From contig NC_086097.1 in assembly GCF_963921235.1 (NCBI RefSeq), positions 98,396,001 through 98,460,000 on the forward strand: a DNA stretch of 64,000 bases. Direction: 5' to 3'. Below, in pieces: positions 1 through 64,000 of this stretch (within the stretch, counting starts at the first letter, position 1; each line of letters opens with the position of its first letter). Below the pieces are notes generated by a model. That model worked only from the letters and a program-made list of their open reading frames with translations, ran no database searches and was not told the origin of the DNA. The stretch comes from Mobula hypostoma (Eukaryota). The position numbers were made by a program, and so were the translations under genes.

Positions 1-794
1 CTATGTGTGAGGTGTTTGAGTTAAATGACAGTGACAGAAATTTCAAGGACTTGGGATAGGGTTTCAGGTCTGATGGGGCTCCATTTTTATTTATTGTGGG
101 TGCTGCAGTTGTTGCACCAACAAAGGATTTGTAGAGAAATGCATGTTCAAGTGTGTTCTTTGCTAATACGATGGGTTGCTTCTTTTAGCTGATTTTTTTT
201 TTCATAGTTTCATCTTCAACTTTCATCTTTGCTAGTTATAGCTTATCTCATATACTGTACATAGATATGGCAGGAGCAAGGCTGAGCATAAAAGAATTTT
301 GTAGACTGTTGTGCATCTTGTTTCAAACATTTGAAATATCTGGGAGGCATCGAATGTAGCACAGAATTGGAATTTGTATTAGTATTCACTGTGGTTGAGT
401 ATTACTTGAATATGAAATTATAACCGTCCTCAATATTTGTAAGAAGTTCTCCATGATATGGCCGTTAAGTGGGAGTGACATTTCGTAACTAGCAGACTTT
501 TATTTCTTTATTGTTTCAGCTTCCTTTCTGATGCCAGAGTTTTATAAAGAATTTTTATGCAGCTGGTTATTTTCAATTTTGATGAGGAAGATATTTGAGA
601 TGAAAACTCTTTATGACATGAAGGGGGTTATTTTGCCCATAAGAGCTTTTAAGAGAAGAATCTTATAAGTTCCACTCTCCAACCTCTTACCTTTGTATTC
701 CTACAAATTATTCTCTTTGACAATGAACTTTTTCTACTTGGGGTGTGGGGTGGTTAACCAACCTGTATATCATTGGGACATAAGAGGAGATCTC

Positions 795-1825
795 AAGGTT
801 CAGAGTACATGTCAGCACATAAGATTTGTTTTCTTGACAGGCATATACAGTAACTCCAAGAAACACAATAGAATCAATGATACACTGCACCTAACAGGAC
901 AACAAACTCTGCAAATACAGAAAAGGAAAAAAGGAAATAATCATAATAAATAAATAAATAAGCAATAAATATCAAGAACATGAGATGAGTCTTTGAAAGT
1001 GAGTCCACTGGTTGTGAGAACAGTTCAGTGATGGGGTGAGTCAAGTTATTCCCACTGTTTCAAGAGCCTGATGGCTGAGGGGTAGGAACTGTTCCTGAAC
1101 TGGGTGGTGTGAGACCTGATGCTCTTGTACTACCTTCCTGATGGCAGAGTGAGAAGAGGCATGGCCTGGGTGGCGGGGTCCCTGATGATGAATGCTGCTT
1201 TCCTGCGACAGCGCTCTGTGCGTATGTGCTCAACTGTAGGGAGGGCTTTGCCTAGCTGGCTAGTATCCACTACTTTTTGTTGGATTTTCTGTTCAAGGGC
1301 ATTGGTATTTCCATACCAGGTTGTGAAGCAACTAGTCAATATACTCTCCACTGCACATCAGTAGAAGCTTGTCAGAGCTTTAGATATCACGCAGAATCTT
1401 CAGCACTCCGAAGGAACTGGAGGCGCTGTTGTACTTTCTTTGTAATTGCACTTGTGCACTGCGCCCAAGACAGATACTTCGGAGTGATAACACCATGGAA
1501 TTTAAAGTTGCTGTCCCCCTCCATCTCTGCTCCCCTAATGATCAACACTAGAACACTGGTGCACCTCAGGGGTGTGTGCTCAGCCCACTGCTCTACTATC
1601 TATATACACATGACTGTGTGGCTAGGCATAGCTCAAATACCATCTATAAATTTGCTGATGATGCAACCATTGTTGGTAGAATCTCAGATGATGACGAGAG
1701 GGTGTACAGGAGTGAGATATGCCAACTAGTGGAGTGGTGCCGCAGCAACAATCTGGCACTCAACGTCAGTAAGACAAAAGAGCTGGTTGTGGACTTCAGG
1801 AAGGGTCAGACGAAGGAACACATAC
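795..1825. mobile_element. Rex/Babar-like LINE fragment with 5' inversion
   Basis: - strand 3' part (~795-1543; ESILTSCFTTWYG...LPSGR); + strand RT part (~1545-1825; PQGCVLSPLL...YKFADDATIVG...DFRKG). Confidence 0.75.
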
Positions 1826-3504
1826 AGATTGAATCTTGGTAGAAACCTGTACAGTCACATGAAGACACAGGCATAATTATGATCACAATTGAACCCGGGT
1901 CTCTGAAGCTGAGGCAGTTCATTTCTGCAGAACCAGAAATGTTGTGGTTCATTTCATAGTGATGTTTCAATATGCTTACTGTGGTTTGTACAAAAGGCAG
2001 AACAACTTACCATCATTAACAGTGAATACCGAATAGTCAGCCCATTCTGGTTTCAATCTTTCTCCATGCCATTGTTTCTTGCAATTTGTTAAGTCATTGT
2101 TATAAGATTTGTATATAACTAAAACTCGAAGTGCGGCTATTTGTATTCATCTAGTCAACAGTGAATCCAGCCTGTAATCTGTGCATTGCAGGGGGATTGT
2201 AATGGCACCAGATCTGCAATGTATCATAGCTGAAGAAGTACTCAGTTTCCCAAAGTATTATATGTGTGAGTAGCCTGCACAGTCTGTGAGCAAACCATTA
2301 GCAGGTATTGCACAGCACCTGTAGGGTGTGTAGTAGTTTATGTATGGAGAAATATTTGGGTTACGGAAAACTAGACTCTAAATTTGCGTGAGCATTATGC
2401 AGCTCACAAGCTTGCAGTTTGACTTTGTCTTTGAAGTATATATTTAAAATGAATGGTTGATTCATAAAATCTTTTGCATTCCCTCTGGTGTTTCTCTTTA
2501 GCCTCTGTCCCTGTTGTAAGCAATGAAAGTACCCATTCTTGATGCTTCTCCATTTAATGTTGTTATGGGCTCACAATTACTATGAACCAGTGAGGATACT
2601 ACACTACAAGAGGCTGAGAATGTCTCTTGAAGCATTCTCTCCCTTTCTCTTTCAAAAATGCTATACATCACTCACTGATGATTGAGCAGATGTTATGGTA
2701 GTTGAGTGCTAACATTAGCTTGTCTATCCTACTGGTGGACTTGGAGAGTGTGTGGTAGTTCAGTTCTTTGTTCTTGCCATAGGTTTTCCATTTTCATAAG
2801 TATACAGTTCATTGTATCTGTTGATAAATAGAATCTCATTGTGGCAATCTGTTCATCCATTAAAGCAGGAGTTGAGAATCCTTGCTGTTAGTAGAGAAGT
2901 AAATGTTAAAGCGTGTTCTTTACTAATTATGGGTCAGTTGCTGTGATCCTTATTGTGAATTTGCCTGTGGCTCCTTTTTTGAAGATGACAATTGTGGGGC
3001 TTGTGAGATTCTTTTGCTGTACATGAGGGTCACAGCTACGCAGCAAGGAAAACACTGATTAGCTCAATGTGTACTTGACAATCAAGTTACCTTACTGAAT
3101 TCGTCTTGGTTTGCCTGTATTTAGCCTATATCCTTCAAAACCTCTCCTAGACATATACCTGTCCAAGTTCCTTTTAAATATTGTTGATGTACCTGCCTTA
3201 ACCACCACCTCTAGCAGCTTCTTCCATAGACTGATCTCTGGCTGAAAAAGTTGCCTTCAGGTGCCTTCTAAATCTATCTACTCTCACTTTAAACCTATGC
3301 CCCTAGTTTTGGACTCCTGTATTGTGGGGCCACATTGTCTATTTATTTATACTGCTCATGATTTCACCTATTGGCCTCCTACACTCCAGAGGAAACAAGT
3401 CCTAGCCTATTTAGCCTGTTCATATAACTCAAAACCTCCTGTCCCAGTAACATCCTCAAATCTTCCTATAACAGAGCAACCAGATCTGTCCACAGCAGTT
3501 TTCT

Positions 3505-5225
3505 TTAGTATCAAATTCCTTCTTTACAGCCCTTTAGCTTTTCCATCCATTACCTCTCAGCTTTTCACTTTATCCCCTTTTCCCCACCCACCTCCTTCCT
3601 CTCACCTGGCTTCACCTTTCACTTTCCAGCTTGCACTTCTTCCTTTCCCCCCCCCCCACTGTCTTATACTCGCTTCTTCCTTTCTTTCCAGTCCTGATGA
3701 ATGGTGTCAGCCAGAAATAAGAACATAAGAAACAGGAGCAGGAGTAGGCTATCTAGCCCATCGAGACTGCTCTGCCATTCAATAAGTTCATGTACTCATC
3801 TCCACCAGCTGCCTTTTCCCTCACTATGCAAAAATCTATCCAACCTTGGCTTAAATTTATTTACTGCGGTAGCCTCCACTGCTTCATTGGGCAGAGAATT
3901 CCATAGATTCACCACTGTCTGGGAAAAGCAGTTCCTCCTCACTCCATCCTAAATCTACTCCCTTGAATCTTAAGGCTATGTCCCCTAGTTCTAGTTTCAC
4001 CTACCAGTGGAAACAACATCCCTGCCTCTATCCCTTTCTTTCTTAATTTTTACATGTTTCTTTAAGATCTTCTCTCCTCCTTCTGAATTCTAGCAAGTAC
4101 AGTCTTGGGCAACTTGATCTCTCATAGTCTAGCCCCCTCATTTCTGGAATCAACCTGGTGAACCTCCTATCCACCGCCTTCAAAGCCAGTATGTCCTTCC
4201 TCAAGTAAGGAGACCAGAACTGCACGCAGTACTCCACATGCAGCCCCACCATTACCCTATACAGTTGCAGCATAACCTCCTTGCTCTTAAATTCAAACCC
4301 TCTAGCAATGGAAGCCAACATTCCATTTGCCTTCTTGATGGCCTGCTGTACCTGCAAACCAACCTTTTGTGATGCATGCACAAGCACTCAAAAGTCCTCT
4401 GCACAGCAGCATGCTGCAATCTTTTACTACTTTTAAATAATAATTTGCTCTTCCATTTTTTTTTCCTACCAAAGCAGATGACCTCACATTTGCCAGACTC
4501 TTGCCCACTCACTTAACCTATCTATCTCTCTCTGCAGACTCTCCGTATCCTCTGCACAATTTGCTTTTCCACTCAATTTAGTGTCATCAGCAAACTTTGA
4601 TACACTACACTTGGCCCTCTCTTCCAGGTCGTTAATGTATATCATGATCAGTTGCGGGCCCAGTACAGACCCCTGCGGTACACTGCTCACCACTGAGCAA
4701 CACCCATGTATCCCAACTCTCTGCTTTCTATTGCTCTATCCATGCGAATACATCACTCCAACTCTATACATCCGTATCTTATGGATAAGTCTTTTATGTG
4801 GCATCTTTTCAATGCCTTCAGTAAATCCAAGTAAGTAACATCCATCTGTTCCCCTCTATCTACCGCACTGGTTACATCCTCAAAAAAAAACTCCAGTAAG
4901 TTTGTCAAACAGGACCTGCCTTTGCTGAATCTGTGCTGCGTCTGCATGATGGATTAATTTCTTTCCAGATGCCTCACTATTTCTTCTTTAATGATAGCTT
5001 CAAGCATCTTCCCTGACTACAGATGTTAAACTAACTGGCTGGTAGTTACTTGCCTTTTGCTACACCCTTTTTTTTTGAACAGTGGCGTGACATTGACCTT
5101 CTTCCAGTCCCAGAGAACTTTGGTAAATTATCACCAAAGCCTCAACTATAACCTCTGCTGAGTTCCTCTAGCATTCTTTGTGTATTCTGTAATTCCAGTA
5201 TCTGCAAAATCTCTGGTGTTTGTGA
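3505..5225 (+). mobile_element. PLE pLTR remnant (3505-3718 + ~5150-5225) split by a CR1 insertion
   Basis: Pyrimidine-rich leader ending AGTCCTGATGAATGGTGTCAGCCAGAAA, then CR1. Resumes with ctgctgagttcctctagcattctttgtg...ttccagtatctgca. Confidence 0.7.
3719..5150 (-). mobile_element. CR1 LINE 3' fragment
   Basis: Minus-strand ORF pieces QHRFSKGRSCLTNLLEFF, VPQGSVLGPQL..KFADDTKL, HVEYCVQFWSPYLRKDI; CR1 3' end at ~3719. Confidence 0.9.
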
Positions 5226-6362
5226 TTTCCTACCCTTGTTTGTCTTGGACGTTGCATGTATCTAAATTAAACTCCATCTACCAATCCTTGGTTGATTGGC
5301 CCAGTTGATCAATGTCCTCTTAAATGAAGGAGATGAGCATTTGGCAGCAATTCATAAGTCTTTCTCTGCGTTAGTCTATAACAAGTTGAGATTCTTCCCT
5401 TCAACCCCATAGGGCTTGATTTTCCACTGTTTGGCTTCATCGTGCTCTTCCTTTGGACTGAGATTGCAGTACACAGTAAACCATGGAAGAAAATTATAGA
5501 TACTTGTGCCAAAAGGCAGTCTTGGTTGAGGAACACTTTGTGTTCTGTCCAAGGAGCATTGAGGTTTTCTCTCATTAATAAACTCTTCCCCCTTTGCTCT
5601 TAATAGGGTAGTTTTTGAGTCATAAATGATCTTGTAGAATCCTGGAATATTGTGATTTTTCAGTTTATTACTGAATGTCTGATCTTGGCACCCATTGTCT
5701 GTTTTATGTTTTTTTGTTGTTATCTATCAAATTCCTAGTAGATGTTTTTCTATTTTTTCTGATGTGGTAGTGTTTTAAGTCCAACATCACTTTGTGATTA
5801 ATTAACTTTTGGATCTGGTCATCATCATCAATCCAGTCTTAGTGATTTCAGGTAGAGAACCCTAGAGACCCTTTAAGATGCTAATTATCATGAGCTTTAC
5901 GGTAGGCCAAACAGTGGATATTCTGTAGCTCATGTGGACGATTATCAGATTGTCTGTGGGGTGCTGTGGGGTGTTCTTTGCAGGGTTCCAAAGTCCTTCA
6001 CTGCAGCGGCAGTTCTGTTTCCATTGCACCCCGGGGGGGAGGGGCAAGTATATAGATGTGATGGACTTTTTTCGGCAGTGATTGGTCAAGCAGTTGTGGC
6101 ATCTTTCTCAGTATTTTACTTGAATTATGTAATTAACATGCCTGTACTTAAAATCAAAATTTTACTATCAGCCTTGTGCTAGTTTTTCTGACTAAAGTTC
6201 TCATTCATTTTGTAGTGAACCACATTCTATTGAGAGTGAGCTGTAGATTAGCCACATCTGCACAATATATTGTTTTGAAATTTGGATTAATTCATAAAAG
6301 TACAATTCAAGGGAATAGATATTTTGCAGGGCTATCTGACAGTGTCTGAGAACTGACCAATA

Positions 6363-9300
6363 CAGGTCCACAATCCCTTATCCGAAATCCTTGGGGCTAG
6401 TTGCATTTTGGAATTCAGACCCCCCCCCCCACAAAAAAAACAAAAAAGTCACGTATGCTCAAGTCCCTTATTTAACCTGTCTCAGTGCGGTGGACTTCAG
6501 GACCCGGCGGTGCACCAAACCTGCGCACATCCTCCCGTATACTTTCTTTTTCAATCTTTTTATTAGTATCGTAATGATAAAGATTAAAGTTAATGGGATT
6601 ACATTGTTGTAATTATCATATATAAATATAAACCCAGTTAATACATGGATATTAAACCTCCTAATCTTACAGGATACAAACATTATATATAGACAAATTA
6701 ACATGAAAAAGGAAAAAAGGAAAAAATATATATACCCCCCAAAAAAAATCTAATCTAACAAGATAGACCAACTAAACTACAGAAAAAAAGACATGGGCTG
6801 TTGTGAAACATATATTAAAAAAAGAACCATTTGTGTCGTTGACTCCGCTCCCCTCAACATAGACTAAAAAAAGTAGAATAGGTTTGGAAAAAGTCAAATT
6901 ACATCATATGGAAATATTGAATAAATGGCCTCCAAGTCTTTTCAAATTTAATAGAGGGTTCATATATAAAACTTCTAATTTTTTCTAAATTTAAACACAA
7001 CATAGTTTGAGAGAACCAATGAAATGTGGTGGGGGGAATTGATCTCTTTCCAATTCAGCAAAATGGATCTTCTGGCCATTAGTGTAAGAAATGCAATCAT
7101 CCGACAAGCTGAAGATGTTAAAACATTTGCTTCTATCATTGGTAAACCAAAAATTGCAGTAAAAGGGTGGGGTTGTAAATCAATACTCAAAACAGTTGAA
7201 ATAATATCAAAGATATCTTTCTAGTATTTTTCTAAAAGAGGACATGACCAAAACGTATGAGTTAAAGAAGATATCTCAGAGTGACATCTATCACATATAG
7301 GATTTATATGAGAGTAATATCGAGCTAATTTATCCTTAGACATATGAACCCTATGCACTACTTTAAACTGTATCAACGCATGTTTAGCACATATAGAGGA
7401 TGAATTAACTAACTGAAGAATTTTTTCCCATATTTCAATAGGTAAAGTGATCTTAAGTTCCTTTCCCAATCGATCTTAACTTTATTAGATACATCTGGAT
7501 GTATTTTCATAATTATATTATAAATTACACCTTTCTGAAAAGGATTTAAACCTAAAATTTTTTACAAAATATCCGATGAATATAAATTCGGGAAGGTAGG
7601 AAGAACAGTATTTTTAAAATTTCTAATCTGTAAATATCTAAAGAAATGGGATCTAGGCAAATTGTATTTGTTAGATAATTGTTCAAAAGACTTAAAACAA
7701 TTATCCAAAAATAGGTCACAAAATCTTAATATACCTTTAGTTTTCCAAACCAAATAGGCTTGATCCATGATAGAGGGTTGAAAAAACAAATTTGGTATAA
7801 TAGGACTTGCAATTGCTATTCGAGATTCACCTGACATTCTTGGTATTACCCGTGTGAATGAAATACATAAGGTATCATTATATGCAGATGATTTGCTATT
7901 ATATATCTCTAACCCTGAGAAACCCATTCCTGCTGTTTTATCCTTGTTGGCTCAGTTTAGTAATTTTTCTGGTTATAAATTAAACCTTAAGAGTGAACTA
8001 TTTCCCCTAAATATGCAAGTTCCAATTTATGGATGTTTACTATTTAAATTGGTTACCGATTTCTTGACATACTTAGGGGTTAAAATTACAAAAAAGCATA
8101 AGGATTTATTTAAGGCTAATTTTTTTTACCTTTAATTGATCAGATTAAACTTTTGTTTACTAAATGGTCACCAATGTCTCTATCATTGATAGGTCGTATT
8201 AATGCTATCAAGATGATTATTTTACCTAAATTTTTATATTTATTTCAAGCGGTGCCAGTTTTTATTCTGAAGTCCTTCTTTGACAAGGTTGATTCTAAAA
8301 TCTCTTCATATATATGGCAGAATAAAAATCCTAAGATAGGTAAAAGATACTTACGGAAATTTAAAAAGGAGAGGGGTCTGGCATTACCGAATTTTAGATT
8401 TTATTATTGGGCAATTAATATTCGATATTTAAAATTTTGGTCATGGGACTTGGACATAACTTCAAGTCCACATTGGGTAAATCTTGAATGTAAATCTTTA
8501 CAAGGGTTTTCATTGGGTTCTATTTTAGGGACCTTGCTTCCCTTTTCTCTTTCTAAATTGCATAAACAAATGGTTAACCCAATAGTAAAATATACTTTAC
8601 GAATATGGTTTCGATTTCGAAAATTTTTTGGGTTGAATCAATTTATTCTAGCAAGTCCTATTATATCAAATTTGTTTTTTCAACCTCCCGTATACTTTAA
8701 ATCATCTCTAGATTACTTATAATACCTAATACAATGTAAATGCTATGTAAATAGTTGTTATACTGCATTGTTTAGGGAATCATGACAAGAAAATTTATTT
8801 CCAACAAAAACATTCAATAAAACATAAAAATATACAGCTTCAAACGAACTGAATTAATTAATTAATTAATTGATTATGGTTTTATATTGCTATATTTATT
8901 CTTGGTTGGTGCAAGTGTAACGAAACCCAATTTCCTAGGGATCAATAAAGTATGTCTATCTATCTATCTAGAATCAAATGCATGGTAAATCGGAATAAAT
9001 GTAGAACGTCACTGTCACTGTCACTATAAAACTTCAGTAACTTGTCTTTCTGTTTATTTAAATCATATACAGTGGTAGTTCTGACACTATTTTCTTCAGT
9101 AAGACGCTGCACGGACACACCACGATCAAGCTTCTGCAATAGCTCCACTTTCTGTGTTATTGATAATGATAGATGCTTCCTTCTCTTTTTCCCATTGGGG
9201 TATCTGCAGCTCTTTTTGACATTTTCACAGTGAAATTAAACACAAAGTCAACAGTGAACACAAAATATCAGCGAACAGCAAATGCACGTGTAACCAGTAC

Positions 9301-9445
9301 GAGCACTGAGCCACAACTGACGTCTGGTGGCCTCTGCTAGTGCTGCCACATCACACCTGAGTGACTTCAGCTGTTGGAGAAAAAAACCTTTGGTTTTTCA
9401 GAGCTTTTTGGATTTTAGAATTTCGGATAAAGGAATGTGCACCTG
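6363..9445 (-). mobile_element. Tigger/pogo (Tigger4/Zombi-like) non-autonomous DNA transposon, interrupted by an L1-like LINE
   Basis: TA TSDs at 6361-62 and 9446-47; TIRs caggtccacaatcccttatccgaaat / caggtgcacattcctttatccgaaat; minus-strand HTH remnant MSKRAADTPMG...KHLSLSITQKVELLQKLDRGVSVQRLTEENSVRTTTVYDLNKQKDKLLKFYSDSD. Confidence 0.85.
6546..8683. mobile_element. L1/Tx1-clade LINE, 5'-truncated and 5'-inverted
   Basis: - strand 3' part 6546-~7810 (CDRCHSE..HTFWSC zinc knuckle; aataaaaagattgaaaaag tail). + strand RT part ~7806-8683 (LYADDLLLY, YLGVKI, SLIGRINAIKMIILPKFLY). 15-bp TSD cctcccgtatacttt at 6531-6545 / 8684-8698. Confidence 0.92.
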
Positions 9446-10071
9446 TATAGAGTTGTTTGGGTTTATTTAATGTTGGATTTATTTTTGGAGGTTTGAGCAC
9501 TGCTTGCAAGGTGATTATTTTCTACCCTTGAAAGAAGTGATCTGTCCTACCTTGTGTTGCTGCAGTCCATAAGGCACTTAGTCTTGCACAGTTTTCATTC
9601 GGTTTTTAATAGTGGCAAAGGTGAAAAAATCCCTTGTTCTGGGTCTAATCTTAATTGTTGCCTTGAGCTTATGGTATTATGCTATATAATCATGATAGAA
9701 CATTTTCCCCCCCCCCCCCCCACTTAACACTGAAAATAAAAAGTGGAAAGCTTTGGCCTTTATCCAAGTAATGTGAATTATTATAGAATGTGTAGCTATC
9801 TGTCAAACAGTGCAGTCTTCCCCTATTTCTCTGTGGTAACAAAACACAGATTTTGGAAGGACATGTTTCAAACTAACTTTGAATGTCAGGTTGTGCTTCA
9901 TTTTTTTTCTTCAGGCATTAGGTTTTTTGATTGCTTGCTCGTAGCTCGGTAGACTAGAGGCCTGTACTTGTATGCATTTTGATATTTCCATTTTTATAAT
10001 ATTACCATTTCAAAGAATCAAAATTTATCAATCCATAAATTTGCTTATTGTTAGTTCTTCTCTACTTGCAG

Positions 10072-10244
10072 TGACGAGAGTGATGATGGGCTTGAGGAGG
10101 CTCCCTCACATTCTAAAACAAGTTGTGGAAACCTGAGCCACATTAAGAAGGAACCTGTTGATGAGGATCTGGGAGAACAACCTGAAGTAGTGCAGAATAG
10201 AACTCTGACCACTCCACCTTCAATCAATGGTGCATTTCATCCAG
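10072..10244 (+). CDS. INO80: INO80 internal coding exon (N-terminal region)
   Basis: ttgcag| ... |gtgaga. Translates (S)DESDDGLEEAPSHSKTSCGNLSHIKKEPVDEDLGEQPEVVQNRTLTTPPSINGAFHP, resembling vertebrate INO80 SDDSEDGLD...VKEEP...SLNG. Ends phase 1, compatible with the next exon. Confidence 0.85.
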
Positions 10245-11781
10245 GTGAGAGTCTGAAAGAGCTGCTTGCTCCCATTGGTATGAAATTCTATTAGATAGTT
10301 TTAAAAACACTACCTGCTCACATTCTGGGAATGATAGCTGGGGAATGGATTTACACTCTTTTATTTCAATTTATTTCAATTTTAATTCCCCATTTAAATT
10401 TGTAGTGCAAGAAGCAATTTTATATTGTAGTTGAATTATTTTTATGTAGGTTCTCTTTTTTTAAAATTTCGAGTCTGGACAAGCCAAAATGCTCATAACT
10501 TCAAGCAAGAAAAGACACTGGACCAAATGTAGATGTGTTTTAGTTCCCACACTATCTGATGAAACGAGTAAAGGTGTCCTGGGTTGCATCTCAGTGGAGC
10601 AGCAAATAAAATAACCACTTTGTACACATCCAATAAAGCCATTGTGTAATTTTTCTCTGTATTGTCAACCTGAGCTAACCTGGATATTTGATTAATTCCA
10701 GCTTATAATTGGCAGAGAGTTGAGAGTTAAATGGCTTTTATTTTTATACACTAGAATGAACTATCTAGATAGAAAGGTGGTAAAGAAGCATTTTATGGAA
10801 ACTTGGTCATAGGAAATAAATTTGTGCATTGGAAATGCAGAGTAAAGTTGAGTTGAAATACTTTGTACTTAATACCTGCTGCTTCCATTGTTCTCTTGCT
10901 AGTAGCATCACATCAGCATTGCAGATGCTGCCAACAGAAGAACATGTCCAGTCCTGAAGCCCTATATACTTCATTATACCATTGTTAAATAAGTGCTTTC
11001 AGCCCAGGGATATACATTCATTGAGCATATTGCCAGAAGGCTCTTCCTGTATGTTTGCTTGTAAGAGTTTGTTTTATTTTGCATAATGCTGAAGATTTTC
11101 CAAAGTTTTATGTTAGTTGTGGGGTTGGGTAGGTTGCTGCAAAGGGAGGAAAAAGAAAATTTTATGAAAATGACTGTTTAAAAAGGGCTCAGACTTTGGA
11201 TATCGTGGCTGCTGGTGTAATATATGGGCTAAATTGTGATAGGCAATAAAGGATAGCTGTTTTGAAGCATGTGGGTAGAGGCCGCTGGGGGGGTGGATTT
11301 GCTTTTTGAATCAACCTCTGACAGTTTGGGAGGTTGGCTTGGGGAAGCATTAGGTAATTGAGAGGGAAGGAAGTGATGAATGGAAAGTGGGAGGACCTGA
11401 AGCGGGGAGAGAACAGGATAGGAGTTGGATGTTGAAGAAGATACATGCAAGATCGTGGGGTTTTGTGAAAGTTTGTGTAAATGTGCATGTATGTCCACTT
11501 GTGTTCTGAAGAGCCAAGTTTCCAATTACTTTGGCCTTCCTTGGCATTGGACCAAGGCCTTGTCCTGTCAAAACTGAAACTAGTGTGCGTTAGCATTTAA
11601 TGTTAAGACTTTAGGCACAGAGATATCTACCCTTCAAGAAATATATTATCCTTGATTCTAAGAGATTGTCTAAGAAGGATCCATTTAAATCCATTTAAAA
11701 ACATTATCCGTGTTCCATCTATTTCTGGAGCACTTCTGTGGAATTTTAGTTACTGACACAATTATGTTTTGTGTTCAGCAG

Positions 11782-11849
11782 AACTTAAAGTTGAGAAGGG
11801 AAACGTATACAATTTCAGCAAATTGAAGAAAAGCAGAAAATGGCTGAAG
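11782..11849 (+). CDS. INO80: INO80 coding exon
   Basis: cagcag| ... |gtgagg; (E)LKVEKGNVYNFSKLKKSRKWLK matches INO80 KGNLYNFSKLKKSRKWLK. Alternative start at 11779 (NAGNAG). Confidence 0.95.
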
Positions 11850-13704
11850 GTGAGGAAGTAATTGAATCTGCAGTTTGATTCTTCTCTGATTTCTCTGAAA
11901 ATGTGCTGTTACTGAATGTCCAGAATATGAGTAGTTTGGAATGCACCCATTGTTCAATTATTATTGATGAGTTAATAATTTATACTCTAGCCATGTGAAC
12001 AGAAATCATTTTGGGGTTGGGGGTACAATCTGGAGAGAGAAGTCGATGTAAAGAGTCTAATTAAATTGTATTGCTATAACTGTTAGCCTTGGAATGCTAA
12101 CGTCAGTTGAAATGTGATAATATATTACTGTACTGTTTGTAAGCAAGAGGCAGCTGTTTTTTTTGTGGTAGAACGTTACCTTTTTTCAGTCAAATGCCGT
12201 GTTAACAAGCGCAACTAAAGAGATGAATGAAAAATCCAGACTGACTCCCAGTGCACTGCAGAGGAAGTAAATTACAGTTAAGTGATTTTAAATGAGATCC
12301 AACATGATGTTTTGTAACAGTTTGAAGCTCAGTGGAGCTATTGGAACATCAGAGAATTGTTCTGTTCGTCATTTATACCACAACCATTTCAACCCTACTT
12401 GGTAACCTTCCATAGATGAGTATTGTATCTTGCTCTGTTGGTATTGGCCATTGACAGTTTTAGTAGTTATAAGTTATAACGACTGCGTTTTAGTAGACTA
12501 AAAATTGCTTTGCTACATGTGAGTATCTTTCCAATAAAGTGGAGACCTGACTTGTTTGTAGTTCTCAATCTGTAGTCTTGCAAATGTTGGATATGGTTCT
12601 TGTTTAGCCTGGAGGTCAGGTATTTGGTAATACTGCTAATATGTGTCATGATGCTTGTTGTTTTGTGGCAGCAGTAGGTCACAACAAACAAATTACTAAA
12701 TTTAAAAAAACAAGTGGTGCATAAAGTGAATGATTAGGTTGTATTTATGGACTGTTCGCAAAGAGGAGGAAGCTGTTCTTAATGTTGTGTGTTGATCCTC
12801 TTTCCTGTACCACCTAGCTGATGGCAGTGACAGAGAATGTCCCAGATGAGTGAAGGTCTTTAATGATGAATGCAGCCTTTTTGAGGTGCCACCTCATTAA
12901 GATGGTCAGTTGTAGGGAGGGTTGTGCCTATGATGGAACTGGCTGAGTTACAACCCTCTGCAGCAGCTTCTGATCTTGTATTGGAGGCTCTATTTCCAGC
13001 TGTGATGTAACCAGTCATTGCTCCCCATGGTACATCAAAAGAAATTTGCAAGTCTTTGGTGACACACCAAATTGCCTCAAACTCTTAATCAAGTGAAGTC
13101 ACTGGCATGCCTTTTTCATGATTGCATCAATGTGTTGGGCCCAGGATAGATTAGCACAGCCGGGACTTGAAGCTGCTCACCCTTTCCATCACTGACCTCT
13201 CAATGAGAACTGGTTCATGTGCTCTCAACTTACCCTTCCTGAATTCCACAGTCAATTCCTTGGTCTTACTGACATAGAGTGCAAGATTATTGCCTCAACA
13301 CCACTCATCCAGCTGATCCATCTCATTCCTGTTGCCTGTTGCCATCTGCAATTCTGCCATCAGAAGTGTTATTGGTGAAATTTATAGATGGTGCTTGAGC
13401 TGCTCTTAGCCGTACAAGCATGAGTTTAAAGAGTGGAGCGATAGGCTAAGCACGCATCCTAGAGATGCACCTGTGTCAACGTTCCCTCTATAATTTTTTT
13501 TTACAGCTGTGTGGCATTTTAATTTCTTTTGTAAGATGCATACTTGGAATGTTTAGAATGAAAGTTGAAAACTCTCATACTTTTTCATTTATTAAAGGGT
13601 ATGATAAAATATAGTACAACAATAACATTTTTTACGTTTCATAAACTTTACAAATCCACTGTCTAGATTAATTTTGCATGGAGATGAAAGATACTTCTGA
13701 ATTT

Positions 13705-15670
13705 TAAGATCTTAAGACATAGAAGCAGAATTAGGCCATATGGCCCATTGAGTCTACTCTACCATTCAATCATGGCTGATCCTTTTCTCCCCTCCTCAGC
13801 CCTGCTTCCTGGCCTTCTCCCCGTGACCTTTGATGCCGTGTCCAATCAAGAGCCAATCAAGCTCTGCCTTCAGTATACACAATGACCTGGCCACTCAGAT
13901 ACTTGTGGTAATAAATTCCACAAATTCACCACCCTCTGGTTAAAGATATTACTCCACATCTGTGTTTTAAATGAACGCCCTTCTATCCTGCGGCTGTACT
14001 CTTTTGCCCTAGACTCTACCACCATGGGAAACACTCTTTCCACATTTACTCTGTCTAGTCCTTTCAACATTTGAAAGGTTTCAATGAGATCCCCCTCATC
14101 CTTTTAAATTCCAGTGAGTACAGACCTAGAGCCGTTAAGCATTCATTGTAAGATAATCCTTTCATTCCCGGAATCATCCTTGTGAACCTCCTCTGAACCC
14201 TCTCCAATGCAGCACATCTTTTCTTTGATGAGACCAAAATTGTTCACAATACTCAAGGTGAGGCTTCACCAGTGCCTAGTAAAGCCTCAGGATCAAATCC
14301 CTGCTCTTGTATTCTAGAACTCTTGAAATGAATGCTAAAATTGCATTTACATTCCTCACCACTGACTCTACCTGCAAGTTAACTTTTAGGGTGGTCTGTA
14401 CAAGGACTCCCAAGTCTTTTTACATCTCAGATTTTTGTATTTTCTCCCCGTCTAGAAAATAGTTCATTGTCCTCATTTGTCCAAGTCCTTCTGCAGCCTA
14501 CCTGTTTCCTCAACACTAGCTGTTCCTCTACCAATCTTCATACCAGCTGCAAACTTGGAAACAAAGCCATCTATTCCATCATCTAAATCATTGATAAACA
14601 TCATAAACATTAATACAGACCACTGCGGAACACACCTAGTCACTGGCAGCCAACCAGAATAAGATCCTTTTATGCCTACTTGCTTCCTCCAACCAATCAG
14701 CCGATGCTCTAACCATGCCGGGAACTGTCCTGTAATGCCATGAGCTCATAACTTAGTAAGCAGCTTCATGTGTGGCACCTTGTCAAAGACCTTTTGAAAG
14801 TCCAAATATACAACATCCACTGCATCCCCTTTATTTGTAGTCTCCTCAAAGAATTCCAACAGGTTCGTCAAGCAATATTTTCCCTTAAGGAAGCCATGCT
14901 GACTTTGTCCTATCTTGTCTTGTGTCACCAAGTACTCCAAAACCTCATCCTTAACAATTGACTCCCACATCTTCCCAACTACAGAGATCAGGCTAACTGG
15001 TCTATAATTTCCTTTCTGTTGTCTTCATCCTTTCTTAAAGAGTGGAGTGACATTTGCAATTTTCAAGTCCTCTGGCACCATGCCCAGTAGCACTCATGTC
15101 CAATGATTTTTGAAAGATCATTGCTAATACCTCCACAATCTCTACCATTACCTCTTTTAGAACCCTAGGGTTCAGTTTATCTGGCCCGGGTGACTTGTAT
15201 TCCCTTATGTCTTTCAACTTTTTGAGCACCTTCTCCCTTGTAATAGTAACTGTACTCATACCTCTTTCCCTGTACCCTTCAATATCTAGCACACTGCAGG
15301 TGTTTTCCAGAGTGAAGACTGGTGCAAAATACACATTTAGTTCATCTGCCATCTCCTTGTCCCCTGTTATTATTTCTCTAGCCTCATTTTCTAGAGGTCC
15401 GATATCCACACTCGTCTCTTTTTTTACATACTTGAAAAAGCTTTTACTATCCACATTAATATTTTTGCTAGCTTGTTTTCATATTTCATCTTTTCCATCC
15501 TAATGATTCTTTCAGTTGCTTTCTGGTCAGGTTTTAAAAGCTTCCCAACCCTCTGTCTTCCCACTAATTTTTACTTTGTTGTATGCCCTCTCCTTGCTTT
15601 TTACATTAGCTTTAACTTCCCTTGTTAGCCACAGTTGTACTATTTTGCCATTTGAGTATTTCTTCATTCC
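13705..15670 (-). mobile_element. CR1 LINE fragment
   Basis: Minus-strand KSPGPDKLNPRVLKE, SQHGFLKGKYCLTNLLEFFE, VYLDFQKVFDKVPH; CR1 3' end near 13705. Confidence 0.9.
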
Positions 15671-15786
15671 TCATTAGATCATCCAAATGTTTCACTTCTG
15701 TCTGTTTCTGGATTTACATTTGATTGATTTCATAAGACTGAATCCATGTTTGCATTTGGCACTGGAAGCTTGAAATGTTCGAACGA

Positions 15787-15957
15787 GCAACACACACAAA
15801 ATGCTGGAGGAACTCAGCAGGCCAGGCAGCATTTACCATTCGGCCTGAAACGTCGACTGTACTTTTTTTGATAGATGCTGCCTGGCTTGCTGAGTTCCTC
15901 CAGCATTTTGTGTGTGTTGCTTGGATTTCCAGCATCTGCAGATTTTCTCTTCTTTGT
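15787..15957. mobile_element. Very short fold-back PLE-derived insertion with TSD
   Basis: 46-bp inverted arms (15787-15832 / 15875-15920, 1 mismatch); partial hammerhead (cggcctgaaacgtcgact); 13-bp TSD aatgttcgaacga (15774-15786) / aatgtttgaatga (15958-15970), differing only at CpG. Confidence 0.85.
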
Positions 15958-18900
15958 AATGTTTGAATGATGGCAACAAGAATTGACAATTCTTCAAAGT
16001 TTTTGTTTCTAAGCACGTAGTTCAACGTATCAGTGGGTGTCTTAATTGAACCAGTCTTAACTTTCTCAGAAACATCAAATTTAAAATCAGTGTTGCTGTG
16101 ATATTTTTGAGGCAACACAAATTATATTAAAATAATATTAACAAGAAAATTCCAGCTGTGGGCTAGGTGTGTGGGAGCACTTCACTTACTGCAAGGCCGT
16201 ATACCCTTGCTGCTTAGAGGGAACAGTGAACTGTGATTGTCAATGAGGAGAAGATTTTATTACAGATCCTTACTGACTGGACTCCTGATAAGGAAGTTTA
16301 GGATCCAGATGCAGAGGGAGGTACAGAGGCCAAGGTTTTGAAGCTTGTTGATTAGTACTGAGGGGTTGAGGGTGTTAAGCACTGTTGTCCAGGTGCACCA
16401 ATGCAGAATGGAGAGCCAGTGAATTTGTATCTGCTATTTGTATTTGTTAATGGTGGTAGACAAATTGCTGTGGATCCAGGTCCTTAGTCTGGCAGGAGTC
16501 GATTCTATCTGTAACCAACCTCTTCAAGCACTTAACAGTGGATGTGAGTGCTACTGGGCGATCGTCATTGAGGCAGATCACCCTGCTCCTCTTGGGTACC
16601 AGTATAATGTCCTTTTGAAGCAGATGGGAACTTCTGACTGCAGCAGTGAGAGGTTGAAGATATCCTTGAATACCGCAGCCAGTTAGTCAGTACCAGTTTT
16701 CAGTACTGTGCCAAGTACAGCATCGGGGCCTGATGCCTTCTGAAGGTTCACCCTCTTTTCGTCTGTTGTGAGCACTACAACTCCTTAGTTATTGTGTTTA
16801 TAAAGAAAAATTTGCATTATCTTTAATACTACGTAGTTTTGCATGCCTTTTTTAACTTCCTTTTTAATTTTACACTGTTTAATATTTTTCTAGCTTTCTA
16901 CAGTATTAAGTTTGATTATCAGATTGAATGTCGGCACATGCTACAAAATAGCAGATTTGTCACCATTGACATTTTATGGGTATATTGTTTATGTTTTTCT
17001 CCTTTTCTGAAGGGGGGGGAAACTCAGAGGCACCTTGGAGTGCATATCACAGATATTTAAAGGTAGCAGGAGCTGTGAGGCAGGTACACACGTTATCATT
17101 CTGTATGATAGCTCAGCATTTGCAGATTAGCTGTGGTGGACTGCATAGCTGAACATAAACTGCATTTTGACATGCTCACCCTGAACTGTCCAACAGAGGT
17201 GCCATTCACAGGCAGGAACAATAGATGCTCTTACTCCCTCTCCTACCCTTTGATGCACTGATCCTTATTTATGTTGGATGTTATTGGATAGAGCATGCAC
17301 AAATTTCTAATTGATTCTTTGGCCAGTTTTGTATTGTATTTACTTTGCTTGTGCTGCCTTGTGTCTGCTCTCCTGTTTCAACCAGGACCCAAACAGAACA
17401 ACTTCAGGCCACTTGATTTGTCTACTTCCTTGTAAGTGATGGGCATTCTGTGGTGCTGGAGGCTCCATCTCACTTTTGAGGGAATACATAATGTTGGCCT
17501 TTGACCAGATGTTAAATGAACTTGATTTCTGATATATGAAGTGGCTTAGTGTTTTCTTCACAAAGGTGATTTGTGTTTTCTATTGCATTAAATACAGATT
17601 TCTTAACCAAACAGAAAACATATACCAGATATTTATGTACACAAAAAAACTGTGTGGCTTTATTTCCTTGTACTGAAGGCTGATGCTGCACAGCATTTCC
17701 ATTGCTTCTGCCCAAGGTGGCTTACAGAAGTCAGATTAATGGAAAAGTGGATCATAATAGTTACTGAATGATGAAAATGGCTTTTGGATTTATTTCTGTT
17801 GCAATGAAATTTCTGAAGTTGTCATATGTTCTGGTGGGTCACCTTTAGAACATTCCGAAACTCATAAAAAGTTAATAGATTAGCTTCACTATCAATGATA
17901 ATTCTTTTAAGAATAAATAAATATTATTTGAATTCTCAGCCAACTGAGCATCAGAGAGGCTGAAACCAGACAGTTCAACCTTAACTCCATTTCTTGATTT
18001 CAGGCACACACTCAACTAATCAAGATTGTTTAATATCATTTACCCAAGAGTAAAGAACAAAATGATAGTTACTCTGGATCTGATGCAGCACAAAAAACAC
18101 AATAAGATTAAGAAGACAATAATAAAAAAAAAAACATATTACATATAAATACATATGATAGTTTATAAACCAGTTATTTTTGTGTACCATTGGTTCTGTT
18201 GAGCTCTGAACTGAGCTTTGAACAGATCACGCCTGGATAAATGGCCAAATGGTTGAGAAGCTATAAATACTAACAGAGGAACAGAGCTGGTTACCATTGA
18301 TATGCATGGACTGTGCACAAGGATGATGAAAGAGGATTAATGAAAGGGCAGGAATGGCAGCTCAGTATTGCTGGATGTGGCATGTTCAGGTGTGACATAT
18401 ATTTCCAGAGAGGAAATGGTGATGTACTGCGTTACAGCAGTACTGTGGATATTCTGGAGAGCTGAGCAAAGGAAGTAACATGAGTAGAGTTTAGAAAGAA
18501 GAAAAGAATGATCACTTTGATGGGATTATGCCATAGGCCTCCAACTAGTTGGTGAGATTTGGAAGAACAACATGTAGACAAATGGCAGGAGGATCTAAAA
18601 ACAATGGGGTTGTAGTAATGAGTGAGTTTAATGTCAATACTGACTGGTTTGCCTTTGTATAAGAGGCCTGGATGAATGAAATTGTTCTACGTACCCAGGA
18701 TAAGTTTTTAAAGCAGTGTGTAAGGAATCCTACTAGGGAGAGAACTGTACTTGACCACAATGTTGGCTACAATGGAGGGCGTCAGTTAGAGATTTTATAG
18801 GCTGGGAGTGCAGTAGGCTGAGGGGTGATCTTGGGAAGATTTATAAAATTATGAAGTGCATAGAGAATTGTTATAGAAGGGGCATAGAAAAATTGGTCTT

Positions 18901-19649
18901 TTTTCCCCAAAGGTAGTTGAGTCTAAAATGAGAAAGCACAAGTTTGAAGTGAGAGGAATGTTATTTAAATGAGAAATTAAGGGCAAGATTTTCACCTACT
19001 GAAGGGTAGATAGAGTGAGCTGCTAGGTACAGTCATAGTGCTTTAAAACAAGCATTTGGATAGGTACATAGCAAGGAAATGTTCAGAGTGATATGGGGCA
19101 AAGAGATAAGTGCAGACAGGGATTTTGGTCAGCATGGATGAATTGGACCAAAGGGCCTGTTTCCATGTTCTTTGACTTTGAGATTATATAGGCATTTTCG
19201 CAAAACATGGGAGATGCAAATATGAAATGGGACTGAAAGCTGCTTTTGTAGTATACAAGTTGCATAGTGATTTTGTACATCTTTAAAGAGATGGGACAGT
19301 AGCAGGAAGCATCATGCATCCAGTAATTGATGGATTTGGGATAAGCATATGTTATTACAAGAGATTAAACAGAGTTGGGAAACTGATTTTCCTTGCAGAG
19401 GTTTTGGTGTGACAAAATACAGCAGTTGATGATTGAAGCAGAGTGACTGAGTAGCATGGAACATATGATTTAGAATGTTGTGCACATTAAGAGTCAATAT
19501 CATTAGACATTTTAATCCTGGTATCATGTTCTTTGGTGTAAGTCCAGGGTTCTTGCTCTTTGATGTTACTTGTATTCGCTTCATGTAAGTTACTTTGTGG
19601 GTTAGCCTACTAAGTCAGATTTATTTTCATTTATTTCTCCTTTCTATAG

Positions 19650-19802
19650 AACATTCTCTTGAGTAATGAGACATCAGACTCGAACACTGATGTTGATGAT
19701 ACTGAGGGGGAATTCACCCTCAGCAAAGAAGAGTTGCATGATATGTTACGTCTGCATAAGTACAGAAAATTGCACCAGAGCAGGGTGCACAGCATCAGAG
19801 AG
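19650..19802 (+). CDS. INO80: INO80 coding exon
   Basis: ctatag| ... |gtaaaa; NILLSNETSDSNTDVDDTEGEFTLSKEELHDMLRLHKYRKLHQSRVHSIRE; 153 nt, phase 0-0. Confidence 0.95.
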
Positions 19803-20649
19803 GTAAAAATTTCTAACATGTACCACTTAGATCTGTTGCTCTTTGTGGGGTGGTTGGGACCGTTGTTACTTTGATATATTGGGGATCACTAATGGTCATC
19901 ACGGTTGGTGAATGGAGAAAATGATTGAAGTATGATTTGTTATTAAATCACTATGATCCTGGCCGTTAACCAAGTTGTGTCACTTGGATGTGGGGTTTGC
20001 ACAACAAAGCAGTGATAATTGGGAATTGATGGAAGCAATTCATTGGGAGAGTTATCTGATAGGAAGAGAGGAGTCACCATGATGTTCCTTTTGTTGAAGA
20101 AAGAGCTTAGGATATGTTTTGTGACTTAAATTTTGGTTTGTTGACTGTGTTGGCATTTCCCCATTTGTTTATCTCTTCATACCTATTGCAGGGGATCTAC
20201 TTACTGGTAATTGTAATGTTTTGTGCTGAGAACCACATATCTACGTTAGCCATCTTGATACTTGTAAATAGATAAATTGCCAATAAGTTATGCTAAATCA
20301 AATAAAATGCAGTTTTTTGCCACAGCAGATGCACATTTAAGCAGACAGAGTGCTCAGAAGGGTGTAAAAGTTTTAGCAGTACAGAAGAGCAATTTTTGAG
20401 GATGTGGGATTTCTCCTTGTTATAAGCTGCAGAATACAAGTTGGATTTTCTCAATTGAGGCAAAAAGATGTGATGATGTTTAATATTATAAACTGTGGGC
20501 AGAGTTCTTAAAAGTAATCCTGTGTCTTGCAACAGCAGAGAAGCTGAGAACCAGATTACAAAGACTTTTGGGCACAAGCACCAATGTGGAGCAACTGTGT
20601 AAACAACTGTTTTGGATTTGGAATAGAGCACCTGTAATGGTGTCAGAAG

Positions 20650-21210
20650 GACTGCAGAAGCTAGAATCTGGAGCAGAAACTAAACTATTGGAAGAAATCA
20701 GAATTATGATCTGCATCGAAGCTTAATGTAGGGAAAAGATGGCCAGCATGTAGAATTAAAAGGTGGGGGGGGGCAGGGGAATGAGACAGAGGCTGGAGGG
20801 TCAATGGTGGAACCAGATTGATGAGGGGGGAGGTACCTGCCAATCATTCCTCCCTTTTCTAGTTCTGCCTGTCTCCTCACAGCTTCTCTCGACCATTTAC
20901 TTCCACTTGGCTCCATCTGAGTAATTTTGTTCTTTGTGGTTCTATCGATCACCCACCCACCTCTCTCAAAACTGCTCCCACCCTCCCCACTTGGTTACAT
21001 CTGCCCTGTGTTTCCCAGCCACCCCATGCCAAGAAAATCTTGTTCTACCTATCATCTACTGTTCTCCATCTTGCTATTCTCTTTAACTTGTACAGACTGG
21101 CCATCTTCCCCCCTCAGTAAGTCTTGATGCAGTGTTTTGACTCAGTGTCATCTGTCCCTTTGCTTCCACAAATGCTGTTGGTCTACCCAGTTCTTCCATC
21201 AGTCTTTGAA
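20650..21210. mobile_element. Old, degraded fold-back PLE-like remnant
   Basis: gggaaaagatggccagcatgtagaattaaa (~20731) is an approximate inverted copy of ctttaacttgtacagactggccatcttcccc (~21081); decayed hammerhead/tail region at ~21120-21205. Confidence 0.45.
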
Positions 21211-22250
21211 AGAAAATTAGATAAATACATGAAGGAGAAAAAATCCGAAAGGATGTGTAAAGAGTTTATGGGCGTAGCTCTTAAAGGATTGCCCAATGGC
21301 TTACTTTTCTATATTAATCTGTGATTGGCGGTATAGTAAATAATGTACATAAGATGCTGGTAAAATGAAAGGGGATATTTGAGGCTGATGGATATCAGTG
21401 CAGCTGAATATGGTTGTTAATTTTTTTTGAACCATAGATGGTTGGATCCCAGAAGTATGGCGATTGATAAATAGATTTGGTTGAAGTAGGTTGTATCCCC
21501 TGTATTCTTTATCAAAGGTTTGTTTGCTGGGCAAAGACAGGGAATGATGGACATTTAGATATGGAGGCAATCATGGGATGTGGTCTCAATGCAGAGTGAC
21601 GGAAGTAAAGGGCAGCCATCATCTTACTGGCTATATATTGTCTCATGTTACATTTGATTACATGTGAACACTGCGATATCTGGTTCAGCTCCTCACCCAT
21701 TTACCCTCGATTCTTCCTTTGCCTTTGACATCTGTTTTCAATAATTCACTTTATCCCCAGTTAAACTTGGGGAAATCTGGAATCATTACCTTCTGTAGGT
21801 CTGCCAACAAAATAGTTTTTATGTTGAAAGAAATTGCTTGTCATCTGAAATGGTTTATCTAATCCCAGGTTCTCTTTATTGTAGACCTTATTTCTGTAGC
21901 AGCATTTACCTCTGCCTGTTATGTGAAATCCTCATCTGTGTCTCTAAAGCCTAGGTACAATTATTTCAATGTTGCCCTACGCTAATAAACCAGATTATTC
22001 AAAACATGCTGATCTTTCCTGGTCTTGTGTAATTGTTTGCCCTATTCTACACCATTGCTGGTCCTTCAAATTTACTGATTTGCAGCTACTGTAGGAACGG
22101 TTTAAAATCCTTCCCTGCACTCATCCCATTTTGTTTTGTAATTGTGCTGGGATGTTAATTTGTTGTCATAGGTCTGTAATGTGTACGATAATCTGATGCT
22201 GAATAGATTTGATGTTCTGAAGAATTGCATTAATTGTTTATGGTCTCCAG

Positions 22251-22371
22251 CTCCAGCAGTACCAATACTACAGCACTGGACTGCTATCCATGCATGACCA
22301 TTTTTATGAGCAGCAACGCCATGTCCTAGGTCCTAGCAGGAAGAAGAAAAAAGAAGAGAAAAAGATCAAGG
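22251..22371 (+). CDS. INO80: INO80 coding exon
   Basis: ctccag| ... |gtgagt; LQQYQYYSTGLLSMHDHFYEQQRHVLGPSRKKKKEEKKIK. Confidence 0.95.
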
Positions 22372-22774
22372 GTGAGTTGCATCAGTCTGCCATAAAGATC
22401 ATGGTTGCTATTTATTTTGTTTCATCCCATTGTAGTTTCCCGTGGAATAAATAACTGCTCTTTGAAAGCAGAAATATTCTATTAATTACTACTTTGGTGG
22501 TGTTTGATGTAAGTTTCAAGATGGCACAGAGCTGCAACCTCCTTTGAGGTTGCAGCTCAGTACTTTTTTGGGCTTATGGGAATGGTTTTGGGGATAGAGA
22601 GGGAAGTTTAGGGGTCAGGTTAGAGTTTAGGAAGAATGGATGAATTAAAGGACAGGCGGAGTCTTGCATCTCCACTCCACATTTGAAGGCCAGTGACGCT
22701 GATGTGGAACATCAGTGGATGGAGATTTTTGGCCGTATGTCAGATCGGCAGACCAGCGTTGGGTGAGCCTGGTG

Positions 22775-22952
22775 CCCCCCCACACCCTTCCTTCTTCCCC
22801 CCACACCCTTCCTTCTTCCCCCCACACCCTTCCTTCTTCCCCCCACACCCTTCCTTCTTCCCCCCACACCCTTCCTCCTTCCCCCCACACCCTTCCTCCC
22901 CCCCCACACCCTTCCTCCCCCCCCACACCCTTCCTCCTCTCTCCCCCCCCCC
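22775..22952. repeat. C-rich 21-bp minisatellite (ccccccacacccttccttctt)n
   Basis: About 4 perfect units followed by decaying units; G-tract-rich on the - strand. Confidence 0.95.
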
Positions 22953-23489
22953 AAACATCCCCATGTTCATCAAGTTGTCAGCAGGTTCTGTCTGGGCAGG
23001 AGAAATGAGGTCCAGTGACCCCCTAGTTTCGTGGATCAGGGAGTCCAGAGTTTGAGGCCTGGTGTTTCAGGTCCTGCCATCAGCGAACCGGAAGTCAAGG
23101 CCTGTTGGCCAGAGCCCTGGGTCTGTTAGTCTGCTGGGGCAGTGGTCATCTTTGAAGTCAAACAGGACAAAAGAAATATTTTTCTGAGCACTAGTTGAAC
23201 ATAATTTTAAAAAAATGATAGTAAACATGAAGTAAGCTTTTGTTGAGAAGCTTGTTTCATCTTACGAGGTTGCATTGCTTTGATATGCCATAGCCTGGGG
23301 CTCATATTACACAAAGAAGGTGATTTCAACCAACATTGCTCTCGTTGTAGTGTGTTTTGTGAGGTGTGGGGTTGGAGTATTTATTGAGTGAATGGGGTGG
23401 ATATGGACAATACTGTACATAGGTGTACAGATGGTGTGAAATTCATGATGTACCTGAGGAGGTAAAAGTTGAATATAATTTTTTTTCAG

Positions 23490-23698
23490 CTAAACTAAAG
23501 AAAGTGAAGAAGAAGAGGAAGCGTGAGGAGGAGCATTCTTCTGAAGAATCCCCACGGAGGGCAGAGATGAAAATATTTGCCAAATTCTCCCATGACGCTC
23601 CTCCTCCAGGTTCAAAGAAAAAGCACCTTAATCTGGAGCAGTTGAATGCACGGCGACGCAAGGTGTGGCTCAGTATTGCAAAAAAAGAGGTTCCTAAG
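23490..23698 (+). CDS. INO80: INO80 coding exon
   Basis: tttcag| ... |gtgaga; (A)KLKKVKKKRKREEEHSSEESPRRAEMKIFAKFSHDAPPPGSKKKHLNLEQLNARRRKVWLSIAKKEVPK. Confidence 0.97.
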
Positions 23699-23849
23699 GT
23701 GAGAACATGTACAGTGTTATATAGTGTACTGAGCAAGTGATGTGGCTGATCTCTCTTGAGTCAAACTGTGCTGTCAAATGGTAGAGGTTTCCTGCATATT
23801 TCCATCCATAATGTTTTTCAAGTGAGTTGAGGGTACATCATGGGAAGAG

Positions 23850-24358
23850 TAAATGGAAAATCAAGATTTGCAAAAGGCCTTTGACAAGGCTGTGAAAGAA
23901 TTTAAGAGCCCATGGTATTGCAGGAAAGATGCTGGATGGATAGAAAAGTGGCTGACTGGCAGGATGCAAAATGTGGGAATACAGGAAGCCTTCCTCTGTT
24001 GGCTGCCAGTGATTAATGCTGATTTGGAGGAGTTGGTGCTGGGATCACTTCTTTTCATGTTATATGTTAATGATCTGAATGACACAATTGATGACTTTGT
24101 GGCGAAGTTTGCAGACGATACAAATATAAGTGGAGGGTGGAGGAGCAGGGAGTCTGTAGAAGGACTTGGATTGATAAGGAGAATGTGGCAGATGGAATAT
24201 AGTGTATGATTATGCGCTTTAAAAGAAAAAAGCGTGTTATTTTCTAAATGGGGAGCAAATTCTGAAATCGGGTACAAAGAAACTTGGGGATCCTTGCAGA
24301 GGGTTCTGAAGGTTAACCTGCAATTTGAGTCTATAGTAAGGAAGTGGATTGCAATTTT
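23850..24358 (+). mobile_element. CR1 LINE RT fragment
   Basis: DLQKAFDK..WIEKWLTGR..VLGSLLFMLYVNDL..KFADDT. Confidence 0.85.
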
Positions 24359-24422
24359 AGCAACACACCTCAAAGTTGCAGGTGAACGCAGCAGGCCAGG
24401 CAGCATCTCTAGGAAGAGGTAC

Positions 24423-24458
24423 AGTCGACGTTTCAGGCCGAGACCCTTCGTCAGGACT
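24423..24458 (-). ncRNA. Minimal hammerhead ribozyme, intact core, antisense to INO80
   Basis: Reverse complement reads AGTCCTGACGAAGGGTCTCGGCCTGAAACGTCGACT, identical to the + strand copy at 25051. Confidence 0.85.
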
Positions 24459-25050
24459 AACTGAAGGAAGAGTTAGTAAGAGATTTGAAAGTAGGAGGGG
24501 GAGGGAGAGATCCGAAATGATAGGAGAAGACAGGAGGGGGAGGGATGGAGCCAAGAGCTGGACAGGTGATTGGCAAAGGGGATATGATAGGATCATGGGA
24601 CAGGAGGCCCAGGGAGAAAGAAAAGGTGGGGGAGAGAAAAAGCCCAGAGGGTGGGCAAGAGGTATAGTGAGAGGGACAGAGGGAGAAAAAGGAGAGAGAG
24701 AAAAAGAATGTGTGTGTATATATAAATAAATAACATTTGGGGCACGAGGGGGAGGTGGGGCATTAGCAGAAGTTTGAGAAGTCAATGTTCATTAGCCCTC
24801 CCCATCGTACCCCATCCGTTATTTATATATATATATACACACATTCTTTTTATCTCTCTCCTTTTTCTCCCTCTGCCTCTCTCACTATATCCCTTGCCCA
24901 TCCTTTGGGCTTTTCCCCCCCTCCCCCGTTTCTTTCTCCCTTGGCCTCCTGTCCCATGATCCTCTCATATCCCTCCTGTCTTCTCCTATCATTTCGGATC
25001 TCCCCCTCCCCCTCCCACTTTCAAATCTCTTACTATCTCTTCTTTCAGTT

Positions 25051-25086
25051 AGTCCTGACGAAGGGTCTCGGCCTGAAACGTCGACT
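25051..25086 (+). ncRNA. Minimal type I hammerhead ribozyme (PLE-associated), intact core
   Basis: AGTC-CTGACGA-AGG GTCTCGG CCT-GAAAC-GTC-GACT: stem I AGUC/GACU, CUGANGA box, stem II, GAAA box, palindromic ACGU stem III; predicted cut after GUC at 25082. Confidence 0.85.
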
Positions 25087-26009
25087 GTACCTCTTCCTAG
25101 AGATGCTGCCTGGCCTGCTGCGTTCACCAGCAACTTTTATGTGTGTTGCTTGAAATTCCAGCATCTGCAGATTTCCTCATGTATCACAGATATTTCGATT
25201 GTTTTCTGTAGTCCTTTCCCGCCATCTTTTGAAGTTGAAAATTAGTTTTCGCTTTTCCATTTCTAATAAAGGGTACTCAGCTGAAATATTACCTGTCTTT
25301 GCTTAAACACAGCCTGACTTTGTGAATGTTTCCAACATTTCTTCAGCAAAGAGGGCAGATAGATGCTTTCTAACATCTATCATTGCATGCAGAATGATGT
25401 GATTATACATTTAGTTCTGGCAAAGTTGAAAGTGCAGATGTCTAAATTGGGTGGAGTGGAGTTCAGACCAAGAGATGGGAAACAAAGCTGAAGTTATAAG
25501 ATGTGAGCTGGCAATGGTAGATTGCCAAACTATATTAAAATATATAACAGTTAAAAAGTGTCTAACATTTAAAAAATTTTATCTAGTTCGTAAATATTCC
25601 TTTAAGACACCACAATGCACCAGGCAGTGTTGATCGGATGGTAGTTTTTGAGGTACAGTACTTAAAATTTTTAATTGGAAAGATTGTGTAATATTGCTGA
25701 AAAGAACAATAAAAAGATTTGAAAAGTCATCAAAAGGTGTACCAACAATAGATAAAGGAAAGAAAGAAGATGAAAGTAATTAAAAGAAAAACACAGATAA
25801 ATCGCAAAAGCTTTTTAATGTATGTAAAAAGGGAAAGATTGGTAAAAAGAAAAATAAGAAATACCAGTTTATTGTGCCCTTGACCCAAGAAATTATTTTA
25901 TGGTTTGAGATTTGTTCACAGAAGAATACACGGAATACCACTGAATAATGATGGAAAGCGAGAACTAGAGTGAATGAGAAGCTGAAAAAATATTGACCAA
26001 GTTCATTTA

Positions 26010-26840
26010 AAATTAAAGTTCAATGTAGATTTGTTATCAAAGTATATTTATATCACAATATATAACCCTGAGGTTCACTTTCTTGCGGGTATACTCAATA
26101 AATCGATAATAGAATCAATGAAAGACCACAGCAACATGGGCATTCAACCAGTGTGCACAAGGCAACAAACTGTGAATACGATAAGAAGAAAATAATGATA
26201 ATAAATCAGTAATAAATATTGAGAACATAAGATGAAGAGTCCTTGAAAGTGAAACCATAGGTTGTGGGAATATTTTGATGATGGAGTGACTGAAACTATC
26301 CCTTTTGATTCAAGAGCCTGGTTGACTGGTAATAACTTCCTTAACCTGGTGGTGAGTCTCCTGAAGCTCCTGTACCACCTTCCTGATGGCAGTGAGAAGA
26401 GATGGTCTCTGGTGATGGATGCTGGTTCCTGTGACAATGCTTCATGTGAATATGCTCAATAGTGGGGAGGGTTTTACCCATGATGGGCTGGGCTGTATCC
26501 ACTACCTTTTGTAGGATTTTCTGTTCAAGACCATTGATGTTTTCATACCAGGCTGTGATGCAACCAGTCAATATACTCTCCACCATACATCTGTACAAGT
26601 TTGTCAAAGTTTTAGATGTCATGCCAAATGTTTGCAAACTCTTAAGGAAGTAGAGGCGTTGCTGTGCTTTCTTCGTAATTGCACTTGTATGCTGGGCCCA
26701 GGACAAGTCCTCTGAAATGATAACACCAAGGAATTTGAAATTGTTGATCCTCTCCAGCTCTGATCCTCTGATTAGACTTGTTCATGGACCTCTGGTTTCC
26801 TCCCCCTGAAGTCAGTAGTTAGCTCCTTGGTTTTGCTAAA
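26010..26840 (-). mobile_element. Rex/Babar-like LINE 3' fragment
   Basis: SWAQHTSAITKKAQQRLYFL...LYRCMVESILTGCITAWY; LPSGRWYRS. Confidence 0.85.
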
Positions 26841-28030
26841 ACATGATTGACTACATCCTAACGATTTGAAAATAACGAACCCAATAGTTGTCATTTAGTA
26901 ATACTGTCATATATTCAAGACTGAGGTAGTAAATATAAGCTCTATGGAAATGGATGATTAAGCATGGATGTAAATATGAATCATCTTGATATGGATAGTA
27001 AGTGAAATTCTAGAATCTGTGATTAAGAAATTGATGACAGAGGAATTATTAATAGGAATGGGCAGAATTAGAGTAATTTGCGATATGGAAATGGTGTTTG
27101 AGAAATTCGTTAGCACTCTTGAGATTGCAACTAGCAGAAACGATGGGGACCGAGTCAATGTAGTGTATACGGGCTCTCTGGAAGGTCTTTGATAAGGAGC
27201 CACATATTAAACTAGACTGGAACACATGGGGCAGAGTGCAATATAATACTGGCATGAATTAAAGATTGGTTAACAGATGGAAAACATAAAAATAAACTTT
27301 TGTGGTTTGAAGTTGATATCTAGTGGGTGTCACAGACAGGTGGGGGACCCCAGATATTCACAATCAACTTCAATGATTTAGGATAAGGAGATCTAGTGTA
27401 ATTTATCAAGTGTGCTGATGATACAAAGCTAGATTTCTGTGAGGAGAGTGCAAAGGGTTTTGCAGGAGGACATGGGTAAAGAAATGGCAGATAAAATATT
27501 GTGGAAATAAAAGGAGAAGCCAGTCACTTGGTAGGACAAATGAAAAGGTGGTCTATTTTGTTTTTAAATGGTGAGAAATTGAAGTATTAATGTTTATAGG
27601 AACCTCCCTAAAGTTAACATGTAAGTGCAGCAAGCAATTAGTAAGCTAAGCAGTATGCTAGCTTTTATTACAAGAGGAGTTGAGAGCTAGGGTAAAGAAA
27701 CTTTAGTGCAAGGGTTCCCAATCTTTATTGTCCCATGGGCGCTTGCCATTAACAGAGGGGTCTGTGAAATTAAATAGGGCCCCACCTTGAGATTTCACCT
27801 GGGATATTGTGTGTGGGTCTTCCGACCTCTGTATTCTTCTGTATTCGTTAGGATTCTACAATATTTCCTGTAGATGATAAAAATTCATGGAAGGGGGGAG
27901 ATTATTCCAAGGTGAAGTGTGGTTAAGGATGAGAGGTAGTATGGGAATTCTAGTTTGATTTACCCTGGTTCAGTCAGGCAGGGTGGGTATCATGTTGAGG
28001 AATGTCTGATTTCCTTTTGGGTTTTTGCAG

Positions 28031-28084
28031 GTCTACAAGCAGAAATCCTCAGCGCGCAACATGGTTCTCACCAACACCAAGAAG
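28031..28084 (+). CDS. INO80: INO80 coding exon (54 nt)
   Basis: ttgcag| ... |gtaggt; VYKQKSSARNMVLTNTKK, equivalent to INO80 ANKQKASARNLFLTNSRK. Confidence 0.93.
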
Positions 28085-28429
28085 GTAGGTCACTCACAAA
28101 AACATGGTAAATTGAGGGAAATTAATGGGACAGCTCAAAATAATTCCACTCCCAAGTAGTGGAATGGTCGGGGCTTTTGGGTACAGGGTAGTGAGGTGCT
28201 GATGGAAGTGCGATATGGTATGGGATTATGTACCCCAGCTTCTACAATTAGTTGTTATTAAATGGATGGAACTTATCAATTTGCACAGTATTCCATGAGA
28301 ATTTTCCCTTAAATGTACAGGCATAAATGTTGACTGCAGAGCACAGAGCTCTTCTATTATGGTGTTATTGCAAGATTTCGATCTATATCAAAGGCCAGTT
28401 ACTGTAAATTGCTTCAGTACAGTGTAGAG

Positions 28430-29095
28430 CAATTTGATGTTACTGTTGATGGTGTGGATGTGGTGAGGACCTATGGGTACCTGGGGGTGCACGTGGAATA
28501 CAGACTGAGTGGAGCACCAACGCAGAGGCTGTGTACAAGAAGGGCCAGAGTCACCTCTACTGCCTGAGGAGACTGAGGTCCTTTGGAGTATGCAGGCCTC
28601 GCCTTCTCATGTTCTACCAGTCTGTTGTTGCCAGTACAATCTTCTGTGCGGTGGTGTGCTGGGACAATGACATCAACACAGGTGATGCCAACAGGCTCAA
28701 TGAACAGATTAGAAAGGCTGGCTCTGCTGTAGGAGTCAAAACTAGACACACTGGAAGCTGTAGTAGAACAAAGGACCCTACAGAAAATCCTGTCAGTTCT
28801 GGACGATGTTTCTCACCCTCTGCATGCCACTTGGCTAAACAGAGTAAGACTTTTAGTCTAAGACAACTGCGTTACCAAAGAGCACTATAAAGAGGTCATT
28901 CTTACCCTCGGCCATTGGGCTCTATAACGAGTCAACCTATAACTGGGGAAGTGGTGACCCCCCCCCCCAGACTGTTTGTAGTAACTTATCTTTTATTCTT
29001 TCTACTTCTCTTCTAATGTTTATATCTGTGTACTTGTAATGCTACTATGACTGTAATTTCCTTTGGGATCAATAACGTATCTTTCTATCTATATC
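28430..29095 (+). mobile_element. Rex-like LINE 3' fragment
   Basis: YKKGQSHLYCLRRLRSFGVC..FYQSVVASTIF; tail gggatcaataacgtatctttctatct. Confidence 0.8.
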
Positions 29096-29277
29096 TTATC
29101 AGTGGCTGAGGATGTGTCATGTGAATGTTGTTTTGAGAACAAGGGTTTTAAGTAGTTTGCTGCTTCCCATAAACACAAGTGACAGTGACAACCAGCATTG
29201 ATGGTAGAACCATTTGTTTGATTTTATGTTTGATATTTTTATGTATCGCTATATTTGTGCTTTTTGTCTTTTGCCAG

Positions 29278-29481
29278 CTGGCACACCAGTGTATGCGAGA
29301 AGTGCGGAGGGCTGCCATCCAGGCACAAAAGAATTGTAAAGAAACGCTACCACGAGCTCGCAGGCTGACCAAAGAGATGTTGTTGTACTGGAAAAAATAT
29401 GATAAAGTAGAGAAGGAACATCGGAAACGGGCAGAGAAAGAAGCCCTGGAACAGCGGAAACTGGATGAAGAGATGCGTGAG
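29278..29481 (+). CDS. INO80: INO80 coding exon (DBINO/HSA helix)
   Basis: tgccag| ... |gtttga; LAHQCMREVRRAAIQAQKNCKETLPRARRLTKEMLLYWKKYDKVEKEHRKRAEKEALEQRKLDEEMRE. Confidence 0.98.
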
Positions 29482-30439
29482 GTTTGAAGTTTTTTAGCAC
29501 TTGATTTAACAGTAAATATTTGTTAAAGGATAAAACCGGAGAGGAAAAATAGTAGACCTTTCATTTAAGATAGAGCCTCTGACTGTTGATTGTTTACTTC
29601 TGGCTGACGGATGGAGGTATGTAGCTGAATGGAAGTATATGACATAGAAATCATTCCAAACAAACCCAAAATATGTATAGCACCTTTAAAAACTGGAAAG
29701 CACTGCAAAATTCTTGCACAATGATACTTTGCTAAGGTAGTGCGTGTAAGTTTTGGATAAATGTGGATTTCAAGTTTAAAAGTGTTAAGAAGTGGCTCTG
29801 AACTGTGGGGAGGTTTCGACAGAGAATTACAGAAGTACGCAATTGCAATTTTACGTGAACTACAATTCCTTATGTTCGACAGTTGGATTTTGTAAAATGA
29901 TAGGGACAGGATGGGAAAGAATTAATTTGCTAGGAAGGGATTAGATATGAGAAATTTTGAACTCATTGGTTGATATGAATTGAGGGGAGGTTGCTGGAGT
30001 GTCATGTGGAAAGTGAATAATAGTAGTTTGTGTTCTCTCAATATTTAGTATGGTGTTAGGAAATGGACTCTCTGTCTTACTAACTTGGTTGTAAGATATC
30101 TTCTACTTGGTGGTTGATGAGTACCTGCTTTGAAAATCACACATTGAAGACTGTGGCAAAGTATTAAATTCTATGAAATTAAGGGACAAATGTCATATAG
30201 GACATTTTGCAAATTTAGATTGGAATGTGATTTAGTCAGAAATGAAGTTCATCAGAGCTCAGTTTTCCAGTTCATCGTTAACAAATATTTAAATAAGGTT
30301 TGAAAGAAATCACATGTGAAGTTGTATTAAACACAAATAGGGTGAAGAATTTGGAGCAAATTGATAGTCTGCATACTGATGGATATGGTGTACAGCTTGG
30401 GCAAATGGTGTTATGTTAATGGTCAGAAGTCTGGAACTT

Positions 30440-33400
30440 GGCCGGCAGTTTGTGCAAGACTCTTGACTGAGAATGTACAAGGTTGTCTTTGCGGAGAATG
30501 GCTAACCCGATGGCTTCTGCCTCAACCCTGGTCACACAACCTAAAACATCTAGCAATCATCTGCTGAGGAGGTTTTCCACCATCATTTTAGTGGCGGTGT
30601 ACATTACACCTCAAGGCGACGTAGGCAGGCACAAGAGAGGCTGAGCACCATAATCAGCAGTCACGAAACAGCACCCCCGGATAACCTCCCAATCATTGCA
30701 GTGGATTTCAACTTGCCCAGGTTGAAGAAATCTCTGAACAACTACCACCAACATATCATCTGTGGAACAAGGGGACTCAGCGCTCTTTACTGTTCTACTA
30801 CCATCAAGAATGCTTTCCATGCCATCCCACACCCACACTTTGGAAAGTCTGATCACCTGGCTGTACTTTACTCCTGGCATATAGCCAGAGACCAAAGACT
30901 GCAGCGCCACTGTTGAGGATCAAGAAGTTATGGTCAAGGTAGATGGAGAAGTACTTTCAGGACTGCTTTGAGTTGGTGGCCTGGACAATATTCAATGATT
31001 CATCTTTGAATATGGACGAATATGCTACAGTTATCACTGACTTCATCAAGACCTGTGTGGATGAGTGTGTGTCTTTGACGACATACCCAAAGCAAAAGCT
31101 GTGGATGAACCTGCAGATTCGTAGTCTGCTGAGGGTGAGATCTGTCACATTTTGAAACCAGTGACCCAGAACTGTACAAGAAGTCCCAATATGACCTGCA
31201 AAAGGCTATTTTAAGAACAGAAAAAAGAATTCTGATTGAAGTTAGAGATGGAATTGGATGCACATCAGCTTTGGAAGGGTTTGAAGGTTATTACTTCCAA
31301 CGAAGTGAAACCTAATGTCAGGAATGGCTGTGATGTTTGACTTCCAGGTGAGCTCAATGCCTTTTTATGCAAGCTTGGAAAGGGAGAATAAAACTGCACC
31401 TATGCGAAACCTTATAGCATCTAGCGATTGTGATCTCTCTTGGAGGCTGATATCAGAACATTTTTCAAGAGATAAACCCTCTCAAGATCTCAGGTCCTGA
31501 TGGTGTACCTGGTAGGGTACTGTAAATATGTGCCAACCAGCTGGTGGGAGTGTTTAAGGACATCTTCATTCTCTTACTGTTGCAGTCGGAGGTTCCCACC
31601 TGCTTCAAAAGGGCAAAAATCATGCCTGTGCCCAAGAAGAGCAGAGTAAGCTGCCTTAACAACTATTGCCCAGTTGCACTCACATCCACTGTGATGAAGT
31701 TCTTTGAGAGGTTGGTCATGGCCAGTATCAACTCCTGCTTGAGCAAGGACCTGGACCTGCTGCAATTTTCCTATTGCCACAATAAGTCTGCAACAGATCA
31801 ATCTCACTGGCTCTCCACTCTGCCTTGGATCACCTGGACAATAGCAGCACTTGCGTCAGGCTGCTGTTTATTGACTACAACTTAGTGCTCAACACAATCA
31901 TACCCTCAGTTCTAATCAACAGGCTCCATACATGGGATCTACAACTGGTTCCTTGACTTCTCACCAGGAGACCAGTCTTTGCAGATGGGAAATAACATCT
32001 CCTCGCTGACAATTACCACTGGCCCACCTCAAGGATGCGTGGTTAGCCCACTGCTCTACTCTCCCTGCACCCAGGGCTGTGTGGCTGTGCACAGCTCAAA
32101 CATCATCTATAAATTTGTTGATATTATAACTGTTGGCAGTTTTTCAGATGGTGACAAGGAACTTGTACAGGAGTACAAGTTGATCAGATGGTTCAGTGAT
32201 GCCACAGCAACAACCTTGCACTCAACGTAAGTAAGACCAAGGAACTGATTGTGAACTTTGAGAAGGGGAAGCTGAAGGAATGCACTAGTCCTCAATAGGG
32301 GATTGGAAGTGGAAAGGGTGAGCAGTTTCAAGTTCCTGGTTGTCAACCTCTCTGAAGATCTATCCTGGGCCCAACACATTGACAAGAAGGCATACCAGTG
32401 GCTAAATTTCATTCAGAGTTTGAAACTTGCTCTGTCACTAAAGACAATTTGCAAATTTCTACAAATGCACCATGGAGAGCATTCTAATTGGTTGCACAGC
32501 CATCTGGTATGGAAGGGCAAAAGATTGGCAAAAGCTGAAGAAAGTTGAAAACTCTGTCAGCTCCATCATGGGCACCAGCCGCCCCAGCATCAAGGACACT
32601 GAAAAAGCGATGTCTCAAAAAGACAGCATCTATCATTAAGGACTCCCATCACCCAGGACATGCCCTCTTCTCATCAAGGAGGAGGTGCAGGAGCCTGAAG
32701 ACACGCTTGATGCTTCAGGAACAGCTTCTTCCCCTTGGTCATCAGATTTTTGAATGGACATTGAATCCATGAATGCTATCTCACTATATAAACCTTATTT
32801 TTGCTCTCTTTTTGAAGTATTTTTATTATGTATTGCAATGTACTCCTGCCACAAAACTCCAAATTTCACGACCTATGAAATGTGAGGAGGATGTTATGAG
32901 AATGCAGGGTGACTTGGACAGGCTGGGTGAGTGGGCAGATGTATGGCAGATGCAGTTTAATGTGGATAAATGTGAAGTTATCCAGTCTGGTGGTAAGAAC
33001 GGGAAGGCAGATTATTATCTAAATGGAGTCAAGTTAGGAAAAGGGGAAGCACAATGAGATCTAGGTGTTCTTGTACATCAGTCACTGAAAGCAAGCATGC
33101 AAGTACAACAGGCAGTGAAGAAAGCTAATGGCATGCTGGCCTTCATAACAAGGGGAATTGAGTATAAGAGCAAAGAGGTCCTTCTGCAGCTGTACAGGGC
33201 CCTGGTGAGACCACACCTGGAGTACTGTGTGCAGTTTTGGTCTCCAAATTTTGAGGAAGGACATTCTTGCTATTGAGGAAGTGCATCGTAGGTTCACAAG
33301 GTTAATTCCCGGGATGGCGGGACTTTCACATGTCAAAAGATTGGAGCGACTGGGCTCGTATACTCTGGAATTTAGAAGGCTGAGAGGGGATCTTATTGAA

Positions 33401-33800
33401 ACATATAAGATTATTAAGGGATTAGACACGCTGGAGGCAGGAAGCATGTTCCCGCTGATGGGTGATTCCAGAACCAGAGGCCACAGTTTAAGAATAAGGG
33501 GTAGGCTATTTAGAATGGAGTTGAGGAAAAATTTTTTCACCCAGAGAGTGGTGGATATATGGAATGCTCTGCCCCAGAAGGCTGTGGAGGCCAAGTCTCT
33601 GGATGCTTTCGAAAAAGAGATGGATAGAGCTCTCAAAGATATCGGAATCAAAGGTTATGGGGATAAGGCAGGAACTGGATACTGATAGTGGATGATCAGC
33701 CATGATCACAGTGAATGGCGGTGCTGGCTTGAAGGGCCGAATGGCCTACTCCTGCACCTATTGTCTATGACAGTGATATTAAACCAGATTCTGATTCCAA
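30440..33800 (+). mobile_element. Rex/Babar-like LINE (decayed endonuclease + RT), 3' end split by CR1
   Basis: PHPHFGKSDHLAV, VPTCFKRAKIMPVPKK..CPVALTS, PQGCVVSPLL; 3' end aaatttcacgacctatga | cagtgatattaaaccagattctgatt. Confidence 0.8.
32879..33764 (+). mobile_element. Relatively well-preserved CR1 LINE 3' end
   Basis: LVRPHLEYC..RRLRGDLIETYKII..FFTQRVVDIWNALP; 3' end cctactcctgcacctattgt; flanking direct repeat ctatga (32873-78 / 33765-70). Confidence 0.9.
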
Positions 33801-34817
33801 TTCTGGAATAAATGTTTAACATAGACCAGTACAGCACGGTACAACTCCTTAGCTCATGATGTACTGACCTTTTAACCTACTCCAAGATCAATCTAATGCT
33901 TCCCTCTTACAAAAATCTCAATTTTCCCTTCATCCATGTGCCTATCAAGGAGTTTCTTAAATGTTGCTAATGTACCTGCCTTACCACCACTCCTCCTGGC
34001 AGCACGTTCCATGCATCTGAACTTCTGTACCTCTGACATCTGCCTGCCTTAATGTCTAATGTTTCTCATAAACACGCTTTGTAATCCAGGCTAACTGCTC
34101 TGCACCCACTCTCAAATTTTCATATCCTTCTTATAATGAGGTGACCAGAACGGAACAGAATACTTCAAATCTGTACATTGACATGTTCCAGCATATTAGT
34201 CTGTTCTACACTGTCTTCACATGCTACATGGTCCCCCTCAATGAAAACTTTGCTTCAGAAGTCACCAGTAAGGACCCCAGTTCTTCCTGCGTGTTCCCCC
34301 CCCCCCACCAATCTCCAACCTCTGACTGGTCAAATTTTTTGTTTTATATAGCTTGAGAGACAGAGCTTGAAAGGGGTTCAAATCGAAAGATTTTGGGGCA
34401 TTGTGGTGTTGGTACTGTTTTGAAATTGTTTCAATCCACTTCTTCGAGTAGCAACTATATTTGCCAAGTTAAGAAATTATGATGGGCAAAGAAATGGATC
34501 TGAATTCTGGGACTTGGCAGATTTTTTTTTGAACCTTTTGTGTTTTTATATTTATTATAAATTAAACTTTAAGGTATTATTACATGGTTCAATTTTAAGA
34601 TCTGTCAAATGTAATCTCGGAAATGTTGAAATAATCCTTGTTGGAGACCTGAAAGTGCAAGGGCAAATTAAACAAAAATAATGGTTGTAGGTATCCATTA
34701 ACATTAATCAAAACTTCCTTGTTTTTCATTTGATACTAGACCTTTGTCTCTAACTTTTTCCCCAAGGTTGTCGCATTTCCACAAGACAAATCTTACCCTG
34801 CTCTTTTTCATTTCTAG

Positions 34818-35013
34818 GCAAAAAGGCAACAGCGGAAGTTGAACTTTCTAATCACACAAACAGAGCTGTATGCACATTTTATGAGCCGGAAGCGAACGCC
34901 TGGGAATGATGCATTGCAGGAAGAAATCTTGATGAAGCTAGATGACAATGTAATGTACAGACAGATTGACATAGGAGGTGGTGTTATGGTTAATGTCAGT
35001 CAAGAGGATTACG
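34818..35013 (+). CDS. INO80: INO80 coding exon (end of DBINO)
   Basis: ttctag| ... |gtaaga; AKRQQRKLNFLITQTELYAHFMSRKRTPGNDALQEEILMKLDDNVMYRQIDIGGGVMVNVSQEDY. Confidence 0.98.
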
Positions 35014-37702
35014 GTAAGAATGCGTCACAATTTATCTTGGGGAGGGGAAAAGTAATACTTGTTTATGCTCCAATCCACTTCAGAGTTAACAAATAGCTTT
35101 AATTAGATTACTTTTTATTCTAGTGTGGGGAAAATTGCAACCATTTTGTGCATACCCATGTGAAAACAAATTATATTTTTACAGTGTTGTTTCAGGGCCA
35201 TATTTTTTTCTAGACAATGCAATAACTCCACTGCTTTTAGAAATATCATATGGGAGTATTTTGGTCCATAACAGAAAAGACCAAGCCTCAAAGTAATATC
35301 TCGTCTCTTCTCATTATGCTACATAGAGTGTTGGTCAAGATCTTTGTGCTTGTATCTCTGGAGACTAGACTGTTACCAGCTGAGCCAGAGCTAATTTAAA
35401 GCTGTGATATTTTTTGATATATTTCACTCAGTCTGTTTCCCTAGTTGCTACTTTGAAAGCATTTAAACAAATAAATTGGTCCTATACAAGACAACCTAAG
35501 TAACTTCGCAAAATGTTTAGGTTCCAAGAACATACTGAAGGTGGGGAACTATTGAGAATCTAATGAGTGCTATCCAAGGTCTAACATTAACTAGAATCTA
35601 TACTGGACTATAGCTAATTAACCTAACAGTGCAGCCTCAGGTGTGTCCAATTCTTCCTTTTATGATCAGGAGAGTATCTATACCTAAAGAATAGCTCTCT
35701 TGCTCAAAGACAGATCATTGGCAAATTATGCGGTCTGAATTTTCTGTGACTCAGCATCAGTCAGGTCCCAAGTGTTTCAAACTGCAGTAAGAGGGAAAAG
35801 AATGCTATAAGAGGTAACCTAGAGGTAGATATGCATTTGTAATCGTTTTTACAGAATTCTAAAGGTAGTTTCCTTGTATTGGTGGCAAATATGACCTTAT
35901 TTAAGAAATTAATGGATAAATGAGACAATAAACTATGTACTGATTAACAATATTAGTTGTAGAGAAAATTTAAACAGCTATTTTAAAGGAAGATATGTCA
36001 GGACACTTGGATAATATAAACAGGATTAGACAAAATCAACATAGATTTCTGAAAGAGCAATCATGTTTGACATCCAGTTGGAGTTTTTAAGGATGTAACT
36101 GGGTATGTGGATGAAGGAAAATTTAATGCGTCGAATGACTTGCGGTCTAATGGAAAACTATTTTATGTTGGCTATCTAGTTTTTCAGAAATGGTTTAATT
36201 GAAGACTTATGAAAGGTTAGTGTAAAATTGTAGTGCAAGTTTTTTGTGTGATGCATTGACATGAATTGAAATCAATTGATAGGAAATAATGGGGTTGCAA
36301 AGTTAATCCATTGAAGTACGCTTCTGTACACTTGTATTGAGATCAAGTGTACTTTTGAGTTCAGTGTCATAGTCATACAACACAGAAATGGAACCCCATT
36401 TACCAACTTGTGACCTGTAGCCTACTAGCCCTTGATTTAAGTGCTTGTCTTGCTATTTAAATTTTGAGAGTTCTTGCCTCCACCACTTTTTCAGATAGTG
36501 CATCCAAATTACAACTATCATCTGGGTGGGAAAAATAATTTGGTTGAATCCTCTTCCAAAATTCTTAAACCTTGTCCTAAACCTGTTCCCTCTAGTTCTG
36601 GGTCCTTTGTATACTGGTGTCTTAAACACATTTTATTCAGACCCCTCATAATTTTGCATAGCTCTATCTGGTTCCCTCTTCAGCTTCTGCTCCAAGGAAA
36701 ACAAACACAGCCTATCCTCTCTCATTTTAAGTGAAACACTCCATTTTGGCAGCATCCTGGTGGGACTCCTCTGTAATGATGTCACATGTTTTGTGGCACC
36801 TTGACTCTTTGACTTGTGTTTGGATCTGGAGTACGAAGATGCAGTCTGTTACAGATGTAATATTAAGAGCAGACAACAGGCTACAATCCTTTGTTTTTCA
36901 TTGTTATTGAGTCTCCAAGACCAAAGCAAACTGAGATGACAATGCATACAAGTGCCAGATCAAATTGCTTTCTTTTAAATTGGCATCAATATTGACCCTC
37001 CCTGGTAGTTGTTGGAGCAGGAACTACACGGACTGAATAAGCTTGGGTTTTGTCTTCCTCTGTTTCTCAGATGTACAGAACCTGGTCACATACAAGTGGT
37101 TAAAATGTTTTACATAGTCTTCAGAAGAGATTCAGGTTATTAGTCTAGTTTTCCTCAAAATTAAGTTGAAGTGAAGTGTTTTTCATATTTTTATTCCTCT
37201 GTGCATCTTCTTTCCAAATGCCAAATTTTTTTTCTTACAATTAATTTGATTCCGTTAAGTCAGCTGTGAAAATTTGAGAATTGTTTGAATCTGCATCATG
37301 CAGCTGTATATCATGCTGCAAGAACATATTGAGCATCAGCAGAAGTCGTGATGTATTGACTCTTAACAAGAAAAAGTCCTCGTGCAACATTAAGTGGATG
37401 TTGCTCAATTCTATCTATGTGCATGTGAAGGAAATTAAGCTGGGCCAGAATGTACAGGTTACCAATATCTATAACTAACATGGGAGTTTTTTTTCCCACA
37501 TTGCTGCTGAGAAATAATGCACTTCAAATTGTTATTTTACACAAGGAATTCAGTGAAGAGCAATCTTAGTATATGCTAATTTGAATTCTACCTGAGATCT
37601 TGATGCTCCAAAGCTCCCATCCTTGCCAATAAAATAATTGGCTCATGGAAGACCAGAGTCAACAAAATATTGTGTAGCCAGTAATTATGACATTTAGCAT
37701 TA

Positions 37703-39417
37703 CAGTGGATTCTGGTTAATTGGGTCATTGGTTAATCGGGATGGCCACTTATTTGGGACAACTCTTCAAAGACACAAATAATTGGAAAAAATAGCTGTGA
37801 CTCCCTCCCTTTATTTGGGACATGATGCTGCTTAATCGGGGCACGGGAGTGTTGCCAAATAGTTTCTAACTAGTGTCAGATGTGAAACCCCCTTATATTG
37901 GGCGTCTCTGGAAACCCTCGCTATCAGCCACTAGATTCTGCGGTGATTAAACCCACCTTTCTCCGGCTTCGTACTTCTCGGATGTGTACAACTTTGGCCC
38001 CACCAAATCCGTGAGGTTGGGATGTCTCACTCGCCCAAACCCTGGTTTGTGTGAATGCTGTGTGATTTACTGCCCCCGACATGAAATAGATTGTACACTG
38101 CATACAATTTAAAAGGTATACTTAAGAATGTTAATTTAAACAGTTATTAAATGGGGAAAAAAAAACAAAAAGAGCCCATTACTCTTAAATAGTCAAATGT
38201 GCACTTAAGTTGGAGCTCATCTTGAACTTGTCTGTCACTTGTGTGCTGGAGCTCCCGCTTCCAAACGTTGCTCAAAATTCACCTTGAACAAATGTGTCTC
38301 CAAAGGGAGTACAGGTTCTTCCTTCTTGAAGTCATTCATCTGCACAAAGCACCTTATGCAACAGGGACAGCATCCTCAGCCATATTTTCCCCCTGTCTTC
38401 TTCCAGCTCTCACCAAGTCCTTCAACCCAGCATTCTCCAGAACCTTCTCCCAATTCCACTATCTTGATTGGCTGACAGCACATTCCTAAGTTGAATAACA
38501 AGCCTCTTGTCTTAGCTCAAGCCCAAACAAGCTGAAAGCAGAACAGACTACTCTTATAGAACTGCTAAAATAAAATACCTACAGTATTTTACTATAGCAG
38601 AAAAAATCTTAACCAGGGCATCACAGATGCATTCTCTTGTGTGGCCATTAGACATGACACTGTGCTTCAGGTGAATAGTTTGTAAACAGTTGTGTATATG
38701 TCAATGGTGAGTGTGTGTGTCTTCAAAAAAAATGATTTTTGTCACTAATGGTGAGAAATAAGCGGTAAGAAAATTGAGAACTGTTTTGCTCACTGTGGTT
38801 TCAAGCATTCAGCCTTGGAGATGCCAGAAATGGCTGGAAGTGAAAATGAAATCATTTCACTATTTCAACAAGTTTGGAACTATGAAGAATTTGAAGGTAT
38901 CGAGAGTTATCTTGAATGTTACAATGAGAGTAAAGATTTGAAGGATGCACTTGTCTACAGCATTGTATGAAGGGAGTCTATTATCCGCACTAGGCTCCGC
39001 TGATTTTGTTCATTTATAGTCAAAAGAACTCGACACAGATGAGTTCCTCTGTCAATAAGTATTAGGAACTAATACATAGTTTTATAGTCCTGTAGTAGTA
39101 TTGGTAGTGTTCTGATGTACTCTGTATTTCATTTAAATACATAATTTGTTACTTAGTTTGCCTACCTTTTTCAATACCTTTTAAATACCTTTTTCAACTT
39201 GATAGTTTTCTGAGAGGTCAGGGCATCAAAGGATATGGCAAGAAGGCAGGTATATGGGGTTGAGTGTGATCTGGGATCAGACATGATAGAATGGTGTAGC
39301 AGACTTGATGGGCTGAATGTCTAATTTTGCTCCCATATTTTATGGTCTAAACTGTTTTCTTTAAATTTTGGCTAATTGATCCAAAATGTACTGATTCCAA
39401 ATAACTGGAATCCACTA
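37703..39417. mobile_element. Tigger-like non-autonomous element (cagtggattc...gaatccact), interrupted by a solo LTR
   Basis: ta|cagtggattctggttaattggg at left, ccaaataactggaatccact at right; same family as 52314-53123. Confidence 0.7.
37883..38625. mobile_element. Probable solo LTR
   Basis: TG...CA ends with short inverted termini (tgtgaaaccc / gggcatcaca), 4-bp TSD gatg; absent from the sister copy of the host element at ~52450. Confidence 0.7.
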
Positions 39418-40521
39418 TTATTAATGTCAGCATATTGCTATATCTGTAGCAATCTGAGGTTCTGACAAATCTGTAGTAATGTTACCACTATGTAGGTGGA
39501 GTGTGTTACTACCATGTAGGTGGGGTTAATACACAATTGAGATATATGTGATTTAGGATCTTTATGGAATTATCCACTTGAAATTATGTACTCTGAGAAT
39601 CACCTTTTCAAAAGATCTGGTTGAGGTGGCTGAAGTACTGAAGTTGATGGTTATAGTCCATTGTAGTTGATGGCTTGAGTCTTGTTGATCCAAGACTAAA
39701 AAAGATAACCCTTCACATAAATAGATGTAAAATTTCCAAGGGAAGTGATGGTTGAAAGTTTCAAGTTTAGGAACTAGCTTAAAGTATCTGGGAGATAATG
39801 TTGAAGATAAGGGGTTTGAGCTTTAGAGAAGAAAGATGCAGTTGGAAATTGTACAGGACTGCATGGGAAATAAAGTTTGAGGGTGACAGTAGGAAGAAGA
39901 AAAGTTATAAACTGGGACACATGTCTTCTATGTGATAGCTCTTAGGACATCATTGCCTGTGCATTTTATTTTTTTTTAAGTTTTATTTTTATTTGGATAA
40001 GGAGTTCACAATTATCATGTACTTTTTTCACACATATAACCTTTTCCATTTTTTTATATGTATAAAACTACAATTATTTATACAATCTTAAGTACACATT
40101 GAGATGATATAAAAGCAAAATAAACATTTAAATAGATAATTATATACTGTGGTAAATCTAACCTATTAGGCTAAGTAATGAAATTAGTTGTTAAGAAAAA
40201 TGGTAATAATAGTTTCCATACAACCCTTCTGGACCATTTCCACTGGTCCAAAATGTTGCATACAAGCCTATATACCAACCATTGTAGGTGTTTATATCCC
40301 AATTTGTTCGTGCTTGTTCCTGCCCGCAGACATAATAGTTAATTTTCTACAGTCTCATGTAGCTTGGCATAATAAAGCATTAATAAATAGTTTTGTGGTA
40401 GAGACCCTGAAGCACAGTTGAAAGTCTTCTCTAAAATGGCAGTTAACCATTGAGATGGGCTTGTGATGCTTTGTCAAGCATTGTTTGGGAATAATAACAT
40501 GCATGTTTTTTAATTTTACAG

Positions 40522-40589
40522 ATAGCGAATATTATAAAGCACAGGCACTGAAGAATGCAGAAGATGCTTTTCGAGTGCAACAGGACAGA
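40522..40589 (+). CDS. INO80: INO80 coding exon
   Basis: ttacag| ... |gtaagt; (D)SEYYKAQALKNAEDAFRVQQDR. Confidence 0.95.
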
Positions 40590-42647
40590 GTAAGTGTCTT
40601 GGGTCTTAAGTATACAGAACTAATTCATTATGTTCAAGTTTTGATAAGTAGTCTCGTCCTTGGTTGATGAGAATATCTAACAGTAGCACTGTATTTTCTC
40701 CGAACTTATTTTGATAGAATTCAAAACTAAACTTGGATTGGATTGCTGATCGCTCATGAAATGTGCAGGTGCTGAAGAATTGGGAAGGGGGATTGTATTG
40801 GGGCTATGGATGCTAATATGAACTCATGGTGCTTTGGTTAAGTACCTTAGTAATTTAGCCCTACAATGTCATCTATCTGAATTGCATGAGTGCATCTTTT
40901 TTTGACGGTTAACAGGGCATGAGAAAATCATCATATGTTGTGCTTAAATTAACATGACTTCATGAAAAGGAACTGTTTTGGCAAGTGAGTTTTTTTAAAG
41001 TTATGAAAGTAACTAAGAGGAGCATGATACTGTTCTTGTACAGAGCCATAAGAGATAACTATACAAGATAAAGGCTTCTGACTTTGAGGATAATATATGA
41101 TAGGGAATTGATTGGTCCTATTAAAATGTGAAGGGATAAGCATGTCATTTTCAGATTGGCAATTCATAACTAAAGTGTCGGTGATCAGTGCTGTGCAGCA
41201 TTCATTTAAGGTTTTTATTAATGAAGTAGCAGGGACTGATTGTATTTACATTTCCAGATAATTAAAGGATACCTGGGAGGGTAAATTGTAAGGAGGCAGT
41301 GTTTGCAAAAGGGTTTAGATAAAAATGGCCGGTGGAGTGTAATGTGAGTGTGACATTATCCTCACTCTTCAAACTTTTTACAAAACGAAAAGAGGCCATT
41401 TGGCTGATCAACAATCCCATTTCCTCACTTTGCTCCTTGTAACTGTGCTCTTTACCTCCCCCCACCCCCCTTTTGCTTATCAGTACCACCCTGACTCCTA
41501 CTATCTGTAAAACTGGGGGAAAAAAGTATCAAACCAAGAGGAAAATACAAAGATGGGTGGCAGGTCTGAAACAGCAAAGAATTCAAATGTTAATTACAAA
41601 TTTAAAAAATGTAAACAAAATATTCAGCTAAGTAAAAATAAAAATTGGATCAGAAGTTTCTGCAGATATTTTAATCTTAAATAAGCATTGGTCCTATTAA
41701 ACATGAATGTGGAGAATAATGGAAAATGTGCTCTGTCAGATGAATTAAACATGTTCTTTGCATCAGCCTCAGAATACATGATATAACTAATGTCACTTCA
41801 GGCAAATTACATTCTCTAGGAAAATGGTAGTATACAAATAGTTGGAGCTGCTCCTTGGTAAGTCTTTAGTTGTAATGGATCTTAAAGATGTAGCTGTTGA
41901 GATATGGTAGTTGATGAATTTGCTTTAATTTCTAAATTTCTTCTGATTTGGGGATGTTTTTGTTGAAGCAGAAAAAATGCAAGTGCCATACTTGCTCGTA
42001 ACTCAAAAAGGACTAGAATCAGGAAACTGAAGGCTAGTTAACTGAATATCTCTCAAAACAAAAATTGGAGGCTGTTATTAATTGGGGTAATCATGAAAGT
42101 TGACATGACTTATGAAAAAGTAATTGTCTAATTTTCTGGAGTGTTTTTTTTTAAAATAAGATGTAATTTGTGTAAATGAGAACCAGTTGATGTACTAAGC
42201 CTTCTGAAAGGCACTTGGCTAAGATTCATGTTAAATATTATTGTGAGAAATATAAAACTCATGATAATGGAGGTAGGGAACTGGCAGTGTAGAAGATTGC
42301 CTGCAACAGGAAAGAATAGGCATAGTTGTGTCTTTATGGTTGGCAATATGTAGCCAATGATATGTCATAGGGACTGAGTGCTGAACTCGTGCAACTTATG
42401 AACTAACATGGATGAAAGGGCTAAAGATATGGATTTAAATTTGCTAATGCTATATGGACAAGTAACCAAGTAAATTGTGAAGACTGTGAGGAGGCTACAA
42501 AAGGATGCAGGTGGGATAAGAGTATGGACGACGATCTAGTAAAATGGAGTATAATGTATGAAAGTAGGAAATGTTCATCATGGTCAAGAATAAGGGAGGT
42601 GAATCTTAAAATCTGAGATGCCTCTCACTGTGTTCTTTTGTTTACAG

Positions 42648-42857
42648 ACCCGGCTATTTGATGAAGAGGCAAAGGAGAGCCGCATGGCTGCACTTCGTGC
42701 AGCTAATGAGTCTGGGACTGGCTTTGGGGAGAGTTACAGTTTGGCTAACCCCTCCATTCGGGCTGGTGAAGATATCCCTCAACCTTCTATGTTCAATGGC
42801 AAACTCAAAGCCTACCAACTGAAAGGCATGAATTGGCTTGCTAATCTCTATGAACAG
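42648..42857 (+). CDS. INO80: INO80 coding exon (entry to Snf2 ATPase, Q-motif)
   Basis: ttacag| ... |gtaaat; [70 protein letters not shown]. Confidence 0.98.
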
Positions 42858-43036
42858 GTAAATTTGGTTGTACTAATAGATACGTGTGCTTACACAACCA
42901 GATGCAGGTGTAATTCACAATATCAGTGAGTCTATACGTGAGCAGCGGTGAGTACATATGTAACTTGGCACTCGGGATGTATTCTAAGGAATGAGAATTC
43001 TAAGGGCATGAGTGACATAAGGGTCATTATATATAT

Positions 43037-43202
43037 ATAGCAGCATGAAGCAAGACAAAGGGAGGGCTTCCAAACAGACTCCTAGCAAAACAGCGCCTTT
43101 AATATATATATATATATAATATAGAGAAATCTATTGGTAAAGGCGCTGTTCTGCTCGGAGTCTGTTTGGAAGCCCTCCCTTTGTCTTGCTTCATGCTGCT
43201 AT
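43037..43202. repeat. 65-bp near-perfect inverted repeat
   Basis: 43037-43101 vs 43138-43202, 2 mismatches, 36-nt AT-rich loop. Confidence 0.95.
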
Positions 43203-43812
43203 GTTGAGAACCTGGGTATCAGGAATGTTGCATGAGACCTTACTCTCCCTTTTGCTACATCTGCGGCAGTGAATCAGTCCATGGATTAACATGGAGGCTG
43301 CCTGTCAGGGGTGATATTGGGCTGACTGGGCTCAATGCTGACATGAGGGCATCAGAGCTGTACCTTGGCTGGCATGTTGTGTGCAGAATATTGCTACAAC
43401 AGGTCTGCATGTTGACAGACCACCCTCTTTCTCTTCCATTGCTGTCTTCCTGTCTCTATCCATATAGCCCTTCATGGCTTATAATCTCTTTGCTCAATGG
43501 CTGATGACCATTGCTGCGTTTGTTACCATACAGTATTCTCTGGACAAGGGAGAGCTCGTGGCATAGTGTTTCTTATATCAAGCAAGAGGCAATGATGAAG
43601 AGTGCAGCCTCCTTGCACAGAGCTTGCTGAAGTGCCAGTGCAGGGGGCAGTGATTTGTGTGAACTTCCTGGCATAGTAGTGGGAGGGCAGCTGTACGCTT
43701 TGGTATCCTGGCACAGCATAAAGTCCAAGAAGTGTGTATGTTATTTGGGTGTATGTTCTCATTCCACAACTAAAAGTGCTTCAGAAATCAGTGCCCAAAT
43801 ACCAGTGTAGTA

Positions 43813-45298
43813 CAGGTGTCCCCCGCTTTTCGAACATTCGCTTTACGAAACCTCACTGTTACGAAAGACCTATATTAGTTACCTGTTTTCGCTAACAGAA
43901 GGTGTTTTCACTGTTACGAAAAAAGGCAGCGCGCAGAAAAGGCAGCGCACGAATAAAAAGCAGCGCACGATAAAAGGCAGCGCACTCTCCCCCGGATTCG
44001 GAACTGCATTCTCGCTGGCATTGCTTAAACACGTGTCTGTGAACAGCCGTTAGCAAGCTGAGTTCTAAGGTATTGGAAAAGCCTAAAAGAGCTCGTAAAG
44101 GTGTTACACTTAGTGTAAAACTAGACATAATTAAGCGTTTCGATCGTGGTGAATGAAGCAAGGACAAAGTGAGTTTGGCTTGTAGAAATTGACGAAGATG
44201 ATGTTGAAGAGGTTTTGGCATCCCATCACCAAGAACTGATAGATGAAGAGCTGATGCAATTGGAAGAAAAAAGGATAACAATCGAAACCGAATGAGTAAT
44301 AATAAAGTACGACTTTAATTTTGAAAGGGTACGCCGGTTTAGGGCATATTTACAGGATGGTTTGAGTGCTTACAAAAGAACTGTATGATCTAAAAATGCA
44401 CGAGGCTAAGCAGTCAAGCAAGCCTTCCACATCAGCCACAGCAGACGACGAACCTCGACCTTCGACATTGTGGCAGGCAGGCATAGAAGAATATGACCTG
44501 CCTGCCCTGATGGAAACAGACGACACCCCCAGTGTTCCACCGCCCCAACCCCCGGGCCACGGACAGATACCGATCCGCGAAGAATGCAGCGGTAACCGGG
44601 AGATACCCAGCACATCTTTAAGAAAAAAAGCCGAAATAAGCAAGCTAATTAATTACGTGCCGGGTGGCACCTAATTAATTAGCTTGTTTATTTTGGCTTT
44701 TTTCTTAAAGATGTGCTGAGTGTGTTCCATCTACTGCAGTACCACTGCATGCTTCACGAATCGGTATCAGTTCGCTGCCCAGAGGGTGGGGGCCACTGCA
44801 CCACCCCAACCTCCAACTACTCAGCCTAACACACCATCATCAGTGTGCTCGATGTCTTCCCGATTCCCGTAAGTGATACTACACTGTACATACATTATTT
44901 CTACTTTATATAGGCTGTGTATTTTTACGTGTTGTTTGGTATGATTTGGCAGCTTCATAGCTTAAAGGTTACTGGAGAGCACTTGCACTGTGTTTTTGCT
45001 GACGGCGCTTGCGTGAGATTTTCGCTACGAGGAACAGTGGAGGCAATGATTGTGGAAAAGTATTTCTACTTTATATAGACTGTGTATTCATCATATCATT
45101 CCTGCTTTTACTATATATTACTGTTATTTGAGGTTTTATGTGTTATTTGGCGTGATTTGGTAGGTTATTTTTGGGTCTGCGAACGCTCACAAATTTTTCC
45201 CATATAAATTAATGCTAATTGCTTCTTCACTTTATGACGTTCTGGCTTACGAATCGTTTCATAAGAACGCTCTACCTTCGGATGGCGGGGGAAACCTG
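43813..45298 (+). mobile_element. Tigger-like non-autonomous element, copy 1
   Basis: TA TSDs; TIRs caggtgtcccccgc / caggtttcccccgc; transposase remnants KPKRARKGVTLSVKLDIIKRFDRGE and DEDDVEEVLASHHQELIDEELMQLEE. Confidence 0.88.
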
Positions 45299-45351
45299 TA
45301 CACAAGCAGAGATAGCTACTTTTATCCTTGACCCTACACCATCTTAATATA

Positions 45352-45893
45352 CACTGAGTGGCTACTTTATTAGTACAGCTGTGTATCTGCACATTAGTGC
45401 AAATATCTAATCGGCCAATCATGTGGTAGCAACTCAGAAGTATGCAGTCATGGTCAAGAGGTTCAGGTGTTCAGACCAAACATCAGAAAGGGGAAGAAAC
45501 GTGATCTAAGAGATTTGCTGTGGAGTGATTGTTGGTGCCATAAGGGGTGCTTTGAGTATCTCAGAAACTGTTGATCTGGTATTTTCATACATAAGTCTAG
45601 AGTTTACAGAGAATGGTGTGAGAAACAAAAAACATCTGACAAGCAGCAGTTCTAAGGGTGAAAACACCTTGTAATGAGAAGTCAGAGGAGAACAGCCGGA
45701 CTGGTTCAAACTGAGAGGAAGGCGACAGTAACTCAAATAACTAAGTGTTACAACAATGTTGTGTGTTCAGAGATGCTCTTGTGTGTCACATGTCGAATCT
45801 TGAAGCAGATGGGCTATACAGAAGGCCATAAACATGCACTCAGTAGCCACTTTATTATGTACAGAAGGTACTGAATAAAGTATCCTCTGAATG
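45352..45893 (+). mobile_element. Tc1-like non-autonomous element
   Basis: ta|cactgagtggctactttatt ... aataaagtatcctctgaatg|ta; remnant of a Tc1 N-terminus (GKKRDLRDL..IVGAIRGALSISETVD, frameshifted). Confidence 0.7.
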
Positions 45894-45969
45894 TATTATA
45901 TTTTGAATTTGCAAGGATGGGACTACTCAGCAACTAAAGATGGTTCACCCTTGGATTTTTTTTTTATCA

Positions 45970-46460
45970 TTTAGACCACAAGACTTGGAGCGGAAGTAGG
46001 CTGTTCAGCCCATTGTGTCTGCTCTGCCATTCTATCATGGCTGATTTATATTTTCTCAACCCGATTTTCCTGCCTTCACCCTGTAACTTTTTGGCACTTT
46101 GACTAATCAAGAACCTATCAACCTCTGCTTTAAATATACCCAATGACTTGGCCTCCACAGTAGTCTATGGCAGTGAATTCTCCCCATTAAATGCTCCTTG
46201 TATGTTAATGTTTTCATTCCTGGAATCATTCTCGTGAACTTCCTCTGGACCCTCTCCAATGCCAGCACATCCTTCCTTAGATAAGGGGCACAGAACCGCG
46301 CACAATACTCCAAGTGCAGTCTGACCAATGCCATATAATGCCTTAGCATTATATCCTTACTCTTCTAGTCCTCTTGTCATGAATGCTATAATTGCATTTG
46401 CCTTCCTTACCACTGACTTAACCTGCAAGTTAACCTTGGGGGAATTGTGAACAAGGATTC
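45970..46460 (-). mobile_element. CR1 LINE 3' fragment
   Basis: LVRLHLEYCARFCAPYLRKDVLALERVQRKFTRMIPG. Confidence 0.85.
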
Positions 46461-46609
46461 CATCCACTTATTTGCACAGTGGTGACGTGGTTTGAGATCT
46501 TGGTGATGAAACATAAACACTTCTGCCTGAAAAGCAACTTCGATCTGCTCCAATTTGTCAACATGAGTAACAGGTTCACTCAACCCTGAAACATTTGAAT
46601 AGCAAAGAT

Positions 46610-47550
46610 GCATACATTAGGATGCTCTCTATCAACTACAGTGAAGCACTCAATACTCTCATCCCTCCAACTAATCAATGAGCTTAATACCTCCTTGTGC
46701 AATTGGATCCTGGATTTCTTCACTTGTAAACCCCAGTCAGTTCAGACTGGCAACAACATCTCCACCGTGATCTCTATCAACTCTACTCACTTTATGCTTA
46801 TGATTGTGACTAAGCACAGCTCCAATGTCATATTCAAGTTTGCCGATGACACCACTACCGTAGGCCGAATCTAAAATGGTGATGAGTCAGCATGTGGGAA
46901 GGAGAATTTAAATTTGACTGAGTGGTGCCATAACAACAATCTTTTACTCAGTGTCATCAAGGCCAAGGAACTGATTATAGAGTTTAGGAAGGGAAACTAG
47001 AGGTCCATGACCCTGTCCTCACTGGAGGATCAGAGGCAAAGGGGGTTAGCAACAATAAATACCAATGTGTTATGCTTTCAGAGGATCTGTCCTGTGCCCA
47101 GCATGTAAATGCATTACAAAGAAAACAGGACAACACTTCTACTTCCTTTGGAGTTTCTGGAGATTCAGCATTGCATCTAAAACTTTGCCAAACTTCTATA
47201 GATGTGTGGTGGAGAGTACATTGACTGGCTCATCACAGCCTGGTATGAATCCACGAATGCCCTTGAACAGACAATTCTACGAAAAGTAGTAGATACACCA
47301 CAGTCCACACCGATAAAGCTCTCCCAACCTTTGAGCACATCTCCATGAAACGCTCTAACAGGAAAGCAGCATCCATCATCAGGGATTCCCACCACCTAGC
47401 ACATGCTGTCTTCTCGCTGCTGCCATCAGGAAGAAGCTACCTGCGCTTCAGAACTGACACTACCAGGCTTAGGAACAGTTACTACCCCTCAACCATCAGG
47501 CTCTTGAACAAGTGGACTCACTTTCAAGGATGCTTCATCTCATGTTCTCT
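46610..47550 (+). mobile_element. Rex/Babar-like LINE fragment
   Basis: LCNWILDFFTCKPQSV, IFKFADDTTTVGRI, LLPSGRSY..RLRNSYYPSTIRLLN. Confidence 0.8.
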
Positions 47551-49160
47551 ATTTATAAGACCATAAGATACAGGAGCAGAATTATACTATTTGGCCAATG
47601 AAGTCTGCTCTGCCATTTCATCATGGGTGATCCATTTTCCCCTCAGCACCAATTTCCTGCTTTCTCCCCATATCCTTTCATGGCTTGACTAATCAAGAAA
47701 CTATCAACCTCTGCCTTAAATATACCCAATGACTTGGCCTTCACAGCCGCCTGTGGCAACAAATTACATAGATTCACCAACCTGGCTAAAGAAATTTCCC
47801 CTCATCTCCATTCTAAAAGGACACCCTCTATTCTGAAGCTGTGTCCTCTGATCTTAGACTTCCCCACCATAGGAAACATATCCACATCCACTCTATTGAG
47901 GCCTTTCACCATTTGATAGGTTTCAATGAGGTCCTCCTTCATTCTTCTGAATTCCAGTGAATGCAGGCCCAGAGCCATTAAGTGCTCCTCATATGATAAG
48001 CCTTTCAATCCCAGAATCATTTTCGTAAATCTTTGAAATCTCGCCAATATCATCACACCCTTTATTAGATAGAGGGCTCAAAACTGCTCACAGTACTCTA
48101 AATGAGGCCTCACCTGTGCTTTATAAAGCCTCAATATTACGTCCTCGCTCTTATATTCTCGCCCCCTCGAAATGAATGCGAACATCGTGTTTGCCTTCCT
48201 CACCACAGGCTTAACCTGCAAACTAACCTTTAGGGAATCGTGCACGAGGGCTCCAAAGTCCCTTTGCACCTCAGATTTTTGTATTTCTCTCCATTTAGAA
48301 AAAGTCTACACTTTTATTTCTTCTACCAAAGTGCATGACCATACACTTTCCAACACTGTATTCCATCTGCCACTTCTTCGCCCATTCTGCTAATCTAAGT
48401 CCTACTGTAGCCACTTTACTTTCTTAAAACCACCTGCTCCTCCTCCTATTTTCGAATTGACTGCAAAATTGGCCACAAACCCATGAATTTCATCATCCAA
48501 ATCATTGACAGATAACATGAAAAGAAGCGCTCCCAACACAGATCCCTCTGGAACACCATTAGTCACTGGCAGCCAACCAGAAAAGGCCTCTCTTTGCCAC
48601 CTGCCAGTCAGCCAATCTTCTATCCATGCTTGTATCTTTCCTGTAATACCATGGGTTCTTTTCTTGTTAAGCAGTCTTGTCTGTGGTACCTTGTTAAAGA
48701 CCATCTGAAAATCCAAGTACACAAAATCCACCAATTTCCCTTTATCTATCCTGCTTGTTATTCAAAGATTTCCAACAGATTTTTCATGCAAGATTTTCCA
48801 TTAGGGAAACCATGTTGACTATGGCATACTTTATCATGCTTCTCCAAGTACCCCGAAACCTCATCCTTATGAACTCCAACACCTTCCCGACCGCTGATGT
48901 CAGGCTAACTGGCTTATAAATTCCTTTCTTCTGTCTCCCTCCCATCTTGAAGAGAAGAGCGATAATTACAATTTTGCAGTCCTCTGGAATCATTCCAGAA
49001 TCTTGTGATTTTTGGAAAGATCATTAGTAATGCCTCCAGTCTTTTCAGCCACCTCTTTCAGAACCCTAGGTGTCATCCATCTGTTCCAGGTGATTTATCT
49101 ATGTTACTTACAACACGCTGGAGGAACTCAGCAGGTCGGACAGCATCCGTGGAAACAATC

Positions 49161-49196
49161 AGTCAACGTTTTGGGCCGGAACCCTTCGTCAGGACT
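49161..49196 (-). ncRNA. Hammerhead motif, probably inactive (GAAA>AAAA)
   Basis: Reverse complement: AGTC-CTGACGA-A-GGG TTCCGG CCC-AAAAC-GTT-GACT. Confidence 0.65.
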
Positions 49197-49515
49197 GAAG
49201 AGAGAAGGGGCAGAGGCCCTATAAAGAAGGTGGGGGGAGGGTGGGAAGGAGAAGGCTGGTAGGTGCCAGGTGAAAAACCAGTAAGGGGAAAGATAAAGGG
49301 GTGGCGGAGGGGAAGCAGGGAGGGGATAGGCAGGAAAGGTGAAGGACCTCCAGTGTGTTGTGATCCTTCTTCACCTTTCCTGCCTATTCCCTCCCTGCTT
49401 CCCTCCCCCACCCCTTTATCTTTCCCCTTACTGGTTTTTCACCTGGAACCTACCAGCCGCCTCCTTCCCACCCTCCCCCCACCTTCTTTATAGGGCCTCT
49501 GCCCCTTTCCTCTTC

Positions 49516-49551
49516 AGACCTGACAAAGGGTTCCCGCTGGAAACGTTGACT
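49516..49551 (+). ncRNA. Degenerate hammerhead motif
   Basis: AGAC-CTGACAA-AGGGTTCCCGCTG-GAAAC-GTT-GACT; core and stems mutated. Confidence 0.55.
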
Positions 49552-50250
49552 GATCGTTTCCATGGATGCTGCCCGACCTGCTGAGTTCCTCCAGCGTGTT
49601 GTGAGTGTTGCTTTGACCGAAGCACCTGCAGAATATTTTGTGTTTATGATTTATCTACGTTCACACCTTTCAGCTTCACGAACACCTTCTCCCGATATAT
49701 GGCTAGCAACCGTACTCCCTTCTAGCCATTGGCACTCTCGAACTTCCAGTACACTACTGCTGTGTTCCACAATGAAGACTGATACAAAATTCATCTGCCT
49801 TTTTTTTGTACCCCTTTACTACCTCTCCAGAACCATTTTTCAGCAGTCTAGTGTTCAGTATTTCCTCTCTTACCCTTTATATATTTGAAAAACTTTTTGT
49901 ATCCTCTTAGATATTTCTGCCTAGCTTACCTTCATATTTTATGGCTTTTTTGGTTGCCTTCTGTTGTGTTTTTTTTTTAAAGGTTCCTATTCCTCTTTGA
50001 TTTCTATTAACTGCTACTCCTTAATTAACCTTTAAACCTCACAATTTTCTCTCCTTGACAGACTTTTTTAATAGCTATTATCCGCAACATTTGGCTGTTT
50101 GAAAGCAATGGTTACCATTATTGTGTGCTTGTATTCTACCAAATGATTGTAATGAGATCCAATTAATTATTAATATCTGTTTGATATGTGTACATTTGAC
50201 TCATTGATAACTTGAGCTCACTTTTTAAGTTCTTTCTCTTCTTCTGCCAG

Positions 50251-50331
50251 GGCATTAATGGGATCCTTGCTGATGAAATGGGGCTCGGTAAAACAGTGCA
50301 GAGCATTGCTTTCTTAGCACATCTAGCGGAG
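50251..50331 (+). CDS. INO80: INO80 coding exon (Snf2 motif I / Walker A)
   Basis: tgccag| ... |gtgaga; [27 protein letters not shown]. Confidence 0.98.
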
Positions 50332-50884
50332 GTGAGATTTATGTTGTTTGACAATTTGAAGAATCTTCACAGAATGCTGCAGTGTACAGCTTTAGATAAA
50401 TTCTGGTAGCAAATTTGATATTTAGGGACTCTGCCTACCATCCATTTTCCTTGTACCCCTTTGTAGGACTTACTGTTAATTACCATTTAATGTAAATGTA
50501 TTCTTGAACTGTTATGCCTCTTTAGAAACAATTGAGTGTCACATAAACCACATGGATATAGAGAGTAAACAACATCCCGGTGAATCTTCGCTGCACTTTA
50601 CTGTTAAAAGTGTCACTATCCTCTTAGTTATCCATGGTACAATGCCTTAAACCAACTACATTCATCATCCAAATATCTTCCAATAGATACATCTGTAAAT
50701 ACCCCCCTTGTTTACCTACCTGTCAACTTTAACATCGGACCCTCAGCACATTTTTCAGTACATTAATGTTTTTATTGGTGCTGCATTCTCTACTGATGCA
50801 GCACTTATCAATTTTATTACTTTTGAGGTCAGTTTCCATCCAGCCCTCATCTTCACATGATCAATCTGAACTTTTCTGGATCTC

Positions 50885-52313
50885 TCATTCCCGGTGCCGA
50901 AGAAGAGCAAGGTGGCATGCCTGGATGACTATCGACCTGTGGCTCTAACATCAATTGCTATGAAGTGCTTCAAGTGATTAGTTATGGCACACATCAACCA
51001 CAACCTACTGGTCAACCTCGACACTTTGCAATTCGCCTACTGGAACAACAGGTCAACGGCAGATGCCAGCTCTCTGGCCCTACATTCCTCCTTAGAACAC
51101 CTGGAGAATAAAGACACATATGTAAGGCTCCTTTTCATTGACTACAGCTCTGCCTTTAATACCATCATTCCAAATAAACTGATTCCTAAGCTCCGGAATC
51201 TGGGCCTTAGCACTCAGATCTGCAGCTGGATCTTCAACTTCCTCACGGATAGGTCCCAGGCTATAAAAATAGAGGACAAGCTCTCCTCTACAATCACTCT
51301 GAGCACCGGTGCCCCACAAGGCTGTGTACGCAGCCCTGTGCTGTACTCACTGTATACCCATGATTGTGTAGCCAAGTTTCCATCAAACTCAATATATAAG
51401 TTTGCTGATGACACCACAATTGTAGGCCGTATCTCGGGTAATGATGAGTTTGAGTACAGAGAGGAAATTAAGAACCTGGTGGCATGGTGTGAAGATAATA
51501 ACCTATCCCTCAACGTCGGCAAGTCGAAGGAATTGGTTGTTGACTTCAGAAGGAGTAGCGGACTGCATGACCCAATTTACATCGGTGGTGCGCAAGTGGA
51601 ACAGGTCAAAAGTTTTAAGTTCCTTGGGGTCAATATCACAAATGACCTGACTTGGTCCAACCAAGCAGAGTCCACTGCCAAGAAGGCCCACCAGCTCCTT
51701 TACTTCCTGAGGAAGCTAAGGAAATTTGGCCTGTCCCCTAAAACCCTCACTAATTTTTATAGATGCACTGTAGAAAGCATTCTTCTGGGGTGCATCACAA
51801 CCTGGTATGGAAGTTGTCCTGTTCAAGACCGGAAGAAGCTGCAGAAGATCGTGAGCACAGCCCAGCACATCACACAAACCAATCTTCCGTCCGTGGACTC
51901 ACTTTACACCGCACGCTGTCGGAGCAGTGCTGCCAGGATAATCAAGGACACGACCCACCCAGCCAACACACTTTTTGTCCCTCTTCCCTCCGGGAGAAGG
52001 CTCAGGAGCTTGAAGACTCATACGGCCAGATTTGGGAACAGCTTCTTTCCAACTGTGATAAGACTGCTAAACAGATCCTGACCCGGATCTGGGCCGTACC
52101 CTCCAAATATCCAAACCTGCCTCTCGGTTTTTTTTGGACTACCTTACTTTCCATTTTCTATTTTCTATTTATGATTTATAATTTAAATTTTTAATATTTG
52201 CTATCGATTTGTACTCCAGGGAGTGGCAAGCGCAGAATCAAATATCGCTGTGATGATTGTACGTTCTAGTATCAATTGTTTGGTGACAATTAAGTATAAA
52301 GTAAAGTATAAAG
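50885..52313 (+). mobile_element. Well-preserved Rex/Babar-like LINE, 5'-truncated; 365-aa open RT ORF (50984-52081)
   Basis: [38 protein letters not shown]; short-repeat tail aagtataaagtaaagtataaag. Confidence 0.92.
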
Positions 52314-53123
52314 ACTCTGGTTAATTGGGTCAACTGCTTATTTGGGACAACGCTTCAAAAAACAAAACTGATTGAGAAAATAGCCAAGATTCCCTTCACT
52401 TATCTGGGACACTGTACCACCAAGTTGGGACAGGAGATTGTTCCTGAACAGTTTCTAATTAGTTTTAATGTCGTGCACTTGTGTGGCTGAATGGACAGTA
52501 CTCTGCTTAGAGCGAAGTGTTTAAATAGCGTCAGTTGCATGTGCTTGCATTCAAAAAGCAGTGATTTTTGTTGCTGATAGCTGGCGAGAAGTAAGCAGTA
52601 AGACAACTTGGAACCATTTTGCTCGCTGTGGTTTCAAGCATTCAGGCTTTTTGTGATGCCAGAAATGGCTGGGAATGAAAATGAAACCATTTCACTACTT
52701 CAGGTTAGGAACTACGAAGAAATTGAAGGAATCAACAATCATCTTAAATGTTATAATGAAAATGAAGATTTGAAGGATGCAGTCATTGATGGCATTGTAT
52801 GAAACAATCTATCTGCACAAGGTGTCTGCGCTAATTTTGTTCGTTTACAGAGAATCAGAAGAACATGGCAACGTACACTGGATGAATTCCTCTGTCGATA
52901 ACCATTCGGAACTATTAGAGTTTTATAGTACTGTAGTAGTATTGATAGTGTTCCAATTTCTTCTGTATTTCAATTAAATGCATAATTTTTTTCCTCAGGT
53001 AAATAATAGTTTGCCTTTTTTATACTTTAACTATTTCCATGAAACTTTGGCTAATTTGGGCAGCTGCTTAATTGGTTCAAAATGTAATGGTCCTGATGTG
53101 TCCCAATTAACTAGAATCCACTG
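52314..53123. mobile_element. Tigger-like non-autonomous element (same family as 37703)
   Basis: actctggttaattggg ... cccaattaactagaatccactg|ta; internal similarity to 38630-39417. Confidence 0.7.
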
Positions 53124-53311
53124 TACTCTGGCAGGTGTGCTGCAGGAGAGGTATACTATAAAACAGCCCTTATACTGTGCTCATAAACACAGCACAGGTT
53201 GATTATGGAGGATCTCTCTCCTCCAACAATTACCAAACAGTCTCACTACAGTACAAATTGAAACTGAATCTAATGGAGTTTTTGTTTCTAAAAATAATTT
53301 TTGTTATGCAG

Positions 53312-53407
53312 AGAGAAAACATCTGGGGTCCGTTCTTGATCATCTCTCCTGCTTCCACTCTCAACAACTGGCACCAGGAGTTCTCCAGATTTGTCTCAAG
53401 ATTCAAG
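53312..53407 (+). CDS. INO80: INO80 coding exon (Snf2 motif Ia)
   Basis: atgcag| ... |gtaatg; RENIWGPFLIISPASTLNNWHQEFSRFVSRFK. Confidence 0.98.
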
Positions 53408-53658
53408 GTAATGAGCACAAATGGGATGGAGCAATGAGGCTATGCAGTTTTGATGAACAAATATTAGTACTGCAGTAAATTCTAACTTAAACTTTAAGTT
53501 ACATTTTTCTAGGTGAAACAGTAGAGGTACTCTGCTGTAGCACATTATATCGATTTTTCGCCAGTCTTTCTCTCACACATTTGAAACTCAGAAGGCAATA
53601 AAATTATTATTCATTATGGATACCAATCAATTACTGATAGGTCCAGTAATTACTGACG

Positions 53659-53694
53659 GGTCCTGAAGAAGGGTCTTGACCTGAAACGTCGACT
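53659..53694 (+). ncRNA. Minimal hammerhead ribozyme, intact core
   Basis: GGTC-CTGAAGA-AGG GTCTTGA CCT-GAAAC-GTC-GACT, followed by the family's 3' segment (agatgctgcctgacctgctgagttcctccagcattttgtg). Confidence 0.8.
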
Positions 53695-55576
53695 ATCTGT
53701 TCATTTCCATAGATGCTGCCTGACCTGCTGAGTTCCTCCAGCATTTTGTGTTTATAGTATTTCAAGTTGCAAAAGTTATGCCAGAGGGAAGCTGCAATAA
53801 AGGAAGTTATAATGAAACTCCTATGTGAATGTCTCAGTAAGTTGAGACAAGATCTTACAAATTTGAATTCTTTGGGTAGTGCCAGCATTAGATGGCAGTA
53901 TTGCATAGTATTCTGCAAGTAAGATGAACCCATGCTTTTGGTAAACTCAGAATTTTGGCTATAAGAAGGCATCGATACTGGGGGAGGTGAGGAAAGGTGT
54001 TTTTTTTTAAAAGAACTTGTAATATTCCTCCGGATAATGCTTATGATACAAGGGCAAGGTAGCATGATCAGGACTTGTACAACGATATAAAATTTGAAAT
54101 ATTAGTTGTATTTTACTTTAGAGGTTTGCATTGGAGAATTATTCTGCTACAGTTGGGAATATAATTTTCCTGTCTGATACATTTCAATTTCCATTTTACA
54201 TTGAGTTTTTCCTGGGCCGAAGATGTCATTTTACTAGTAAGGCATAAATTGAAAAAGTGTAGATTTTATACATTGCCATTTCTATAAACTTGATCTCTGG
54301 TGGTACTCTATGCCATATGATGTCTAACCCTTCAGTGAATTGCTTGATAGTGATTTAAGTTGGACTTATTGCATACCATTGTATTGTTGCCTGGACTTGT
54401 AGTGTACCGTTGTGCCGAGAAGGTGTGTGATCCAAATAAAAGGTGTGTTTGTCTTGGGTGTTTTTATTGTGATCACAAGACCCTGTTGGACATTGGTAAC
54501 ATCCAGTTCACTGATTCATTAGCTAGACCAAAGGCGGAGGAGTTGCATTGACTTGGTTGTTGCTTGAGCAAAGCCCCTCATTAGTCTTAAATGAGGGAGA
54601 CACCACAGGTACCTTTTGTGTTCCTGGATTTCATACTGGCTAGCTCCTCCCATCTATGGTGCCCTAGGGTGCTTGTTTGGTGGTTGAACAAGTGGAACCA
54701 CAACTACTCAGCGACATGGGCTATATTTTTGTTCTCCTTGTAGCTGTTCTTCTGATATTGTAACTATATGTACAATGTGCTATTGGTAATGTGATTTGCA
54801 CCTTGGCCCCAGAGAAATGCTATTTAATTTGGCCAGATTCATGTATGGTTGAGTGATACTTAAACTTGATACTTGAAACTATTGCAGTCAAGTAAATAAT
54901 TTTATAATTAATCGTGGAAATGCAGTGGTGCTGTTTGCAAGCAAATCCTTGCAAATGGAAATGAGATAATTGGCGAAGGTAAAGTTGGTTGAAGAGGAAA
55001 TATTATCAAGAACATCCGCTCTGTTTTGAAGAACACTAAAGAATTTGCATATTTCAGATATTTCCTTTCAGCCAAGTGATAACCGTCTACAGCATTCTCT
55101 CTCAGGAGGAGCATTCTGTTGGAAAACCCCAAATGAAAGCAGTGTGTTAAAGATTATTTTGTCAGTCAGAGTCACAGAAAGAGGTTCTTCAACCCAGTAA
55201 ATATGTATCAACCATTCATGTATTCTGCTCCTACATTAATTGCATTATTTATTCTTGCATCTTCATCAACTCTCAGATTCTACCACTGCTACATGTCAGG
55301 GCAGCTTAATGCAGTTGTTAATTTACGTACTGTTTAGGAAGTGGAAGGAAACCAGAGTAACAAGGGAGATCCACAGTCATGGTGTAATTTACACACAGAC
55401 AGGATCGGAGATCAGGATTGCCATACCCTGATGAAGATCCATTTTGTTCCATTGAGTTATTTACCTTGAGAGTGTTTAAACCTTGGTTTTCAATTAATTT
55501 TTAAAAAGTGATTAAAAATTAATCTAAAAGGAACATGCGTTGAAAGTTCATTATGTTTGTCTTCCTTAAACTTCAG

Positions 55577-55636
55577 GTCCTGCCTTACTGGGGCAACCCA
55601 CATGACCGAAAGGTGATCAGGAAGTTCTGGAGTCAG
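55577..55636 (+). CDS. INO80: INO80 coding exon (60 nt)
   Basis: cttcag| ... |gtaaaa; VLPYWGNPHDRKVIRKFWSQ. Confidence 0.97.
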
Positions 55637-55872
55637 GTAAAATTTATACCGAATCCTATCACATAACTATTATAATTACTTGGTGGATAGGGTTGGACAC
55701 TGATGTGAGTGGCTCAGGTAGTATCACTGGGTATGCTCTTCCTCTGGTGTTTAATTTCAAAACTCCAGGCATATTTGTGATTGATTGTTATTTACTAATC
55801 TCTGCTAACAAAATGGTGGGATGAGACAATTCCCTTCATGTTTCAAATGACTCATCCTTGTGTGGCTTCATA

Positions 55873-57418
55873 CAGTTGCAAGAAAAAGTTTGTGGACCCT
55901 TCGCAATCACCTGATTTTCTGCATTAAATACTCAGAAAATGTGGTCTGATCTTCATCTTAGTCACAATAATGGACAAACGCAATCTGTCTAAACTAATAA
56001 CACACAAACAATTGTACTTTTCATATCTTTATTGTATAATCATTCACAGTCCAGGCTGGAAAATGTATGTGAATCCTTGTATTTAATAACTTGTAGAACC
56101 TCCTTTAGCAGCAATAATCTCCACCAAACATTTGCAGTAGATGCTGATCAGACTTGCACAATGACCAAGAGGAATTTTCAACTATTCCTCCATACAAAAC
56201 TGTTTCAGTCCATCAATATTTTGGGGATAACCTGCATGAAAATCTCTCCTCGGGTCATGCCGCAACATCTCAATTGGGTTAGGCTGTGACTCTGACTTGG
56301 CTATTCCAAAACACACTTTTTCTTCTTTTCAAACCATTCACTTGTTGATTTACTTTTGCATTTCAGATCATTGTCTTGTTGCATTATCCAACTTCTATTG
56401 AGCTTCAGGTAACGAACTGCTACCCTAACATTCTCTTGTAAAATGTTAAGCTCTCCAGGCCCTGAGGCAGCCAAGCAGCCCCAAACCATGATGCTCCTTC
56501 TACCATGCTTCACAGTTGGGATGAGGTTTTGTGTTGGTGTGCAATGCCCTTTCTTCTCCAAACATTCTGCCAGAATGTTCAGCTTTTGTCTCAACTGTCC
56601 ACAGAACATTGTCCCATAAGCATTGTGGAACATCCAGGTGGTCTTTTGTAAACAAGACCTGCAACTTTTTATCCCCTTTATTTTGCTTTCCTCCATGGCG
56701 TCCTTTCATGAACACCATTCTTGTTTAGTGTTTCTCTTATAGTGGACACATGAACAGAGACCTTTGCACATTCTTTAGATTTCTGAAGGTCTTTTGCTGT
56801 TACCCTTGGATTCTTTTTCACCTCCTTCAGCATGCATGTTGTTCTCTTTGTGCTACAAAGATCACAATCTTTGTAGGATACCCACACCTAGGGAGGATAG
56901 CAGTTCTGAGTTTCCTCCATTTGTAGGCAATTTTTCTTACTGTCGACTGATGAACGCTCAGGTCTTCTAGAAATGCTTTTGTAGCCTTTTCCAGCTTCAT
57001 GCATCTCTACAGTTTTTCTAAGGTCCTCTGAAAGTTGTTTTGACTGAGGTATGGTGCACGTAAACGGATGTTTCTTGAGAAGAGCAGACCCTGTCAGTGA
57101 CCTGATTTTGTGTGTCTTTTGTATAGGACAGGGCACTTCTACAACCCACACCTCTCATCTCATCTCATCTCATTGATTGGAACACTTGACTCCAAATAGT
57201 TTTTGTAGAACCCCAGAGGTTCTCCTATTTTTTGAACCTAGACTTGTTTAAATGGTGTATTTAGTATTGATGAGAACAATTGTTTGTTATTATTTTAGGC
57301 ATATTGTGTTTGTCTATTATTGTGACTTAGATGAAGATCAGATCACATTTTATGAGTATTTAATGCAGAAAATCAGGTAATTGCAAAAGGTTCACAAACT
57401 TTTTTTTTCTTGCATGTG
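55873..57418 (-). mobile_element. Tc1/mariner transposon with long inverted repeats, decayed transposase
   Basis: TA TSDs; >150-bp TIRs (cagttgcaagaaaaagtttgtg... / ...cacaaactttttttttcttgcatgtg); minus-strand fragments QLSEDLRKTVEMHEAGKGYKSIS, KNPRVTAKDL, WDNVLWTVETK, TVKHGRRSIMVWGC, MQQDNDLKCKS. Confidence 0.92.
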
Positions 57419-58659
57419 TACACAGATCACTGATGAGGTACTGAAAAGCACCCAATATCTTACTTAGGAATCATATCTTTAGGAGCAATTGGGCTCGAAT
57501 CATTTTGACTTAATGCCATACTTTCTTTGCCGGGAAATGAGTTCTAAAGTAGATGGTCTGCTAAATCTATTCTGGGATGTACATTGAGACCTAGTGATTT
57601 GGGTGGTTAAGATAAATACTTGCAAAATAATACCAAGTTTGTGATTCATTGGAAGTTAATATGCTGAAAATCATTTCGGAGTACATTCCATCCTTTTTCT
57701 GGTTATCATATGTAATGTGCACAATTAACACAGAGAAACCTAATGCTGTAGTAAGCTGGCAGATCTCTCAGGAGACTCTAACTGAAATCTGTTAGATTTT
57801 GGCCCAACTTTTGGTCTTAGTATTACTTAATCGGGAAAGATTACTGCTCATCAATATTGAATGCCAGGCAAGTTATCTGAAGAAGGATTGAATTTGAATT
57901 TCAGTCTATTTTCTGATTGAGTCCCAGTTGGCATATTTTACAGATTCATAATTAATTGCATGTGGCAACAAGATACTGCCATGTCTTGGCATTAATGTAG
58001 CAAATTGCTGGAGGTCATTCAAAAGCTGGCTTAGAAGGTTCAAAGCAAAGTCATATACATGAGAAATTAAGAAGGTAGACAGTATATTGGAGAGCTTTAC
58101 CCTGTGCTGTACCTGCCTCTGGTTTTAATGGAACAGTATGGAGGGACCTGTGTGATTATACAGTTAGTCTTGTGCGCTATTTGAACAGTATATGAATCAA
58201 CATGAAAATGATCAGCAATAAATTGGAGGTATCTTCAGGGGTGATAACTGTGAAGGGGTTTACGAAAGGAATTCCCCAGATTATCATTTTGTGTACCTTC
58301 AGCAGAGTGTCTGCTGCAACTTACTTGTGCTGAAATGAGTAAAGAGTGAGGCATGAGTTTTTGAACAACTGAAGATGCATTTTTCTATAGATGTATCAAG
58401 TAATGGGCAGATCATGAGGGTGTCCAAAAAAAAATAGGGAACATGCAGGGAGTTTTGGTGATTTGCACTTAAGAGTTGAGTTTGGGGTTTAGTTGAGGAA
58501 TTCTTGAAGTCATTGAGCCTGGTTATGTTAATGTTCAATGTTAATCTTCAGTGTTAATGGAGGTAGAATAGGGAGGCAATGACAGTATTGCAGGAAAGGA
58601 GAACTGGAAGTCTCAAAGTATGAGATTTGAATTTTAAATTGATAATTCAAATTACCAAA

Positions 58660-59180
58660 AAAATACTGAAATATGACATATTGGAAATGTCCAGCAGGGG
58701 CCAACCAGTATTTGTGGAGAGGCGGGGGGGGGGGTGGACTGTAGGTGTTAATATTTCAGGTGCTTGACCCTTCAGAACTGGAAAAATAAGTATGAGGAGA
58801 GGAAAAGCAAAGTTGCTGATAGAATGGAGACAAAGATTGTTCAGGTGGTACAATACTTTTGGTTTTGCCTTATTAATTAAAAGGAGGGTAGATAGAAAGG
58901 GAAAATTAAAAAAAAAACATGCTGGATCAATGAGGTTCTGAACACAGCAATTGCTGGAAACCTGAAATAAAATATGCTTGAAGTATACATCAGATAAGCA
59001 GAGAGATTAACAAGAGAGTTCACATTATGGGTCAATGATCTGGCTTAATTGGCCAAAAACACAGGTCAAGATGGAATGGAGAATTGAAGTGACGGCAAAT
59101 ACAAGCTCAGGGTTATCTTTGTGGGCTGAACGGAGATGTACTACAAAGTAATCACTCAAGCTGCATTTGGTTTGTCCAGC
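58660..59180 (-). mobile_element. Old Penelope-like remnant with GIY-YIG endonuclease fragment and decayed hammerhead
   Basis: Minus strand ~59180-59060 gives GQTKCSLSDYFVVHLRSAHKDNPEL, then a frameshift to HFNSPFH (PLE GIY-YIG pattern GETxRxLxDRFxEHLRS...HFNS). Decayed hammerhead-like cagttctgaagggtcaagcacctgaaatattaac at 58747-58779. Confidence 0.6.
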
Positions 59181-59632
59181 GTCACGGATGCTACCAGTGT
59201 GACAACGGTACAAGTAAGCAAGGAAGGATTTTGTTGGCCGTTTGATAAAGGTGGATGCTATGATGCTACAGCAGTACTCGTCCACTGACGCCATATGGGT
59301 AGAACTTAGGAAGAAGGGAAGCATCACTCTAGTGAGGATGTGTTATAGACTCCCTCTCCCAACAGTTGGTGTGAACTTGAGTCAGTGTATTGCTCATAAT
59401 TGTAATGGAGTTGTATTACTGAGACATTTTAATTTCCCTGTGTTATCTGGGCCAAACAGTGTTAAGGGTTTGCATAGGGTGAAATTTGTGAAATATGCTT
59501 TGGAAATTTTTCTGAGGCAATATATCAGAATCATAACCTGATTTAATATCACTAGCATATGTCGTGAAATTTAGCAGAGCAGCAGCAGTATAATGCAATA
59601 CATAATATCGGCAAAAAAAATCAATATATGTA

Positions 59633-61168
59633 CAGGTGTCCCCCGCTTTTCAAACGTTCGCTTTACGAAACCTCACTGTTACGAAAGACCTACATTAGTA
59701 CCCTGTTTTCGCTTTCAGAAGGTGTTTTCACTGTTACGAAAAAAAAGCAGCGCGCGCCCCGAGCAGCCGCTCTCCCCCGGATTCAGAACTGCATTCTCGC
59801 CAGCATTGCTTAAAAACACGTGCCTGTGAGCAGTCATTTGCAAGATGAGTTCTATGGTATTGGAAAAGCCTAAAAGAGCTCGTAAGGGTGTTACACTTAG
59901 CGTAAAACTAGACATAATTAAGCGTTTCGATCGTGGTGAACGAAGTAAGGACAAAGTGAGTTTGGCTTGTGGAAGCTAACGAACATGATGTTGAAGAGGT
60001 TTTGGCATCCTATAACCAAGATCTGATAGATGAAGAGCTGATGCAATTGGAAGAAAAAAGGATAACAATCGAAACTGAATGAGTAATAATAAAGTACGAC
60101 TTTAATTTTGAAAGGGTACGTCGGTTTAGGGGATATTTGCAGGATGGTTTGAGTCCTTACAAAATGCGCGAGGCTCAGCAGTCAAGCAAGCCTTCCACAT
60201 CAGCCACAGCAGACGACGAACCTCGACCTTCAACATTGAGGCGAGCAGAGGTAGAAGATGACCTGCCTGCCCTAATGGAAACAGACGATGACAAGATGAG
60301 ACCCCAGTGACCCACCCCAACCCCCCGGCCAGGGACAGATACCGATTCGCGGAGAATGCAACGGTAGCCGGGATGCACCCAGCACATCTTTAAGAAAAAA
60401 GCGGAAATAACATGCTAATTAATTAGGTGCTGCCGACACGTAATTGTCAGCCCAGATCAGAGACGACGCAATTGGAAATCGGCACTGATCTGGGCCGACA
60501 ATTACGTGCCGGGCGGCACCTAATTAATTAGCTTGTTTGTTTCGGCTTTTTTCTTAAAGATGTGCTGTGTGCTTCCCGGCTGCCGCTGCACCCCTGCGTG
60601 CTTCGCGGCAATGTATCGGTCGGCAGCCTGGAGGGTGGGCGCTACTGCACCACCCAAACTCCGACTCAGCCTAACACACCATCATCAGTGTGCTCGGCGC
60701 TGTTTTCCTGATTCTGGTAAGTGATACTACACTGTACGTACATTATTTCTACTTTATATAGGCTGTGTATTTTTATGTGTTATTTGGTATGATTTGGTAG
60801 CTTCATAGCTTAAAGATTACTGGAGAGCGCTTGCGCCGTGTTTTTGCCAACAGCGCTTGCATGAGATTTTCTGCCGACGGCGCTTGCGTGAGATTTTCGC
60901 TACGGAGAACAGTGCAGTAACGATTGTGGAAAAGTATTTCTACTTTATATAGGCTGTGTATTTATCATATCATTCCTGCTTTTACTATCTGTTACTTTTA
61001 GGTTTTATGTGTTATTTGGCATGATTTGGTAGGTTATTTTTTGGGTCTGCGAATGCTCACAAATTTTTCCCATATAAATAAGTGGTAATTGCTTCTTCAC
61101 TTTACGACATTCCGGCTTACGAACCGTTTCATAGGAACGCTGTACCTTCGGATGGCGGGGGAAACCTG
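59633..61168 (+). mobile_element. Tigger-like non-autonomous element, copy 2
   Basis: Same TIRs, TA TSDs and internal sequence as 43813-45298; full internal palindrome at 60380-60567. Confidence 0.88.
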
Positions 61169-61259
61169 TATATTAAATAGTTATTTTAAAAATAGAGTAG
61201 TGTTCATCGGTTCAATGTCCATTTAGAAATTTGATGTCAGAAAGGAAGAAACTTGCTGA

Positions 61260-62118
61260 TGTTACGTACCCCGTAACTGGGTTGCCAAACCAGCAGAAAT
61301 GGATCACTCAGTTGGAGTCTGGAGTACTAGAACTAAGAAAGTTTTATCAAAGAAACAAGCAACACAGTAATCGAAAGGATAATAAATGCAACAGTTCAGT
61401 GATGATAAACACACATGTGCACAGAATTAAGATAACAGCATCAATCAAGCTCTATCGTTGTCTAGGGGTAAATGACCAATTTCAAAATGACTCAAAGTTC
61501 AGTCCAGTTTAGTAGTTCAGTTCGCAGTAATCGTTGCCATGGCGATGGACAAGGTGGGGAAGAGAGAGATAGAATAGGAACAACTCATCATTCAGCACAG
61601 CTTCACTCACAGACCAGCGAGATGGCTCACAAACAGCTTTTGGGCGGGTCCTTGGTGATGTCACCTGAGGTCACCGACTGTGACCCCTCCTCCAGATGCG
61701 GTCGATCCTCTGCAGTGAACCCGGCACCCAGGCAAGGGCGGACACACACCGGGTTCCCGCTGATCGTACCTTTCCACCCTTGTCGTTGTCTGGCACTTCT
61801 CACCCACTCGTGAGAAGCGCACCGCTTCCAGGGTCTCGTTACCTCGGGTGGCGTGTGTGTCTGTCTTAGCGAACCTGTCCCTTTTTATCCCCCTGCTGGG
61901 GTATCGCCTGTCCATCACTTCAAACAGTTCAGGGTTCAAAGGGGGGAGCCGCTCCAGACAGCTCTTCCTCCCACATCCCTTCATTACACATCTCCAGACG
62001 CTGCTCCATTGTTCCTTATCTCTCCTTCCCCTGAGGGCAGGTGGCAGACCAACTGCTGATGCCACTGATGCTAGCCCAGGCCAGCAAACATCTTAATTTT
62101 ATGTGTATTCTCGTAACA
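61260..62118 (-). mobile_element. 3' LTR of a Gypsy-type retrotransposon
   Basis: tgttacg...cgtaaca termini; polypurine tract aaaggggggaag immediately upstream on the - strand (62119-62130). Confidence 0.9.
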
Positions 62119-64000
62119 CTTCCCCCCTTTAAGGATTTTTACCGGGAGGTAAAAATTACAAACATGACTACATTGTCTGATACATACACAATATACATCT
62201 TTAACAGTTATTTAGCTAATACAGAGAATTTGAAGCTGTCAACACCTTGACAGACAGTCATCACATTTTCTGTTCCTTTTACACGTGTTATTAATAACTC
62301 CTTAGACCAGGCTCCAACTCAGCAAACTTCATAGTGGCCAAAAACACTGATGAATTGCGACCAATGTAACCTCTCATTTGGTTTTGTCCCGGACCACAAC
62401 AACAAGGGTCGTCCCATTCCGACTCAATTTTCTCTCGCAAGGGCTTAGTAGGAGGGGGACGGGTATTGACCGCAGAGTTATTGCAAAACTTCCTGCAGTA
62501 CCCCACCATCTCCAAAAGCCTTCTGAGGGCCCTCTTGTCTGTCGGGGTTGGGAGGTCAGCGATAGCCTGCACTGTAGCTTGCATCACTGCCAGCTGCCCC
62601 TGTGTCACCACAATTCCCAGGTAAGTGACATTCGTGTGGCCGAATTCATTTTTTCCAAGGTTCACTATCAAGCTGGCTTCAGACAGCCGTGTTAAATTGC
62701 CAATACACACCTCTGTGTTCATCAGCCCTTTAGTCACTGAATTACTCAAAAAATATGGGTGTTGTTTACTTGGCCGCCCTATTGTAACCACAATCACCCA
62801 ACGTCCCAGTTCTTTGCATTTCCTCGGGACAATCAAACACATGGGTGCGAGTCGTTTAATTACTCCTTCGGGGATTAAGGGAGAGACCTTATCAGTAGAC
62901 CTGGCCAAAACAATAGCCTTCTCCCATCTGACCGATCCCATCCTAATCTTTTCAAAATGGTTTTTTTCTCTTATCAAGGGGCCCCTAGCTTCATTGATTT
63001 CCACGCTAACACCGACTAGGTTTGTTAGCATATCAAAAGCCGGTGACCGTCTCAGTTCGCGTCGGTCATGATCAATAACATTCTTCCCCCTGGGCAGCCG
63101 GTAAATCTCTTTCATGATTCCACCAACTGTTTCCCCCAGCACCGCAAAATGTCCACCGGGGGGTACTTCGTGGGCCATGTTAAAAACCTCATCCCCTTAA
63201 CTCTTTTGCACCACCCCCCACTCCTCATCTGCGGATGCTGTACTTGATTTCCCTTTCTTCCTTAGCACTTCCTCATCCGCACAATAGCTTGTCAAGGCTG
63301 TGTCAGAGAGAGCGGTCTCGGCAAAAACCATCAGCCCCTCGTCTCGCTCCTGCGTCTGCACAAATTCTTTCCTGGCTACTGCTACGTCCGTCCCAGCTCC
63401 CTCACTACCTCTTATCTCACTACACCCTGTCTCATACAAGGTTGGCAGAAATGTTTCAGCCAAATTCACCATCGCGGGCGGGGCCTCCATGCTGGCAGGC
63501 TGACCCGTCAATCTCACGACTGGGAACACGATTCCTCCGGCGATGTCATTACCGAGCAAGACTTCCACGTCTTTCATCGGTAATTCGGACCTCACCCCGA
63601 TCGTGACTAGTCCAGAGACCAGGTTGCTCTGTAAATGTATCTGGTGCAAAGGGACTGACTCTGTCCCTTCCCCAACACCTTTGACCTCTACCTCCCCAAT
63701 CTGGGTCTCTGAGCTAAACTCTAATACACTCTTCAGTATTAGTGACTGACACGCTCCCGTGTCTCTCCAGATCCGCACTGGAACTGGTTTTAACCTCTCC
63801 TTCACTGACACCAGTCCGGCCGAGATAAACCTCTCGCGCCCTTCCTGGACTTTTTCAGACCTGTCCTTCCCTAGCGGTTCGCTTAACAGCTCGATACAGC
63901 CATTCAAAATTTCCGCTTTTCCTTTTCCCGTCTCCTTCCTTGGGGCAAAGCACCTGGACGCAAAGTGTCCGACTTTCCCACAATTATAACAGACGACTCC
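62119..64000 (-). mobile_element. Gmr1-like Gypsy internal region (gag CCHC, protease, reduced INT-RT); runs off the window
   Basis: CYNCGKVGHFASRC knuckle (~63950-63991); IWRDTGACQSLI protease. The second ORF starts AHEVPPGGHF (integrase Zn-finger-like) and ends in RT-thumb-like VNLGKNEFGHTNVTYLG...PTPTDKRALRRLLEMVGYCRKF. Confidence 0.85.

What the first reader, a model, noticed from the sequence alone, without database searches (positions are those of the whole stretch)
24359..25182. Fold-back retroelement with a hammerhead ribozyme on each strand, inside an INO80 intron
Seen: two ~360-400 bp inverted arms, each with an identical, core-intact minimal hammerhead (AGUC-CUGACGA-AGG/CCU-GAAAC-GUC-GACU), at 24423-24458 (-) and 25051-25086 (+). 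The spacer encodes a PLE-like ORF end (MNIDFSNFC*). Established: Penelope-like elements carry minimal hammerheads in their pLTRs, these cleave as dimers because stem III is a short palindrome, and PLEs can form inverted pLTR arrangements. Inference: a transcript from either strand would be a long rod carrying one ribozyme, an architecture reminiscent of retrozymes and viroid-like RNAs. This may be a poorly described non-autonomous ribozyme retroelement family in this lineage.
Basis: partly seen in the sequence, partly recalled or inferred. Interest (0 to 1): 0.82.

Follow-up and report, generated by a model that had tools for sequence, protein, structure and literature searches.

The report
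Ordinary fold-back Penelope retroelement insertion
The 824-base hairpin in an INO80 intron is two truncated tail ends of a very abundant Penelope-like jumping gene joined head to head, likely at the moment of insertion, and its two tiny hammerhead ribozyme motifs are predicted to be silenced by pairing with each other's complement, so it is an ordinary example of a known pattern rather than a new ribozyme element.

Summary
Both arms are 5'-truncated 3' ends of a Penelope-like element (PLE) whose hammerhead core has 46,104 exact copies here. Long copies carry a hammerhead on each side of a 1043-codon open frame with RT and GIY-YIG motifs. About half of sampled insertions are fold-backs (44 of 87). 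They vary from 161 to 2,596 nt, with 39 different junctions in 39, and this window's junction occurs once. So fold-backs are likely made at insertion, not copied as a unit. All 39 pair one long-tailed with one short 3' end; 32 of 39 have target duplications. Inverted pLTRs, the tail and opposite-strand minimal hammerheads are in print. In a transcript the ribozyme is predicted to be fully paired with the antisense arm (about 75 kcal/mol to free), and cores decay like neutral DNA. What remains of interest: the strict long-plus-short rule suggests priming from both target strands. The scan found this pattern before, here and in other genomes.

The parts
24359..24792 (-). Left arm: 5'-truncated PLE 3' end (last 10 codons of the ORF, 3' UTR/pLTR, hammerhead), ending at the short 3' site, no tail
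   Evidence: 87.8% to the 3' pLTR of long copy L148; reference positions 2539 to short site
24763..24792 (-). C-terminal end of the PLE RT/GIY-YIG ORF, MNIDFSNFC*
   Evidence: long copies end ...GSLQPDGMNIDFSNFR*
24423..24458 (-). Minimal type I hammerhead motif, minus strand; predicted cut between 24427 and 24426
24793..24796 (.). Head-to-head junction, 4 extra letters (TAGC); unique in the genome
24797..25182 (+). Right arm: 5'-truncated PLE 3' end with a 43-nt internal deletion, ending at the long 3' site
25051..25086 (+). Minimal type I hammerhead motif, plus strand (the one in the INO80 pre-mRNA sense); predicted cut after 25082
25151..25182 (+). 32-nt PLE 'tail' present on the right arm only
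23501..23698 (+). INO80 coding exon upstream (the part tested), context
   Evidence: PDB match to human INO80 224-291
24100..24358 (+). Old repeat (LINE-like, label recalled) cut off at the insertion; it is not continued on the right flank and no target duplication is left

Best explanation
This is two 5'-truncated 3' ends of an abundant endonuclease-bearing Penelope-like retrotransposon joined head to head, likely made in one insertion event and likely inert since. Shown: both arms match the pLTR of long copies with an open RT plus GIY-YIG frame; fold-backs are common, of any length, each with its own junction; one arm always ends at a long 3' site and the other about 33-37 nt earlier; most are bounded by one target duplication; the two arms usually share donor variants. 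Inferred mechanism: the element's protein nicks both strands of the target. One 3' end primes reverse transcription at the distal internal start site of the RNA and the other at the proximal site. The two incomplete cDNAs are then joined by end repair, which gives an inverted repeat with a tail on one side. The hammerhead rides along because it lies about 60-130 nt upstream of both start sites. Its likely job is in the parent's tandem transcript, as a dimer or with protein help. In this copy the INO80 pre-mRNA meets the antisense arm first, so the sense motif is predicted to be locked in a long duplex and not to cleave.
For: 46,104 exact hammerhead matches, 0 for the reversed control; 85,845 for a downstream 26-mer. 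6 of 12 fetched long loci show hammerhead-ORF-hammerhead spaced 3,507-3,515 nt around a 1043-codon open frame, with ADKG, YIDD, CKRNKCYTC linker and GVIYCVRCSRC...YIGET motifs. 39 of 39 abutting pairs are long+short. In a sample picked downstream of the ribozyme, 44 of 87 insertions have an abutting inverted partner, and 35 of 35 with both 3' ends present are long+short (overlaps the first sample). Repeats of 7 nt or more bound 32 of 39 pairs, 29 of them 12-17 nt, against 6 of 195 shuffled flank pairs. Arms of a pair differ at 54 of 459 shared-variant cells (11.8%) against 43% in shuffles, 0 of 2000 as low (42 pairs). Either arm can reach further 5' (long 14, short 22, tie 3) and their reach is correlated (rho 0.53, p 0.0005). 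3,190 short fold-backs genome-wide. Rod masks the ribozyme. Core decay 14/521 and 21/690 against 136/8213 in the flanking tract. Literature.
Against: The window's own copy has no target duplication, and the repeat cut at its left edge does not resume on the right, so single-event origin is inferred for it from the family pattern. Its arms differ at 6 of 27 shared-variant cells, more than most pairs. Its ribozyme segment is unusually clean: 0 differences in 85 columns against 27 in 234 upstream, while 13 other pairs show 3.6% and 3.7%; longest-run test p 0.003, or 0.07 for private differences only. Pfam hits to RVT_1 and GIY-YIG are below the curated cut-offs. Double priming is inferred from end products; Arkhipova 2013 proposed self-priming on an antisense template. 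Samples come from the first 5.5 Mb of one contig.
Confidence: 0.88

Rival explanations
1. Same identity, other mechanism: the second arm is made by fold-back self-priming of a nascent strand (or on an antisense template), not by priming from the second target strand.
For: Proposed from junction palindromes in PMC3846280 (passages). Several junctions show short overlaps or palindromes. Arms usually share donor variants.
Against: A first strand started at the long site that copies itself needs the long-tailed arm always to reach further 5', but the short arm does so in 22 of 39 pairs (20 by more than 5 nt). A first strand started at the short site holds no tail to copy. Some pairs differ at several shared-variant cells. 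The purified anole PLE protein cleaves and extends both target strands (PMC11167929). An antisense-template version is not excluded.
Confidence: 0.25
2. A non-autonomous, ribozyme-processed fold-back family (retrozyme- or viroid-like) that is transcribed, cut and copied as a unit.
For: Intact cores on both strands and a very stable rod; thousands of short fold-backs; animal retrozymes are argued to derive from PLE pLTRs (10.64898/2026.07.22.740005).
Against: Junction single-copy with up to 2 mismatches; 39 distinct junction pairs in 39 and lengths of 161-2,596 nt; the 50 listed short fold-backs have 32 different spacings. No same-strand tandem ribozymes in the unit. Ribozyme predicted sequestered. 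Only 2 of 100 arms start at the cut site, positions 2895-2899.
Confidence: 0.03
3. This copy has been kept by selection as an intronic hairpin or ribozyme that tunes INO80 splicing, editing or decay.
For: Ribozyme segment identical in both arms, with 0 of 128 cells off the commonest letter against 15 of 396 upstream; it lies in an intron of an essential gene.
Against: The finding was picked for its intact cores. 62 of 72 unselected copies also keep the core. The clean run is not significant on private differences (p 0.07). Conversion between arms would give the same picture. With tens of thousands of copies, intronic ones are expected.
Confidence: 0.04
4. Two separate insertions, the second landing at the 5' end of the first in the opposite direction, or two donor RNAs in one event.
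For: No target duplication; arms 7.9% apart, each closer to another held arm (5.5-5.6%) than to its partner; 6 of 27 shared-variant differences.
Against: It follows the long+short rule and has a 4-nt junction like the duplication-bounded pairs; its left flank repeat is cut with no continuation, which fits a deletion that removed the duplication.
Confidence: 0.1

Closest known systems
Complex insertion units of endonuclease-bearing PLEs: adjacent inverted 5'-truncated copy plus 30-40 bp tail (Craig et al., 10.1101/2021.04.23.441226, passages; Arkhipova et al., PMC3846280, passages)
   Same: Head-to-head inverted truncated copy, tail on one end only (32 nt here), target duplication around the whole unit in most copies, partial tandems forming pLTRs.
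   Different: This copy has lost its target duplication. The passages read give the pattern in words; here it is counted (39 of 39 long+short; 44 of 87 insertions inverted).
[quoted passage not shown]
   Same: CUGANGA and GAAA cores, short stem I, palindromic 15.2-16.2 positions with no stem III loop, extra base before stem II, pLTR location. The paper also reports dual motifs 100-700 bp apart on opposite strands in Schistosoma.
   Different: The usual G10.1-C11.1 pair is G-U (or A-U in the other register) in this copy; the C form is in 17 of 84 sampled arms. Cartilaginous fish were not named in the parts read. No activity test here.
Poseidon PLE of Anolis carolinensis, PAc (Frangieh et al., PMC11167929, parts 1-2 of 4)
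   Same: Two adjacent internal RT start sites that define the tail, downstream of the hammerhead; both target strands cleaved and extended; ribozyme not needed for insertion and protein-assisted.
   Different: This element has the Cys linker of Neptune/Nematis, which Poseidon lacks. Its first in-frame Met lies downstream of the tail, whereas the PAc ORF starts within the ribozyme. That paper saw no start-site difference between strands; here the two ends of one insertion always differ.
Metazoan non-LTR retrozymes (PMC7229834, passages; 10.64898/2026.07.22.740005, part 1 of 5 and passages)
   Same: Type I hammerhead, PLE-related sequence, no coding capacity, a few hundred bases.
   Different: Retrozymes are head-to-tail tandem repeats with same-strand ribozymes that release monomers and circles; this is an inverted pair with one masked ribozyme per strand and no repeated unit.

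Membership tests
Endonuclease-bearing (EN+) Penelope-like element | Single ORF with RT and C-terminal GIY-YIG endonuclease in the parent | tested here: met
   1043-codon open frames; RVT_1 E 4e-5 and GIY-YIG E 0.004 in L151, both below Pfam cut-offs; ADKG, YIDD, GVIY...YIGET motifs
Endonuclease-bearing (EN+) Penelope-like element | CCHH motif with two Cys between GIY and YIG | tested here: met
   GVIYCVRCSRC...YIGET, His at 975 and 991
Endonuclease-bearing (EN+) Penelope-like element | pLTRs formed by partial tandems, holding a hammerhead | tested here: met
   6 of 12 fetched long loci, spacing 3,507-3,515 nt
Endonuclease-bearing (EN+) Penelope-like element | 5' truncation, inverted adjacent copy, 30-40 nt tail on one end | tested here: met
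Endonuclease-bearing (EN+) Penelope-like element | Target-site duplication | tested here: inconclusive
   Met in 32 of 39 fold-backs, not in the window's own copy
Neptune (or Nematis) clade | CX2-5CxxC linker between RT and EN | tested here: met
   CKRNKCYTC at 910; definition
Neptune (or Nematis) clade | RT phylogeny with reference elements | not tested
   No reference PLE proteins were fetched
Minimal type I hammerhead | Core CUGANGA, GAAA, NUH, stems I and II, palindromic minimal stem III | tested here: met
   no Rfam model hit
Minimal type I hammerhead | Self-cleavage (as dimer or with protein help) | not testable with these tools
   Folding only: masked in the rod
Non-LTR retrozyme | Head-to-tail tandem units, each with a same-strand hammerhead | tested here: not met
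   Motifs are on opposite strands; no direct repeat of the unit
Non-LTR retrozyme | Monomeric linear and circular RNAs | not testable with these tools
   No raw RNA reads available
Non-autonomous fold-back family | Shared length and junction among dispersed copies | tested here: not met
Named Dfam/Repbase family | Match to a library consensus | not testable with these tools
   No repeat library is held

The most novel reading that the evidence does not exclude
These fold-backs are a genome-wide record of how Penelope-like elements integrate: a dimeric RT-endonuclease primes from both strands of one target, always using the distal start site for one strand and the proximal site for the other, mostly on RNA of one donor, with the two cDNAs growing in step. 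The many mini-copies would be run-off products from the start sites in the 5' pLTR, stopping at an RNA 5' end just upstream of the hammerhead (an initiator-like TCAGTT, motif recalled) and not at the ribozyme cut. Tens of thousands of dated copies and open-frame parents make this directly testable.
Probability: 0.45. Interest if true: 0.5.

Novelty: new member of a known kind. Interest (0 to 1): 0.2.

Why it matters
The locus itself matters little: it is one old copy among tens of thousands. The family is useful because the origin of inverted pLTRs and tails is still described as unresolved (passages), and this genome offers large counts and open-frame parents to test double-ended priming against self-priming. 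It also warns that long intronic hairpins with a ribozyme on each strand in such genomes are PLE debris by default. They would add many long double-stranded RNA stretches to pre-mRNAs (inference).

Tried and rejected
Rfam scan of 20000-30000 at E up to 5: only generic hairpin (miRNA/snoRNA) matches below their cut-offs, no hammerhead. DNA search of the own genome with 24980-25182 returned nothing because very common words are skipped; patterns were used instead. Pile-up of 5' ends at the ribozyme cut: rejected, 2 of 100 arms at 2895-2899 against 25 of 100 at 2850-2869. Selection on the core in inserted copies: rejected. A shared upstream exon spliced to the CAG just before stem I: not seen among the 24 unpaired copies inspected, whose upstream letters differ and often run straight into the target duplication. 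Degenerate target duplication for the window's copy: none found. Sequencing runs: no RNA holder listed for L148:4050-4900. Four contig-only runs laid on 23450-25700 piled up on both arms from many family copies, and no piece covered the centre, where repeats were skipped: no evidence either way on expression or cleavage. Literature searches for PLE plus twin priming, PLE plus tail/both strands, and PLE or hammerhead plus cartilaginous fish listed no paper that, by title and abstract start, describes this family or the strict long+short rule. I saw only listings there, and subscription journals, Repbase and Dfam are not covered. Supplements of the cited papers were not opened and may hold elasmobranch motifs or similar counts.

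Full report
Observation. The window holds an inverted repeat from 24359 to 25182. The left arm (24359-24792, minus strand) and right arm (24797-25182, plus strand) are joined by four extra letters. Each carries the same minimal hammerhead motif at the coordinates given, and MNIDFSNFC* reads at 24792-24763 on the minus strand. The upstream exon matches human INO80 224-291 and INO80-like peptide resumes near 29281. The 'spacer' is not a separate part: it is the further 5' reach of the left arm. The right arm has a 43-nt deletion and a 32-nt outer tail that the left arm lacks. Rfam found no hammerhead model. I take the host for a cartilaginous fish from recall; no call names it.

What the arms are. 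A 31-nt pattern over the ribozyme has 46,104 exact matches in the 3.48-Gb genome and 0 for the reversed control; a 26-mer just downstream has 85,845. Copies extend upstream to different lengths into an ORF ending ...GSLQPDGMNIDFSNFR*. A protein search gave 14,868 candidates, 150 scored, several in 1043-codon open frames. Of 12 long loci fetched, 6 show hammerhead-ORF-hammerhead in direct orientation 3,507-3,515 nt apart, the partial-tandem pLTR layout of PLEs. The protein has ADKG, MGT, YIDD, a CKRNKCYTC linker and GVIYCVRCSRC...YIGET with two later His. Pfam gives RVT_1 and GIY-YIG, both under their curated cut-offs. By the definitions in Craig et al. (passages) this is a C-terminal EN+ PLE with the Neptune/Nematis linker; no tree was built. 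The window's arms are 87.8% and 77.9% (with the deletion) identical to the pLTR of long copy L148.

Fold-backs are made at insertion. I took the DNA around the first 100 listed matches (first 5.5 Mb of contig C1) plus the window. BLAST against a natural long copy gave 171 hits reaching the 3' end, 149 kept as this family; 78 form 39 abutting head-to-head pairs and 71 were unpaired by that rule, some being parts of wider or interrupted pairs. In a second sample, picked downstream of the ribozyme so as not to favour intact cores (100 arms, 87 insertions, overlapping the first), 44 insertions have an abutting inverted partner. Units range from 161 to 2,596 nt with 39 distinct junction pairs in 39, and three fetched fold-backs span about 6 kb. 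Genome-wide, 3,190 short fold-backs have cores within 80 nt. The window's junction occurs once with up to 2 mismatches. Repeats of 7 nt or more bound 32 of 39 pairs (29 of 12-17 nt, upper bounds since element ends may overlap) against 6 of 195 shuffled flank pairs. So a fold-back is one insertion event and is not copied onward as a unit.

The long-plus-short rule. 3' ends fall in two groups, near reference 2961-2965 and near 2998. All 39 pairs combine one of each; in the second sample 35 of 35 pairs with both ends present do so, and 9 partners lack a 3' end. The long-tailed arm is left in 17 and right in 22 pairs; either arm may reach further 5' (long 14, short 22, tie 3), and their reach is correlated (rho 0.53, p 0.0005). 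Arms of a pair differ at 54 of 459 shared-variant cells against 43% in shuffles and 3.0% at other columns (39 pairs plus 3 wider pairs added by hand). They mostly come from one donor or subfamily, sometimes not. Frangieh et al. (parts 1-2 of 4) showed that a purified PLE protein cleaves and extends both target strands, starts at two adjacent internal sites that define the tail, is predicted to be a dimer, and does not need ribozyme cleavage. I infer that each target strand primes at one of the two sites and that the two cDNAs are joined by end repair. Simple self-copying of a long-site cDNA is contradicted by the 22 pairs in which the short arm reaches further. The antisense self-priming model of Arkhipova et al. 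(passages) is not fully excluded.

The ribozyme. It fits the minimal descriptor of Cervera and De la Pena (parts 1-2 of 4), who found no cleavage for a single motif, low cleavage for dimers, and dual motifs 100-700 bp apart on opposite strands in Schistosoma. Here the 824-nt transcript folds as a rod (-646 kcal/mol) in which all 36 ribozyme bases pair with the antisense arm; forcing the hammerhead stems costs 74.6-76.0 kcal/mol on either strand. In inserted copies the cores decay at 2.7-3.0% against 1.7% in the flanking tract, largely at CpG sites; 62 of 72 keep the core. 5' ends do not gather at the cut (2 of 100 at 2895-2899) but just upstream of the core (25 of 100 at 2850-2869, against 10 in the 50 nt before). 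That suggests an RNA 5' end or an RT stop there; an initiator-like TCAGTT (motif recalled) sits at that place. This is untested.

Against my reading. The window's copy has no target duplication and the old repeat on its left is cut without continuation. Its arms are 7.9% apart and differ at 6 of 27 shared-variant cells, so two donors are possible. Its ribozyme segment is cleaner than expected (0 of 85 against 27 of 234; 13 other pairs 40 of 1102 against 73 of 1951); a longest-run test gives p 0.003, or 0.07 on private differences. Selection of the finding for intact cores, or conversion between arms, explains this more simply than function, but it was not resolved. Samples come from one region of one contig.

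Comparison and verdict. [quoted passage not shown] Retrozymes are head-to-tail tandems with same-strand ribozymes, which this is not. My searches listed no paper on this family or on the strict pairing rule (listings only), and Dfam and Repbase could not be checked. Earlier notes of this scan reached the same reading in this and other genomes; I had stated mine before opening them. Verdict: a new member of a known kind, interest 0.2; the mechanism-level reading is the part worth following.

Noticed in passing
window:15786-15960: A second, short fold-back of a related older PLE end, with a short left arm and a long-tailed right arm and the ribozyme cut off at the junction.
   Followed up: partly
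window:53656-53751, 49106-49198, 49514-49614: Older related PLE ends; the 53660 copy keeps a core with a different stem II (AGGGTCTTGACCT) and CUGAAGA.
   Followed up: partly
L157, L158, L159: Fold-backs of about 6 kb in which both arms carry open frames of about 880-1020 codons, showing that both cDNAs can be nearly full length in one event.
   Followed up: partly
L100:1428-3450 and L036:3435-5567: Complex insertions in which a tail or short 3' end is joined to an internal piece of the element before the inverted junction, suggesting template jumps after priming at the long site.
   Followed up: no
reference position 2888 (window 25075): The usual G-C pair closing stem II next to GAAA is G-U in most copies (T in 67, C in 17 of 84 arms), so most copies carry a weakened or re-registered stem II.
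   Followed up: partly
reference 2850-2869 (window about 25036-25055): 5' ends pile up just upstream of the ribozyme core, at a pyrimidine tract ending in TCAGTT, which looks both like an initiator and like a 3' splice site (motifs recalled).
   Followed up: partly
L148:4459-4545: In long copies the open frame begins within the tail, but the first in-frame Met lies 28 codons in, just downstream of the long 3' site, giving a 1016-aa protein.
   Followed up: no
window:22755-22962: C-rich 21-nt tandem repeat (about 8 copies) in the preceding intron.
   Followed up: no
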